From positions 15,016 through 79,015 of the forward strand of contig ONDA01000023.1 in the NCBI GenBank assembly GCA_900316475.1: a stretch of 64,000 nucleotides of DNA. The letters are read 5' to 3'. The notes beneath the pieces are model-generated. The model ran no database searches and was not told where the DNA came from. It worked only from the letters and a program-made list of their open reading frames with translations. Both the position numbers and the translations under genes were made by a program. The DNA comes from an uncultured Prevotellaceae bacterium (GTDB lineage: Bacteria > Bacteroidota > Bacteroidia > Bacteroidales > Bacteroidaceae). Positions 1 to 64,000 of this stretch are shown here, one piece after another. Numbering within the stretch: the first letter of the stretch is position 1; every line of letters starts with the position of its first letter.

Positions 1-632
1 TTGCCCATCTCGCGAAGCATCCAGCCGACGGCCTTATGCATCAGGTCGTGGGGGTGATGCAGGTGGATTTCGGCGTAGCGCAGGCACCACGACGGGTCGC
101 CCTGCTGCGACGTCTTCCACGAGCAGACGATGCTCATGCGCTGTTTCCAGAGGCAGGGACTTTGTGCCAGCTCGTCTAATACCTTTATCTTATAGTCCCT
201 GTCGCCAAGGTCCGAGGGCAGCAGAAGCCAATGGCCGAGAATCTTATGGACAGAGAGGTCGACGAGATCCCAGTTGTTGGCCTGCTCTGCGTATTTCAGA
301 TAGAGCGTGAGGATTTCGTCGCGACTGCGGATGGCCGACGCGTCGTTCGCCAACCGCTTCGTGGCCAGCTTTTCGAATTTCGACACGAGAATCAGCAGGC
401 CGCAAAGGCGCACCTCGTGCCAGCGGCTCATCAGCAGTTCGGGAACTTCGCTCAGTGGGAAGTCCTTCGGAACGGCCCGCACCACCTCGCGCGTCTGTGG
501 AACTTTCAGCCCTAAGAACTCGTCGCCCTCGCCGTATTCGCCGGGGGCCGTCTTGAAGAACCGTATCAGAATCCGCCGCTGCGCGTCATTCTGCAGCGAC
601 TCCATGTGCTGAATAATCTCCTTCGCCGTCAT
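1..632 (-). CDS. DNA alkylation repair protein (AlkD-like HEAT repeat), 3' end outside the window
   Basis: Not in ORF track. Manual translation from ATG at 632 gives MTAKEII...FFKTAPGEYGEGDEFLGLKVPQTR...HLHHPHDLMHKAVGWMLREMG, typical of this family. Confidence 0.85.
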   Translation of the reverse strand, partial: MTAKEIIQHMESLQNDAQRRILIRFFKTAPGEYGEGDEFLGLKVPQTREVVRAVPKDFPLSEVPELLMSRWHEVRLCGLLILVSKFEKLATKRLANDASAIRSRDEILTLYLKYAEQANNWDLVDLSVHKILGHWLLLPSDLGDRDYKIKVLDELAQSPCLWKQRMSIVCSWKTSQQGDPSWCLRYAEIHLHHPHDLMHKAVGWMLREMG

Positions 633-719
633 CTGTCTTTGATTTTGGGGGACAAAGATACGAAAAATCCCTGACATTCCGTGTGGATTGCAGGGATAAT
701 TTGTAGGGAAACTGTAAAA

Positions 720-2189
720 TCAGCGACGGAGGAAGACATCGACCTTCCTGGCAGTCTCGATGCCGCTGGCCATGGCGCGCACGACGAGCGAGGCGCCGTT
801 CTGGGCGTCGCCGCAGACGAAGACGCTCTCGGGGTAGGCGGGGTGCTCGGGCTTGAGGAAGCCCATGGCCAGGAGGCACAGCTCGGCCTTGATGACGAAG
901 GGGTCGCCCTTGGGGACCATGACGGGGCGGGCGGGTTTCCCCGCTGGAGAAGCAGCGGGCACGGGGGTGGGTTTTCCCGCTGGAGAAGCAGCGGGCACGG
1001 GGGCCGGCTGCCACTCGACTTCCTGGACGCGGACGCCGGTCAGGTGGCCGTTCTCGCCAAGGAATTCGAGCGTATTGATGTTCCAGCGGCGGGTGCAGCC
1101 CTCCTCGTGGCTTGATGTGGTTTTGAGTGTGCGCGGGTAGTTTGGCCACGGGTTCTGCGGGTCGTCAGGACCCTCGACGGGGCGGGGCATGATTTCAATC
1201 TGGGTGACGGAGCAGGCACCCTGGCGATGAGCCGTGCCGATGCAGTCGGAGCCAGTGTCGCCGCCGCCAATGACGAGGACGTCCTTGCCCCGGGCGGTGA
1301 TGCGGTCGGCCTTCGGGAACTCCATGCCGGCGAGGACGCGGTTCTGCTGGGCGAGGAGTTCGAGTGCGAAGTGGACGCCTTTCAGGTCACGCCCAGGTGC
1401 TTTCAAGTCGCGGGCGGTGGGGGTGCCGGTGGCGAGGACGATAGCCCCCCACCCAGCCTCCCCCGAGGGGGAGGAGTAATTACATAGTTCGTTGAGAGCT
1501 GCCAGTAGAGTATCTACGCCCTCCCCTCGGGGAGGGATGGGGAGGGGGCTATTGTAGCGGAACTCAATGCCCTCCTGCTCCATCAGACTGATGCGGCGGT
1601 CGATGATGGCTTTGTTGAGCTTGAAGTTGGGGATGCCGTAGCGGAGGAGGCCGCCGGCGGCCTCGTTCTGCTCGAAGACGGTGACGGTATAGCCCATCTG
1701 GTTGAGGGCATCGGCAGCGGCAAGGCCGGCGGGACCGGCACCGATGACGGCAACCTTCTTGCCATTCCTGACTGGCACCCGTGGTTGGATATACCCCTCG
1801 CGGAAGGCGGCCTCGATGATGGCGCACTCGTCTTCGCGGTTGGTGGTCGGCTCGTGGTTGAAGCGGTTCAGCACGCAAGCTTTCTCGCACAGCGCGGGAC
1901 AGATGCGACCGGTGAACTCAGGGAAGGGATTAGTCGAGGCAAGCAGGCGGAAGGCCAGTTCCCAGTCGCCGCGATAGAGCGCGTCGTTCCACTCGGGCGC
2001 CTTGTTGCCCAGCGGACAGGCCCAGTGGCAGAAGGGTACGCCGCAGTCCATGCAGCGGCTTGCCTGCAGCTTGCGTTCGCGCGTGCTGAGCGTCTGCTCC
2101 ACCTCGCCGAAATCGTGGATGCGGTCGTGGACGGGGCGGTAGCCGGCCTCCTGACGGCCGATTTCTAAAAATGCTTTCGGGTTTCCCAT
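720..2189 (-). CDS. gltD: Glutamate synthase small subunit
   Basis: ASRCMDCGVPFCHWACP Fe-S motif, GAGPAG and IGGGDTG nucleotide-binding motifs; downstream of gltB. Confidence 0.97.
   Translation of the reverse strand: MGNPKAFLEIGRQEAGYRPVHDRIHDFGEVEQTLSTRERKLQASRCMDCGVPFCHWACPLGNKAPEWNDALYRGDWELAFRLLASTNPFPEFTGRICPALCEKACVLNRFNHEPTTNREDECAIIEAAFREGYIQPRVPVRNGKKVAVIGAGPAGLAAADALNQMGYTVTVFEQNEAAGGLLRYGIPNFKLNKAIIDRRISLMEQEGIEFRYNSPLPIPPRGEGVDTLLAALNELCNYSSPSGEAGWGAIVLATGTPTARDLKAPGRDLKGVHFALELLAQQNRVLAGMEFPKADRITARGKDVLVIGGGDTGSDCIGTAHRQGACSVTQIEIMPRPVEGPDDPQNPWPNYPRTLKTTSSHEEGCTRRWNINTLEFLGENGHLTGVRVQEVEWQPAPVPAASPAGKPTPVPAASPAGKPARPVMVPKGDPFVIKAELCLLAMGFLKPEHPAYPESVFVCGDAQNGASLVVRAMASGIETARKVDVFLRR
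933..1003. repeat. 36-bp tandem duplication of a CCCGCTG-n6-CAGCGGG hairpin, translated in frame in gltD (PVPAASPAGKP x2)
   Basis: Copies start at 933 and 969; peptide repeat visible in the ORF translation. Confidence 0.9.
1443..1550. repeat. Inverted pair of C/G-rich palindromic repeats in frame in gltD (1443-1476, 1518-1550)
   Basis: agcccccc..cctcccccgagggggagg and gccctcccctcggggaggg..gggggct; peptides SPLPIPPRGEG and SSPSGEAGWGA. Confidence 0.85.
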
Positions 2190-2270
2190 ATTTCTATTCT
2201 GTTTTTAATTTCTATTGTTGTTTAATCGCTTGTTTCTGCTCTTTCGGAGCGTTTCGCTTATGCTGCCACG

Positions 2271-5200
2271 TCAATAGTCGCGCTGGATATCCGCAATCTT
2301 CTCATGCAGCCTCGCCATTTTCTCCTCTTCGAGCACGCGCTTGTACTCGATGGGGATGACCTGGATGAAGTCCTCGATGTAGCGGTGCCAGTCGTCGAGC
2401 ATCCGTCCGGCCAGTGCGCTGCCCGTGTGCAGGTAATGCTGGCGGATGAGTTCGAGCAGTTCCTTGCGTGAAACACTATCCTCGACCAACGAAAGCTCCA
2501 CCATGTCCATATTGCAGAAATAGTCGAACGTGTGGTCGGGGTCATAGACATAAGCCACGCCGCCCGACATGCCTGCCGCGAAGTTGCGGCCGGTCTTGCC
2601 CAACACTACCACGCGACCGCCTGTCATGTATTCGCAGCAGTGGTCGCCCGCGCCCTCGATGACGGCGATGGCCCCGCTGTTGCGCACGCCGAAGCGCTCA
2701 CCGACGATGCCGTTGACGTACAGCTCGCCCGAGGTGGCGCCGTAGAGTCCGGTGTTGCCCGCTATGATATTCTCTTCGGCCTTGAATTCTTCACTGCGAC
2801 GGGCTGGCGGCAGGATGCTGATGCGTCCGCCGGAGAGTCCCTTGCCGAAGTAGTCGTTGGTCTCGCCCTCCAGCCGCAGGTCCAAGCCCTTCACAGCAAA
2901 GGCACCGAACGACTGACCGGCAGAACCTTTGAATTTGATTCTGATGGTGCCGTCGGGCAGTCCAGCCTCGCCATATTTCTTGGCAATGATACCCGAGAGC
3001 ATCGTGCCCACAGCACGGTCGGTATTCTTGATGGCATAGTCGAGCGTCACCTCTTCCTGGCTTTCGATGGCTTTTGCTGCCGCTTTGACGATTTCCTCGT
3101 CCTTTACGCCCGTCACCTTCGTATAGGCCCCACGGTCCCAGTAAAGCGCCTTATCTGTGTCGGGCTTATGGAGCAAGCGACCGAAGTCTATGGAGCGCCA
3201 TTTCTCCACCGCTGTTCCGTTTGTTGCGACGTTGTCGCAACTCTTCACCTCAATCAGTTCCGTATGACCGATAATCTCCTTCAGACTGTGTACGCCAATC
3301 TCGGCCAGATACTCGCGCACCTGCTGCGCAAGGAAGGTAAAGTAGTTCACTACATACTCGGCACGCCCCTCGAAATGCTTACGCAGCTCCGGGTTCTGCG
3401 TCGCCACACCCATCGGACAGGTATTCGTATTACACTTGCGCATCATCACGCAGCCCAGCACGATGAGCGGCAGCGTGCCAAACGAGAACTCGTCGGCGCC
3501 CAGCATTGCCATGATGATAACGTCCTTCGCCGTCTTCAGCTGTCCGTCGGTCTGCAGGCGCACCTGGTTCCGAAGACCATTGCGGACCAGCGTCTGCTGC
3601 GTCTCGGCCAGGCCAATCTCCGGCGAGATGCCCGCAAAACGCATCGACGACGCAGGCGATGCGCCCGTACCGCCCTCGGCACCACTGATGACGATGAGGT
3701 CAGCTTTCGCTTTCGCCACACCTGCGGCAATGGTTCCCACACCACTCTCAGCCACGAGTTTCACGCTCACAGCTGCTGTGGGGTTGATATTCTTCAGGTC
3801 GAAGATGAGCTGTGCCAGGTCCTCGATCGAATAGATGTCGTGATGAGGCGGCGGCGATATGAGTGAGATGCCGGGGATGGCATTTCGCGTCTTGGCGATG
3901 ATGTCGTTCACCTTGAAGCCGGGCAGCTGTCCGCCCTCGCCGGGCTTCGCTCCCTGTGCCACCTTAATCTGTATCTCCTCAGCATTCACCAGATACTCCG
4001 CCGTCACGCCGAATCGTCCGCTGGCAATCTGCTTCGTCTTGCTCGACAGCGACACGCCGTCCACCTCCGTGTGGTAGCGGGCATTGTCCTCGCCGCCTTC
4101 ACCGGTATTCGAGCGCGTGCCCAGCTTGTTCATCGCCAAAGCCAGTGCCTCGTGGGCCTCGATGCTCAGTGCGCCGAACGACATGGCGCCGGTCACGAAG
4201 TGCTTCACGATGCTCTCCACGGGTTCGACATCCTCGACAGACCTTTCCCCTTGCCCCTCCCTGTGAGGGAGGGGAGTAGATACCTTCTTAAAGGTGAGGA
4301 AGTCGCGCAGGAAGATAGGCGATTCCTTCTCGTCGACAAGCTTTGACCATTCCTTAAACTTCTCGTAATCGCCAGTACGGCAGGCTAACTGCAGCTTCGC
4401 AATCGTCTCCGGGTTCCACGCGTGCTTGATGCCGTCCCTGCGCCACGAGAACTGCCCGTGATTAGCAAGGTAACCACTCCCCTCCCTCACAGGGAGGGGT
4501 TGGGGGAGAGTCTGCAGGCGAATGGCATCTCTTGCAATCTCCTTCAGTCCGATGCCTCCGATGGTGCTCACCTCTGTGCCGAAGTAACGTCTCAGCAAGT
4601 CCTCGCTAAGCCCGATACTCTCGAAAATCTTCGCACCGCGATAGCTTCGGATGGTCGAGATGCCCATCTTCGACATGATCTTCTTCAGACCTTTATCCAC
4701 CGCCTTGATGTAGTTCCGTTCCGCCGTCGCATATTCCTCCTGAATCCTTCCGCGTTTCACCAAATCATCGAGTATGGCGAAGGTCATATATGGACACAGC
4801 GCCGAGGCTCCGTAGCCCAGCAGCAGCGCCGCATGCATCACCTCGCGAATCTCGCCGCTCTCCACAATGAGCGCCGTCTGCACACGCTTGCCCACGCTGA
4901 TGAGATAGTGATGAACGGCCGAGACAGCCAACAGCGACGGGATATTGAACCAGCAAGCCCCCCCTACGGCCCCCGAGGGGGCTTCTATAGTTTTGTCTGT
5001 GAGGATAATGTAGTTCACACCTTCGTCCACGCTGGCCTCTGCATCTTTGCAAAGCTTATCAAGTGCTGCACGCAAAGCTTCTTCGGCTTTGTCTAATGTA
5101 GCCCCCTCGGGGGCAGAAGGGGGGGCTACGACCATTGACAGTTTCTTGGTGTTGAAGCCCTTGTAGCGGATGTTACAAAGTATGTCCAGCTGTGTGTTCG

Positions 5201-7022
5201 TCAGCACCGGCTGCGGCAGGCGCACCATCTTGCAGTTAGAGGCATCCGGCGTCAGGATGTTCGTCCCCACCGCCCCGATGTACTCCGTCAGGCTCATGAC
5301 CAGCTCCTCGCGAATAGGGTCAATCGCTGGGTTCGTCACCTGCGCAAACTGCTGGCGGAAATAGTTGAACAGCACCTGCGGACGGTCGCTGACGACGGCA
5401 AGCGGTGTGTCGTTACCCATGGCCGCCACCGGCTCCTGCCCCGTCGTGGCCATCGGCACAATCGTCTTGTCAATATCCTCCTGTCCGAAGCCGAAGGTAA
5501 CCAGTTTACGCTGGAGGTCGCTCACAGCGTTCTCTACCTTGCGACCACTTTTCAGCTTCTCCAGCTGTACACGGTTCTCGCTGAGCCACTCACGATACGG
5601 ATGCGCCTTGGCCAGCTTCTCCTTAATTTCGCCGTCGTAGTATATTTTGCCTTCCTGCGTGTCGATGAGCAGAATCTTGCCTGGCTGCAAGCGTCCCTTC
5701 GAGACCACGTCGCCCGGCTCGAAGTCCATCACGCCGACCTCCGATGCCACGACCATCATGCCCTGCTTCGTAATCGTATAGCGCGAGGGGCGCAGACCGT
5801 TCCTGTCGAGCATACCGCCCGCATACCGTCCGTCGCTGAACAGCAGCGCCGCCGGTCCGTCCCATGGTTCCATCAGGATAGAGTGGTACTCATAGAACGC
5901 CTTCAAATCCTCCGAGATGGGGTGGGGCCCTCCGCCAGACACTCGGTAGTCTGGCGGCAATCCCTTGTCGTTGAACGACTCCGGCACCAGTATCGCCATC
6001 GCCTGCGGCAGCGACATGCCGCTCATCATCAGGAACTCAAACACGTTATCCAGGCTTGCACTATCGCTCATCCCCTCCTGCACAATCGGCGAAATCTCTC
6101 TGATGTCGCCCAATGCCTCGCTCGAAAGCACACTCTCGCGCGCCTTCATCCATCCGCGATTGCCGCGAATGGTGTTAATCTCGCCATTATGAGCTAACAA
6201 GCGGAAGGGCTGGGCCAGCGACCACGTGGGGAATGTGTTTGTGCTGAATCGTGAGTGGACCAGCGCCAGTCCGCTTGTCAGGTAGGGATTCGACAAATCC
6301 GGGAAATACCGGCGCAGCTGTCCGCTGGTCAGCATTCCCTTGTAGATGATATTCTTCGTGGAAAGCGAGCAGATGTAGAAAGCCTCAACCCCCAGCAGAC
6401 TCTCCCCCGGCCCCTCCCTGTGAGGGAGGGGAGCAGATACCATTTCCGCTATCCTCTTCTCAATCCTTTTCCTTATTATATATAAAGTGCGCTCAAATAC
6501 CGTCTCTTCTTCGCCAGGAGTGTAATCACTCCCCTCCCTCACAGGGAGGGGTCGGGGGTGGGTCTGCTGGTGGGTCTGCTGAGTCACAAATATCTGCTTA
6601 ATCTCTGGCTCTACCCTCCTTGCCGCCTCGCCCAGCACCTCCGGGCATGTCGGCACCGTGCGCAGATGCATCAGCTGCAGGCCCTCGCGCTCAATCTCCT
6701 CAATCATCACCGACAGGATTTCCTGCTGCGCCTTTTCCTCTTTCGGCAGGAACACCAGGCCCGTGCCGTACTTTCCCTTCTCGGGCACGGGGATGCCCTG
6801 CAACAGAATAAACTCATGGGGAATCTGTAGCATGATGCCTGCGCCGTCGCCCGTCTTGTCGCGGGTCTCGGCTCCTCGGTGCTCCATGTTCTCCAGCACC
6901 TTCAGCGCGTTGTCCACCAGTTCATGACTCTTGCCGCCGTGAATATTCACCACCATGCCTACGCCGCAGGCGTCGCGTTCATATTGTGACTGATAAAGTC
7001 CTTTTGTCTTACTATTTGTCAT
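2271..7022 (-). CDS. gltB: Glutamate synthase large subunit (start reassigned to ATG 7022)
   Basis: ERDACGVG N-terminal Ntn Cys, GAMSFG, IKVAQGAKPGEGGQLPG, CNTNTCPMG; -7 box at 7064-7071 argues against the upstream in-frame start. Confidence 0.98.
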   Translation of the reverse strand: MTNSKTKGLYQSQYERDACGVGMVVNIHGGKSHELVDNALKVLENMEHRGAETRDKTGDGAGIMLQIPHEFILLQGIPVPEKGKYGTGLVFLPKEEKAQQEILSVMIEEIEREGLQLMHLRTVPTCPEVLGEAARRVEPEIKQIFVTQQTHQQTHPRPLPVREGSDYTPGEEETVFERTLYIIRKRIEKRIAEMVSAPLPHREGPGESLLGVEAFYICSLSTKNIIYKGMLTSGQLRRYFPDLSNPYLTSGLALVHSRFSTNTFPTWSLAQPFRLLAHNGEINTIRGNRGWMKARESVLSSEALGDIREISPIVQEGMSDSASLDNVFEFLMMSGMSLPQAMAILVPESFNDKGLPPDYRVSGGGPHPISEDLKAFYEYHSILMEPWDGPAALLFSDGRYAGGMLDRNGLRPSRYTITKQGMMVVASEVGVMDFEPGDVVSKGRLQPGKILLIDTQEGKIYYDGEIKEKLAKAHPYREWLSENRVQLEKLKSGRKVENAVSDLQRKLVTFGFGQEDIDKTIVPMATTGQEPVAAMGNDTPLAVVSDRPQVLFNYFRQQFAQVTNPAIDPIREELVMSLTEYIGAVGTNILTPDASNCKMVRLPQPVLTNTQLDILCNIRYKGFNTKKLSMVVAPPSAPEGATLDKAEEALRAALDKLCKDAEASVDEGVNYIILTDKTIEAPSGAVGGACWFNIPSLLAVSAVHHYLISVGKRVQTALIVESGEIREVMHAALLLGYGASALCPYMTFAILDDLVKRGRIQEEYATAERNYIKAVDKGLKKIMSKMGISTIRSYRGAKIFESIGLSEDLLRRYFGTEVSTIGGIGLKEIARDAIRLQTLPQPLPVREGSGYLANHGQFSWRRDGIKHAWNPETIAKLQLACRTGDYEKFKEWSKLVDEKESPIFLRDFLTFKKVSTPLPHREGQGERSVEDVEPVESIVKHFVTGAMSFGALSIEAHEALALAMNKLGTRSNTGEGGEDNARYHTEVDGVSLSSKTKQIASGRFGVTAEYLVNAEEIQIKVAQGAKPGEGGQLPGFKVNDIIAKTRNAIPGISLISPPPHHDIYSIEDLAQLIFDLKNINPTAAVSVKLVAESGVGTIAAGVAKAKADLIVISGAEGGTGASPASSMRFAGISPEIGLAETQQTLVRNGLRNQVRLQTDGQLKTAKDVIIMAMLGADEFSFGTLPLIVLGCVMMRKCNTNTCPMGVATQNPELRKHFEGRAEYVVNYFTFLAQQVREYLAEIGVHSLKEIIGHTELIEVKSCDNVATNGTAVEKWRSIDFGRLLHKPDTDKALYWDRGAYTKVTGVKDEEIVKAAAKAIESQEEVTLDYAIKNTDRAVGTMLSGIIAKKYGEAGLPDGTIRIKFKGSAGQSFGAFAVKGLDLRLEGETNDYFGKGLSGGRISILPPARRSEEFKAEENIIAGNTGLYGATSGELYVNGIVGERFGVRNSGAIAVIEGAGDHCCEYMTGGRVVVLGKTGRNFAAGMSGGVAYVYDPDHTFDYFCNMDMVELSLVEDSVSRKELLELIRQHYLHTGSALAGRMLDDWHRYIEDFIQVIPIEYKRVLEEEKMARLHEKIADIQRDY
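4241..4514. repeat. Inverted pair of palindromic repeats in frame in gltB (4241-4284, 4471-4514)
   Basis: CCCCTCCC-TGTGA/TCACA-GGGAGGGG stems; peptides VSTPLPHREGQGER and QTLPQPLPVREGSGY. Confidence 0.9.
4955..5128. repeat. Inverted pair of palindromic repeats in frame in gltB (4955-4984, 5099-5128)
   Basis: agccccccctacggcccccgagggggct and agccccctcgggggcagaagggggggct; peptides APSGAVGGA and APPSAPEGAT. Confidence 0.85.
5932..5957. repeat. Perfect 9-bp-stem hairpin in frame in gltB
   Basis: ccgccagac-actcggta-gtctggcgg; peptide GLPPDYRVSGGGPH inside FNDK...PISEDLKAF. Confidence 0.7.
6397..6566. repeat. Inverted pair of palindromic repeats in frame in gltB (6397-6441, 6521-6566)
   Basis: Same CCCCTCCC..GGGAGGGG stem; peptides VSAPLPHREGPGESL and QTHPRPLPVREGSDYT. 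Confidence 0.9.
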
Positions 7023-7063
7023 ATTATCCTTACTTTTTCTTACGTTTTGTCTAATTTTCGATG

Positions 7064-7071
7064 CAAAGGTA
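7064..7071 (-). promoter_or_regulatory. Bacteroidetes sigma-A -7 box for gltB-gltD
   Basis: TACCTTTG on the minus strand matches TAnnTTTG, about 40 nt upstream of the ATG. Confidence 0.75.
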
Positions 7072-7133
7072 ATACTATATGTCTGATTTGCCAAAGCTCT
7101 GATTTCCTTTTTCACCTTCATTTGGCACCCAAC

Positions 7134-7220
7134 TTACATTTTGTAAAGTCCAAGCCCGCGACACGCCCATTTTGCGGTGTCATACGGTGTCTGCGACACG
7201 CCGTAGCTTACACTTTGTCA
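7134..7220. promoter_or_regulatory. Paired candidate operator boxes upstream of gltB (7134-7146, 7208-7220)
   Basis: TTACATTTTGTAA and TTACACTTTGTCA, 74 bp apart; the same layout recurs at three other promoters. Confidence 0.7.
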
Positions 7221-7359
7221 TTTTCAGGCGAATAGTAACGCGACGGAACGACAATTGTTTTTCCAAACTCCATTTTCTTTTATCATAAGCGGAACATTAT
7301 TTGGCGTTTCCTGATTTTTTTTGTTACTTTGCACGCCATAAAGGTGACAACACAAAAAA

Positions 7360-8262
7360 ATGAATACAACCATATTAACCATTACAGGAAGCGACGGCAC
7401 AGGCGACTCCGGTGTGCAGGCAGACATACGGCTCATCTGCGAACTGGGCGGCAAGGCGGCGTCTGCCATCACCTCCATCACAGTGCAGAACACGCTGGGC
7501 ATCCAGGAATTCCACGACCTGCCGGCAGCCGTCGTCTACCAGCAAGTGGAAGCCATCATCAACGACCTGCAACCGCAGGTTATCAAGATAGGACTGCTGA
7601 GACACACGGAAGTGGTAGGGATGCTGGCCGACGTATTGCGCAAATACAAGCCGCGACACATCATCTATGTCCCCGTCCTGAAGTCCACAAAGGGCGAACG
7701 GCTGGTGTCGCCAAGTGTCTACGAGGCCATCGAACGCCTTCTCCTGCCGCTGTGTACCATCGTTCTGGCGCCCTCCGACCTGCCCGTAGGCCCGCGCCGC
7801 CACGGTCAGGCCAACAAGCTGGCTTCCGCCTTAGCCTATTACCTGAGTCTCGGCGAGACAGAGGCCGACGCCATGCTTCACGCCCAGACCTACCTGAAGA
7901 CCCTGCCTGCCGACTATGCCGACGGGAACAGCAGGAGCGAGGAACTCTACAACCAGTTCCTGACCGCCGTAGAACGCAACTATAGCCACTATGCCGACGT
8001 GGCGTTTTACGCCGAACAGCTTAACGTCAGTGCCAAGTACTTAGGACAAGTGACGCGACGCATAGCCAACCGTTCGCCGAAAGCCATTATCGACGACCGT
8101 ATCATCACAGAAATCGTGGCATTGCTCACCTCCACCAACCGTCCGCTGAAGGACATCGCCCAGCGTCTCGGTTTCTCCTCGCAGGCTCATCTCTCGCGCT
8201 TCTTCAAGAAGCACAAGGGAGTATCACCAACAGAATACCAACACAACAACAAACAATCATAA
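7360..8262 (+). CDS. ThiD/PdxK-like kinase domain fused to an AraC-family HTH; probable regulator
   Basis: N-term [32 protein letters not shown] (ThiD-like); C-term [37 protein letters not shown] (AraC). Confidence 0.8.
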
Positions 8263-8266
8263 ACAC

Positions 8267-9139
8267 ATGAACGAAAGAACATTGCTGAACCGCCAGTTGG
8301 CTCAGATGCTGAAGGGCGGTGTTATCATGGACGTGACGACTCCCGAACAGGCCCGGATTGCCGAGGCTGCCGGTGCCTGTGCCGTCATGGCCCTCGAACG
8401 CATCCCTGCCGACATCCGTGCTGCAGGTGGTGTGAGTCGTATGAGTGACCCGAAGATGATTCGCGGCATTCAGGAGGCTGTCTCCATCCCCGTCATGGCC
8501 AAGTGCCGCATTGGTCACATTGCCGAGGCGCAGATCCTGCAGGCCATCGAGATTGACTACATCGACGAGAGCGAGGTACTCTCGCCCGCCGACAACATCT
8601 ATCATATCGACAAGACGAAGTTCGACGTGCCCTTTGTCTGTGGCGCCAAGAACCTGGGTGAGGCCTTGCGCCGTATTGCCGAAGGTGCCACGATGATCCG
8701 CACCAAGGGTGAGCCCGGTACGGGCGATGTTGTTCAGGCCGTGAGTCACATGCGTCTGATGCAGAGCGAGATTCGCCGACTGACGAGCATGAGCGACGAC
8801 GAGCTCTTCGAGGCCGCCAAACAACTGCAGGCGCCCTACGAACTGGTGAAGTTCGTACATGACGAAGGCAAACTCCCCGTGGTCAACTTTGCGGCTGGCG
8901 GTGTGGCTACGCCTGCCGATGCTGCCATGATGATGCAGCTCGGTGCCGAGGGCGTGTTTGTGGGCAGTGGCATCTTCAAGAGCGGCAACCCCGCCAAGCG
9001 TGCTGCCGCCATCGTTCAGGCTGTGACCAACTACCAGGATGCCAAACTCCTGGCCGAACTCTCGGAAGACCTTGGCGAGGCGATGGTAGGTATCAATGAG
9101 CACGAGATAGAGCTGTTAATGGCCGAACGAGGGAAATGA
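8267..9139 (+). CDS. pdxS: Pyridoxal 5'-phosphate synthase lyase subunit
   Basis: [42 protein letters not shown]. Confidence 0.97.
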
Positions 9140-9684
9140 GGATAGCAGTATTGGCCCTGCAAGGGGCGTTTGTTGAGCACGAGCAGATGTTGCAGAAGCT
9201 CGGCGTGGAGACGGTGGAGATACGTCAGATGCGCGACTGGCAGCAGCCAAAGGACGGGTTGGTATTGCCCGGCGGTGAGAGTACCGTGCAGATGCGCCTG
9301 CTGAAGGAGCTGGGACTCTTCGACCCTATCCGCGAGGCTATCCTCGGCGGGATGCCCGTCCTCGGCACTTGTGCCGGCATGATTCTCCTTTCCGAACGTC
9401 GCCTCGGCACGATGGCCATCGAGGTGCGCCGCAATGCCTACGGTCGTCAGTTGGGCAGCTTTCATACCGTTGGCAGCGTCGAGGGTATCGGCAATGATGT
9501 TCCCATGACCTTCATCCGTGCCCCCTATATCGAACGTGTGCTGAGCGAGAAGGTCGAAGTGCTTTCCACCGTCGATGGCCATATCGTCGCTGCCCGACAG
9601 GGTCATCAGCTCGCCACCGCCTTCCATCCGGAGCTGGACGGAGACCGGCGCGTACACCAGATGTTTGTCGAAATGGCCCGTTAG
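9136..9684 (+). CDS. pdxT: PLP synthase glutaminase subunit
   Basis: LALQGAF, PGGEST, GTCAG, FIRAP, FHPEL; ATGA overlap with pdxS. Confidence 0.96.
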
Positions 9685-9771
9685 TGACTATTTGTTACAG
9701 TCTGACCGCTTTTTGAGCCAAAAAGTAAGCAAAGTGTAAAGAAACGAATTTGTTTTCTTTACACTTTGTTA
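9685..9771. promoter_or_regulatory. Paired candidate operator boxes upstream of glnK-amtB (9685-9697, 9759-9771)
   Basis: TGACTATTTGTTA and TTACACTTTGTTA, 74 bp apart, ending 63 bp before the -7 box. Confidence 0.65.
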
Positions 9772-9833
9772 TTTATTTTAATATTTTGAAAACATATCGA
9801 CATTGGATGCTTGCAGTTTCTGACAAAATGTCG

Positions 9834-9841
9834 TACTTTTG
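9834..9841 (+). promoter_or_regulatory. -7 promoter box for glnK-amtB
   Basis: TACTTTTG matches TAnnTTTG. Confidence 0.7.
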
Positions 9842-9892
9842 CACCCGAAAGCTTTCAAGATGACATTATATTAATTAAAAGAGGTAAAAAGT

Positions 9893-10240
9893 ATGAAAAG
9901 GATTGAAGCAATTATCCGCAAGACCAAGTTCGAGGAGGTCAAGGAGGCACTGCTCGCGTCGGACATCGACTGGTTTGAATACCATAACGTTCACGGTATC
10001 GGCCAGAGCCGACAGGAACGTATCTACCGTGGCGTGCAGTACTCTACGGATGTGATAGAGCGTGTGGCGCTGACCATCGTCTGCCGCGACGCCTTGGTGG
10101 AACCGACGGTGAAAGTGATACTCGACATGGCACACACAGGCGAGATAGGCGACGGTCGCATCTTCGTGAGCGACATGATAGACACATGGAGCATCCGCAC
10201 AGGCGAGAATGGCGACACCGTACTGAGAGATAAGAAGTAA
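9893..10240 (+). CDS. glnK: P-II nitrogen regulatory protein
   Basis: MKRIEAIIR, YRGVQY T-loop, TGEIGDGRIFVS..IRTGE; directly upstream of amtB. Confidence 0.93.
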   Translation: MKRIEAIIRKTKFEEVKEALLASDIDWFEYHNVHGIGQSRQERIYRGVQYSTDVIERVALTIVCRDALVEPTVKVILDMAHTGEIGDGRIFVSDMIDTWSIRTGENGDTVLRDKK

Positions 10241-10246
10241 GGGGTG

Positions 10247-10356
10247 CTCCCCTGCCCCCTCCAAGGAGGGGAGAGTCAAATAACACAAACACAAAAATCA
10301 CAACCCCATACCTCCGTTCGGGTTCCCCCTCCTCGGGAGGGGGTAAGGGGAGGCTT
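10247..10356. repeat. Intergenic inverted pair of the same palindromic repeat family (10247-10277, 10321-10356)
   Basis: ctcccctgccccctccaaggagggg and ccccctcctcgggagggggtaaggggaggctt. Confidence 0.85.
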
Positions 10357-10362
10357 ATACTT

Positions 10363-11616
10363 ATGAACGAAATAGGATTATCACTCGATACCGTATGGAT
10401 GCTGCTGGCAGCGATGTTAGTTTTCTGGATGCAGCCTGGCTTTGCCCTGTGTGAGGCTGGTTTTACACGAAGTAAGAATACGGTCAACATTCTGATGAAG
10501 AACTTTGTCGACTTCATGTTCGGCTCGCTCTTGTTCTTCTTCCTCGGCTTCGGCTTCATGTTCGGCAGCGAAGGTGCCGGTTTCATCGGTGCTCCCAACT
10601 GGGGCGACCTCTCATTCTACAAGGGCGACCTGCCCGTAGAGGGTTTCTTGATTTTCGAGACGGTCTTCTGCGCCACCTCTGCCACCATCGTCAGCGGAGC
10701 CATGGCTGAGCGCACGAAGTTCTCGATGTACCTGATTTACAGTGCCGTCATCTCGTTGTTTATCTATCCCATTGAAGGTCATTGGACGTGGGGCGGCGGC
10801 TGGCTCTGCAACGATGCTGCCGACGGCTTTATGATGTCTACCTTCGGCGACGTGTTTCACGACTTTGCCGGTTCGGCTGTCGTTCACTCCGTAGGTGGTG
10901 TGCTGGCACTGATTGGCGCTTTGGCACTGGGTCCCCGTGTTGGCAAGTATGCCAAGGACGGCAAGAGTCGTGCTATTCCCGGCCACAACCTGGCCATGGC
11001 CGCCCTGGGCGTGTTCATCCTCTGGTTAGGATGGTTTGGCTTCAACCCCGGTTCTCAGTTGGCTGCCAGTGGCGAGGTCAACCGTGTGGCCATCTCTCAT
11101 GTGTTCCTGACCACCAACCTTGCTGCTGTGGCAGGCGGTGTGGCCACGATGTTCCTCACCTACATCAAGTACGGCAAGCCGTCGCTCTCACTCACCCTGA
11201 ACGGCGTGTTGGCAGGTCTTGTGGGCATTACCGCCGGTTGCGACCTCGTATCGCCCCTTGGTGCCGTCGTCATCGGTCTGGTCTGCGGAACCGTTCTGGT
11301 TTACGCCATCGAGTTTATCGACCACAAGCTCCACATCGACGACCCTGTAGGTGCCAGTAGCGTACACGGCGTCTGCGGTATCCTGGGCACCCTCATGACC
11401 GGTCTGCTGTCCACATCCAACGGTGCCTTCTATGGCGGCGGTTGGGGATTCTTCGGAGCCGAGTGCTTCGGTATCCTTGTCATCGACGCCTGGGCTGCTG
11501 TCTGCGGTGTGATACTGTTCTACGGCATCAAGCACATTCACGGCTTACGCGTAGACAAGCGTATCGAGGAGGAAGGTCTCGACATCTATGAGCACGGAGA
11601 GGCGTGCTATAACTAA
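10363..11616 (+). CDS. amtB: Ammonium transporter
   Basis: DTVWMLLAAMLVFWMQPGFA, DFAGSAVVH, GWFGFN, DDPVGASSVHG. Confidence 0.97.
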   Translation: MNEIGLSLDTVWMLLAAMLVFWMQPGFALCEAGFTRSKNTVNILMKNFVDFMFGSLLFFFLGFGFMFGSEGAGFIGAPNWGDLSFYKGDLPVEGFLIFETVFCATSATIVSGAMAERTKFSMYLIYSAVISLFIYPIEGHWTWGGGWLCNDAADGFMMSTFGDVFHDFAGSAVVHSVGGVLALIGALALGPRVGKYAKDGKSRAIPGHNLAMAALGVFILWLGWFGFNPGSQLAASGEVNRVAISHVFLTTNLAAVAGGVATMFLTYIKYGKPSLSLTLNGVLAGLVGITAGCDLVSPLGAVVIGLVCGTVLVYAIEFIDHKLHIDDPVGASSVHGVCGILGTLMTGLLSTSNGAFYGGGWGFFGAECFGILVIDAWAAVCGVILFYGIKHIHGLRVDKRIEEEGLDIYEHGEACYN

Positions 11617-11640
11617 TCATAAATAATAAGGTAAAAGGTT

Positions 11641-12348
11641 ATGAAAAAGATTGTATTATTGGCCATAGGTCTGGTTGCGCTCGCAACCACCTATGCACAG
11701 GAGACAGTAGAAACCACTATCAGTAGCGACGTGGTGAGCAGTTACATCTGGCGTGGCCAGGATTTGGGCAGTGCAGCCATACAGCCCACCTTGGGCGTAG
11801 GCTATAAGGGCCTTTCGTTGTCGGCCTGGGGCAGCTACGGCATCGCCGATCCCGCCGACGCCAAGGAGTTCGACCTGACGCTTGCCTACACCCTTGACGG
11901 TCTGAATATCGGCATCACCGACTACTGGTTCAACGCTGGCGGTCTCGACCCTGACGGCAGATACTTCAAGTATGACGCCCACGGCACCAACCACGTCTTC
12001 GAAGCGAACGTCGGCTACGATTTCGGCTTTGCCAGCGTGCAGTGGTACACCAACTTCACTGGTAACGACGGTATCAACAAGGATGGCAAGCGGGCCTACA
12101 GCAGTTACGCCGAGATAGCCGTTCCCTTTAAGCTTGCCACCGTCGACTGGACGGCCAGAGCCGGTGCCGTGCCCTATTGCACAACGTTTTACGGCACAAC
12201 AGGCTTCGCCGTAACCCATCTCTCGCTGCAAGCGACAAAAGACATCAAAGTGACGGACGCATTCTCGATACCCGTCTTCGGGCAGGTCATAGCCAATCCC
12301 TGTACCCAGAAAGCCTACCTGGTTCTCGGCCTTACGCTGCGGCCATGA
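11641..12348 (+). CDS. Outer-membrane beta-barrel protein (TorF-like putative porin)
   Basis: Signal peptide, SSYIWRGQD..AIQP, EFDLTLAY alternating strands, terminal amphipathic strand. Confidence 0.7.
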   Translation: MKKIVLLAIGLVALATTYAQETVETTISSDVVSSYIWRGQDLGSAAIQPTLGVGYKGLSLSAWGSYGIADPADAKEFDLTLAYTLDGLNIGITDYWFNAGGLDPDGRYFKYDAHGTNHVFEANVGYDFGFASVQWYTNFTGNDGINKDGKRAYSSYAEIAVPFKLATVDWTARAGAVPYCTTFYGTTGFAVTHLSLQATKDIKVTDAFSIPVFGQVIANPCTQKAYLVLGLTLRP

Positions 12349-12362
12349 TCTTATCCAGGTTT

Positions 12363-12401
12363 CCCTCTCTTCTGTCGTAACAGGCGGAAGAGGGGGCTTT
12401 C
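12363..12401 (+). terminator. Possible intrinsic terminator after the porin gene
   Basis: ctcttctgtc..ggcggaagag stem followed by a T-rich tail. Confidence 0.45.
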
Positions 12402-12446
12402 TTCTGTTCTGCATCTGGCAAGAGTGCCTCCGGCAAAGTCCTTGCC

Positions 12447-12533
12447 TTACAAAATGCAAGGGAAACGACCGTTTTCAAGGCAAAACGAAAGGTTGCGCCC
12501 ACCCTTGCGCCTATAGATTCTTACACTTTGACA
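12447..12533. promoter_or_regulatory. Paired candidate operator boxes upstream of pyrG-purF (12447-12459, 12521-12533)
   Basis: TTACAAAATGCAA and TTACACTTTGACA, 74 bp apart, ending 64 bp before the -7 box TAATTTTG (12597-12604). Confidence 0.7.
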
Positions 12534-12629
12534 ACGAAGCGCGTTTTTAACAATCAAAAACAGGAGGCTATGATTGGCTGTCAGCGGGATTATCCGTAAT
12601 TTTGCAGTCCATAGAATAGAAATCGTTTT

Positions 12630-14351
12630 ATGGAAACAAAGTACATCTTCGTCACGGGCGGCGTCGTTTCCTCGTTGGGAAAAGGCATCATCTCCGCCAG
12701 CATCGGCAAACTGCTGCAGGCACGTGGCTTCAAAATCACCATCAAGAAGTTCGACCCGTACATCAACATCGACCCGGGCACACTGAACCCCTACGAGCAC
12801 GGCGAATGCTACGTGACGGAGGACAGTTTTGAAACCGACCTCGACTTAGGGCACTACGAGCGCTTTACGGGTATACGTACCACACGCCACAACAGCATCA
12901 CCACAGGCCGCATCTATAAGGCAGTCATCGACCGCGAGCGCCACGGCGACTATCTGGGCAAGACCATCCAGGTGGTGCCGCACATCACGGACGAGATAAA
13001 AAAGAGGATATTGGACACCCCGGGGGCAGTAGGAGGAGCTTTGGGGACTTCATCTTTCGTCATTTGCGAAATCGGCGGCACCATCGGCGACATCGAGAGT
13101 GCGCCGTTCATGGAGGCTATCCGCCAGCTGCGCTGGGAACTGGGGCGCAATGCCGTGTGTGTACACCTAACCTACGTGCCCTATCTGAAAGCCGCCGACG
13201 AGTTAAAGACAAAGCCCACGCAACATTCGGTCAAGGAATTGCAGAGCATGGGCATCCAGCCTGACATCCTCGTACTACGCACGGAACGTCATCTGGACGA
13301 AAGCCTGCGCAGGAAAGTGGCGTCGTTCTGCAATGTCGACCTGGATTGTGTCGTACAGAGCGAGGACTTGCCGAGTATCTATGAGGTGCCGGTGAGTATG
13401 CACCAGCAGGGGCTTGACACGGCCATATTAAGAAAGGCGGGAGCCTCCCCAAGCCCCTCCAAAGGAGGGGATGTTGAGACACCTGATTTCGCGGCTTGGA
13501 CTGCCTGGCTTGCCTTCCTCGACAAGCAGCGACACGCTACCCGTGAGTTGCACATCGGACTGGTGGGTAAATACGACCTGCAGGATGCCTACAAGAGCAT
13601 CCGCGAGAGCCTGAGTCTGGCTGGCGTCTATAACGACGTGAAGACGAAGATTCATTTCGTCAACAGCGAGGCGTTGACGGCGGAAAACGTCGCTACACAA
13701 TTGGCGGGCATGGCGGGCATCGTCATCTGTCCTGGTTTCGGACAGCGGGGCATCGAGGGGAAAATCATCGCCGCCGAATACACACGCACACACGACATCC
13801 CCACCTTCGGCATCTGCTTAGGCATGCAGATGATGGTCATTGAGTTTGCACGGAACGTGTTAGGCTATCCGGATGCGACGAGCAGCGAGATGGTGACCTT
13901 CCCCAAAGCCTCCCCAAGCCCCTCCGAAGGAGGGGGTGTGGCTCCCCACTGTGTGATAGACATGATGGAAGAACAGAAGAGTATTACGCAGATGGGTGGC
14001 ACGATGCGGTTGGGGGCATACGACTGCCAATTAGTGGAAGGCAGCAAAGCGTATGAAGCATACCTGCAGTCGGAGCAATCTACCCCCCTCGCTCACAGAG
14101 AGGAGCCGGGGGAGAGTCTCTTTGTCAAGGAACGCCATCGCCATCGCTATGAGTTCAACAATCAATATAAGGAGGAATACGAGCAGGCCGGCATGAAGTG
14201 CGTAGGCATCAACCCGACCGCCAACCTCGTCGAGATTGTCGAGATACCCGACAAGCGTTGGTACATCGGCACACAGTTCCATCCTGAGTATTCGTCAACG
14301 GTGCTGCACCCGCACCCACTGTTTATGTCGTTCATAAAGGCCTGCATCTGA
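12630..14351 (+). CDS. pyrG: CTP synthase
   Basis: FVTGGVVSSLGKG, KFDPYINIDPGTLNPYEHGE, CLGMQ, RHRHRYE, QFHPE. Confidence 0.98.
   Translation: METKYIFVTGGVVSSLGKGIISASIGKLLQARGFKITIKKFDPYINIDPGTLNPYEHGECYVTEDSFETDLDLGHYERFTGIRTTRHNSITTGRIYKAVIDRERHGDYLGKTIQVVPHITDEIKKRILDTPGAVGGALGTSSFVICEIGGTIGDIESAPFMEAIRQLRWELGRNAVCVHLTYVPYLKAADELKTKPTQHSVKELQSMGIQPDILVLRTERHLDESLRRKVASFCNVDLDCVVQSEDLPSIYEVPVSMHQQGLDTAILRKAGASPSPSKGGDVETPDFAAWTAWLAFLDKQRHATRELHIGLVGKYDLQDAYKSIRESLSLAGVYNDVKTKIHFVNSEALTAENVATQLAGMAGIVICPGFGQRGIEGKIIAAEYTRTHDIPTFGICLGMQMMVIEFARNVLGYPDATSSEMVTFPKASPSPSEGGGVAPHCVIDMMEEQKSITQMGGTMRLGAYDCQLVEGSKAYEAYLQSEQSTPLAHREEPGESLFVKERHRHRYEFNNQYKEEYEQAGMKCVGINPTANLVEIVEIPDKRWYIGTQFHPEYSSTVLHPHPLFMSFIKACI
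13017..14119. repeat. Four palindromic repeat copies in frame in pyrG (13017-13040, 13441-13473, 13906-13936, 14077-14119)
   Basis: Peptides TPGAVGGA, ASPSPSKGGDV, ASPSPSEGGGV, STPLAHREEPGESL match the gltB and intergenic copies. Confidence 0.8.
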
Positions 14352-14352
14352 C

Positions 14353-16146
14353 ATGGAACAACTCAAGCATGAGTGTGGCGTGGCGATGATTCGCCTGCTG
14401 AAACCGCTGGACTACTACGGACAGAAGTACGGCACCAACCGCTACGGGCTGAACAAACTCTACCTGATGATGGAGAAACAACACAACCGCGGTCAGGAGG
14501 GAGCAGGCATCGCCTCGGTGAGCCTGGACAAAGAGCCTGGCCGGGAGTATATGTTCCGAGAGAAGGCCGAAGGTAAGGATGCCATCACCGAAATCTTCAG
14601 AAGGGTGGCCTCAACAATACCCTCATCATGTCATCAGGCACCCTCGCCTTCGGAGGGACTTGGCGAGGCGTGGAGCACTTGCCAACTCCTGATGGGGCAC
14701 CTGCGCTACTCAACGACGGGCAAGAGCGGACTGCAATACGTACATCCTTTCCTGCGCCGCAACAACTGGCGGGCGAAGAACCTCTGTCTGTGCGGCAACT
14801 TCAACATGACCAACATCGACGAGGTCTTCCGCTTCCTGACAGCGCAGGGACAGTCGCCGCGTATCTATGGCGACTCGTACATCACGCTGGAACTGATGGG
14901 GCACCGCCTGGACCGCGAGGTCGAAAGGCTCTACAACGAGGCGATGGGCAAAGGACTGGAGGGACTCGACATCACGCACTATATAGACGAGCATGTGGAG
15001 ATGGCCAATGTGCTACGCACCACGATGCAGCACTACGACGGCGGTTACGTCATGTGTGGACTGACGGGCTCGGGCGAGATGTTCTCTGTACGCGACCCCT
15101 GGGGTATCCGTCCGGCATTCTACTATCGCGACGACGAGATAATAGCCGTCGCCAGCGAGCGCCCTGTGCTGCAGACCACGTTCGACATCCAGGCTGAGGA
15201 TGTGCATGAGCTGATGCCTGGTCAGGCACTCATCGTTCATCAGAACGGCACGAGCCAGCTGGAACAGATAATGCCTGCACAGCGGTTCAGTGCCTGTTCC
15301 TTCGAGCGCATCTACTTCAGTCGCGGCTCCGACCGTGACATCTATCAGGAGCGCAAACGGCTGGGCGAACAACTGACGCCAGCCATCCTCAAGGCTATTG
15401 ACAACGATGTTGCCAACACCGTGTTTTCATATATCCCCAACACGGCCGAGGTGGCCTACTATGGCATGACCGACGGTTTCCGACGGCAGGGCTACAGCGT
15501 GCGCACGGAGAAGGTGGTGTGGAAAGACATCAAACTGCGCACCTTCATTGCCGACAACTCAGAGCGCAACGACCTGGCGGCTCATGTCTACGACATCAGC
15601 TACGGTTCGCTGCGACCCTACGAGGACAACCTCGTCATCATCGACGACTCCATCGTGCGCGGAACGACACTCAAGGAGAGCATCTTCAAGATTCTGGACC
15701 GGCTGCACCCCAAGAAGATTGTCATGGTCAGCTCGTCGCCCCAGATTCGCTACCCCGACTACTACGGCATCGACATGGCGCGCCTGGAGGAGTTCTGCGC
15801 CTTCCGCGCCACGATGGCACTGATTGAGGAGCGTGGTATGTGGCAACTGGTCAACGACACCTATCTGGCCTGCAAACATAACCTTCAAACAGAGAATCAT
15901 GTCCGTGCGCTCTACGAGCCTTTCACCGTCGAGGAAATCAACAGGAAGATTGTGGAGATGCTGCGCCCGAAGGGCATGAAGGCACCTGTCGAACTGGTGT
16001 TCCAGAGTATCGAGGGTCTCCACGAGGCGTGCCCTAACCACCCTGGCGACTGGTATTTTACCGGTCACTATCCTACGCCTGGCGGCACACGGCTCTGTAA
16101 CGCTGCCTTTGTGAACTACATTGACAACAAACAGAAGAAACGGTAA
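14353..16146 (+). CDS. purF: Amidophosphoribosyltransferase (class II glutamine amidotransferase plus PRTase)
   Basis: KHECG, QHNRGQEGAG, GHLRYST, VRDPWGIRP, IIDDSIVRGTT. Confidence 0.88.
   Translation: MEQLKHECGVAMIRLLKPLDYYGQKYGTNRYGLNKLYLMMEKQHNRGQEGAGIASVSLDKEPGREYMFREKAEGKDAITEIFRRVASTIPSSCHQAPSPSEGLGEAWSTCQLLMGHLRYSTTGKSGLQYVHPFLRRNNWRAKNLCLCGNFNMTNIDEVFRFLTAQGQSPRIYGDSYITLELMGHRLDREVERLYNEAMGKGLEGLDITHYIDEHVEMANVLRTTMQHYDGGYVMCGLTGSGEMFSVRDPWGIRPAFYYRDDEIIAVASERPVLQTTFDIQAEDVHELMPGQALIVHQNGTSQLEQIMPAQRFSACSFERIYFSRGSDRDIYQERKRLGEQLTPAILKAIDNDVANTVFSYIPNTAEVAYYGMTDGFRRQGYSVRTEKVVWKDIKLRTFIADNSERNDLAAHVYDISYGSLRPYEDNLVIIDDSIVRGTTLKESIFKILDRLHPKKIVMVSSSPQIRYPDYYGIDMARLEEFCAFRATMALIEERGMWQLVNDTYLACKHNLQTENHVRALYEPFTVEEINRKIVEMLRPKGMKAPVELVFQSIEGLHEACPNHPGDWYFTGHYPTPGGTRLCNAAFVNYIDNKQKKR
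14638..14669. repeat. Degenerate palindromic repeat copy in frame in purF
   Basis: ccctcgccttcggagggacttggcgaggc; peptide APSPSEGLGEA. Confidence 0.65.
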
Positions 16147-16152
16147 TAATCT

Positions 16153-17085
16153 TGAACTTTCCCACCCCTTTCCTTTTTAATCCCATTTCTTTTCAACCAC
16201 TAATTGCTAATTGAACGAATTATTACTAATTCAACTTTCTCAAGTTTTATAACGACCACGAATTTAACGAATTAAACGAATTTTCTATGCAGGATGTTAT
16301 GATGCATCTAAGATGCAACGAATTTCACGAATTGGCTAGCGCCGGCAAGAAATCGCTTGCGATTTCATTCGTGAAATTCGTTTAAAATAACAACGCGCAG
16401 CCAAATTCGTGAAATTCGTGAAATTCGTGGTAAAAAAAATACTTACGAAACTTGAATTACTAATAAGTTGCGAATTTTCGCCGCAAGTGCCGATAGCCTG
16501 CGCGTAGCAAATTAGTGAAATCTTTGTCGTCTGTCGGCTCAAAATCTTTTAAATCTTCAAATCTTTGTTCATTACAAAAAGAATGGCCGTCATTTGTTTC
16601 GGAAAACAATTAGAAAAAATTAGAATAATCTGTTCCAACAATTAGAAATAAAGCTGTCTCGACAAATTAGAAATAATAAGCCCTGTCAGGGCATTTGTTG
16701 GGAAACGAATTGCCGTAATAATCATAATTTTTGCCGTAATTTTCATAATAATAATTACGGAGCACTGCGCGTAGCAAAATTAGTGAAATTAGTGCAATTA
16801 GTGGTTTATTATAATGTCATCTTTGTCGTCTGTCGGCTCAAAATCTTTTAAATCTTCAAATCTTTGTTCATTATTAAATTATTCAAGTTTCGTAAGTATT
16901 TTTTTACCACGAATTTCACGAATTTCACGAATTTGGCTGCGCGTTGTTAATTTAAACGAATTTCACGAATGAAATCGGAAAATTCGTTTAATTCGTTAAA
17001 TTCGTAGTCGTTATAAAACTTGAGAAAGTTGAATTAAATTAGTGAAATTAGTGGTTCTTAAAAGGTTTTAGGGGTGGGGAACTTG
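16153..17085. repeat. AT-rich non-coding fold-back region with long inverted arms and internal direct repeats
   Basis: 16227-16285 vs 16978-17036 inverted (1 mismatch in 59); 16360-16457 vs 16881-16977 inverted (1 mismatch, 1 indel); 16521-16574 = 16820-16873 direct; 9-bp AAATTCGTG repeats. Confidence 0.9.
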
Positions 17086-17120
17086 AGTAGTAATCTTTGC
17101 AGAATAATCTAAAATACCAA

Positions 17121-18035
17121 TCATAGTCCGTTTATCGTCTCAACTGTCAGCCCTGTGTATTTGGCTATCAGTTCTGCGGGCATGCCGTCAGCCTTCATAC
17201 GGCGGGCTGACTCTAAGGCCTTTTCATGCTCGCCCTCGGCACGACCCTTCTTCAGGCCCTCGGCACGACCCTCGGCGCGTCCCTTTGCCAAACCTTTCTC
17301 CATACCCTTCGCTGCGGCAGTGCGGAAAGCACCGTCGAGGTCGTAATAGGCCTTCTCGCTCTCGAAATACTTGGCGTAGTCCTCCTTCGACAGGTTGGCC
17401 GTCTCCGCCACGTCGAAGAACTTCTTGAAGATGCGCTCCTGCAGGGCGGCAGGGCGCTCCAGCAGGCGGGGCAGGTTCTTCAGCGCGTAGAGCCACTTGT
17501 CGAGCAGCGACTCCAGCTCGGCCTCCGTCTTGCGGAACTTGGGCATCTCGAGATAGATGTAAGTCAGGTTGTCGTAGAAGACCTCTTTTTTGTTGATATC
17601 CATCAGCTTCACCACGTGGTGGAAGTACTCCTCGTCGTCCTTGTCCTCGTCGAACACGAAGTCGAGGATGCCGATGGTGTAGACGGCCTTCAGGCCGAAG
17701 CGCCAGCGACCCCGCTCGCCCTGTGAGCGGATGGGGAACGAAGAGTAGTAGACCGAGCGGTCCTTGAAGTACTGCTGGTCGGCCTTCTGCATCTCGATGA
17801 TGATTTTCTCGCCGTGCTCGTTCTCGGCATACACGTCGAAGACGGCGCGGCGGTCGTCCTTCGTGTCGCCGAGCTGCTCGGACGGTATCAGCGTGAGCGA
17901 CTTGATGACCTCCTTACCACGCAGCAGCTCGTTGACGAGCGCCAGCGTGAACTCCTTGTTAGGCTCGGTGCCGAAGAGGTACTTGAAGCCGTAGTCGGTA
18001 AAGGGATTGATGTATCTGCCTGCTATCTCTTCCAT
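17121..18035 (-). CDS. Rpn family recombination-promoting nuclease / PD-(D/E)XK putative transposase
   Basis: YINPFTDYGFKYLFG, FDVYAENEHGEKIIIEMQ, YIYLEMPKF, C-terminal GRAEG repeats; start reassigned to 18035. Confidence 0.9.
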   Translation of the reverse strand: MEEIAGRYINPFTDYGFKYLFGTEPNKEFTLALVNELLRGKEVIKSLTLIPSEQLGDTKDDRRAVFDVYAENEHGEKIIIEMQKADQQYFKDRSVYYSSFPIRSQGERGRWRFGLKAVYTIGILDFVFDEDKDDEEYFHHVVKLMDINKKEVFYDNLTYIYLEMPKFRKTEAELESLLDKWLYALKNLPRLLERPAALQERIFKKFFDVAETANLSKEDYAKYFESEKAYYDLDGAFRTAAAKGMEKGLAKGRAEGRAEGLKKGRAEGEHEKALESARRMKADGMPAELIAKYTGLTVETINGL

Positions 18036-18190
18036 AAGTGATGTACTGAATTTCTGCTGCAAAAATAGCATTTTTCCCTGACACTGCCAAGGATTTTGCA
18101 GAATAAAATCTACTTGGCATAGCGTATTCTCCATGAATTGCCCAGGCTTTGTCACTATAAACCGAAGCGGGAATAGCAGAAAAAAAAGTA

Positions 18191-18591
18191 GGTGACACCT
18201 CTTACACCTGGCACTTAACTACTTGAAAATCAAGGGCCGTTCCGAGCAGCTTAGTCGCACCTGTGGTCACACCTATAGTCGCACCTGTGGTCGCTCCAAG
18301 GCGCTCGGCGACGCAAGGAGACGCATTCTTTGCAAGCAAAGCGTCGCAAGCGCCGAGCGGCCAAGAAAAAGGCAAGAATAGTGGCAGACCGTGAAACATT
18401 TACGAGAGGCCGTGAGATTTTTCTGAGAGGCCGTGAAATTTTTGCGAACGGCCGTGAAATTTTCGGCTTTGCCGTGAAACATTTTGGGAGTGGTTGGTGC
18501 GCCACTTGGTGTGGGTATTGGTGTGGGTATTGGTGTGGGCAAGTTCCTCGCTAACCTGCTGATAATCAGGCTTGGTGTAAGAGGTGTCACC
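18191..18591. mobile_element. MITE-like element with perfect 18-bp terminal inverted repeats
   Basis: GGTGACACCTCTTACACC (18191-18208) and its exact reverse complement (18574-18591); internal 12-bp and 21-bp tandem arrays; no credible ORF. Confidence 0.6.
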
Positions 18592-18680
18592 AAAATGCAG
18601 TCTTGCCTGTATACGCGCGCGAGAGAAGAGGCATTTTAGGGTGTGCGTAAGCCAAAGAGGTAGCATAGACGTTAGCCAAA

Positions 18681-18767
18681 TGACGCTTTGTAACAGAACT
18701 GACAGTTTTCCCGTCAAAGAGAAAGCATAATGACACTTATCGGCCATCATAATATTACAAAATGTCA
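18681..18767. promoter_or_regulatory. Paired candidate operator boxes upstream of asnB (18681-18693, 18755-18767)
   Basis: TGACGCTTTGTAA and TTACAAAATGTCA, 74 bp apart, ending 63 bp before the -7 box TACCTTTG (18830-18837). Confidence 0.7.
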
Positions 18768-18889
18768 GCAAACTGAAGTTTTAACAAACAAAAGAGTCAA
18801 GTTCCGAGGTCTCTCTCTCTTGTTTTGCTTACCTTTGCTGCCTGTTTATTGCAAGTACTAAGTAAATACTGATAATTGTTGATATAACT

Positions 18890-20628
18890 ATGTGTGGAAT
18901 AGTAGCAATATTAAACGTCAAGGAGCAGACACAGGCTCTGCGTGATAAAGCATTGAAGATGAGTCAGAAGATTCGCCATCGCGGACCCGACTGGAGCGGC
19001 ATCTACTGTGGCGGCAGTGCTATCCTTGCCCACGAACGGCTGAGCATCGTCGACCCGGAAAGCGGAGGGCAACCTTTGTTTTCGCCAGACAAGAAACAGG
19101 TCTTGGCTGTCAACGGCGAGATATACAACCACCAGGAGATTCGCCGCCGCTATGCCGGCCAGTACGAATTCCAGACTGGCAGCGACTGCGAGGTCATTCT
19201 GGCGTTGTACAGAAGCCTCACCCCCAGCCTCTCTCCGAAAGGCGAGGGGAGTGATTACACTCATGAGCAGATTTGTGAGATGCTGGAACAGTTGAGTGGA
19301 ATTTTTGCGTTTGTCTTGTACGACGAAGAGACTGACGTGTTCCTGATTGCCCGCGACCCCATCGGTGTGATTCCGCTTTATATCGGTTACGATGCCGATG
19401 GCAAGGTGTATGTGGCCTCCGAACTGAAAGCGCTCGAAGGACAGTGCGAGCACTACGAGCCGTTCCTGCCCGGTCATTACTATTGGAGTGCCGACCCAGG
19501 CATGAAGCGCTACTACAAGCGCGACTGGTTCAACTATGATGCCGTGAAGGATAATCCTGCTTCCGTAGAGGCTGTTCATGATGCCTTGGAGGATGCCGTC
19601 AGGCGCCAGCTGATGTCCGACGTGCCTTATGGCGTACTGCTCTCTGGCGGACTCGACTCCAGCGTCATCTCCGCCATCGCCGAGAAATACAGTGAGATGC
19701 GTATCGAGGACAACTCGAAAACCAAAGCCTACTGGCCCCGCCTGCACTCGTTTGCCGTGGGACTGAAAGGTGCACCCGACCTGGCCAAGGCAAAACTGGT
19801 GGCCGACCATATCGGCACCGTGCATCACGAAATCAACTACACCATCCAGGAAGGCCTCGATGCCATCCGCGACGTCATCTACTTCATCGAGACCTACGAC
19901 GTGACAACCGTCCGAGCCTCAACGCCGATGTATCTGCTGGCACGTGTCATCAAGTCGATGGGCATCAAGATGGTGCTCTCGGGTGAGGGTGCCGACGAGA
20001 TCTTCGGTGGCTATCTCTATTTCCACAAGGCGCCGACGGCCAAGGACTTCCACGAAGAGACCGTCCGCAAGCTCTCCAAGCTCTATATGTACGACTGTCT
20101 GCGCGCCAACAAGAGTCTGTCGGCCTGGGGCGTCGAGGGTCGTGTGCCGTTCCTCGACAAAGAGTTCCTCGACGTTGCCATGCGGACGAACCCCAAGGCC
20201 AAGATGTGTGGCCCCAGCTCCTCTCCAAAGGACGAGGGGAGTTTCATCATTGAGAAGAAGATTGTGCGCGAGGCCTTTGCCGACCTGCTACCCGACGAGG
20301 TGGCCTGGCGACAGAAAGAGCAGTTCAGCGACGGTGTGGGCTACTCATGGATTGACACGCTGAAACAGATGACCGCAGAAGCCGTCAGCGACGAGCAGAT
20401 GGCGCACGCCGCAGAGCGATTCCCCATCAACACGCCGAAGAACAAGGAGGAATACTACTACCGCAGCATCTTTGCCGAGCACTTCCCCAGCGACAGCGCG
20501 GCCAAGAGCGTGCCCTCAGAGGCCAGCGTGGCTTGCAGCACGGCCATCGCCCTGGAATGGGATGCCGCCTTCAAGGGCGTGAACGACCCCAGCGGCCGCG
20601 CCGTCAAGGGCGTTCACGAGCAGGCTTA

Positions 20629-20632
<4 letters not shown>
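18890..20632 (+). CDS. asnB: Asparagine synthetase B (glutamine-hydrolysing)
   Basis: MCGI, RHRGPDW, HERLSIVD, NGEIYN, LLSGGLDSS, SGEGADEIFGGY. Confidence 0.98.
19213..20245. repeat. Two palindromic repeat copies in frame in asnB (19213-19260, 20211-20245)
   Basis: Peptides SLTPSLSPKGEGSDYT and GPSSSPKDEGSF; the first shares GAGGGGAGTGATTACAC with the gltB 6521 copy. Confidence 0.8.
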
Positions 20633-24313
<3,681 letters not shown>

Positions 24314-24440
24314 ACGACTACGAAATTTGACGACTACGAAATTTGACGACTACGAATTACACGAATTATACGAATTATACGAATAGATTCCGAGGGGAAA
24401 AGACTGGATGGAAGTTCGTAAAATTCGTGTAATTCGTAGT
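24314..24440. repeat. Intergenic tandem and inverted ACGAATT-type repeat
   Basis: 16-bp tandem acgactacgaaatttg; 26-bp inverted arms 24349-24374 and 24415-24440 (1 mismatch). Confidence 0.8.
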
Positions 24441-24452
24441 AGAAGAAAGAAG

Positions 24453-24875
24453 ATGAGCAGTGAGGATTGTGAAGCGCTGTTGGTAGCGCACGACATTAAG
24501 CCGACGGCAAACCGCATTGTCGTGGCTAAGACATTGGCCGCCGCTGAGCGGCCAATGTCGTTATCGGAGCTGGAATACAAAATCCTGTCTATCGACAAGT
24601 CGGGCGTCTTCCGCGCACTGACGCTGTTCCGCGAGCACCATCTGGTACACGTCATCGAGGACGGCGGCGACGGCGTGCGCTACGAACTGTGCCACAGCCA
24701 CGACAGCCACGCCGAAGACGACGACCAGCACGTACACTTCTACTGCGAGCGCTGCCACCGCACATTCTGCCTGCACGACACCCCTATCCCAGCCGTACAA
24801 CTGCCTCATGGCTACCACCTGGCAAGCATCAACTACATGGCCAAGGGTCTATGCCCAGAATGCGCTTCCCACTAA
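24453..24875 (+). CDS. Fur-family metal-responsive repressor
   Basis: IKPTANR, SGVFRALTLF, HVHFYCERC, GLCPEC; start reassigned to MSSEDC. Confidence 0.9.
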   Translation: MSSEDCEALLVAHDIKPTANRIVVAKTLAAAERPMSLSELEYKILSIDKSGVFRALTLFREHHLVHVIEDGGDGVRYELCHSHDSHAEDDDQHVHFYCERCHRTFCLHDTPIPAVQLPHGYHLASINYMAKGLCPECASH

Positions 24876-25053
24876 TTTCCCCGTTACACCAACGGGCGCG
24901 GATATAGGGTCACAGTATAACAACTATATACCGTGCAATACTTGGGTATTTGCCTTTTTTATAGGCTTATCTGCGTTAATCTTCCAAAATTGCTTTGCCA
25001 CGTCAGCATTATTCCGTAACTTTGCAGGCTGAAAGAAAAAAACAGGATTTTTT

Positions 25054-27159
25054 ATGGAACAGAAACAGTATAAACGGACGACCGTGACGTCGGCCCTGCC
25101 CTATGCCAACGGCGGGGTACATATCGGTCACCTGGCTGGCGTCTACGTGCCGGCAGATATCTATGTGCGCTATCTTCGTCTGAAGAAGCGCGAGGTTCTT
25201 TTCATCGGCGGCTCCGACGAGCATGGCGTACCCATCACCGTGCGTGCCCGCAAGGAGGGCATCACGCCGCAGGACGTTGTGGACCGCTACCACAAGATGA
25301 TTAAGGACTCGTTCGAGGAGTTCGGCATCTCGTTCGACATTTACAGCCGCACCACCTCGGAGACCCACCATAAGTTTGCTGCCGACTGGTTCCGCAAGCT
25401 CTATGACGAGGGCAAGCTCGTGGAAGAGACCACCGAGCAGCTCTACGACGAGGAAGCGAAGCAGTTTCTGGCCGACCGCTACGTCGTGGGCGAGTGCCCC
25501 CACTGCCACAGCGAAGGAGCCTACGGCGACCAGTGCGAGAAATGCGGCCGCGACCTCTCGCCCACGGAGCTGATAAACCCCCGGTCGACCATCAGCGGTT
25601 CGACACCCGTACTGAAGAAGACCAAGAACTGGTACTTGCCGCTGAACGAGTATCAGGACTGGTTGAAGCAGTGGATACTGGAGGAGCACAAGGAGTGGCG
25701 TCCGAATGTCTACGGCCAGTGCAAGTCGTGGCTCGACATGGACCTGCAGCCCCGCGCCATGACTCGCGACCTGGACTGGGGTATCCCCGTGCCCGTGGAA
25801 GGAGCCGACGGCAAGGTGCTCTACGTATGGTTCGACGCCCCCATCGGCTATGTGTCGAACACGGTAGAACTGTGTGAGAAGGAGCCAGAGAAATGGGGTG
25901 ACTGGCGCAAGTGGTGGCAGGACGAGGACACCCGTCTGGTACACTTCATCGGCAAGGACAACATCGTGTTCCACTGCATCATCTTCCCCACGATGATGAA
26001 GGCCTGGAACGACGCAAACAAGCTCTCCTCCCTCGGAGGGACCGGGAGAGGCTTCATCATGCCCGACAACGTGCCCGCCAACGAGTTCCTGAACCTGGAG
26101 AACGACAAGATTTCGACCTCAAGGAACTGGGCCGTCTGGCTGCACGAATACCTGGAGGACATGCCCGGCAAGCAGGACGTACTGCGCTACGTGCTGACCG
26201 CCAATGCCCCGGAAACGAAGGACAACAACTTCACGTGGAAGGATTTCCAAGACCGCAACAACAACGAGCTGGTGGCCGTCTATGGCAATTTTGTCAACCG
26301 TGCCCTGCAGCTGACGAAGAAATACTGGAACGGCGTCGTTCCCGCCTGCGGCGAACTGACCGACGTTGACCGTCAAGCCCTGGAGGAGTTCAAGGACGTG
26401 AAGGCCAAGGTGGAAAACCTGCTGGAGCAGTTCAAGTTCCGCGACGCACAGTTTGAGGCCATGAACCTGGCCCGCATCGGCAACAAGTACATCACCGACT
26501 GCGAGCCGTGGAAAGTGTGGAAGACCGACCCGAAGCGCTGCAAAACCATCCTGAACATCTGTCTGCAACTGACGGCCAACCTCGCTATTGCCTTCGAGCC
26601 GTTCCTGCCGTTCTCGAGTAAAAAACTCCGCGAGATGCTTAACATCGACAGCTTTGAGTGGGAGCAGCTGGGCAGCACCGACCTGTTGCAGGCTGGCCAC
26701 CAGTTAGGCGAGCCGCAGCTGCTGTTCGAGAAGATTGAGGACGACGTCATACAGAAGCAGCTCGACAAGCTGGAAGCCACCAAGAAAGCCAATGAGGCTG
26801 CCGCCTTCAAGCCTGCTGACATCAAGGAAACGGTTAGCTTCGAGGACTTTGAGAAGCTCGACATCCGTGTGGGCTTGGTGAAGGACTGCCAAAAGGTGAA
26901 GAAGTCGAAGAAGCTCCTGCAGTTCACCATCGATGACGGTTCAGGCACCGACCGCACCATCTGCTCGGGCATCGCCCAGTTCTACGACGACCCGTCGGCG
27001 CTCGTGGGCAAGCGCATCCTCTTCGTGGCCAACTTCGCGCCGCGCACGATGATGGGCATCGAGAGCCAGGGCATGATTCTCTCGGCCGTCGATGCCGACG
27101 AGAGCCTGAGCGTAGTCACCACGACGAAAGACGTCAAGCCCGGCTGTCAGGTGGGATGA
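25054..27159 (+). CDS. metG: Methionyl-tRNA synthetase with C-terminal tRNA-binding domain
   Basis: [38 protein letters not shown]. Confidence 0.98.
26020..26054. repeat. Palindromic repeat copy in frame in metG
   Basis: aagctctcctccctcggagggaccgggagaggctt; peptide [12 protein letters not shown]. Confidence 0.75.
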
Positions 27160-27199
27160 TCCGTTCTGACGGACAAGCGCTCTGAAAAGTCAGAAACGG

Positions 27200-28660
27200 A
27201 TGGACACATTGAAGGAGAAGACCGCTAAAGGTCTGTTCTGGGGTGGACTAAGCAACGTGTTGCAGCAGATGCTGAACCTTGTGTTTGGCATCTTTCTGGC
27301 ACGGTTGCTGAGCACTGAGGATTATGGTCTGGTGGGTATGCTCACCATCTTCTCCCTTGTGGCAAACTCATTGCAGGAGGGCGGGTTCATCTCAGCTCTG
27401 AACAGGCGGAAGGAGGCGAGTCACAAGGATTATAACGCCGTGTTCTGGACTTGCACGCTGACGAGCCTTCTCCTTTATGTCATTTTCGCTCTCTGTACCC
27501 CCCTTATAGCGCGCTTCTATCACGAGCCACGGCTTGTGCCCTTGGCGCGCTATATCTTTCTTGGCTTTTTCATCTCAAGTCTTGGCATTGCGCCACGGGC
27601 CATCCTCTTCCGGAACATGAAGGTTCGCGAGACGGCCATCGTGAACTTCGTCGGTCTTCTGCTGTCGGGAATCGTGGGGGTGTGTATGGCCGCAGCGGAC
27701 TTTGCCTACTGGGGCATAGCGACCCAGTCTCTTGTATATGTAGGCGTCACGACGGGTCTTAACTTCTGGTATGCCCGCTGGCATCCCACGCTGCCTGTGG
27801 ATTTCTCTCCGGTACGTGAGATGATAGGCTTCAGCAGCAAGCTGATAGTCACCAGTCTGGTGGTGATATTCAACACGAATATGTTTTCCGTCATTCTGGG
27901 ACGTAAATTCCCGGCCAGTGTGGTTGGCAATTACACACAAGCCAACAAGTGGAACAATATGGGGTGGTTGCTCATCAACAACATGCTCAGCGGCATAGCT
28001 CAGCCAGTACTGGCTAAAACCGACGACGAACCCGAACGCCAGAAACGTATCTTCAGGAAACTGCTGCGCTTTACCGCCTTTGTCAGTTTTCCCGCTATGC
28101 TTGGCCTGGCACTGGTGTCACACGAGTTTATTGTCATCCTGCTTGGCGAGAAGTGGCTTGACAGTGCCCTCATCCTTCAGTGGCTGTGCGTGATGGGTGC
28201 TTTCTACCCGCTATCCAACCTGTTTTCCTATTACATGGTCAGCCATGGCCAGTCTTCACGCTTCATGTGGTGTCACACCGCTTTAGGAGCGGTTCAGTTG
28301 GCGGCGGTCTTCGTCTCGGCGCCCTACGGGATGGGGATGATGATTAAGGTGTATGTAGGAATAGCTGTCGGCTGGTTTTGGGTGTGGTATCGGCTGTCGC
28401 GGAACTGGATAGGTCTTACGCTATATGAAGTGGTGAAGGACATTTCGCCCTATTTCTTCATTACTGTAGCATTGGTGTTTTCGGCGCAAGTCATTACGGA
28501 GCCCATAGCGAGCATTTACATCAGGTTTGCTGCCAAGGTGCTGTTTGTGGCATCGCTCTACGTTCTGGTACTGTGGCTCTTAGGTTCGGCCATATTCCGT
28601 GAGAGTCTCGATTTTTTCGAAAGCAAAGTAAAATTTCCTTTTAAAAAGCACGCACAATGA
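27200..28660 (+). CDS. Polysaccharide flippase (Wzx/PST family)
   Basis: LKEKTAKGLFWGG, LARLLSTEDYGL, multiple TM segments. Confidence 0.9.
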   Translation: MDTLKEKTAKGLFWGGLSNVLQQMLNLVFGIFLARLLSTEDYGLVGMLTIFSLVANSLQEGGFISALNRRKEASHKDYNAVFWTCTLTSLLLYVIFALCTPLIARFYHEPRLVPLARYIFLGFFISSLGIAPRAILFRNMKVRETAIVNFVGLLLSGIVGVCMAAADFAYWGIATQSLVYVGVTTGLNFWYARWHPTLPVDFSPVREMIGFSSKLIVTSLVVIFNTNMFSVILGRKFPASVVGNYTQANKWNNMGWLLINNMLSGIAQPVLAKTDDEPERQKRIFRKLLRFTAFVSFPAMLGLALVSHEFIVILLGEKWLDSALILQWLCVMGAFYPLSNLFSYYMVSHGQSSRFMWCHTALGAVQLAAVFVSAPYGMGMMIKVYVGIAVGWFWVWYRLSRNWIGLTLYEVVKDISPYFFITVALVFSAQVITEPIASIYIRFAAKVLFVASLYVLVLWLLGSAIFRESLDFFESKVKFPFKKHAQ

Positions 28661-29649
28661 GTTTGAATTTCTACCATAAGGCCCTAACGGCAGGACGTCG
28701 TATTTATACTAAATACTGGTACCCGAAGACATCGTTGCTCACCTTTGAGTCAGACCCTGACAGGGCTGGAGACAGAATCTACGAACTGCTGGCAAGTGGC
28801 AAACCTTGCATGATAGCCAGATACGGTGCCAACGAACTGACGACCGTGTTCAACTATTTGGGCATTACGGAACATCGGGGAGATGCATGGGGGTATATGA
28901 CGCGAAAGAATGGTCCCTGGTGGTGGAACAAGCACATATTGATGCAGATGAAGCATGTAGCAGGTTTCTTCCCCATAGACAATGAACATCTATACCGCTT
29001 TAGCGAGATGATGCTTGAAGACTCGCAGCAGGTAGACATCCTGGGAAGCTGGCTGAATGAAGAGATTGCCGTCAGCCATCTATTAAAGAATGCCTACAAG
29101 GTAGCCCTCCCCTGTTTAGAACCCTGGCTTGCCAAAAAGCCTTGGAGCAGGGCTTTGGAAGGCAGGAAGGTGCTTGTCGTTCATCCTTTTGATGAACTGA
29201 TACGCCGGCAATATGAAAAGCGGCGGTTGTTGTTCTCCGACAATGTGCTTCCTACTTTTAAAGAGCTCCATGTCATCAAAGCCGTACAAAGCTATGGGAA
29301 TAATAGTGAATCATGTGGATATGACGACTGGTTTTCTGCCTTACATTGGATGGAGCAAGAAATGGACAAGAGCGAGTACGACGTCTGCATATTAGGATGC
29401 GGAGCCTATGGTTTTCCGTTAGCAGCCTATGCCAAGCGCCAAGGTAAGCAGGCCATCCATCTTGGTGGCGTCAGCCAGTTGCTGTTTGGCATCACAGGCC
29501 ATCGCTGGCTTAATCCGATGCACGGTGTAGAGCGATGGGGACTGCCCAAGGGCTTCTACGTCAACCTGATGAACGAGCATTGGATAAGACCTGACGCCAC
29601 CACCAAACCCAAGGACTCCGACAAGGTGGAGGGGAACTGCTATTGGTGA
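28657..29649 (+). CDS. Conserved polysaccharide-locus protein, possibly a glycosyltransferase
   Basis: ILGCGAYGFPLAAYAKRQGKQAIHLGG motif; coupled to wzx. Confidence 0.6.
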   Translation: MSLNFYHKALTAGRRIYTKYWYPKTSLLTFESDPDRAGDRIYELLASGKPCMIARYGANELTTVFNYLGITEHRGDAWGYMTRKNGPWWWNKHILMQMKHVAGFFPIDNEHLYRFSEMMLEDSQQVDILGSWLNEEIAVSHLLKNAYKVALPCLEPWLAKKPWSRALEGRKVLVVHPFDELIRRQYEKRRLLFSDNVLPTFKELHVIKAVQSYGNNSESCGYDDWFSALHWMEQEMDKSEYDVCILGCGAYGFPLAAYAKRQGKQAIHLGGVSQLLFGITGHRWLNPMHGVERWGLPKGFYVNLMNEHWIRPDATTKPKDSDKVEGNCYW

Positions 29650-29656
29650 GGGCTGC

Positions 29657-30751
29657 TTATCCCCTTCCGAAGAGCCACTTCTTGAAGAACGGACTGACGC
29701 GCAGGATGTTCGACGCTATGATGCTGAAGCCGATGACGATGAGGGCTATCAGTAGTGAGAGTGTAGTGTCAATGGCGAAATTGTGGCGATACTGGTTGAA
29801 GTAGGTGCCGATGGTAGGCAGGTTGGGCATGAAAAGGAAGTGGATGAGATAGATGTCGAGCGTGCGTCGGCCGATATACTGCAAGCTGGCGCCGATGACC
29901 GTCCGCTGCGTAAAGTACTGGTGGTAGTGGCGGAAGTACATAAAGACTATCGTCAACAGCGAGATGCGTGCCAACGTCAGTGGTATGACGGCCCAGGCAG
30001 CGTGTAGCCAATGCCATTTCTGTGAGTCGAGCCAAGCATACATAGCCAGCATGACAAGTGCAGGATAGAACCACTTGGAGTCCATGAGGCGTTGAGCCTG
30101 GTCCCAGTAGCGGCGTACCACGTTGCCATAGACGAAATAAGGGAAGTACATGAAGAGCTGCCCGAAGCTGCTGTAGTTCATAAACTCGTTGCCCGGTCCC
30201 TTTCTTCCCTGTGCCCAGCTGAAGTATTGAGGCTGGTAGCAGGTGTCGTAGCAGACCAGCGAGATGACGAAGAGCACGGCTATGGGCAGCCACGAAGGCA
30301 TCTTCGGGAAATGCTTCTTCAGTAACTCCTCAACGTAGCAGAACAAGTAGTAGACGATGAACATATAAAGCAGCACGATGGTGAACCAGTAGCCGCCCTT
30401 CGTCGGCAGTGCTAACCATTTCAGTGTCGTGGGCAGAAAATAGCCGCCCAGGATAGCTACGCCAAAGAAGAAGAAAACGACGGTTGGTATGGTCTGCACC
30501 CTGATTTTCTTCAGCAGCAGACTTTTGAGCGTGCCCATATTCCACACCAGCCCTGCCTTGTAAGCCAGGAAACCACTGACGAAGAAGAACAGCGGCATAC
30601 GGAAAAGGACGAGGAAGCGCATTGAAGACGACAAATTGTGCTGCTCGGAGAATCCGATAAGTGCTACGTGATAGGCTACAACAAGAATCATCGTGAACCC
30701 TCTGAGAGCGTCCAACCATTCCAACCGGGGCTTCTTTGCTACTGTTTCCAT
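29657..30751 (-). CDS. Acyltransferase family 3 (OafA-like) membrane protein
   Basis: RLEWLDALRG, FRMPLFFFVSG, YWF, LDIYLIH; start reassigned to 30751. Confidence 0.9.
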   Translation of the reverse strand: METVAKKPRLEWLDALRGFTMILVVAYHVALIGFSEQHNLSSSMRFLVLFRMPLFFFVSGFLAYKAGLVWNMGTLKSLLLKKIRVQTIPTVVFFFFGVAILGGYFLPTTLKWLALPTKGGYWFTIVLLYMFIVYYLFCYVEELLKKHFPKMPSWLPIAVLFVISLVCYDTCYQPQYFSWAQGRKGPGNEFMNYSSFGQLFMYFPYFVYGNVVRRYWDQAQRLMDSKWFYPALVMLAMYAWLDSQKWHWLHAAWAVIPLTLARISLLTIVFMYFRHYHQYFTQRTVIGASLQYIGRRTLDIYLIHFLFMPNLPTIGTYFNQYRHNFAIDTTLSLLIALIVIGFSIIASNILRVSPFFKKWLFGRG

Positions 30752-30784
30752 ACGTATGTGTTCTGTTTTTAAGTTTTTTTGGTG

Positions 30785-30823
30785 CAAAGATACAAAATAT
30801 TTCATAATAAATTCATACCTTTG
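30785..30823. promoter_or_regulatory. Overlapping divergent -7 promoter boxes (30785-30792 minus; 30816-30823 plus)
   Basis: TATCTTTG and TACCTTTG both match TAnnTTTG. Confidence 0.65.
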
Positions 30824-30845
30824 CAGCAAAAATGCGAAAAAGCTC

Positions 30846-32012
30846 ATGGAGGATTTGAGAATAGCGCTTCTGAAGCAGGATGTCTATCAGGATTTGTACG
30901 TTTGTCCTGTCACCGAGAAATCGGCAGCCAACGTACTGTTCAGCTCAATGATGCGGGTGGGACCTATTGGTCTGGTGAGCGACCTGCGAGCCGACTTCTA
31001 TATTGTCAAGGAAGAGCCAGCCCCCGAAACGCAGATTTACAAAAAGGTAATCCCTCATATCGTCTGGATGCTGCCGCTGCTGAAGACGAAGCCGTTGAAC
31101 CAGGTGCCGGGCTATGAAAAATGGCAGTTGGAGACCGACCATGCCAATGGCGACTTCTCCGTCGACTGCCATGACGTAGACTGGGGGCAGTATGATGTCG
31201 TCATTTCCGTCAATGTCTGTCTGCCTACGGAGGTGGTGAAGCAGTACCCTAAGACCCTCTTTGCCTATATGATTGGTGAGGCAAATATGGCTATGGGCAA
31301 GGCACGCTTCGGCTACGACATCACGCTGAACCAAATGGCACGCGGTATAGTGGCCAACGGCTTAGGTGAGGTGGACTTCCCCTATACCTTCGTGGGGCGT
31401 GACACCCTGGAGCGCATCATTCATTCCAAGGTAAGACGCGCTTCGAAGCGCGATGGCGTGTTTGTGGAAATCAACTCCGTGGCCAAGGACCGTGATAAGG
31501 TGCCGCCTCAGTTCCTGCCTATTCAGGAAGCAGGCTACGCCATCCACCTGCACAAGCCGAAAATCAGTGACAACCTGATGACCATCTACGACTCAAAATA
31601 CTTCGTAAAGATTGGCGGACGCCCCATCCGTGGCAACTCCGTGGCAGAGGCCGTGTCGTTAGGTACATTGGCCATTATGAACCGCGACGAGGTGACCCAC
31701 GGCGAACTGATTATCGACGAGTGTAATGTCGGTACGTCAGAGGAAGTGCTTCAGCTGATGCGCCGCCTCGATGCCGACGACGCCCTTTACGAGCGTCTGT
31801 TGGAGAAGCAGAGGCAGGCGCTCCACCACCTGTTCTTCGAGACGCCCGTTGAGTCGCTGCGCAACTGTCTCAACATCAAGCGGCAGATGAAGCCACGGCG
31901 CTACAGCCTATGGGATAAACTTGGGGACCTCCTCTATCTGAAAGGCTGCGACGTCTACAACTTTCTGAAGGAGAAGAAGCGCTGGTTAAAAAGCTTGAAG
32001 AAGAACAAATAA
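30846..32012 (+). CDS. Hypothetical protein heading the phosphonate operon
   Basis: 388-aa ORF behind a -7 box; no family recognised; start reassigned to MEDLRI. Confidence 0.6.
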
Positions 32013-32031
32013 CAGTAAGAACAGAATATAT

Positions 32032-33339
32032 ATGGAAAAAGAAAAGATAGTTTACGTCGGCATGAGTGCCGACATCATACACCCGGGACATCTCAACATC
32101 CTGCATGAAGCCCAGAAATACGGACGCGTCATCGTGGGCGTACTGACCGACGCGGCCATTGCCAGCTACAAGCGGCTGCCCTACTTGAACTACGAACAGC
32201 GCTCGCTGATAGTCAGTGACCTGAAAGGCGTTTCAGAGGTGATACCCCAGACGACGCTTGACTACCGCCCGAATCTGGAGAAAATCAAACCAGACTACGT
32301 GGTTCACGGCGACGACTGGAAACAGGGTGTACAGGCAAAGACCCGTCAGCAGATTATCGAGAAGCTGGCGGAATGGGGCGGCAAGGTCATAGACGTGCCC
32401 TACACCAAAGGTATATCCTCGACGATGCTGAATGAGCGTCTGAAGGAAATCGGCACGACGCCCGACGTCCGTCTGAAGCGTCTCCGCCGGCTCATTGGTG
32501 CCAAGAAGATTGTGCGATTCTGCGAGTCGCACAGCGGACTGACAGGTCTGATTATCGAGAACACATCGGTGATGATTAACAATATGAAACACGAGTTCGA
32601 CGGTATGTGGGCCAGTTCGCTAACCGACTCGACGTCAAAAGGCAAGCCCGACATCGAGGCCGTTGACCTGACGACACGACTGCACGACCTGAACGACGCT
32701 TTGGAGGTGACCACCAAGCCCGTCATCTTCGACGGCGATACGGGGGGCAAGCCAGAACATCTGGCCTTTTCCGTGCGCACGCTGGAACGACTGGGCATCT
32801 CGGCGATTATCATCGAGGACAAAGTAGGACTGAAGAAGAACTCTCTCTTCGGCACGGAGGTGAAACAGGAACAAGACACCATAGAGGGTTTCTGCGAGAA
32901 AATACGTTCAGGCAAACGGGCACAGATAACCAGCGACTTCATGCTGATAGCCCGTATTGAGAGCCTCATTGCCGGCAAGGGCATTGACGATGCTATGGAG
33001 CGCGCCTTGGCCTATATCGAGGCAGGGGCCGACGGCATCATGATTCACAGCAAAGAACAGACGGGCGAGGACATCAAGGAGTTCTGCCAGCGATTGCGAG
33101 CTAAGAACGCCTCTGTGCCCATTGTGGTAGTGCCTACGACTTACAACCAGATTACCGAGGACGAACTGGCTTCTTGGGGCGTCAACGTCGTCATCTATGC
33201 CAACCACTTGCTGCGCGCTGCCTACCCGGCAATGGTACAGTGTGCCAAGTCTATTCTGGCCAACGGCCGCTCATACGAAGCCAACAGTCTATGTATGCCC
33301 ATCAAGGAAATCTTAGAACTTATTCCCGGCACGAAATGA
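32032..33339 (+). CDS. aepX: Phosphoenolpyruvate mutase with N-terminal cytidylyltransferase domain
   Basis: [10 protein letters not shown] matches the PEP mutase EDKxxxxxNS signature; N-term DIIHPGH (HxGH) TagD-like domain. Confidence 0.96.
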
Positions 33340-34463
33340 TACGTCCTTCATTCTTCTACGATACCCTGGCATCCAACGGCATAAACTTCTATGCCGGCGT
33401 GCCCGACTCCCTGTTGAAGCAACTCTGTGCCTACATCACAGACCATGCCGATGCCACGCATAACATTATCGCTGCCAACGAGGGCGGTGCACTGGGTGTG
33501 GCCGCAGGGCACTATCTGGCCACGCGCCAGATTCCCGTCGTCTATATGCAGAACTCAGGCGAGGGAAACATCATTAACCCGCTGGCGTCGCTGACCGACA
33601 AGGATGTGTACAACATTCCCGTCCTGCTGCTGATAGGCTGGCGCGGACGTCCCGGCGTACACGACGAGCCGCAGCACGTGAAACAGGGGAAGGTGACGCT
33701 GACACTGCTGGAGACGATGGGCGTCAGGTATGAGGTGCTTAGCAAGGACGAGGTTCAGGCGGCAGCGCAGGTCAAGGCGGCCGTCGACTATATGCACGAG
33801 ACAGGTGAGGTTTTTGCGCTGGTCGTTGAAAAGGACACGTTCGATAGCTATGCGCTACAGAATGTCGTGATTAACTACTTGACGATGACACGTGAAGACG
33901 CCATTCAGACCGTGGCGGCGGCATTAGCCCCACGGGACGTGATAGTGTCAACAACGGGCATGATCAGCCGCGAACTCTTCGAATACCGTACGGCGAAAGG
34001 CGAAGGTCACGAGCGCGACTTCCTGACAGTTGGCTCCATGGGGCACGCCAGTCAGATAGCATTGGGTATCGCTATGGAGAAGCCAGAGCGCCGCGTTTGG
34101 TGCTTCGACGGCGACGGTGCTGCCATTATGCACATGGGCGGTTTGGCTATCGTGGCCAGCAAGCGCCCTCGGAATTATGTTCACGTCGTCTTTAATAATG
34201 GTGCTCACGACTCTGTTGGCGGCCAGCCAACGGTAGGTCTCGACATCGACTTGCCCGCCATAGCCAAGGCCGTGGGCTATGCCCATGCCTATAGCGTCAG
34301 TACACTGGAGGAACTGACGGCACGGTTGGACGACGTAAAGCAACAGGCAGGGCCGATGCTGCTACAGGTGTGTGTGAAGAAGGGCAACCGCAAGGATTTG
34401 GGCCGTCCCACGACCACGCCTGTACAGAACAAGGAAGCCCTGATGGATTTTTTGGAGGACTGA
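33336..34463 (+). CDS. aepY: Phosphonopyruvate decarboxylase
   Basis: [47 protein letters not shown]; ATGA overlap with aepX. Confidence 0.95.
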
Positions 34464-34464
34464 T

Positions 34465-35571
34465 ATGGCACAACAGATTTTGAACGGTATAGAGCACCTG
34501 AACGGCGTAGTGGCAGACAGCAGGAAGGTTATGCTGGTTTGCGACGGCTCATTCCCGTTCCTCAGTATTAAAACGGCCGTCGAGAGCATAGGCGTGCCTT
34601 TTGTCAAGTTCGACCAGTTTACTCCCAATCCGCTGTACGAGGACGTCTGTAAGGGTGTTGAACTGTTCAATCAAGAGCAGTGTGACACCATTCTCGCCGT
34701 TGGAGGCGGAAGTACTATCGACGTGGCAAAGTGTATCAAGCTGTATTGCCGGATGCCGGCAGACAAGCTTTTCCTGGAACAAGAATACCACGACACGGGC
34801 GTGCAGCTCATTGCTATTCCTACCACAGCCGGCACGGGCAGTGAGTCGACCCGCTTCGCCGTAATATATTATGGTGGAAAGAAACAAAGTGTGACGCATG
34901 AGAGCATCATACCCAACGTGGCCATCTTGGAACCACAGGTGCTGAAGACGCTGCCGGTCTATCAGAAAAAGTGTACGATGATGGATGCCTTATGTCAAGG
35001 CATAGAGTCGTGGTGGTCGGTGAACAGTACGGACGAAAGCAGATGTCTTTCGGAAAAAGCCGTGACAACCATTATGCACTGGTGGCGCGACTACATCTTC
35101 GATAATTCCGATGAGGCTGCCCGGCAAGTGATGGCCGCAGCCAACCTGGCCGGCCGTGCCATCTGTATCACGCAGACGACGGCGCCCCACGCTTTCAGCT
35201 ATAAGATTACGTCGCTCTACAAATTGCCACACGGCCATGCCGTAGCAGTCTGTTTACCAGAAATCTGGCAGTATATGCAGAGTCATCCCGACCGTTGTAT
35301 CGACCGTCGGGGAACCGGCTATCTACAGGCTACTTTCAAAGAAATAGCACAGGCTATGCAGGTAGCCGACGTTCCGTCGGCCATCGGCTGTTTCCGCGAA
35401 ATGATGAAAGTGCTGGGCCTGCAGAATCCTGTGTCGTCGGAAAAGCGGGATGAAGAATTACACACGCTGAGCACTTCCGTCAACCCTATCCGTCTGCGTA
35501 ACAACCCCGTAGAACTCGACGCAGAGGCCATCATGGGATTGTACCATACCATCATTGACAAACCGCTATGA
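34465..35571 (+). CDS. Iron-containing alcohol dehydrogenase, probable phosphonoacetaldehyde reductase
   Basis: AVGGGSTIDVAK, IPTTAGTGSE, PHAFSY, PHGHAVA; directly after aepY. Confidence 0.85.
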   Translation: MAQQILNGIEHLNGVVADSRKVMLVCDGSFPFLSIKTAVESIGVPFVKFDQFTPNPLYEDVCKGVELFNQEQCDTILAVGGGSTIDVAKCIKLYCRMPADKLFLEQEYHDTGVQLIAIPTTAGTGSESTRFAVIYYGGKKQSVTHESIIPNVAILEPQVLKTLPVYQKKCTMMDALCQGIESWWSVNSTDESRCLSEKAVTTIMHWWRDYIFDNSDEAARQVMAAANLAGRAICITQTTAPHAFSYKITSLYKLPHGHAVAVCLPEIWQYMQSHPDRCIDRRGTGYLQATFKEIAQAMQVADVPSAIGCFREMMKVLGLQNPVSSEKRDEELHTLSTSVNPIRLRNNPVELDAEAIMGLYHTIIDKPL

Positions 35572-36506
35572 ACAGTATTAAAGAGAAGATAACCATGCCG
35601 CTTGACGATAGCTTCCTTCAGGAAGAGGTCAGGTGCGAGTATACAGTGTCGTCAAGGCAGAAACGGATATGGGCCATTGAGATGGATCTGCTTTACCAGT
35701 TGCTGGCGGTATGCAAGAAGCACGACATCAAGGTCTTTGCCTTTGCCGGTACATTATTGGGAGCCGTCAGGCACCGTGGCTTTATTCCCTGGGATGACGA
35801 CATTGACGTGTGTATGACGCGGCCGGAGTTTGAGAAGCTTCGTGCCATAGCCGCCACAGAGTTCCGCCATCCGTATTTCCTACAGACGGATTTGTCTGAC
35901 AGACGCTACTTCTGTCAGGGCTATGCCCGCTTGCGAAACTCGTTGACAACGGGGCACATCCTGGCTCACGAGTCGCCAGACTACAATCACGGCATTTATA
36001 TTGACGTCTTTGTGATGGACGGCTATGTGGATGGCGCAGCGTTCAAGCGCCAGATGCTGGTTAAGGATACCCTCGTCAGTCTGGTGTCACTATACCGCCC
36101 TAAACAGCAGAACAATCTGTTGCGGCGCCTGTATCGTAGCGTGATGGCCCATACGTTCTGCAAACTGGTACCCTACGAGACCGTGGTAGGCTGGTATGAC
36201 AAGAACCTCAGGAAGTATAGTGCTACCGCTAAGCGGCTGACGATTCTGACACATCCTATGTATTTCATCACACGCTACTGGTGTGAGGCTGCCGATTTGG
36301 ACGAGACGGTCTATCTGCCTTTCGAGAACATGACGGTTCCTGTTCCGGCAAACTACGACAAGGTGCTGAGAAACATATATGGCGACTATATGGCCTTCCC
36401 GCCTGTTGAGGAGCGGGGCAAATGGCATTCCAATGACATTTACTTCGACCCCGATATGGCTTATACCGATTATTTCAAACAGAAAAAGGATTCATGGCGG
36501 AAGTGA
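35568..36506 (+). CDS. LicD family phosphotransferase
   Basis: GTLLGAVRHRGFIPWDDDIDV, IYIDVF, YGDYM. Confidence 0.92.
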   Translation: MNSIKEKITMPLDDSFLQEEVRCEYTVSSRQKRIWAIEMDLLYQLLAVCKKHDIKVFAFAGTLLGAVRHRGFIPWDDDIDVCMTRPEFEKLRAIAATEFRHPYFLQTDLSDRRYFCQGYARLRNSLTTGHILAHESPDYNHGIYIDVFVMDGYVDGAAFKRQMLVKDTLVSLVSLYRPKQQNNLLRRLYRSVMAHTFCKLVPYETVVGWYDKNLRKYSATAKRLTILTHPMYFITRYWCEAADLDETVYLPFENMTVPVPANYDKVLRNIYGDYMAFPPVEERGKWHSNDIYFDPDMAYTDYFKQKKDSWRK

Positions 36507-37330
36507 CGAAGACAGCCGTCTTACTGACGGTGTTCAACAGGAGAGAGATGACGCTTGTCAGCCTGCGCACATTGTATGCAGCCATCGACAGGTTAGGTCC
36601 GGGCTATGCGTTTGATGTCTATCTGGTAGACGACGGTTCTACGGACGGGACGTCTGAAAGCGTGGGTAGTGAGTTCCCGGCTGTCAGACTGTTCAAGGGT
36701 GATGGCGGTCTCTATTGGGGACATGGTATGCTGATGGCGTGGGAGAAGGCTGTTGAGTCGGGTGTCGGCTACGACTATTTCCTCTGGTATAATGATGATT
36801 CCGAGTTGTACCCCGATGCCTTACAGACGCTATTCAAGTCGATGGATGACAATGGCGAACGCTGCGTCGTGACGGGCGCCTTCTGTGACCATCAGGGTTG
36901 CTGTTCATACGGCGGCGGGGATGAAAACAACAAGGGGTTAGTCCCGGATGGCAGTTATCAGAAGGTGGTGACGATGAACGGCAACTTGGTGCTTATCCCC
37001 TATCAGGTCTACAAGGCCGTAGGAATGATTGACCGAGGGTATCGTCATGCGTTCGGTGACCATGATTACGGTTACAGAGTCCAGAAGCAGGGCTTCAGTG
37101 TGCTGTTGACGCCTCGCTACGTGGGCGTGGTTGACAATCATACCGAAACACCTTACTCTGGTATTGCGAGTTTTAAGAAGCGGTGGAAGAACTTGCATAG
37201 CCCGAAGAACTCGCCCCGCTATGGTTTCCGCTATCTGCGGACTTACAAAGGTTGGAACAGCGCTTTACGCTATTGGATCAGTTCCTACCTATACACATTT
37301 TTCCCCTCTCTTGCACCAAAGCGAAACTAA
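36494..37330 (+). CDS. Glycosyltransferase family 2
   Basis: LLTVFNR, VDDGSTDGT, LWYNDD, GDHDYG. Confidence 0.88.
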   Translation: MAEVTKTAVLLTVFNRREMTLVSLRTLYAAIDRLGPGYAFDVYLVDDGSTDGTSESVGSEFPAVRLFKGDGGLYWGHGMLMAWEKAVESGVGYDYFLWYNDDSELYPDALQTLFKSMDDNGERCVVTGAFCDHQGCCSYGGGDENNKGLVPDGSYQKVVTMNGNLVLIPYQVYKAVGMIDRGYRHAFGDHDYGYRVQKQGFSVLLTPRYVGVVDNHTETPYSGIASFKKRWKNLHSPKNSPRYGFRYLRTYKGWNSALRYWISSYLYTFFPSLAPKRN

Positions 37331-37343
37331 TAAAAAAGGAAAC

Positions 37344-38366
37344 ATGAAAAAAGCAGCTCAAGTTGATATCGCAGTATTGATGTTGTTCTTCACCCGTTCT
37401 GATACGTTTCAGCAGGTATTCGACGAAGTAAGGAAGGCGCGCCCCTCGCGGTTGTTCCTCTTTCAGGACGGTCCCCGTGGCGAGCGCGATATGGCGGGTA
37501 TAGAAGCCTGCCGACAGATTGCCAGCGACGAGAACATCGACTGGGAGTGTGAGGTACACCGAAACTATCAGGAGCGTAACTTAGGCTGTATGATAGCTGG
37601 ATATACGTCCCATCAGTGGGCTTTCTCGCTGGCCGACAAGTGTATGGTGCTTGAGGACGACGTGGTACCGTCGCAGTCGTTCTTCCCGTTCTGTAAGGAG
37701 ATGCTCGACCGCTACGAGCACGACGAGCGCATCTCGATGGTGGCGGGCTTCAACGTCGACGAGGTGACGCCCGACATTCCCTACGACTACTTCTTCACTT
37801 CTGCCTTCAGCATCTGGGGCTGGGCGTCGTGGCGCAGGGTTGTTAAACAATGGGATAAGGATTACACATTCCTTGACGATGCGTTCAGTATGCGACAGCT
37901 TGAGGCGCTCATCAAGCAGCGCGGCTATAGGAAGAGCTTTGTCAAAATGTGTCGCGACCATCGCGAGACAGGACACCCTCAATTCGAGAGCGTCTTCTGG
38001 GCGACGATGCTGTTCAATTCGGCCATGGCCATTGTGCCCTGTAAGAATATGATTAATAATGTAGGTGCCTCGGAGGACTCTACACACTATTCGGCCTTCC
38101 GCACCTTACCCCGTCGCCTAAAGCAGCTGTTTACTATGAAACGCTATGACATCGATTTCCCTCTGCGTCATCCACGGTACGTGATTGAGGAAGTGGGCTA
38201 TTGGAAGCGCTTCTATAAGGCTCAGGGCTGGGGCCATCCACTGACGAAGGTCGGACGCTCCTTCGAAGAACTGGTTCTGAATATCCGCTACGGCAACTGG
38301 TCGTTCATCATGAATTCTGTCAAGCGGCGTGTCCGAAAATGGAGGGGCGTGGAGAAGTTTGGATAA
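37344..38366 (+). CDS. GT-A fold glycosyltransferase-like protein
   Basis: LFQDGPR, NLGC, MVLEDDVVP, WGWASW; start reassigned to 37344. Confidence 0.7.
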   Translation: MKKAAQVDIAVLMLFFTRSDTFQQVFDEVRKARPSRLFLFQDGPRGERDMAGIEACRQIASDENIDWECEVHRNYQERNLGCMIAGYTSHQWAFSLADKCMVLEDDVVPSQSFFPFCKEMLDRYEHDERISMVAGFNVDEVTPDIPYDYFFTSAFSIWGWASWRRVVKQWDKDYTFLDDAFSMRQLEALIKQRGYRKSFVKMCRDHRETGHPQFESVFWATMLFNSAMAIVPCKNMINNVGASEDSTHYSAFRTLPRRLKQLFTMKRYDIDFPLRHPRYVIEEVGYWKRFYKAQGWGHPLTKVGRSFEELVLNIRYGNWSFIMNSVKRRVRKWRGVEKFG

Positions 38367-38405
38367 GTTTTGTTGATGGGAAATCTCAGGACGGTGTGTG
38401 CTTCC

Positions 38406-39455
38406 TCACGAAAGATGTTGTAAGAGTTCCTTCAATTCTTCAACGCTTTTCCCCAATTTTGCTGAAATAGCCTCTAACGACAATCCATTATCCTGCATTA
38501 TCTGAATAGAATAGCCTAATAGTTTTTGCTGTTCACTCAGCTGGACCTGCTGTTCACTCAGCTGGACCTGCTGTTCACTCAGCTGGACCTGCTGTTCACT
38601 CAGTTGGACTTGCTGTTCACTCAGCTGGACCTGCTGTTCACTCAGTTGGACTTGCTGTTCACTCAGCTGGACCTGCTGTTCAGCGAGTTTGCGGTCACGA
38701 AGCATAATTTCCGTGTCACGTTTCTCAATGGCTGCGAAATATTCGTCTTCGACATTCATATCCTGACGTACGTCGGCATCAGTAGAAGCCATTAACAGGC
38801 GGTGGACGATGTGTTTCATATCGGCATCGTCCTCGTACAGACTATCATCAAGTGTCAGTACTTGCTGACTTTCCTTGCTCTTATGCGTCTGGTCAAAGAT
38901 GCTCAGAACTTTGTCCAACCGAGTATTCACCTGACCGTGCAGACGGGGAATCTGCACAATGATACTGTCATGCGTTAGGCTGTCTACAAACGGATTTGGA
39001 ATTCCTTTGGTGACGGGATGTCCTTCATAGTCATAGGCTTTATGCTGTACGTACAACACTGGTTCCTCAATATCTCCTACTCTGTGACCTAACAGGTATA
39101 TTGCCACCATAGGCAAGGCAAAACTATCCCGATTTGCTCCTACGATGTTTTTGGGATTCTGATACTGCGTACCCAAATATTGGCGGAAGCGAAGCGTTTC
39201 TGTCTCAAGCCACGTCTTCTGCAGTTCCACAAGAATCAGTTGCTCTGAACCGTCACTGTTTCGTACGGTGGCTCCAAAGTCAATGCGGAACACGGAAAGC
39301 GTGTCACGTTGCGTATTTGAGTATTCGTGAGGGCGAATTTCAACACGAACGATGTCCATCTTCAAAAGAGCCGACAAGATTGTGCGGGCAATGCGCTCGT
39401 CCTCCATGAGATACTTGAATACGATGTCGTAAATCGGGTTCGCTATATTAACCAT
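38406..39455 (-). CDS. Rpn/PD-(D/E)XK-like protein with C-terminal heptad repeat
   Basis: IANPIYDIVFKYLM, RIDF..ILVELQK, RFRQYLG; start reassigned to 39455. Confidence 0.65.
   Translation of the reverse strand: MVNIANPIYDIVFKYLMEDERIARTILSALLKMDIVRVEIRPHEYSNTQRDTLSVFRIDFGATVRNSDGSEQLILVELQKTWLETETLRFRQYLGTQYQNPKNIVGANRDSFALPMVAIYLLGHRVGDIEEPVLYVQHKAYDYEGHPVTKGIPNPFVDSLTHDSIIVQIPRLHGQVNTRLDKVLSIFDQTHKSKESQQVLTLDDSLYEDDADMKHIVHRLLMASTDADVRQDMNVEDEYFAAIEKRDTEIMLRDRKLAEQQVQLSEQQVQLSEQQVQLSEQQVQLSEQQVQLSEQQVQLSEQQVQLSEQQKLLGYSIQIMQDNGLSLEAISAKLGKSVEELKELLQHLS
38527..38686. repeat. 21-bp VNTR (7 full units plus a partial) encoding LSEQQVQ
   Basis: tgctgttcactcagctggacc units with few variants. 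Confidence 0.95.
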
Positions 39456-39600
39456 ATAAAAACGTTTTTTCTTTTGGGCAAAGATAGGAAGAAAAATTGA
39501 AATGGCCAAGAAAGCGACGTATTAAAATGTTAAATAATCGTAAATATGGAACTATTGGCTCTAAGTATGTCTTCTAAAAGAAGAAAAAGCAGTACCTTTG

Positions 39601-39798
39601 CAGTCCGATTATTGGGGAGAGACTTAGAATCCCCGGAAATGCTGTGTGAATAGCGGCGTCTTTGGCCGGACGAAGCGGTTCGTGAATCAGTGTTTCAGCA
39701 GACGTTAGACTTGCACCTGGGCGGCTAACCCCAGATGTGAGTTCTGTGTGTGCAAATAATTTAATGTATAACTGTTTTTTAGTAAACCAAAAAGAGAA
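39601..39798 (+). promoter_or_regulatory. Long structured 5' leader of rplM
   Basis: -7 box 39593-39600 followed by about 200 nt with several hairpins (ggggag/tcccc, ctggg/cccag). Confidence 0.45.
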
Positions 39799-40260
39799 AT
39801 GAACACTTTAAGTTACAAGACGCTTTCCGTCAACAAGGAAACCGCACAGAAAGAGTGGGTCGTCATCGACGCTACCGACCAGGTGGTGGGTCGTCTCTGC
39901 TCAAAGGTAGCCAAGCTGCTCCGCGGAAAGTACAAGCCTACTTTCACACCGCACGTTGACTGCGGTGACAACGTTATCCTTATCAATGCCGATAAGGTGG
40001 TATTCACTGGTAAGAAGGAGACCGACAAGGTCTACACGCGCTATACGGGCTATCCCGGTGGCCAGCGCTTCAACACGCCAGCCCAGCTGCGCCAGCGCAA
40101 GGACGGTATCGACAAGATTCTGCGTCACGCTGTGAAGGGTATGCTGCCGAAGGGTCCCCTCGGCCGCTCGCTCATGACCAACCTCTTCATCTACGAGGGT
40201 ACAGAGCATCCCCATGAGGCCCAGAAGCCCAAGGCAATTGATATTAACCAGTATAAATAA
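39799..40260 (+). CDS. rplM: 50S ribosomal protein L13
   Basis: WVVIDA..VVGRL, KPTFTPHVDCGD, GMLPKGPLGR. Confidence 0.98.
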   Translation: MNTLSYKTLSVNKETAQKEWVVIDATDQVVGRLCSKVAKLLRGKYKPTFTPHVDCGDNVILINADKVVFTGKKETDKVYTRYTGYPGGQRFNTPAQLRQRKDGIDKILRHAVKGMLPKGPLGRSLMTNLFIYEGTEHPHEAQKPKAIDINQYK

Positions 40261-40276
40261 TAGATAAGGTATAGCA

Positions 40277-40663
40277 ATGGAAGTAATAAATGCAATCGGT
40301 CGTCGCAAGAGCTCGGTAGCTCGTGTGTATCTCCAGGAAGGTTCTGGTAAGATTACGATCAACAAGAAGGATCTCGAAGTTTATTTCCCCTCTGCCATCC
40401 TGCAGTACGTGGTTAAGCAGCCGCTGAACCTGCTCGAGGTGGCTGAGAAGTACGACATCAAGGTGAACCTCGACGGTGGTGGTTTCACTGGCCAGAGCCA
40501 GGCCCTGCGCATGGCTATCGCCCGTGCCCTCGTCAAGGTGAACGAAGAGGATAAGAAGAAGCTGAAGGACGCTGGTTTCCTGACACGTGATAGCCGTGAG
40601 GTTGAGCGTAAGAAGCCAGGTCAGCCGAAGGCTCGTCGTCGCTTCCAGTTCAGTAAGCGTTAA
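40277..40663 (+). CDS. rpsI: 30S ribosomal protein S9
   Basis: GRRKSSVARV, GGGFTGQ, RDSREVERKKPG, QFSKR. Confidence 0.98.
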   Translation: MEVINAIGRRKSSVARVYLQEGSGKITINKKDLEVYFPSAILQYVVKQPLNLLEVAEKYDIKVNLDGGGFTGQSQALRMAIARALVKVNEEDKKKLKDAGFLTRDSREVERKKPGQPKARRRFQFSKR

Positions 40664-40941
40664 TCTTGAATGGAGAGTTGAGAGCGGAGAACTGAGAGGT
40701 ATGGAAGCCTCTCCTCTGAAGGAGACTCAAAGCAAGAGACTGAACAGTTTAGTATCTAAACCCATGAGACTTGGTGCCTGTGGTGTGAGTATGGTGGTAA
40801 TCATACCTCTTCAACTCTCACTTCTCAGTTCTCAATTACTCAAGGGCTGATTCTAACAAGTAATCGCTTTAGCGCTTTTACCAAGCGTAGCGACTAAAAG
40901 AATTAAAAAGAAAGTAAACAACAATTAAAGTAAAAAGCAAA

Positions 40942-41769
40942 ATGTCAAGAACAAATTTTGATCAGTTGCTGCAGGCTGGCTGCCACTTCGGCCACCTGAA
41001 GCGTAAGTGGAACCCCGCTATGGCTCCCTACATCTACACCGAGCGTAACGGCATCCATATCATCGACCTGCATAAGACGGTAGCCAAGATTGACGAGGCT
41101 GCCGAGGCTCTGAAGCAGATTGCCAAGAGCGGCAAGAAAATCCTCTTCGTAGGTACTAAGAAACAGACTAAGGACGTGATTGCCGAGAAGGCAGCCAGCG
41201 TCAATATGCCTTACGTCATCGAGCGTTGGCCAGGCGGTATGCTCACCAACTTCCCCACCATCCGTAAGGCTGTGAAGAAAATGGCCAATATCGACAAGCT
41301 GATGAACGACGGTACATACGGCAACCTGTCGAAGCGCGAACTCCTGCAGATTACCCGCCAGCGTGCCAAGCTCGAGAAGAACCTCGGCTCCATCGCCGAC
41401 CTGACCCGTCTGCCCAGCGCACTGTTCGTCATCGACGTGCTGAAGGAGCAGATTGCCGTCAAGGAGGCTAACCGCCTGGGTATCCCCGTGTTCGCTATCG
41501 TCGACACCAACAGCGACCCGAAGAACATCGACTTCGTCATCCCCGCTAACGACGATGCCAAGGACAGTGTTGAGGTGATTCTCAATGCTTGCTGCGCTGC
41601 TATCGCCGAGGGTGTCGAGGAGCGCAAGGTAGAGAAGGCCGACGAGAAGGCTGCCGACGCGCAGGAGGAGGCTGAGGCCGAGGAGAAGGCTGCAAAGCGC
41701 CCCGCCCGCAAGGCTCCCAAGGTTGAGGAGGCTCCCGCCGCTGAGGAAGAGGCTCCCGCCGCTGAGTAA
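40942..41769 (+). CDS. rpsB: 30S ribosomal protein S2
   Basis: GCHFGH, WNPAM, RWPGGMLTN, DTNSDP, PANDD. Confidence 0.98.
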   Translation: MSRTNFDQLLQAGCHFGHLKRKWNPAMAPYIYTERNGIHIIDLHKTVAKIDEAAEALKQIAKSGKKILFVGTKKQTKDVIAEKAASVNMPYVIERWPGGMLTNFPTIRKAVKKMANIDKLMNDGTYGNLSKRELLQITRQRAKLEKNLGSIADLTRLPSALFVIDVLKEQIAVKEANRLGIPVFAIVDTNSDPKNIDFVIPANDDAKDSVEVILNACCAAIAEGVEERKVEKADEKAADAQEEAEAEEKAAKRPARKAPKVEEAPAAEEEAPAAE

Positions 41770-41807
41770 TAAACAGTAAATAGTAAATAGTAAAATTGTA
41801 AATCAAA

Positions 41808-42803
41808 ATGGCAATTTCAATTGACGATATCAAGAAGCTTCGCGCAATGACTGGCGCTGGTCTGGCTGACGTTAAGAAGGCTCTGACCGAGGCTGAGGGC
41901 GACTTCGACAAGGCTAAGGAGCTGCTCCGTGAGCGTGGCCTGGCCATCGCTGCCAAGCGTAGCGACCGTGAGACCTCTAATGGTTGTGTACTCGTAAAGA
42001 AGGTGGACGGCTTTGCTGCTATGCTCGCCTTGAAGTGCGAGACCGACTTCGTGGCCAATGGTGCTGACTTCATCGCTCTGACACAGAGCATCCTCGACGC
42101 TGCTATCGCCGCTAAGGCTGCCGACATTGAGGCCGTGAAGACGCTCGACATCAACGGTCAGACAGCCCAGGAAGCTGTGACACAGCGCAGCGGTATCACC
42201 GGCGAGAAGATGGAGCTGGACGGCTACCTGACGCTCGAGGGCGATAACATCGAGGTTTACGACCACATGGGCAAGCACACCCTGTGCACCATGGTACAGA
42301 CCAACAAGCCTGCTGCTGAGCAGGGTCACCTCGTGGCTATGCAGGTGGCTGCCATGAAGCCCGTCGCTCTCAACAAGGAAAGCGTTGAACAGAAGATTCT
42401 GGACGAGGAGTACAAGACTGCCGTCGAGAAGACCAAGCTCGAGCAGGTGGAGAAGTTCGTGGAGATGAAGATCAAGAAGGCTGGTATCAACCCCAATCTC
42501 GTCGACAGCGAAGACCACATCGAGTCGAACATGGCAAAGGGCTGGCTCACCAAGGAGCAGGCTGACGAGGCTCGCAAGATCATTGCCGAGGCAAAGGTCG
42601 AGGGCGAGGCTCAGCTGAAGATGCCTATGATTGAGAACATCGCCAAGGGTCGTGTGCAGAAGTTCCTGAAGGAGAACTGCCTCGTTGACCAGGAGTTCCA
42701 GTTCGGCGACGGCGACAAGGCTACTGTCGAGCAGTGGCTGGCCAAGCAGGACAAGGAGCTGAAGATTACCGCTTTCAAGCGCTTCACGCTCGTTGCTGAC
42801 TAA
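41808..42803 (+). CDS. tsf: Elongation factor Ts
   Basis: IKKLRAMTGAG, CETDFVA, ITGEK. Confidence 0.97.
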   Translation: MAISIDDIKKLRAMTGAGLADVKKALTEAEGDFDKAKELLRERGLAIAAKRSDRETSNGCVLVKKVDGFAAMLALKCETDFVANGADFIALTQSILDAAIAAKAADIEAVKTLDINGQTAQEAVTQRSGITGEKMELDGYLTLEGDNIEVYDHMGKHTLCTMVQTNKPAAEQGHLVAMQVAAMKPVALNKESVEQKILDEEYKTAVEKTKLEQVEKFVEMKIKKAGINPNLVDSEDHIESNMAKGWLTKEQADEARKIIAEAKVEGEAQLKMPMIENIAKGRVQKFLKENCLVDQEFQFGDGDKATVEQWLAKQDKELKITAFKRFTLVAD

Positions 42804-42824
42804 GTAAAACCACTCTTAATAGTT

Positions 42825-42859
42825 TGAGGGATGCGCCGCCCGGCACATCCCTCATTTTT
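42825..42859 (+). terminator. Intrinsic terminator after tsf
   Basis: tgagggatg..catccctca followed by a T run. Confidence 0.75.
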
Positions 42860-42862
42860 ATA

Positions 42863-44197
42863 ATGATGTATCACCCGCTACATACCAGCATCCAGCGCCC
42901 GTCGCGCTTCACCTATCCTTTCTGCTACGAGCCCCATCCGCTCTGTCTCTTAGCTGCGCATGAAGTGCAGCAGGAACTCGGACGTATGACGCTGACAGAA
43001 GGGAAAATGTTCGGCGTGCTCGTCGTGGCCGACAGCAACGGCCAGTTAGGCTTTGCCGCTGCCTATTCAGGACTCCTCGAAGGACGTAATGACTGGTCTT
43101 ATTTCGTGCCGCCCGTCTACGACGCCCAGCAGCCCGACGGCCATTTCAAGCAGGAGGAGCGCCTCATCTCGGCCATGCGCGCCGACAACCAGAAAGAGGA
43201 GCGCCGCCAGCGGTCGCAGCAACTACAGCTATGGCTCTTCGACCAATACCGCTTCCTGAACGCCCATGGTGAGCGTCGCCGGCTGGTCGACGTGTGGCAG
43301 GACTATCACTGCTCAGAGCGCATACGCCGGAAATATCCGCTGCCGCCTGGCGGCACCGGCGACTGCTGTGCCCCGAAGCTGCTGCAGTATGCCTACACGC
43401 AAGCACTGAAGCCGCTCTGTATGGCCGAGTTCTGGTGGGGGCCGTCGCCGAAGACCGAGGTGCGCCAGCACGGACAGTTCTATCCCGCCTGCCGTGGCAA
43501 GTGCAAGCCCGTGCTCACGTGGATGCTCCAGGGGCTTGACGTAGAGCCGAACCCAGAGGAGCTGACAGCACCGCCACAGCTCGATATTGAGGTGATTTAC
43601 GAGGACGATGCCATTATCGTCATCAACAAGCCGTCAGGCCTGCTCAGTGTCCCCGGACGCATTGGCAGCTACTCGGTGGCTACCATCCTCAGCCAGCGCT
43701 ATCCCGGCGCACTGTTAGCCCACCGCCTCGACATGGGCACCAGCGGCTTGATGGTGGCCGCCAAGACACGTGACGCTTACCGGCATCTACAGCAGCAGTT
43801 CTCCGACCACACCATCCGTAAGACTTACGTAGCCCTCTTGGACACGTCGTTGCTCACCTCTCATTCTTTGCATCCCATAACAGGCACCATCTCACTGCCT
43901 CTGCTCTGCGACCCCATTAACCGTCCCCGTCAGGTCGTCGACTACGAGCACGGCAAAGCTGCCGTCACCGACTACGAGATGGTTGGTACAGACCGCGTCC
44001 GCCTCTATCCACATACCGGTCGAACACACCAGTTGCGCATGCACTGTGCCCATCCCGACGGTCTCGGCTGTCCCATCCGTGGCGACGAACTCTACGGTCA
44101 CCCTGCCGACCGGCTCTATCTTCACGCCGAACGCCTGGAGCTGACACATCCCGTAACGGGAGAGCGGATGACCTTTGAACAGCCTGCAAGTTTTTAG
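42863..44197 (+). CDS. RluA-family pseudouridine synthase with long N-terminal extension
   Basis: INKPSGLLSVPG, HRLDMGTSG, TGRTHQLR, GDELYG. Confidence 0.92.
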   Translation: MMYHPLHTSIQRPSRFTYPFCYEPHPLCLLAAHEVQQELGRMTLTEGKMFGVLVVADSNGQLGFAAAYSGLLEGRNDWSYFVPPVYDAQQPDGHFKQEERLISAMRADNQKEERRQRSQQLQLWLFDQYRFLNAHGERRRLVDVWQDYHCSERIRRKYPLPPGGTGDCCAPKLLQYAYTQALKPLCMAEFWWGPSPKTEVRQHGQFYPACRGKCKPVLTWMLQGLDVEPNPEELTAPPQLDIEVIYEDDAIIVINKPSGLLSVPGRIGSYSVATILSQRYPGALLAHRLDMGTSGLMVAAKTRDAYRHLQQQFSDHTIRKTYVALLDTSLLTSHSLHPITGTISLPLLCDPINRPRQVVDYEHGKAAVTDYEMVGTDRVRLYPHTGRTHQLRMHCAHPDGLGCPIRGDELYGHPADRLYLHAERLELTHPVTGERMTFEQPASF

Positions 44198-44202
44198 TTA
44201 AT

Positions 44203-44247
44203 AAAAAAATAACGGCCTCGCTCAAAAACGAGGCCGTTATTTTTTTT
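44203..44247. terminator. Bidirectional terminator between rluA and secDF
   Basis: A-run-aacggcctcg..cgaggccgtt-T-run. Confidence 0.85.
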
Positions 44248-44260
44248 CCGTATATAAAGG

Positions 44261-47200
44261 TTACTTGGCTTCAGCCACAGCAGCCTCGTCCTCGCGGATG
44301 GTGCGGCCCATGGTGAGGTAAGCCACGGGAGCAGCGATGAAGAGCGACGACAGGGTACCGAAGATAACACCCAGAATCATGGCGAATGAGAAGCTGCGGA
44401 TGCTGTCACCACCGAGGATGAAGATACAGAGCAGCACAATCAGGGTCGTCACAGAGGTGTTGATGGTACGAGCCAACGTCTGGTTCAGCGAGTCGTTGAA
44501 CAGCATCTGACGGTCACGCTTGCCGAAGAGCTGGATGTTCTCACGGACGCGGTCGAAGACCACCACCTTATCATTAATAGAGTAACCGATCACCGTCAGG
44601 ATAGCACCGATGAACGTCTGGTCAATCTCAAGCGACATGGGTACCCAACCCCAGAGCACGCTGTAGAAGCCGATAACCACGAGGGCGTCGAAGGCCAGGG
44701 CGACCGTTGAGCCTACAGAGAAGGCTACGTTGCGGAAGCGGATGAGGATGTAGATGAAGATAGCAATCAGGGCGATGATAACCGAGATGATAGCACCGTA
44801 GGTGATGTCCTTAGCCACTGACGGGCCTACCTTAGCCGAGCTGATGATAGAGCCACCCTCACGGACATCGGGGTTCTTGAAGGCGCTGACATCAGCCTGA
44901 TTGATGAGGCTGGCCTTCTTCAGGGCATTGTACAGGATGGTCTCAGCCTTGTCGTCCACCTCGGGATTGTTCGACTCGATATCCCAGTTGGTAGAGATAC
45001 GTACCGTCTTGCCGTCGGTACCCAGTGCGATAACGCTGGTGTTAGCCTCCTGGTTGGCTTTCTCGCCGATGGTGTTGATGAAGGCACCGGCAAGAGCCTG
45101 ACGGACAGTCTCTACGGGTGTCTCCTTGTCGAGCACCACGACGTAGTTGCGTCCACCGGTGAAGTCGATGCTCTGGCTCAGGCCGCGGACGGCGAACGAG
45201 ATGCAGAAGATAACAGCTGCAGCGCCCCAGATGATGAATGACTTCTTATAGGCACCCATGAAGTTGAAGTGGGCATTCTGCATCATGTTCTTCGAGTAGG
45301 CTGTGACGAAGGTGAGCTTTGTCCACTTATCCTTCTTCAGCATGTGCTCATAGACCAGCCGTGTCAGGAACACGGCGGTGAAGAACGAGCAGAAGATACC
45401 GATAATCCAAGTGGTGGCGAAGCCCTTGACGGGGCCCGTACCGAAGAACAGCAAGATGAAACCGGTAATCAGTGAAGTGACGTTCGAGTCGAAGATAGCC
45501 GAGAAGGCGTTCGAGTAACCCTTGTTCAGAGCCTCCTTGACGCTGAGACCCTTGCGCAGCTCCTCCTTGGCGCGCTCGTAGATCAGCACGTTGGCGTCGA
45601 CGGCCGTACCGAGCGTCAGCACGATACCGGCGATACCAGGCATGGTCAGAGCGGCCTGGAACGAGGTGAGAATACCCATTGTGAAGAACAGGTTGAACAG
45701 CAGGGCGCAGTCAGCCATCAGACCGGGAACAGGACCGTACAGCATAATCATGTAGATCATCAGCAGTACGAAGGCTACGATGAACGAGATGATACCCTGC
45801 TGGATAGACTGTGCACCGAGTGACGGGCCTACCACCTCTTCTTGTACGATGCGCGTAGGAGCCGGCATCTTACCAGAGTTCAGCGTGTTAGCCAGGTCCT
45901 TGGTATCCTCGATGGTGAAGTTACCCGTAATCTGTGAGTTACCACCGTCAATCTGTGTGAGGATACGGGGAGCGGAGTAAACGGCATCATCGAGGACGAT
46001 AGCTACGCCGCGACCGATGTTCTGCTTTGTTATCTGGCTCCAGCGGCGGGCACCGTCAGAGTTCATCTGCATTGACACAGAGGGGTGGCCCATCTGGTCG
46101 AAGTCGTCCTTGGAGCTGGTGATGACGTCACCCTCTAACGGAGCACGGCCGTTAGGCTCGGTAATCTTCAGTGCATAGAGAGCGAAGATGTCGCCATGGG
46201 TGGTCTCACCGCCAAAGTCCTCGGCCTTGGCACCCCAGCGCAGTTTGCACTCTGCAGGCAGCACCTGAGCAGCAAGCTCAGAGTAGATAATCTTGTTGAC
46301 GTCAGCAGTATCGCGGGCGTTAGCATAACCGACAACGGCCAGTCCCTGTCCCTGAACGGGCTGGAAGACGGCAAACAGCGGGTTCTGCTGCTTCATCTGC
46401 TCGCGAACCTGTGCTTCTACGCCCTTGTTGGCAGCGCCTTTCTTGGCCAGCTTGGCAGCCAGGTCGGTGGCAGCGGCCTTCACGGTGTCAGTAGCAGCAG
46501 CCTCAGCAACGGCGGTCGTATCGGCAGCAACGGTGTCGTTGCTGACGGTGGCCTCACCACCCTGGGCAGCATATTTCTGGTTCAGCGTAGCCAACAGGGG
46601 AACAATCTCCTGCGAGTTGTAGGTCTCCCAGAACTCCAGGTTGGCCGAGCCCTGGAGCAGCTTACGCACACGCTCCGGCTCCTTGATACCAGGCATCTCG
46701 ACCATGATGCGGCCCGACTGTCCCTCCAGCTTCTGGATGTTGGGCTGAACGACGCCGAACTTGTCGATACGGTTACGAACCACGTTGAACGAGTTGTCGA
46801 CGGCCGACTGGATTTCTGCGCGCAGGGCAGTCTCCACCTCTGAGTCGGTAGACTGTGTGCTCACCTTGCCCTTCATCTGCTGGGTAGCAAAGATGGCGGC
46901 CAGGGGGCGACCGTTCGAATTCTGTTTCCAATACTTGATGAACAGCGAGAGGAAGTCGTCCTGACTGGTCTCCTCTTCCTTTTTAGCCTGCTCCATCGAC
47001 TTCTTGTAGGCAGCGTCCTGCTTGTGGTCGGCCAGCACGTCGACGACGTCGGGCACTGACACCTCGAGGATAACGTTCATACCGCCTTTCAGGTCAAGAC
47101 CCAGGCCAATTTCCATCTCACGGCACTGCTTCAGCGAGTAAATGCCCATGTAGACTTTCTCGTTCATGATGCTGTCGAGATACTCCTGACCAGCCTCCTC

Positions 47201-47317
47201 GCCCATAGCGGCAGCCTTACTCTCGTAGTGGCGTGTGACGAATGAGAAGGAGAGGTAGAAGCAGCATACCAGCACCAGAAGCACTGCAATAAACTTTACA
47301 ATTCCTTTGTTTTGCAT
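44261..47317 (-). CDS. secDF: Protein translocase subunit SecDF
   Basis: GLGLDLKGG, RNRIDKFGV, VGPSLG, AVDANVLIYER, IDFTGG, GYSINDKVVVFDR. Confidence 0.97.
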   Translation of the reverse strand: MQNKGIVKFIAVLLVLVCCFYLSFSFVTRHYESKAAAMGEEAGQEYLDSIMNEKVYMGIYSLKQCREMEIGLGLDLKGGMNVILEVSVPDVVDVLADHKQDAAYKKSMEQAKKEEETSQDDFLSLFIKYWKQNSNGRPLAAIFATQQMKGKVSTQSTDSEVETALRAEIQSAVDNSFNVVRNRIDKFGVVQPNIQKLEGQSGRIMVEMPGIKEPERVRKLLQGSANLEFWETYNSQEIVPLLATLNQKYAAQGGEATVSNDTVAADTTAVAEAAATDTVKAAATDLAAKLAKKGAANKGVEAQVREQMKQQNPLFAVFQPVQGQGLAVVGYANARDTADVNKIIYSELAAQVLPAECKLRWGAKAEDFGGETTHGDIFALYALKITEPNGRAPLEGDVITSSKDDFDQMGHPSVSMQMNSDGARRWSQITKQNIGRGVAIVLDDAVYSAPRILTQIDGGNSQITGNFTIEDTKDLANTLNSGKMPAPTRIVQEEVVGPSLGAQSIQQGIISFIVAFVLLMIYMIMLYGPVPGLMADCALLFNLFFTMGILTSFQAALTMPGIAGIVLTLGTAVDANVLIYERAKEELRKGLSVKEALNKGYSNAFSAIFDSNVTSLITGFILLFFGTGPVKGFATTWIIGIFCSFFTAVFLTRLVYEHMLKKDKWTKLTFVTAYSKNMMQNAHFNFMGAYKKSFIIWGAAAVIFCISFAVRGLSQSIDFTGGRNYVVVLDKETPVETVRQALAGAFINTIGEKANQEANTSVIALGTDGKTVRISTNWDIESNNPEVDDKAETILYNALKKASLINQADVSAFKNPDVREGGSIISSAKVGPSVAKDITYGAIISVIIALIAIFIYILIRFRNVAFSVGSTVALAFDALVVIGFYSVLWGWVPMSLEIDQTFIGAILTVIGYSINDKVVVFDRVRENIQLFGKRDRQMLFNDSLNQTLARTINTSVTTLIVLLCIFILGGDSIRSFSFAMILGVIFGTLSSLFIAAPVAYLTMGRTIREDEAAVAEAK

Positions 47318-47424
47318 TTTTGTTATTTATAATAATTATTTATTTATACGCGCAATTGAGCCTGCAAATATACACATTTTTTTATGGTTGGGAAAATTTC
47401 TTGGCATTTTTCAGCAAAAAAACG

Positions 47425-48516
47425 CTATTTATCCTTCATTTTTAACGAACAAACCACAGGATAATGGTCACTGAAGTCAATTTTAGAGTCAATTTCACAA
47501 TTGTATGGCGTGAAGTGAGAAGAGCATAAAATGTGGTCTATACGCACCCAAAATCCTTTCTGATTATATGACAAACCGATTCCCCGTCCAGATTGTTTGA
47601 AGCAGTCAGTCAGGCGCTGTGCCAAGGCGTGGCGCGTATAGGATATTGGGGTGTCGTTGAAGTCGCCACATACGATGGTGGGATATTGGCTGTGCTCCTC
47701 CATGTAGCGCAAAATATTGTCAACGCCGTTGGCTCGAAGTACCGCAGCTTCTCCCAACTTGTCGATAAGCAGCATCGACTCTGCGCGTGCAGTATCGCTG
47801 TCCATATCGCCTCGCAACAGGTCCTTATATCGTGTGCGGTCCTCTGTGGTGAGATGAGAACTTTCCAAGTGGTTGTTGATGACCAACAGCGTGTCGCTTC
47901 CGCATAGCAGGAAATAGGCGACGGAGCCGTTTGCCGATGACGGGTACATGATACGCTCTTTGCGCAGGATGGGATAGCGGCTGTGTATGCCCACGGCATT
48001 CAAAGATTCCGATGTGTTACAGACGACGGTAGTGTCGTTATAGGGGAAATATTTCTCAAAACGCAGAAAGGCATAGCGGCGCCACGTGTCGACATCTTCC
48101 TGCAGACAGACGATGTCGGCCTGCTGCTGGCCCAGATAGTCCACAATACGTTCAAAGGCATCTTCGTACTTATAGTTGCCGCCATAGGAGCACACGTTAT
48201 AGGTCACCACCTTGATGGAGCCATCGGGAATATCCTGACGCGGGTTCAATGGCAGGTAGATCGAGATGGGCGGGTATGCCAGCAGATAGCCGACAATGGG
48301 AATCCACAGCCGCTTCCATTTAAAGACAATCCAGAATAGCAGAAACAGCAGGTTTAACAACAGGAACATCGGAAACGTCAGCCCCAGCACAGACAATAGC
48401 GGATGGTCAGGAGGATACAGACGGTCGGCATAGCCTGTTGCCAGCATAAGAAGCACCGTCGCGAAGTTGGCTCCGGCTATCAGGTTGAGTGTAAATTGCT
48501 TAAGTTGCTTAATCAT
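47425..48516 (-). CDS. Endonuclease/exonuclease/phosphatase family membrane protein
   Basis: TYNV, VCLQE, NNHL, CGDFND, RIDHI, SDHYPV. Confidence 0.9.
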   Translation of the reverse strand: MIKQLKQFTLNLIAGANFATVLLMLATGYADRLYPPDHPLLSVLGLTFPMFLLLNLLFLLFWIVFKWKRLWIPIVGYLLAYPPISIYLPLNPRQDIPDGSIKVVTYNVCSYGGNYKYEDAFERIVDYLGQQQADIVCLQEDVDTWRRYAFLRFEKYFPYNDTTVVCNTSESLNAVGIHSRYPILRKERIMYPSSANGSVAYFLLCGSDTLLVINNHLESSHLTTEDRTRYKDLLRGDMDSDTARAESMLLIDKLGEAAVLRANGVDNILRYMEEHSQYPTIVCGDFNDTPISYTRHALAQRLTDCFKQSGRGIGLSYNQKGFWVRIDHILCSSHFTPYNCEIDSKIDFSDHYPVVCSLKMKDK

Positions 48517-49439
48517 GAATTCCTGCTGGCTTCGAAGAGCTTCTGTTTCTCTTCCTTAGTCAGACTGTCGTAGCCGCTTTTGCGTATCTTGTCGAGGATG
48601 GCGTCTATCTCGTCCTGATGTTGCTTCTTGCGGGCGTTATACTCCATGTCGTCCATTCGGTCGGTCCCTCCTTGCTCTACGTGCATATGGCTATTGCCGC
48701 GCCGCCGGTCGAAATTCTGCTTCAGACGGTCGAAGAACTCCTGACCGCCCGAACGGTTGTAGCTTGAGTCGGGATGGCTGTTCCAGTAGCGTATCATCAG
48801 GAATCCGAAGAGCATACCGCCCAAGTGGGCCATATGGGCGACGCCGTCGCCCGACGAGCCGATGGCAGAGAACAGTTCGATGGCTGCATAGCCACAAACA
48901 AACCACTTCGCCTTGATGGGAATAGGCAGCGGAAAGATGAAGATGCGCTCGTTGGGAAATATCATGCCGAAGGCCAAGAGCACGGCGTAGGTGGCTCCAG
49001 AAGCACCGATGGTTGTCCAGCCATTGAGTGCTTGGCTCAGCTGCCGTCCAAGGACAAAGAGTTCTGAGAAGGTGACACTTGGCTCTTGGGCTGTAATGCG
49101 GAAATAGAAGTCGAAGAACTGTACGATTTCCTGCATAAGTCCGGCGCCGATGCCGCACGAAATGTAATAAAAAAGGAATTTCTTCGGTCCCCATACATTC
49201 TCTACTACGCAACCGAACATCCACAGTGCAAACATATTAAAGAAAATATGCGTCAGGTTGGCGTGCAGGAACATATAAGTGACGAACTGGAACAGGTGGA
49301 AATCGCTGGCCATGAAAAAGTGCAGGCCACCGATGTTGGCCAGGTCGATTCCGCGCAGTTGTAGAATCCATGTTGCTACAAATGCCAGGAAATTGACAAT
49401 GAGCAGATTCTTGGTGATAGTGGGTATACTGCGAAACAC
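48513..49439 (-). CDS. Rhomboid family intramembrane serine protease
   Basis: HIFFNM, IGASGA, AHMAHLGG. Confidence 0.93.
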   Translation of the reverse strand: MFRSIPTITKNLLIVNFLAFVATWILQLRGIDLANIGGLHFFMASDFHLFQFVTYMFLHANLTHIFFNMFALWMFGCVVENVWGPKKFLFYYISCGIGAGLMQEIVQFFDFYFRITAQEPSVTFSELFVLGRQLSQALNGWTTIGASGATYAVLLAFGMIFPNERIFIFPLPIPIKAKWFVCGYAAIELFSAIGSSGDGVAHMAHLGGMLFGFLMIRYWNSHPDSSYNRSGGQEFFDRLKQNFDRRRGNSHMHVEQGGTDRMDDMEYNARKKQHQDEIDAILDKIRKSGYDSLTKEEKQKLFEASRNS

Positions 49440-49696
49440 GGTTTTTCTAACTATTTACTGATTAACTCCTTGATGCTTTTTGTCGCGGCACGTTTTTTGC
49501 CGCTTTTCGAATGCAAAATTACGAAAAATATCTGTTTCTCAGTACAAAAATGGCCGTTAAGCAACTATTTTTCATTAAAAAAGCAATTTTTTTTGTTTTT
49601 TTGTTGTTTATCTGAATACTTTACCCTATATTTGCGGTGAAATTCTGAACTTAAAGCAATTTTATCATTTATAAATCATTAAATTAATAACAAATT

Positions 49697-49969
49697 ATGA
49701 ACAAAACAGAATTAGTAGAGAAGATTGCAGCTGGTGCTGGTCTTTCAAAAATTGACGCAAAGAAGGCTTTGGACGCTACTGTAGCAGCTATTAAGGACGC
49801 TCTTGTAGCAGGCGACAAGATTGCCCTCGTTGGTTTCGGTACTTTCAGCATTAGCGAGCGTCCTGCTCGTGAGGGTATCAACCCCGCTACTAAGGAGAAG
49901 ATCACCATCGCTGCCAAGAAGGTTGCCAAGTTTAAGGCTGGTGCTGAGCTGGCTGACGCCCTGAACTAA
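49697..49969 (+). CDS. hup: DNA-binding protein HU
   Basis: MNKTEL, LVGFGTF, GINPAT, KFKAG. Confidence 0.97.
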   Translation: MNKTELVEKIAAGAGLSKIDAKKALDATVAAIKDALVAGDKIALVGFGTFSISERPAREGINPATKEKITIAAKKVAKFKAGAELADALN

Positions 49970-49987
49970 TTTTTGTAATAAAAAATC

Positions 49988-50030
49988 AAAGGAAAAGAGG
50001 CGGTTCCTGCGGAGCCGCCTCTTTTCCTTT
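49988..50030. terminator. Bidirectional terminator after hup
   Basis: aaaggaaaagaggcggttcc-tgc-ggagccgcctcttttccttt. Confidence 0.85.
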
Positions 50031-50049
50031 ATGATGAGGAAGGCGAGCC

Positions 50050-50943
50050 TTAGCTTTCCAGTCCGCGCAATATCATGCCCCAGCCGCTGAAGACGAACCA
50101 CAGAGCGACGATGGTCAACAGGCCACCTACTAAGCCGATAACGGGAATGAGTCCGATGATAAAGGCGACGATAACCAGAATCATGCTGGTACGCAGCTTA
50201 CCGGCACCAGCCTGACCTTCCAATCCGACGGTTGCTGATCGCGTGAGGTTGCCGTAGCCGATAAACTCGAGAATGAAGGCAACGATGTTGGCAATGCCGA
50301 TGAGGATGCCGAGGACGAAGCCGATGAGTGGAATCCAGCCAAGCAGCACCTTGATGGCAAAGCCGATGATGCCTATCCATGCGGCAATCTTCAGTTTCGA
50401 CACACCGCTCTGGCCATTGGCATCGAGCGAACGGCCGAACTTGCCAAGTGCGATGATAAAGATAACCAGTGCCACAAGACCGGCGATGGCCGTAGAAATC
50501 TTTCCGTCGATGTTGTAGTAGAAGTGTACAAGGGTTGTCATCAGAATGAGATAGGCTCCCTGTGAACTCTCCAGTTTCCAGACGATTCCCAGACTGTCCT
50601 TACCCATATAGAGGGCGACGAGCATCAGGATCAAGGCTACGTAGTCGAGCCAGACGGGGGTACCGGGAATCAGGGTGATGAGTGTCAGGGCCAGAGCACC
50701 TCCCAGCACACAGAGATAGGGCACAGGAATCTGGTCTTTCATACCATCATACAGTTTGTAACAGGCCCAGCCGGCCCCCAAGAGACCCACGACGCGAGCG
50801 ATGATAACGGTGATGCTTAGACCGCCTAAGCCCAGTGCAGAGCTGATGACCGACCCGAAGTCTGGCAGAAGCGAACAGGCCAGGAGTAGTGTGCAGAACT
50901 GCAGTTGAACGAATTGGTCTTTCTTTAATGTTTCTTCCATCAT
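50050..50943 (-). CDS. Multi-pass membrane protein of unknown function
   Basis: About 9 hydrophobic segments; own -7 box at 50986-50993. Confidence 0.7.
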   Translation of the reverse strand: MMEETLKKDQFVQLQFCTLLLACSLLPDFGSVISSALGLGGLSITVIIARVVGLLGAGWACYKLYDGMKDQIPVPYLCVLGGALALTLITLIPGTPVWLDYVALILMLVALYMGKDSLGIVWKLESSQGAYLILMTTLVHFYYNIDGKISTAIAGLVALVIFIIALGKFGRSLDANGQSGVSKLKIAAWIGIIGFAIKVLLGWIPLIGFVLGILIGIANIVAFILEFIGYGNLTRSATVGLEGQAGAGKLRTSMILVIVAFIIGLIPVIGLVGGLLTIVALWFVFSGWGMILRGLES

Positions 50944-51071
50944 AGAAATAATTGTTTAAAGGTTAGTATAATAGGTAATCGGCCACAAAGTTACAAAAAT
51001 AATTTAAATTGACAGCTTAAATAGATAATTTTTCGTAACTTTGCAGCCAAATTTTTTAATTTGACTAAAAA

Positions 51072-52577
51072 ATGGCTTACACACGTATGACGGCTGCCGA
51101 GGCGGCAGCGCTTATCAAGAATGGCGACCATATCGCCATGAGTGGTTTTACTCCTGCCGGTGTGGCAAAGGCTACGACCAAGGAGCTGGCAAAGATTGCA
51201 GTGGCTAAGCACGAGGCTGGCCGCGAGTTCAAGGTTGCTATTTTCACGGGTGCTTCCACGGGACAGTCTACCGACGGCGACCTGGCCAATGCTCAGGCCA
51301 TCCTCTACCGTGCACCTTACACGACGAACCCCGACTTCCGCAAGCATGTCAATCTGGGAGAGATTCCCTACAACGACCTGCACCTGAGCCACATGGCACA
51401 GGAGCTGCGCTATGGCTTCTACGGCGATGTGGACTGGGCCATCCTCGAGGTCTGCGACATCGAGGAGGTGGGCAACGACTATCACGTCTATCTGACAGCT
51501 GCCGGTGGCATCTCGCCCACGGCTGCCCGTCTGGCCAAGCACGTCATCCTGGAGCTGAACTCGTTCCACAATCCCAACGCCAAGTTCATCCACGACGTCT
51601 ATGAGCCTCTGGACCCCCCTTATCGCAAGGCTATACCCATCGAGCACGTCGGCGACCGCATCGGCAAGTCCTACGTGTCGATTCCCAAGGAGAAGGTGGC
51701 AGGCGTCGTAGAGTGCAACATCCCCGACGAGGCCCGTGCCTTCAAGGACAGCGACCCCGTGACCGACAAGATTGGTTTCCTGACCGCAGAGTTCCTCGTT
51801 GAGGAGATGCACAAGGGCCGCATTCCCCGCGAGTTTCTGCCCCTGCAGAGTGGTGTCGGCTCGACGGCCAATGCCATCCTTGGCGCCCTGGGCGAGGACA
51901 AGCACGTGCCCGACTTCAACATCTATACCGAGGTTATCCAGAACTCCGTCATCGAGATGATGCTCAACGGTCGTGTGAAGGACGCTTCGGCCTGCTCGCT
52001 CACCGTGTCGAACGAGTGTCTGATGCAGGTCTACGACAATATGGACTATATGAAGCAGCACCTGACGCTGCGCCAGAGCGAGATTTCCAACTCGCCGGAG
52101 ATTATCCGCCGCTTAGGTGTCATCGCCATCAACACGGCTATCGAGGCCGACCTCTACGGCAACGTCAACTCGACGCACATCAGCGGCACGAAGATGATGA
52201 ACGGCATCGGCGGCAGCGGCGACTTCATCCGCAACGCGTACCTCTCTATATTTACGTGCCCGTCGGTGGCCAAGGGTGGCGTCATTTCCAGCATCGTGCC
52301 TTTCGTCTCTCATCAGGACAGCTCGGAGCACGACGTGAACATCATCGTCACCGAGCAGGGTGTTGCCGACCTTCGCGGCAAGTCGCCTGCCCAGCGTGCC
52401 GAGTGCATCATCGAGAACTGTGCCCACCCCGACTACAAGCAGTTGCTCTGGGACTACCTCAAGATCTCGAAGATGGGCCAGACGCGCCACAACCTCACCG
52501 CCGCCTTCGCCATGCACGACACGCTGGCTCGCAAGGGCGACATGAAGCTGACCGACTTTGCGGAATACGTCAAGTAA
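51072..52577 (+). CDS. Acetyl-CoA hydrolase/transferase family (succinate CoA-transferase-like)
   Basis: SGFTPAG, PLQSGVG, EADLYGNVNS, NGIGGSGDF, VTEQGVADLRG. Confidence 0.92.
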   Translation: MAYTRMTAAEAAALIKNGDHIAMSGFTPAGVAKATTKELAKIAVAKHEAGREFKVAIFTGASTGQSTDGDLANAQAILYRAPYTTNPDFRKHVNLGEIPYNDLHLSHMAQELRYGFYGDVDWAILEVCDIEEVGNDYHVYLTAAGGISPTAARLAKHVILELNSFHNPNAKFIHDVYEPLDPPYRKAIPIEHVGDRIGKSYVSIPKEKVAGVVECNIPDEARAFKDSDPVTDKIGFLTAEFLVEEMHKGRIPREFLPLQSGVGSTANAILGALGEDKHVPDFNIYTEVIQNSVIEMMLNGRVKDASACSLTVSNECLMQVYDNMDYMKQHLTLRQSEISNSPEIIRRLGVIAINTAIEADLYGNVNSTHISGTKMMNGIGGSGDFIRNAYLSIFTCPSVAKGGVISSIVPFVSHQDSSEHDVNIIVTEQGVADLRGKSPAQRAECIIENCAHPDYKQLLWDYLKISKMGQTRHNLTAAFAMHDTLARKGDMKLTDFAEYVK

Positions 52578-52596
52578 ACCTGATACACAGCAAAAG

Positions 52597-52626
52597 AAGA
52601 ATGGGACCCGCCTGGGTCCCATTCTT
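52597..52626. terminator. Hairpin terminator between convergent genes
   Basis: aagaatgggaccc-gcct-gggtcccattctt perfect stem. Confidence 0.8.
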
Positions 52627-52709
52627 TCATAAACGGGCTTTCGCTCAGAAGAGCATCATCATCTGTTCTGCACTATTGCGGTACAAGGATAACGAAAGAG
52701 TGATAACCG

Positions 52710-53417
52710 TTAATCGTATTCTACTTTCCACGCAGCACTGCCAGCATTGACAAATCGGAGCAAGTCGCTAAACTGGCTTATCTTCTGCATCTGGGGGTGC
52801 TCGAACTCCTCCACCGTCTCCAACTGCCACGTCACGTGGAAGGGAATGTGTATAGCCCAGGCGCCGACAGCCAAGGCCGGCGCTATGTCGCTCTTCAGCG
52901 AGTTGCCCACCATAAGCAGCTCCGAGGGATGACACTGCTGGTGCTCGCAGAGAGCCAGGAACTCCGCCTGCCCCTTGTCGCTGGTAATCTCGACGTCGTC
53001 GAAATACTTCAGCAGTCCGGAGCGGCGCAGCTTGTTCTCCTGATCCTGCAGCTCACCTTTGGTGAAGCACACTTTGCGGTAGCCGTCGATGGCTGCCAGG
53101 GTCTGCTCCACACCGGGCAGTGGCGTGGCCGGCAGTTGCAGCAGTTTCTTACACTGGCCGAGCAGTGCTGACAATTCCTCGCTGCCGACATGGCTTCCCC
53201 CTACCCTCAAGGCCGTCTCTATGATAGAAATGGTAAAAGCCTTGCAGCCGTAGCCCAGGTCGGTCATGTTGCCGCTCTCGGTCTTGAACAGCTCGCGTGC
53301 GGGGTCGTCACAGAAAGGGGCAATGAGGCTGTAGAGCTGATTCTCTACGGCCTCAAAGTACGACTGACAGTCCCACAGTGTGTCGTCGGCATCGAAAGCA
53401 ATAACTTTCCAGTTCAT
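52710..53417 (-). CDS. HAD-superfamily hydrolase
   Basis: FDADDTLW, TKG, MVGNSLKSDI. Confidence 0.88.
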   Translation of the reverse strand: MNWKVIAFDADDTLWDCQSYFEAVENQLYSLIAPFCDDPARELFKTESGNMTDLGYGCKAFTISIIETALRVGGSHVGSEELSALLGQCKKLLQLPATPLPGVEQTLAAIDGYRKVCFTKGELQDQENKLRRSGLLKYFDDVEITSDKGQAEFLALCEHQQCHPSELLMVGNSLKSDIAPALAVGAWAIHIPFHVTWQLETVEEFEHPQMQKISQFSDLLRFVNAGSAAWKVEYD

Positions 53418-53430
53418 CGCCCCAGCCAGC

Positions 53431-54963
53431 TCAGTCGTCAGTCTCGCCTTTTACCTCCAGGATGGGTTCACCGATGCAGGCATTGGGCTGCTGGATGTGC
53501 AACATCTGGCAAACGGTGGCGGCAATGTCGGTGATATGCACCTCGCGAGAGGTAGCGCCGTGATCGACCTTCCACCCGTAGAAGAGCAAGGGGATATGAG
53601 CGTCGTAGGGATTCCACTCGCCATGAGTGGTGCCTACGGGCGACGACGCTTTGCCAAAGCTGTAATAGCCAGGCTCGGGCACCACCAGGATGTCGCCCGA
53701 GCGGCGGTAGTGATAGCCTAACAAGGCACGGTCGCGAATGACGGCGGGCAGACTCTGACTTGCGGCATGCTCGAAATCGACGACGAAGCTGACGTGCGGC
53801 GACTGCCGCAGGTATTCAATAGCGATGGCCTTCACCTGCTCGTAGTCGAGACCTTGCTCACTGATGGCCTGACGGTCGAGGAAGTATCGGCAGTCCAGCT
53901 CGCCGGCCACCACCGGACGGCTGTTGCCCAGCTTCTTGGCAATAGCAGCGTCCATACCGTTCTGCATATCGGGGTTGAGCCATTTGCCCGCTGGCAGCTT
54001 GTGGTCTTGCATGAACTGGAAGTTATGGGCAGCACCGTGGTCGGCGGTCAGGAACAACAGATAGTTGCCGCGTCCCACCTGCTCGTCGAGTGCCGTCAGC
54101 AGACGGCCCAGGTCCTTGTCCAGCTGCAGGTAGGCAGCGTCGGTACGCTCACCGCGTGTGCTCCACTTATGGCCGATGACGTCGGTCTGCGAGTAGCTCA
54201 CGCAGAGCATGTCGGTGACGTCGCCCTTGCCCAGCTGCTCACCCTTCAGGGCGGCGATGGCCATGTCGGTGGTGACAGTGCCGCAGAGGGGAGAGAGGCC
54301 GATGTCGCCTTTGGCTTTCTTGATGGCCTTCACCTCTTTATCGGCATCCATCTTCTTGTTAAAGTCACGTACCCACGACGGCAGCTCCGTCATGTAATAG
54401 GTGCTGGTGATAAACTGCAGGTTCTTCGTGTCGAGCCAGTAGGCTGCCGTTGCCGAGTGGCCGGCAGGGAGGATGGCGGCACGGTCTTTATAGCTCACGC
54501 CGATGACCTTCGACTTGAAGTCGGTATGCAGGCGCAGCTGGTCGCCGATGGTTGTGGCCAGCATATTGCGCGGCGACATCTGGCCCTTCTTCTGGTTGTC
54601 GGTACCGACGACGTTGACCGTAGAGTCGTCGGTGCAGTAGATCTTACGGCCGTCTTTGAAGAAGTTGTTGCCACAGATGCCGTGGAACGCCGGCGTGGTG
54701 CCAGTATAGATGGACGTGTGGCCTATCGACGTCACCGTCGGGATATAGTTGATCAGGCAGTTGTCGCAGGAAAAGCCATCACCTATCAGCCGCCGGAAGC
54801 CGTCGTTGGTAAACTGGTGGTAGTAACGCGACAGGTAGTCCCAGCGCATCTGGTCTACGACGACGCCTACTACTAACTTCGGCTGTTCGCCGAACTGGGG
54901 CTGAGCGACGGCCGGTGTCAGACAGGCCGCCAACAGCACCAAAAGCAATAATTTCTTCATCAT
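53431..54963 (-). CDS. Alkaline phosphatase family protein (PafA-like)
   Basis: GVVVDQMRWDYL, TVTSIGH, TADHG, HGEWNPYDAHIPL; start reassigned to 54963. Confidence 0.9.
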   Translation of the reverse strand: MMKKLLLLVLLAACLTPAVAQPQFGEQPKLVVGVVVDQMRWDYLSRYYHQFTNDGFRRLIGDGFSCDNCLINYIPTVTSIGHTSIYTGTTPAFHGICGNNFFKDGRKIYCTDDSTVNVVGTDNQKKGQMSPRNMLATTIGDQLRLHTDFKSKVIGVSYKDRAAILPAGHSATAAYWLDTKNLQFITSTYYMTELPSWVRDFNKKMDADKEVKAIKKAKGDIGLSPLCGTVTTDMAIAALKGEQLGKGDVTDMLCVSYSQTDVIGHKWSTRGERTDAAYLQLDKDLGRLLTALDEQVGRGNYLLFLTADHGAAHNFQFMQDHKLPAGKWLNPDMQNGMDAAIAKKLGNSRPVVAGELDCRYFLDRQAISEQGLDYEQVKAIAIEYLRQSPHVSFVVDFEHAASQSLPAVIRDRALLGYHYRRSGDILVVPEPGYYSFGKASSPVGTTHGEWNPYDAHIPLLFYGWKVDHGATSREVHITDIAATVCQMLHIQQPNACIGEPILEVKGETDD

Positions 54964-55091
54964 TTCTTGTCTGTTTATGTTATAACGGTTGCAAATATAA
55001 CACAATTTCCCGATATCTGCAACTTTTTCCTTACGAAACATTTCTATGTTTTGAAATTAATTCGTAACTTTGCCAGAAAAACAGAAAATCT

Positions 55092-56639
55092 ATGCTTGTT
55101 AAGACATTCTGCGCAGCCGTCAACGGACTGGAGGTTACAACGGTAACAGTAGAGGTCAGTATGGCGCGCGGCGTGCAGTTCCACCTGACAGGACTGGCCG
55201 ACACGGCCGTCCGCGAAAGTTACGACCGCATCAAAGCCGCCCTGACGAACAACGGGTTCAAGATGCCTGCCATGGACATCACTGCCAATCTGTCGCCTGC
55301 CGACATCAAGAAGGAGGGGTCTTCCTACGACCTGCCCTTAGCCATCGCCATATTGGCGGCAAGCACGAAGCTGGAGAACACGCGGCTGGCGCGTTTTATG
55401 ATGGTAGGCGAACTGGGCCTCGACGGCCGTCTGCTGCCTGTGCGAGGCGCACTGCCCATTGCCATCCGTGCCCGTGCAGAGCATTTCGAAGGTCTCATCG
55501 TGCCCATGCAAAATGTCCGCGAAGCGGCTGTCGTCAACAACATTAACATCTACGGCATGGAGACGCTGAGCGATGTCGTCAACTTCTTCAATGGCGACAC
55601 CAGCTACCAGCCTACTGTCATCGACACCCGCCGCGAGTTCTACGAACAGCAGAACCAATACGAACTCGACTTCAGCGACGTTCGCGGTCAGGAGAGCGTC
55701 AAACGTGCCCTCGAGGTAGCGGCTGCCGGCGGTCACAACCTCATCATGATAGGACCACCGGGCAGCGGCAAGTCGATGCTCGCCAAGCGCCTGCCCTCCA
55801 TCCTGCCTCCACTCTCGCTGGCCGAAAGCCTTGAGACGACGCAGATACACTCCGTAGCGGGCAAGCTGAACCGTGACACAAGCCTCATCTCGCAACGTCC
55901 TTTCCGCGCTCCGCATCACACCATCTCACAGGTGGCTCTCGTTGGTGGCGGCAATAATCCGCAGCCAGGAGAGATTTCTCTCGCGCATAACGGTGTGCTC
56001 TTCCTCGACGAGATGCCAGAGCTCAGCCGCTCCGTCCTCGAAGTGCTCCGCCAGCCTCTCGAAGACCGGATAATCACCATCAGCCGTGCGAAATACAACG
56101 TGGAATATCCCTGCTCGTTCATGCTCGTCGCCTCTATGAACCCCTGTCCCTGCGGCTACTATGGCGACCCGACCCACCACTGTGTCTGCACCCCCGGCCA
56201 GATTCAGCGCTACATGAACAAGATCAGCGGTCCCCTACTCGACCGTATCGACATCCACTGCGAGATACAAGCTGTACCCTTCGCCCAGCTCTCGCAGATG
56301 CAGCCAGGAGAACCATCGGCTGCTATCCGTGAACGAGTGATTGCCGCCCGTAAGATTCAGGAGGAGCGCTTCAAACCCTTCAAGGGCATCCACTCCAACG
56401 CCATGATGACCGAGCGCATGCTCCACGAGTTTGCAGAGCCTGATGCTGCCAGCCTCGACATGCTTCGCATGGCAATGGAGAAGTTGAAGCTCTCAGCCCG
56501 TGCCTACAGTCGCATCCTTAAGGTTGCACGTACCATCGCCGACCTCGCCGGCAGCGAAAAGGTTGAGTCTATGCATATCGCTGAGGCCATCGGCTACCGC
56601 AATCTGGACCGAGGCGACTGGGCAGAGCGCGGGATATAA
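55092..56639 (+). CDS. comM: YifB/ComM Mg-chelatase-like AAA+ ATPase
   Basis: GPPGSGKSM, RPFRAPHH, GEISLAHNGVLFLDE, MNPCPCG, LSARAY. Confidence 0.93.
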   Translation: MLVKTFCAAVNGLEVTTVTVEVSMARGVQFHLTGLADTAVRESYDRIKAALTNNGFKMPAMDITANLSPADIKKEGSSYDLPLAIAILAASTKLENTRLARFMMVGELGLDGRLLPVRGALPIAIRARAEHFEGLIVPMQNVREAAVVNNINIYGMETLSDVVNFFNGDTSYQPTVIDTRREFYEQQNQYELDFSDVRGQESVKRALEVAAAGGHNLIMIGPPGSGKSMLAKRLPSILPPLSLAESLETTQIHSVAGKLNRDTSLISQRPFRAPHHTISQVALVGGGNNPQPGEISLAHNGVLFLDEMPELSRSVLEVLRQPLEDRIITISRAKYNVEYPCSFMLVASMNPCPCGYYGDPTHHCVCTPGQIQRYMNKISGPLLDRIDIHCEIQAVPFAQLSQMQPGEPSAAIRERVIAARKIQEERFKPFKGIHSNAMMTERMLHEFAEPDAASLDMLRMAMEKLKLSARAYSRILKVARTIADLAGSEKVESMHIAEAIGYRNLDRGDWAERGI

Positions 56640-56666
56640 TTGCGAATTTGATTATATAAATAAGGT

Positions 56667-58058
56667 ATGGACGAACAGCAGAATATACAGCCGATGCAGT
56701 CGGACTTCGAAAGGGTTAGAAAGGAGACTGCTGACGGCAAGGAGTATTGGAGTGCGAGGGAACTCAGCAATGTTATGGGCTATAGTACATGGCAGAAGTT
56801 CAACCGTGTGCTGAATAAGGCATTACTAGTGGCCCAGAACAGGGCAATGAATATCAGCGAGCATTTTAACCAAGTGGTTGAAATGGCGAAGGTGGGTTCT
56901 GGAACATTTCGCAAGGTAGACAATTGGCACCTGACACGCTTGGCCTGTCTGATTATCGCAGAGAATGCAGATAGCAAGAAGCCACAGGTACAAGCAGCGC
57001 GACAGTATTTCAAGGAGCAAGTTACTACCACTGAACTTGTTGAGAATCAGATTTCTTCAAAGATTCTGCTCTATAAGACTAACCAAGGAGAAACATATAT
57101 AGAAGTAGTATTCAACAGCGAAACTTTCTGGCTAACACAGAAGCGAATGAGTGAATTGTATGGGGTGGATGTGAGAACTGTAAACTATCATTTGAAAGAG
57201 ATTTTCAATAGCGGAGAACTGAAAGAGCAGTCAGTTATCCGAAAAATTGGGATAACTGCCGCTGACGGTAAGAACTATGACACGATGCTTTACAACCTCG
57301 ATGCCATCATTGCTGTAGGATATCGCGTAAACAGTTATCAGGCCACTCAGTTCCGCATTTGGGCAACGGCTGTGCTGAAGGAATTGATTATCAAAGGCTT
57401 TGTGTTGGATGATGAACGACTGAAGCAGGGCAAGCACTTCGGCAAGGACTATTTCGATGACTTACTAGAACGTATCAGGGAGATACGCACTTCTGAACGC
57501 AGGTACTACCAGAAGATTACAGATGTATATGCGGAGTGCAGTGCCGACTATGACGCTAAAGCGGAAACTACAAAACTGTTCTTTAAGATGGTACAGAACA
57601 TGATGCACTGGGCTGTCACACATCAGACGGCAGCAGAAATCATCTACACCAGAGCAGACGCAGAGATGCCACACATGGGATTGACTACATGGAAGAATGC
57701 CCCTGATGGCAGAGTCCAGAAGTCTGATACGATAATAGCGAAGAACTATTTGTCGGACAAGGAAGTAACATCACTAAATCGTCTTTCCAATGCTTTCCTT
57801 GATGTGGCAGAGGACAGGGCAGACCGCCAGTTGGTCATGACGATGGCAGATTGGAAGAAAGAACTGGAGAGATTTCTTGGATACTACCGCTACGACATTT
57901 TGGAGAATGCAGGAACTGTATCTGCTGAAGAAGCTAAAGAAAAAGCGTATGCTGAGTATGACAAATTCCGTATAGTACAAGACCGTGAATATCTTTCTGA
58001 CTTTGACCAGGAAATCAAAAAGTGGCGTGAAAACGGATTGTTTGATGACAATAGTTAA
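56667..58058 (+). CDS. RhuM-family protein with N-terminal DinD-like domain
   Basis: [21 protein letters not shown]-terminus; [44 protein letters not shown] RhuM core. Confidence 0.8.
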
Positions 58059-58063
58059 TTGGC

Positions 58064-58273
58064 ATGACAGGAATTAACAAACGAAAAGCGGACCTCCTCC
58101 GCATGGCGATGGAGCGTCTAAAACTCTCCGCTCGCGCGTACAATAGAATATTAAAGGTCGACCGCACCATTGCCGACTTAGAAGGAAGCGAGAATGTCCA
58201 AAGCCAACATATCGCCGAAGCAGTAGGATATAGAAACCTTGACCGTGGCGACTGGGCGGAGAGAGGGGTGTAG
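58064..58273 (+). pseudogene. Orphan 3' fragment of a second, diverged comM/yifB allele
   Basis: 50 of the last 60 aa identical to the comM C-terminus by manual alignment, with many synonymous differences. Confidence 0.85.
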
Positions 58274-58307
58274 TATATTTGCAAGTTAGAGGATAAAAAT
58301 AGAAAGT

Positions 58308-59168
58308 ATGACAAAGTTCAATCAGATAAAGCTCTTTGAAGAGAAGAAAGTTCGCGCTGTGTATGATGACGTGGAAGAGAAGTGGTATTTCTCTATAGTG
58401 GATGTTTGTGGAGTGCTTACGGAAAGTAAGGATCCATTAACAGCACGAAAGTATTGGAACAAGTTGAAACAGCGACTCAAGGAAGAAGGAAATGAAACGG
58501 TGACAAATTGTCACCAGTTGAAACTTCAAGCTGCTGACGGCAAGATGCGAAAGACGGATGTGGCTGATACAGAACAGCTTTTCCGACTGATTCAATCCAT
58601 TCCGTCACCAAAGGCTGAACCCTTTAAACAATGGATGGCACAGGTGGCTGCACAGCGACTTGACCAGATGCAAGACCCTGAGTTGGGTATTCAGCAGGCA
58701 CTGGCAGACTACAAGCGTTTGGGCTATTCGGATAACTGGATTAACCAGCGTCTGAAATCTATAGAGATTCGCAAGGATCTGACTGATGAGTGGAAACGTC
58801 GGGGTTTGGAAGAGGGTGTACAGTTTGCCACACTGACCGACATCATCTATCATACTTGGGCTGGCATGACGGCGCGTGAATACAAGAAGTTCAAAGGTCT
58901 AAAGAAAGAGAACCTGCGCGACAACATGACCAATCGCGAACTAGTGATGAATATGCTGGCCGAACTTTCTACCAAGGAAATATCTGAGAGCCAGAATCCA
59001 GAAACGTTTGGTGACCATATCGACGTAGCCCGTCAAGGTGGTGAGATTGCCCGCAACGCCCGCATGGAACTTGAAGCCAAGACAGGCAAGCCTGTAGTAT
59101 CGCCCCTCAATGCGAAAAAGGGTCTGTTATTAAATAAAGACAACTATAAAGAAAAAGAAAGTGAGTAA
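58308..59168 (+). CDS. Bro-N domain-containing protein
   Basis: KWYFSIVDVCGVL..YWNKLKQRL..TNCHQLK..DGKMRKTD..RLIQSIPSPKAEPFK; -7 box 58274-58281. Confidence 0.85.
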   Translation: MTKFNQIKLFEEKKVRAVYDDVEEKWYFSIVDVCGVLTESKDPLTARKYWNKLKQRLKEEGNETVTNCHQLKLQAADGKMRKTDVADTEQLFRLIQSIPSPKAEPFKQWMAQVAAQRLDQMQDPELGIQQALADYKRLGYSDNWINQRLKSIEIRKDLTDEWKRRGLEEGVQFATLTDIIYHTWAGMTAREYKKFKGLKKENLRDNMTNRELVMNMLAELSTKEISESQNPETFGDHIDVARQGGEIARNARMELEAKTGKPVVSPLNAKKGLLLNKDNYKEKESE

Positions 59169-59352
59169 TGGCTACGATAACAATATACTTAATCGCTGCA
59201 ATGGTAATAATTACACTTCTCACAGAGTCGAATTATCGAACGATACGGGGTTACATAATCTTCGATAGTATCGACATACAGTGCGAGATACTGGCCGTGC
59301 CCTTCGCCCACCTTTTGTGAAATTAAAGCTACATTTTAAGCATGTCAGAACT

Positions 59353-60708
59353 ATGATAACGATAAACAAACTACTGAAGCCATGCCTACTTTTGGTCATG
59401 GTTGTATTGACAAACAATGCAGACGCGAAGAAGAAAACTGTAGTTAAAGATTACTGGCCCAATGGTGAACCCATAGCTGAGTGGTTCAGCGATACGGCAA
59501 AGGTGGATGTCGCCACGCTGGGCAAACGCTACCTTCTGACCGACTACGGCGTGCGCCAGGGCACTAACGAGGTGCAGACACGCGCCATTCAGGCCGTGAT
59601 AGACCGTGCCGCCAAGCAGGGCGGCGGAGTGGTGGTAGTGCCTAAGGGCACATTCTACAGCGGCAGTCTGTTCTTCCGCCAAGGCACCCATCTGATGGTA
59701 GAAGAGGGTGGGGTATTGAAGGGCTCCGACCGCATACGTGACTTCGAGATACGCGAGACGCGCATCGAGGGGCAGACCTGCAAGTACTTCACCGCCCTGG
59801 TGAATGCCGACAGCATCAACGGATTCACTATCTGTGGCAAGGGCACCATCGACGGTAATGGCACCTCCTACTGGGAAGAGTTTTGGATTCGGCGCCAGTG
59901 GAACCGGCAGTGTACTAACAAGGATGCACAACGCCCGCGCCTGACCTACATCACCAACTCAGAAAACGTCACCATACAAGACGTGCGGCTCATCAACTCG
60001 CCCTACTGGACCAACCACATCTATCGTTGCCACCACGTGCGCTATCTCGACCTTTATATCTATTCCTCCACAGTGGATATCAAGGGACCATCGACCGATG
60101 CCATCGACATCGACGTGTGCCACGACGTGCTGGTGCGAGGCTGCTATATGAACGTCAACGACGATGCCGTAGTGCTCAAGGGCGGCAAGGGCACCTTTGC
60201 CGACCAAGCACCGGAAAACGGCCCCTGCTACAACATCTTGGTAGAGAACTGTCACTACGGCACCACCCACGGCTGCATGACGCTCGGCTCGGAGAGCGTG
60301 ACCGACTGGAATGTCATCATGCGCAATTGTAGGGCCGACAACACCAATAATGTGCTGTGGCTGAAGATGCGTCCCGACACGCCGCAACGCTATCAGCATG
60401 TGCGAATAGAGAACTTCACCGGCAAGTGTCGCAACTTCCTGCTCGTGCGTCCCTGGACTCAGTTCTACGAGAAACAGGAGCGTCAGGACATGCCACTCTC
60501 AGAATGCAGCAACATGACCTTCCGCAACATACGAATGACGTGCAACGTGTTCTTCAACGTCACCGGGTCGGATAAATACGCACTGAGAAACTTCGACTTC
60601 GAAGACATCGACTGCAGTGACTATGGCAAGGAGAAACCTTTCAGCAAGCGGCCCGTGGAGGGGCTGACGTTGAAGAATGTCAAGATAAACGGCGAAATGA
60701 TAGAATAG
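59353..60708 (+). CDS. Glycoside hydrolase family 28 (polygalacturonase-like)
   Basis: Signal peptide, IQAVID, STDAIDID, NDDAVVLKGG, HGCMTLGS; start reassigned to 59353. Confidence 0.88.
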   Translation: MITINKLLKPCLLLVMVVLTNNADAKKKTVVKDYWPNGEPIAEWFSDTAKVDVATLGKRYLLTDYGVRQGTNEVQTRAIQAVIDRAAKQGGGVVVVPKGTFYSGSLFFRQGTHLMVEEGGVLKGSDRIRDFEIRETRIEGQTCKYFTALVNADSINGFTICGKGTIDGNGTSYWEEFWIRRQWNRQCTNKDAQRPRLTYITNSENVTIQDVRLINSPYWTNHIYRCHHVRYLDLYIYSSTVDIKGPSTDAIDIDVCHDVLVRGCYMNVNDDAVVLKGGKGTFADQAPENGPCYNILVENCHYGTTHGCMTLGSESVTDWNVIMRNCRADNTNNVLWLKMRPDTPQRYQHVRIENFTGKCRNFLLVRPWTQFYEKQERQDMPLSECSNMTFRNIRMTCNVFFNVTGSDKYALRNFDFEDIDCSDYGKEKPFSKRPVEGLTLKNVKINGEMIE

Positions 60709-60711
60709 CCT

Positions 60712-62640
60712 ATGAACGTGTTTCTAAAAAAAATCATTTGCCTCGCCTTAATGCTTATGGCGGTGATGGCCGACAGTGCTCAGAGCAGGACCGACGTGCA
60801 GCTCAACGACGGATGGACCATACGACCCATCAGCGACCCTTCACCCGGCAAGCAAGGCACTTTAGTGACGCTGCCACACACGTGGAATGCCAACTACGTG
60901 AAGGGCACTTTCTACAATCGTGAGACGATGGTTTATACTCGTTCGCTCAACGTCAGCAACGAAATGCTTCGTGAACATCGTGTGTTTCTCCGTTTTGAGG
61001 GCGTGAACTCAGTGGCCGATGTCTTTGTAAACCGGAAGACTGCTGGTCAACACAAGGGTGGCTATACAGCCTTCTGCATGGAGGTGACCGACCTTCTGCA
61101 TGAGGGTGACAACGAATTGGAGGTATGGGTTGGCAATGCCTTCCGCACCGACGTGCTGCCTATCGCAGGCGATTTCAACGTCTATGGCGGAATCCATCGC
61201 CCCGTACACCTGTTGATAACAGCCAAAGACTGTATCTCACCCACTGACTATGCCTCGAGTGGCGTGTATGTGCACCAGGAGAAAGTATCGCGGACGGTGA
61301 AAATGAACAAACGGGGACTTTCCACTCGCCAGATACAGACGGCCATCGACCGCATGAGCCGACAGGGTGGCGGCACGGTCATCGTCCCCGATGGTCAGTG
61401 GACCAGCGGACGCATCGAACTGAAGTCAGGCGTTTGCCTGCACCTCAGCGACAGTGCCGTGCTGACGTTCAGCGGCCGCATCAGCGACTATCAACCAGCC
61501 GTGCCCACTCGCAACGAGGGCTACGATGTGATGTCGCTCGGAGCCATGATTTACGCCAACGGAGCTGAGAACATCGGACTGACGGGACGAGGTCATATCG
61601 TGGGTCCATCGACCGACTGCGAGATATATCAGGAAAACCGGAAATACTTGGTAGTGGAGGAATGCGTTGATGTCACGAAACCTATTGCAGAGCGACTGTG
61701 TGACGGACAGCAGGGACACCCCGTGCTGCTGCCCATGACGGTGGCACCCGTACACTGCAAGAACGTGCTGATAGAGGGCATCACCATCGACCAGGGGCTG
61801 TTTTGGAACATCGTGCCGCAGTATTGCGACAACGTCATCATACGCGGCGTGACCGTCAACAGTGCCGGACACGGACGCACCGACGGCATCGACATCGAAT
61901 CGACCACCAATTCACTGATAGAGTACTGCCAACTTGACTGCGGTGACGACTGCTATACCATCAAGTCGGGGCGCGGCGAAGACGGCGTACGGACTGCCTG
62001 TCCGTCTGTGGGCTGCGTCATCCGCCACAGTGTGGCTCTGCGTGGTGGCGGTGGCTTAGTGCTGGGCTCTGAGACGGCTGCCTCGATGTGGAATATATAC
62101 ATGCACGACTGCCGTTTTGAGGGCACCGAGCAAGGGATCCGTATCAAGACACGACGCCCGCGCGGCGGTGGTGCCCACGACGTGTGGGTGGAGCGTGTGA
62201 TGGCAAGGAACATCAAGTGGAATGGCCTGACCGTCGACATGCTCGGCTCAAAGAAATGGGTGGGCGAACTGGCCAACCGCTTCCCCGCCCGTCAGGTGAA
62301 CGAGCTGACGCCCGAGTTCAAGAACATCTATATCAAGGACTTCACCGTAGACGGCTGTCAGCGCCTTATTGATGTCAAAGCCTTGCCTGAGCGTCCGCTA
62401 ACCAATGTACTTATTGAGAATTTCGAAGGACATGGCAAAGACTTCCTGCGGCTACAGGATGTGAGCGGTTTCGTCATGAAAGGAGGAAAAATCCACACGG
62501 CGGCACCTTCTGCTGTGCTTGATGGCTGCCAAAGCGTAATGTTACTTGACATGGACTTCAACGGCAAACAACTGAAGCAGATTACAAATAATGCTACATT
62601 ATATGTGACACAGCCATGTTTATCCTCTAAGTCTTTTTAA
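60712..62640 (+). CDS. Chimeric GH2 N-terminal sugar-binding domain fused to a GH28-like beta-helix
   Basis: LPHTWN..LRFEGVNS..HKGGYTAF..GGIHRPV, then IQTAID..RTDGIDI..GDDCYTIKSG..GIRIKT. Confidence 0.8.
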   Translation: MNVFLKKIICLALMLMAVMADSAQSRTDVQLNDGWTIRPISDPSPGKQGTLVTLPHTWNANYVKGTFYNRETMVYTRSLNVSNEMLREHRVFLRFEGVNSVADVFVNRKTAGQHKGGYTAFCMEVTDLLHEGDNELEVWVGNAFRTDVLPIAGDFNVYGGIHRPVHLLITAKDCISPTDYASSGVYVHQEKVSRTVKMNKRGLSTRQIQTAIDRMSRQGGGTVIVPDGQWTSGRIELKSGVCLHLSDSAVLTFSGRISDYQPAVPTRNEGYDVMSLGAMIYANGAENIGLTGRGHIVGPSTDCEIYQENRKYLVVEECVDVTKPIAERLCDGQQGHPVLLPMTVAPVHCKNVLIEGITIDQGLFWNIVPQYCDNVIIRGVTVNSAGHGRTDGIDIESTTNSLIEYCQLDCGDDCYTIKSGRGEDGVRTACPSVGCVIRHSVALRGGGGLVLGSETAASMWNIYMHDCRFEGTEQGIRIKTRRPRGGGAHDVWVERVMARNIKWNGLTVDMLGSKKWVGELANRFPARQVNELTPEFKNIYIKDFTVDGCQRLIDVKALPERPLTNVLIENFEGHGKDFLRLQDVSGFVMKGGKIHTAAPSAVLDGCQSVMLLDMDFNGKQLKQITNNATLYVTQPCLSSKSF

Positions 62641-62642
62641 AA

Positions 62643-62708
62643 GATCATGGGGACAGGTTGTTTGAAGTGAATTCAACGAATTCATTCAAACAACCTGTCC
62701 CCATGATC
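62643..62708. repeat. Long near-perfect palindrome (REP-like or terminator)
   Basis: 24-bp perfect arms gatcatggggacaggttgtttgaa, one bulged G, 7 further base pairs, 3-nt loop. Confidence 0.85.
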
Positions 62709-62882
62709 CCCTCGAAAACGATGCATCTTGGCCCGCTTTTGCCTTAATATTATTAAAAAGGTGGGGGCGATTGAACAATAAATCACAAAAAAGTTGTAAC
62801 TTTGCAACTAGAAACATATAAACAACAAGCGCTCGGCATCCCAAAGGGGGTGATGCTTGCACAATAAAATGGAGCAAGAATT

Positions 62883-63038
62883 ATGGAATCAACAACGACT
62901 TTCAGAACCCCGAAGAAGGGTATTTCAAAAACAGCAAGGTGGGCAAGAGCCCACAAGTGGGTAATCGAAGTGGTTGACCCTGAACTGCAGAAGCAGTGCA
63001 AGGCATACAAGGACGGACAAAGAATCATACGGCCATGA
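62883..63038 (+). CDS. Small 51-aa protein, probable antitoxin
   Basis: Manual translation MESTTTFRTPKKG..RIIRP; -7 box 62797-62804; ATGA overlap with the PIN fragment. Confidence 0.5.
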   Translation: MESTTTFRTPKKGISKTARWARAHKWVIEVVDPELQKQCKAYKDGQRIIRP

Positions 63039-63160
63039 GACTGATGCTCGACACCTGTGTCATCATCTCGCACGCCATTACCGAGCGCATGGCTCTAATG
63101 TCGAGCGACACGAAATTCCCCTTCTACCGCAACCAAGGACTCGAATTGATAGAATACTAA
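63035..63160 (+). pseudogene. Internally deleted PIN/VapC toxin remnant (41 aa)
   Basis: MRLMLDTCVII (PIN N-terminal LDT) joined directly to ISHAITERMALMSSDTKF (PIN C-terminal motif). Confidence 0.6.
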
Positions 63161-63168
63161 TTTCCCCC

Positions 63169-64000
63169 ATGCCCCCGACCGCACTCACATATCGCCCCTT
63201 GTCGCTGCGCTGCCTGACCCTTGGCGGCTTTATTTTTGCGGTTCTCTTTCTTTTGCTGGCATTCGTGTCCTGCACGAAAAGTTCATCGGACTGGCAGGCT
63301 TTGCGCGAGGAGGCCAATCAATTGTACAACGGTCAGCAGTATCAGGAGGCTCTTGACGCGTATGAGGCGGCCTTGTCGAAAGCACAAGGGAATGACAGGC
63401 TGACGCTCCGCCAGGACATGATTGACTGCTATCAGGCATTGGGCAACCAGACGAAGGCCCGAGAACTGCTGAAGACCCAGTTGGCAGAGGCTCATGCGGC
63501 TGGCAACATTCAGATGGAAGCCGAGGCCATGCTCACCCTGGGTATGCAAATCTACGATACGGGCGACAAGCAGACGGCTTACGACTACATGACGCAGGCT
63601 GTCAGGCTGATGGAGAAAAGCACCGCAGACGATGCCCCTTATCTGCTGGCCTACTACCACTACGTGCTGATGAAGCGGCGTGCGCTGGATGAAGACTATG
63701 CCCAAGCCCTCATCGACTCAAAGGAGGTAGAAGCGAACTTACTGAAGTCCGGACAGCCGGAGAAAGGTGAGCAGATGCTGGTTCGCACTTTGGCTACGAG
63801 GGCCTACCTCTATTACATGACGGACAGCACCTCGAAAGCCGACAGCACATACGGCCTCTGGCAGCATCACCAGCCCATGACCGTATCCAACGAGCGCGAC
63901 ATCTGTCCTTACCTAACCAGTCGCGGACGGTATCAGGAGGTTGTGGAAATTCAAAGACGATATGTGGAATGGGTACGCGAGAAGAAAGGCCAGTGGACGG
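63169..64000 (+). CDS. Membrane-anchored TPR-like protein, runs off the window (possibly the sensor part of a regulator)
   Basis: Not in ORF track. Open frame from ATG 63169 with a hydrophobic segment ending FVSC, then helical repeats (YQEALDAYEAAL). Confidence 0.65.
   Translation, partial: MPPTALTYRPLSLRCLTLGGFIFAVLFLLLAFVSCTKSSSDWQALREEANQLYNGQQYQEALDAYEAALSKAQGNDRLTLRQDMIDCYQALGNQTKARELLKTQLAEAHAAGNIQMEAEAMLTLGMQIYDTGDKQTAYDYMTQAVRLMEKSTADDAPYLLAYYHYVLMKRRALDEDYAQALIDSKEVEANLLKSGQPEKGEQMLVRTLATRAYLYYMTDSTSKADSTYGLWQHHQPMTVSNERDICPYLTSRGRYQEVVEIQRRYVEWVREKKGQWT

Follow-up and report, generated by a model that had tools for sequence, protein, structure and literature searches.

How does a bacterium that builds a phosphonate activate it and bring it onto its surface? 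The question is raised by the window analysed here, a stretch of 64,000 nucleotides from an uncultured Prevotellaceae bacterium, in which a LicD-family gene closes a short series of phosphonate genes. We put at roughly three in four the probability that this is an intact, compact gene set that makes 2-hydroxyethylphosphonate (HEP), uses CTP to activate it and then links it to a sugar polymer on the cell surface. The locus is an ordinary example of a common and already described kind, and the proposal has also appeared in the literature before.

Organisation of the locus

The initial annotation had placed a self-contained activation and transfer route at positions 32032–36506, and the open reading frames (ORFs) sit at exactly those positions, as four tightly packed and intact genes (Table 1). 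ATGA overlaps join ppm to ppd and adh to licD (4 bp in the latter case), a gap of 1 nt separates ppd from adh, and licD overlaps the following GT2 gene by 13 bp; the arrangement is best explained as a six-gene, translationally coupled operon at 32032–38366, part of a small glycan locus of the Wzx type that is flanked by metG and rplM. The two genes between the fusion and licD, encoding the phosphonopyruvate decarboxylase (Ppd) and an Fe-type alcohol dehydrogenase (ADH), had gone unnamed in that annotation.

Upstream, the possible GT-D-like gene overlaps wzx by 4 bp. Two soluble proteins provide leads only: the Atlas neighbours of the 30846..32012 product are hypothetical proteins, some with Glycos_transf_1, and those of the 37344..38366 product are called ‘hemolysin activation protein’, a few of them with GT2 or GNT-I. 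A scan of 26900–40000 for sigma-70 promoters and terminators, using a model ill-suited to Bacteroidota promoters, gave a number of sites not above that of shuffled sequence.

Table 1. Features of the phosphonate and glycan locus, in positions of the window
Feature	Position	Strand	Basis
Wzx-type polysaccharide flippase	27200..28660	+	PF13440 Polysacc_synt_3, E 1e-70; seven TM-like segments
Possible GT-D-like glycosyltransferase (weak)	28657..29649	+	PF22882, 25.4 bits, just below cut-off 27
Acyltransferase_3 membrane protein, probably a glycan O-acyltransferase	29657..30847	-	PF01757, E 4e-23; seven TM-like segments
Soluble protein, family unassigned; GT-B-like glycosyltransferase as a lead only	30846..32012	+	No Pfam or NCBIfam match; start set at Met52 of a long ORF, our choice
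Cytidylyltransferase domain of fusion (aa 1–140), Fom1/HEP type	32032..32451	+	PF01467
PEP mutase domain of fusion (aa 151–435)	32482..33339	+	TIGR02320
Phosphonopyruvate decarboxylase (Ppd)	33336..34463	+	TIGR03297
Fe/Zn-type group III alcohol dehydrogenase, predicted phosphonoacetaldehyde reductase (PhpC/FomC type)	34465..35571	+	PF00465, PF25137
LicD-family transferase, predicted to move hydroxyethylphosphonyl from CMP-HEP to sugar	35568..36506	+	PF04991
GT2 glycosyltransferase	36494..37330	+	PF00535, E 7.5e-12
Soluble protein, family unassigned; GT-A-like fold as a lead only	37344..38366	+	No Pfam match; GT25 E 0.057

A proposed route from phosphoenolpyruvate to HEP

The PEP mutase domain of the fusion (32032–33339; 435 aa) would convert phosphoenolpyruvate to phosphonopyruvate. 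PF13714 (PEP_mutase) matches residues 151–409 (E 1e-55), the equivalog model TIGR02320 gives 410 bits (cut-off 320), a Ppm motif of the EDKxxxxxNS type lies at residues 262–271, and the domain matches the PEP mutases 5unc (E 1e-44) and 1m1b (E 5e-39) in the PDB. Ppd, which covers its entire TIGR03297 profile (1–360 of 360; 514 bits versus a cut-off of 312), would then turn phosphonopyruvate into phosphonoacetaldehyde, drawing the unfavourable mutase equilibrium forward, and the alcohol dehydrogenase is predicted to yield HEP from phosphonoacetaldehyde.

Among the domain and family assignments of this route, that of the alcohol dehydrogenase is the only one that does not pass its curated cut-off; its best NCBIfam match is the phosphonate-linked TIGR03405 at 146 bits, far below the cut-off of 424. 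Published PhpC-type enzymes are highly divergent (PMC13576164). In about 45 related loci the position after Ppd is occupied by an ADH homologue, the homologues being drawn from single-sequence phmmer matches with Ppd ORFs left out; an iterated ADH HMM was dropped because it drew in Ppd ORFs, probably via fused Ppd–ADH proteins. An Fe-ADH following Ppd, together with a genome that holds no AEP transaminase (TIGR03301) above cut-off, supports HEP rather than AEP as the predicted product of the locus.

A Fom1-like cytidylyltransferase

The N-terminal 140 or so residues of the fusion had been read as a TagD-like cytidylyltransferase, the locus having no separate nucleotidyltransferase, and both observations hold. 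PF01467 (CTP_transf_like) spans residues 12–135 (E 9e-15), TagD (1coz) matches residues 5–137 (E 2e-10), and none of the ORFs in 27200–39509 carries a separate nucleotidyltransferase domain. HPGH at residues 17–20 and YTKGISST at 124–131 correspond to the HxGH and (R/Y)TxGISST motifs. The match to the cytidylyltransferase of Fom1 (5x3d) reaches E 6e-58 over residues 5–140, with 84 of 136 aligned positions identical (about 62%, counted by us); residues of the HEP clade common to both proteins are S12, H20, Y46, L76, D77, V90, V91, Q101 and W115, and by eye 17 of 18 clade-discriminating positions agree. Fom1 makes CMP-HEP, according to Cho 2017 as cited in PMC6697681. The domain is a close relative of Fom1, the one enzyme shown to make CMP-HEP, and its assignment as a HEP-type cytidylyltransferase is supported; like Fom1, it would convert HEP and CTP into CMP-HEP and pyrophosphate. 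That the fused domain makes CMP-HEP, as first proposed, thus draws support from kinship with Fom1 and from the residues of the ADH-linked clade.

In a tree of the fused domain, a single branch with 100% support separates two clades. The ADH-linked (HEP) clade, to which this fusion and Fom1 belong, shows HPGH in 47 of 47 members and a PntC-like gene nearby in one of the 47, and the AEPT-linked (AEP) clade shows HPG(L/I) in 22 of 22, with a PntC-like gene near 19 of these; since the two clades parted only once in evolution, the ‘perfect’ residue correlation is one observation, not 69. The fused domain of the AEP clade appears to have lost a catalytic histidine.

LicD and the recurring cassette

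LicD matches PF04991 over its full length (132 bits, profile 1–227 of 227). In its motif GTLLGAVRHRGFIPWDDDID all eight residues that are invariant among 33 phosphonate-linked LicDs are present, namely G61, L64, G65, R68, W75, D76, D78 and D80 of the conserved G.LLG..R ... WDDD.D pattern. The AF2 model has a pLDDT of 93 and its best PDB matches in Foldseek are FKRP chains (E 1e-6, probability 1.0); a sequence search of the PDB returned no match at E 0.01, and the kinship with FKRP is one of fold only. LicD has no TM segment, and this soluble protein would pass the hydroxyethylphosphonyl group to a sugar hydroxyl with release of CMP. The probable acceptor is a lipid-linked oligosaccharide assembled by the neighbouring glycosyltransferases, with Wzx flipping the product outward; it is the neighbouring genes that point to the adjacent glycan.

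The comparison set comprises 80 related loci from many phyla, found with an 11-sequence alignment (A2), a set of 36 diverse fusions (A1) being too divergent; for the diverse representatives P0128 and P0171 the contigs are too short for neighbours to show. Throughout the set a transferase of the LicD, TagF-like or CDP-alcohol type usually comes after the fusion–decarboxylase–dehydrogenase core, and the donors of these families are all CMP-linked. Where HEP-type loci have room on both sides (n=35), LicD directly adjoins the core in 14 and lies within 8 kb in 18; a TagF-like PF04464 protein takes the place of LicD in at least 11 HEP-type loci, and a CDP-alcohol phosphatidyltransferase does so in one. 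The order fusion–Ppd–ADH–LicD is found again in Bacteroidales, Spirochaetia and Alteromonadaceae. A relative whose fusion is 86% identical holds the stand-alone cassette LicD–ADH–fusion–Ppd between msrA/VanY and rpsP, and in a rumen Treponema relative the only LicD of the genome likewise lies within a phosphonate locus.

The initial annotation had LicD attach the HEP group to the glycan. This reading is supported by the gene being the sole licD of its genome, by its overlap with adh and by the absent choline pathway, and is further backed by the recurring gene order in other groups. Within the family, Ppm is found in 9 of 150 genomes and LicD in 95 of 150, so that LicD is common where phosphonate genes are absent and family membership alone is uninformative on the donor; in the family sample, LicD lies within 7 kb of ppm in 6 of 10 Ppm-positive genomes. 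Subtypes of LicD tracking the head group were considered and dropped, HEP- and AEP-linked copies being mixed in the LicD tree. In the literature searched we found no report of a LicD enzyme transferring a phosphonate, in vitro reports included.

Comparison with known systems

The closest parallel is the bifunctional cytidylyltransferase–PEP mutase Fom1 of Streptomyces wedmorensis, which has the same PF01467-then-Ppm architecture, HPGH, YT.GISST and HEP-clade residues, and whose partner enzymes Fom2 and FomC have their counterparts here in Ppd and the Fe-ADH. According to Rice et al. 2019 (PMC6697681), 23.6% of all PEP mutases are such fusions. In the fosfomycin pathway Fom3 methylates CMP-HEP, and the CMP is taken off at a later step; this locus is without such genes and has in their place a LicD, glycosyltransferases and a flippase, so that its CMP ester would be a transfer donor.

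The Pnt clusters of Treponema denticola, Atopobium rimae and Olsenella uli (Rice et al. 2019, PMC6697681) share the logic of phosphonate, CMP conjugate and surface LicD-like phosphotransferases. Their head group is AEP, made via a transaminase and activated by the characterised PntC (LicC/PF12804 fold), whereas here HEP would be made via an ADH and the sole activating domain is the fused PF01467, with no PF12804 domain; the locus would work in a Pnt-like way with a different fold and head group. The Lic pathway of Streptococcus pneumoniae and Haemophilus influenzae (LicA, LicB, LicC, LicD) employs the same PF04991 transferase family and a CMP-linked donor. In contrast to it, no choline kinase (LicA) was found in the present genome, the locus is without a transporter or LicC-type gene, and the head group would have a C–P bond made de novo from PEP.

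The likeness to CDP-glycerol chemistry proposed at the outset also fits, since TagF-like enzymes (PF04464) replace LicD in sister HEP loci and the fused domain is itself a member of the TagD family. Unlike in TagD/TagF teichoic-acid synthesis, the substrate would be a phosphonate rather than a phosphate ester, and the transferase is LicD, not TagF. Human FKRP, a CDP-ribitol ribitol-phosphate transferase with structures solved with CMP and with CDP-ribitol (6kak, 6kal, 6kam), shares the DxD-type nucleotidyltransferase-fold catalytic domain of the LicD model and releases CMP; identity to LicD is only 12–15%, and FKRP has an extra stem domain and a different donor and acceptor. A chemical precedent for HEP esterified to polysaccharide is given by the HEP-bearing exopolysaccharides of Stackebrandtia nassauensis and Glycomyces (Yu et al. 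2014, as cited in PMC8942020 and PMC13576164); these are actinomycetes, unlike the host here, and are likened by their chemistry, not their gene clusters.

Alternative acceptors, donors and substrates

With the chemistry unchanged, the acceptor may be a glycolipid or other lipid rather than the polysaccharide of the locus, an unlikely reading but the one that survives best. Mf1, a relative of LicD, adds phosphocholine to glucosyl-diacylglycerol, and HEP could similarly be placed on a membrane glycolipid; the best NCBIfam match of the LicD is indeed the Mf1 diacylglycerol cholinephosphotransferase (80 bits, below cut-off). Close relatives hold the four genes outside any glycan locus, a CDP-alcohol phosphatidyltransferase follows the ADH in one sister locus (L052), and neither a Wzy polymerase nor an initiating transferase is recognisable in the locus of the window. 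Against a lipid acceptor, licD overlaps the GT2 gene, shares an operon with GT-like genes and adjoins wzx and the acyltransferase, and its product is without a membrane segment.

We consider it improbable that LicD stands beside the phosphonate genes by chance and uses CDP-choline, CDP-ribitol or CDP-glycerol, with HEP remaining soluble or being attached by another enzyme, although LicD genes are common in Prevotellaceae genomes without Ppm, roughly one HEP-type locus in three has no LicD within 8 kb, and the LicD tree is unsorted by head group. The genome, 91% complete, contains one PEP mutase and one LicD, the latter tied to the ADH gene by their 4-bp overlap. It gave no match to choline kinase (PF01633) and no TagD-type enzyme, the sole other PF01467 protein being NadD on another contig, and none of its nine PF12804 matches lies on this contig. 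The adjacency of LicD to the core recurs in several phyla and in the stand-alone cassette, and the rumen Treponema relative repeats the pattern of a single LicD.

More doubtful still is that the fused domain activates AEP, glycerol-3-phosphate or another substrate, or is inactive, with HEP activated elsewhere. The substrate choice of this family cannot be read with certainty from sequence and the sister clade seems to have lost its histidine; here, however, HPGH is kept, the clade-discriminating positions are as in Fom1 with one exception, and the locus has neither an AEP transaminase nor another candidate activating enzyme. Finally, CMP-HEP is a pathway intermediate in Streptomyces (PMC6697681, PMC8158854) and the three-gene core equals Fom1–Fom2–FomC, but that it serves here as a transient handle for a small-molecule phosphonate and not as a donor for surface decoration is scarcely credible, as the genes around the core encode a flippase, glycosyltransferases and LicD, and no radical-SAM/B12 methyltransferase (Fom3-type), epoxidase or CMP-hydrolase domain occurs in the ORFs of 27200–39509.

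Biological significance

Phosphonate decorations alter the appearance of a bacterial surface to phages, hosts and phosphatases, and they tie up phosphorus in a form accessible to few organisms. Only two actinomycetes have yielded HEP from polysaccharide (PMC8942020), yet pathways dedicated to HEP degradation are widespread, rumen Fibrobacter being one example, and the authors of that work ask where HEP originates (PMC13576164). Gut and rumen metagenomes contain hundreds of near-identical copies of the cassette, which has relatives in at least 598 species genomes; this abundance makes it a plausible source of HEP and a convenient four-gene test system.

On balance we lean towards a broader proposal, in which LicD-family enzymes are phosphonyl transferases of bacterial surfaces, this LicD converts CMP-HEP directly into a sugar-O-P(C) ester, and the very common cassettes of rumen Prevotella, Bacteroidales and Treponema are a major biological source of free and polymer-bound HEP. 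As a corollary, the fused PF01467 domain would be active only where HxGH is intact, as here and in Fom1, and the HxG(L/I) clade would need PntC as a separate enzyme. If the proposal is true, these cassettes would supply HEP to the other rumen and environmental bacteria that have the means to degrade it.

Gene content of the locus

The finding is real, and the mechanism proposed in the initial annotation, in which the fused cytidylyltransferase (CyTase) domain would activate 2-hydroxyethylphosphonate (HEP) and LicD would transfer it, is the best-supported one. Four ORFs lie on one strand, almost without spacing, across 32032–36506, and the gene content first described for this interval proved correct in all points: ORFs, domains, motifs and equivalog scores agree. 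The PEP mutase (Ppm) and phosphonopyruvate decarboxylase (Ppd) score above the NCBI equivalog cut-offs (TIGR02320, 410 bits versus 320; TIGR03297, 514 versus 312), and the fusion translation contains HPGH at residues 17–20, YTKGISST at residues 124–131 and a ten-residue PEP-mutase motif.

Features of the phosphonate locus (window coordinates)
Feature	Position	Strand	Details
CyTase–PEP mutase fusion, 435 aa	32032–33339	+	PF01467 CTP_transf_like aa 12–135; PF13714 PEP_mutase aa 151–409
Phosphonopyruvate decarboxylase	33336–34463	+	TIGR03297; start codon overlaps the Ppm stop (ATGA)
Group III (Fe-type) alcohol dehydrogenase (ADH)	34465–35571	+	
LicD, full length	35568–36506	+	4-bp overlap with ADH gene
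GT2 gene	36494–37330	+	operon continues past licD; 13-bp overlap with licD
Soluble protein, no family assigned	37344–38366	+	operon member after GT2 gene
367-aa ORF	38406–39509	-	between glycan operon and rplM; no Pfam/NCBIfam match, no membrane segment

Upstream of the core, a Wzx flippase and a weak GT-D-like protein are encoded, followed by an opposite-strand acyltransferase and a second soluble protein without a family; for both family-less soluble proteins, protein-atlas neighbours offer only a lead towards a glycosyltransferase-like identity. The locus is bordered by metG on one side and, on the other, by a minus-strand ORF followed by rplM/rpsI.

The 91%-complete genome contains one PEP mutase and one LicD in total. 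No AEP transaminase was found in it above cut-off, so that HEP, rather than AEP, is the predicted small-molecule product, and synthesis of HEP by the locus is very probable. Choline kinase was not found in this genome either, which leaves LicD without a phosphocholine pathway to serve.

The fused domain as probable activating enzyme

The initial annotation held that the locus has no separate nucleotidyltransferase, and such a domain is indeed absent from every other ORF in 27200–39509. The only further PF01467 protein in the genome is NadD, encoded beside guanylate kinase on a different contig, and none of the nine genome-wide matches to PF12804, the family of the AEP-activating enzyme PntC, is on the contig of the window (genome 91% complete).

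Relatives of the fusion allow this trait to be placed in context. ORFs were called in 80 loci and labelled by searches seeded with the window proteins, with recurrent neighbours named by Pfam. In transaminase-type loci, the gene of approximately 240 codons beside the transaminase encodes a PF12804 PntC-like enzyme, in some loci fused to the transaminase. Within 8 kb of the core, 19/22 of these loci have a PntC-like gene, versus 1/47 ADH-type loci; the absence of a separate nucleotidyltransferase is thus a regular trait of HEP-type loci, where the fused domain, with its intact HxGH, is predicted to be the sole activating enzyme.

When 47 ADH-linked fusions were compared with 22 transaminase-linked ones, all 23 strongly discriminating alignment columns fell within residues 1–140 and none in the mutase domain. 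The N-terminal domain of the window protein has a mean identity of 72% to the ADH-linked set and 52% to the transaminase-linked set, and its mutase domain is about equally near to both (71% and 73%, respectively).

Discriminating positions in the fused domain
Position	ADH-linked	Transaminase-linked
12	S	I, T or V
20	H (HPGH)	L or I (HPG(L/I))
46	Y	H
76	L	W
77	D	S or T
101	Q	not conserved (D, E, L and others)
115	W	not conserved (mostly I or L)

In the N-domain tree a single branch with 100% support parts the two types, and the mutase-domain tree needs three changes between them; the correlation between residues and locus type therefore counts as a single old divergence rather than as repeated, independent evidence. 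With HPG(L/I), the transaminase loci have lost the latter of the two histidines in the catalytic motif, and the fused domain of this clade may be inactive or repurposed. The loci named for it are L022, L026, L027, L035, L036, L044, L045, L048, L051, L058, L059, L064, L065, L071, L078 and L080, with the fusion gene near 10001–11300 in most.

Two further arrangements were seen. In locus L087 (3093–9203) the fusion, 54% identical, has isoleucine at position 20, and the genes after it encode Ppd, an SDR/epimerase, a PF12804 nucleotidyltransferase, a saccharopine-dehydrogenase-like protein and a metallophosphatase; this locus looks like a third branch. An otherwise HEP-type locus of Stutzerimonas stutzeri (L066:13581–14051) has an extra stand-alone PF01467 cytidylyltransferase of 157 aa after the ADH.

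The closest solved relative of the fused domain is the CyTase of Streptomyces wedmorensis Fom1 (PDB 5x3d; E 6e-58, residues 5–140), with 84/136 positions identical by our own count; TagD, ECT and CCT are far weaker matches. Of 18 discriminating positions checked by eye, Fom1 agrees with the ADH clade at 17. Positions 46 and 48 of the fusion align with TagD K44 and K46, and position 76 with TagD W74, residues which we take to line the TagD phospho-alcohol pocket; that the discriminating positions 46 and 76 would fall at this pocket is a lead, not a result. Fom1 uses its fused domain to convert CTP and HEP into CMP-HEP (Cho 2017, as cited in PMC6697681), and we put the probability that the window's fused domain forms CMP-HEP at about 0.85.

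LicD and the acceptor

The 33 phosphonate-linked LicDs share eight invariant residues, including the WDDD.D acidic cluster, and the window LicD has all eight. An AlphaFold model of it, built on the alignment of these 33 proteins, has a pLDDT of 93; in the PDB it is matched best by FKRP chains, some of them in complexes with CMP or CDP-ribitol (E 1e-6).

Of about 45 loci with a fusion–Ppd–ADH core, 35 have flanks of 1.5 kb or more on either side; in these 35, LicD is adjacent in 14 and within 8 kb in 18. For the fusion–Ppd–AEP transaminase core (22 loci, 20 with flanks of that length) the numbers are 10 and 14. The exact order fusion–Ppd–ADH–LicD occurs, within the 80 loci, in Bacteroidales, one Spirochaetia genome and five Alteromonadaceae. 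LicD is probably the transferase.

In many HEP-type loci a TagF-like PF04464 protein directly follows the ADH, replacing LicD. After the fusion–Ppd–ADH core, TagF-like proteins were seen in at least 11 loci and a CDP-alcohol phosphatidyltransferase in one (named loci: L021, L025, L029, L031, L033, L034, L042, L049; L006, L020, L023, L043, L074, L083; L052). The latter directly follows the ADH in Desulfuromusa kysingii (L052:13611–14363) and suggests a phosphonolipid. LicD, TagF-like and CDP-alcohol phosphatidyltransferase families all use CMP-linked donors. In a Fibrobacter sp. MAG (L037), LicD paralogues, five in all, flank a fusion–Ppd pair on both sides, with neither ADH nor transaminase near the pair.

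The description of the route as self-contained is supported by a relative whose fusion is 86% identical (L001:7925–12473; also L002 and L003), where a LicD–ADH–fusion–Ppd cassette lies between msrA/VanY and rpsP. The four genes stand alone, outside any glycan locus, in an order unlike that of the window.

Within the set, the window LicD has its nearest neighbour in a rumen Treponema, yet shares only 43% identity with it, although the fusions encoded in these two loci share 76%, and HEP- and AEP-linked copies are intermixed in the LicD tree; from this we infer that LicD divergence may track the acceptor rather than the head group. Neither a Wzy polymerase nor an initiating transferase was found among the locus ORFs, so the acceptor glycan is not definable from the locus alone; the locus's own glycan is slightly favoured over a glycolipid. 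In 31P NMR, the signals of phosphonates lie far downfield of those of phosphate esters.

Precedent and distribution

The finding belongs to a known kind: the fusion, the activation with CMP and the connection to LicD have all been published. PF01467–Ppm fusions make up 23.6% of all non-redundant PEP mutases and LicD-like phosphotransferases are present in AEP neighbourhoods (Rice et al. 2019, PMC6697681), and HEP-type neighbourhoods are 8.5% of the total (Li and Horsman 2022, PMC8942020), so that the architecture and its logic were already described. For one step, the transfer of a phosphonate by a LicD enzyme, no demonstration was found in the literature searched.

A protein search with the fusion returned 8000 scored relatives, among which the 120 listed are 84–100% identical and mostly from metagenomes; a 50%-identity library gave 618 clusters with E 1e-30 or better, and a one-genome-per-species scan found a relative in at least 598 genomes. 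The best 80 loci of these (63–86% identity) come from Bacteroidota, Spirochaetota, Fibrobacter, Elusimicrobia, Cloacimonadota, Gammaproteobacteria and several archaea. In the family sample, LicD is present in 10/10 Ppm-positive genomes, within 7 kb of ppm in 6/10, and in most Ppm-negative genomes too. PEP mutase is patchy in the window's own family (9/150 other genomes) and absent from the six sampled genomes of the same genus, which fits an accessory, horizontally moving module. The closest LicD in the set belongs to a rumen Treponema, and the module appears to have been gained by horizontal transfer inside the rumen community.
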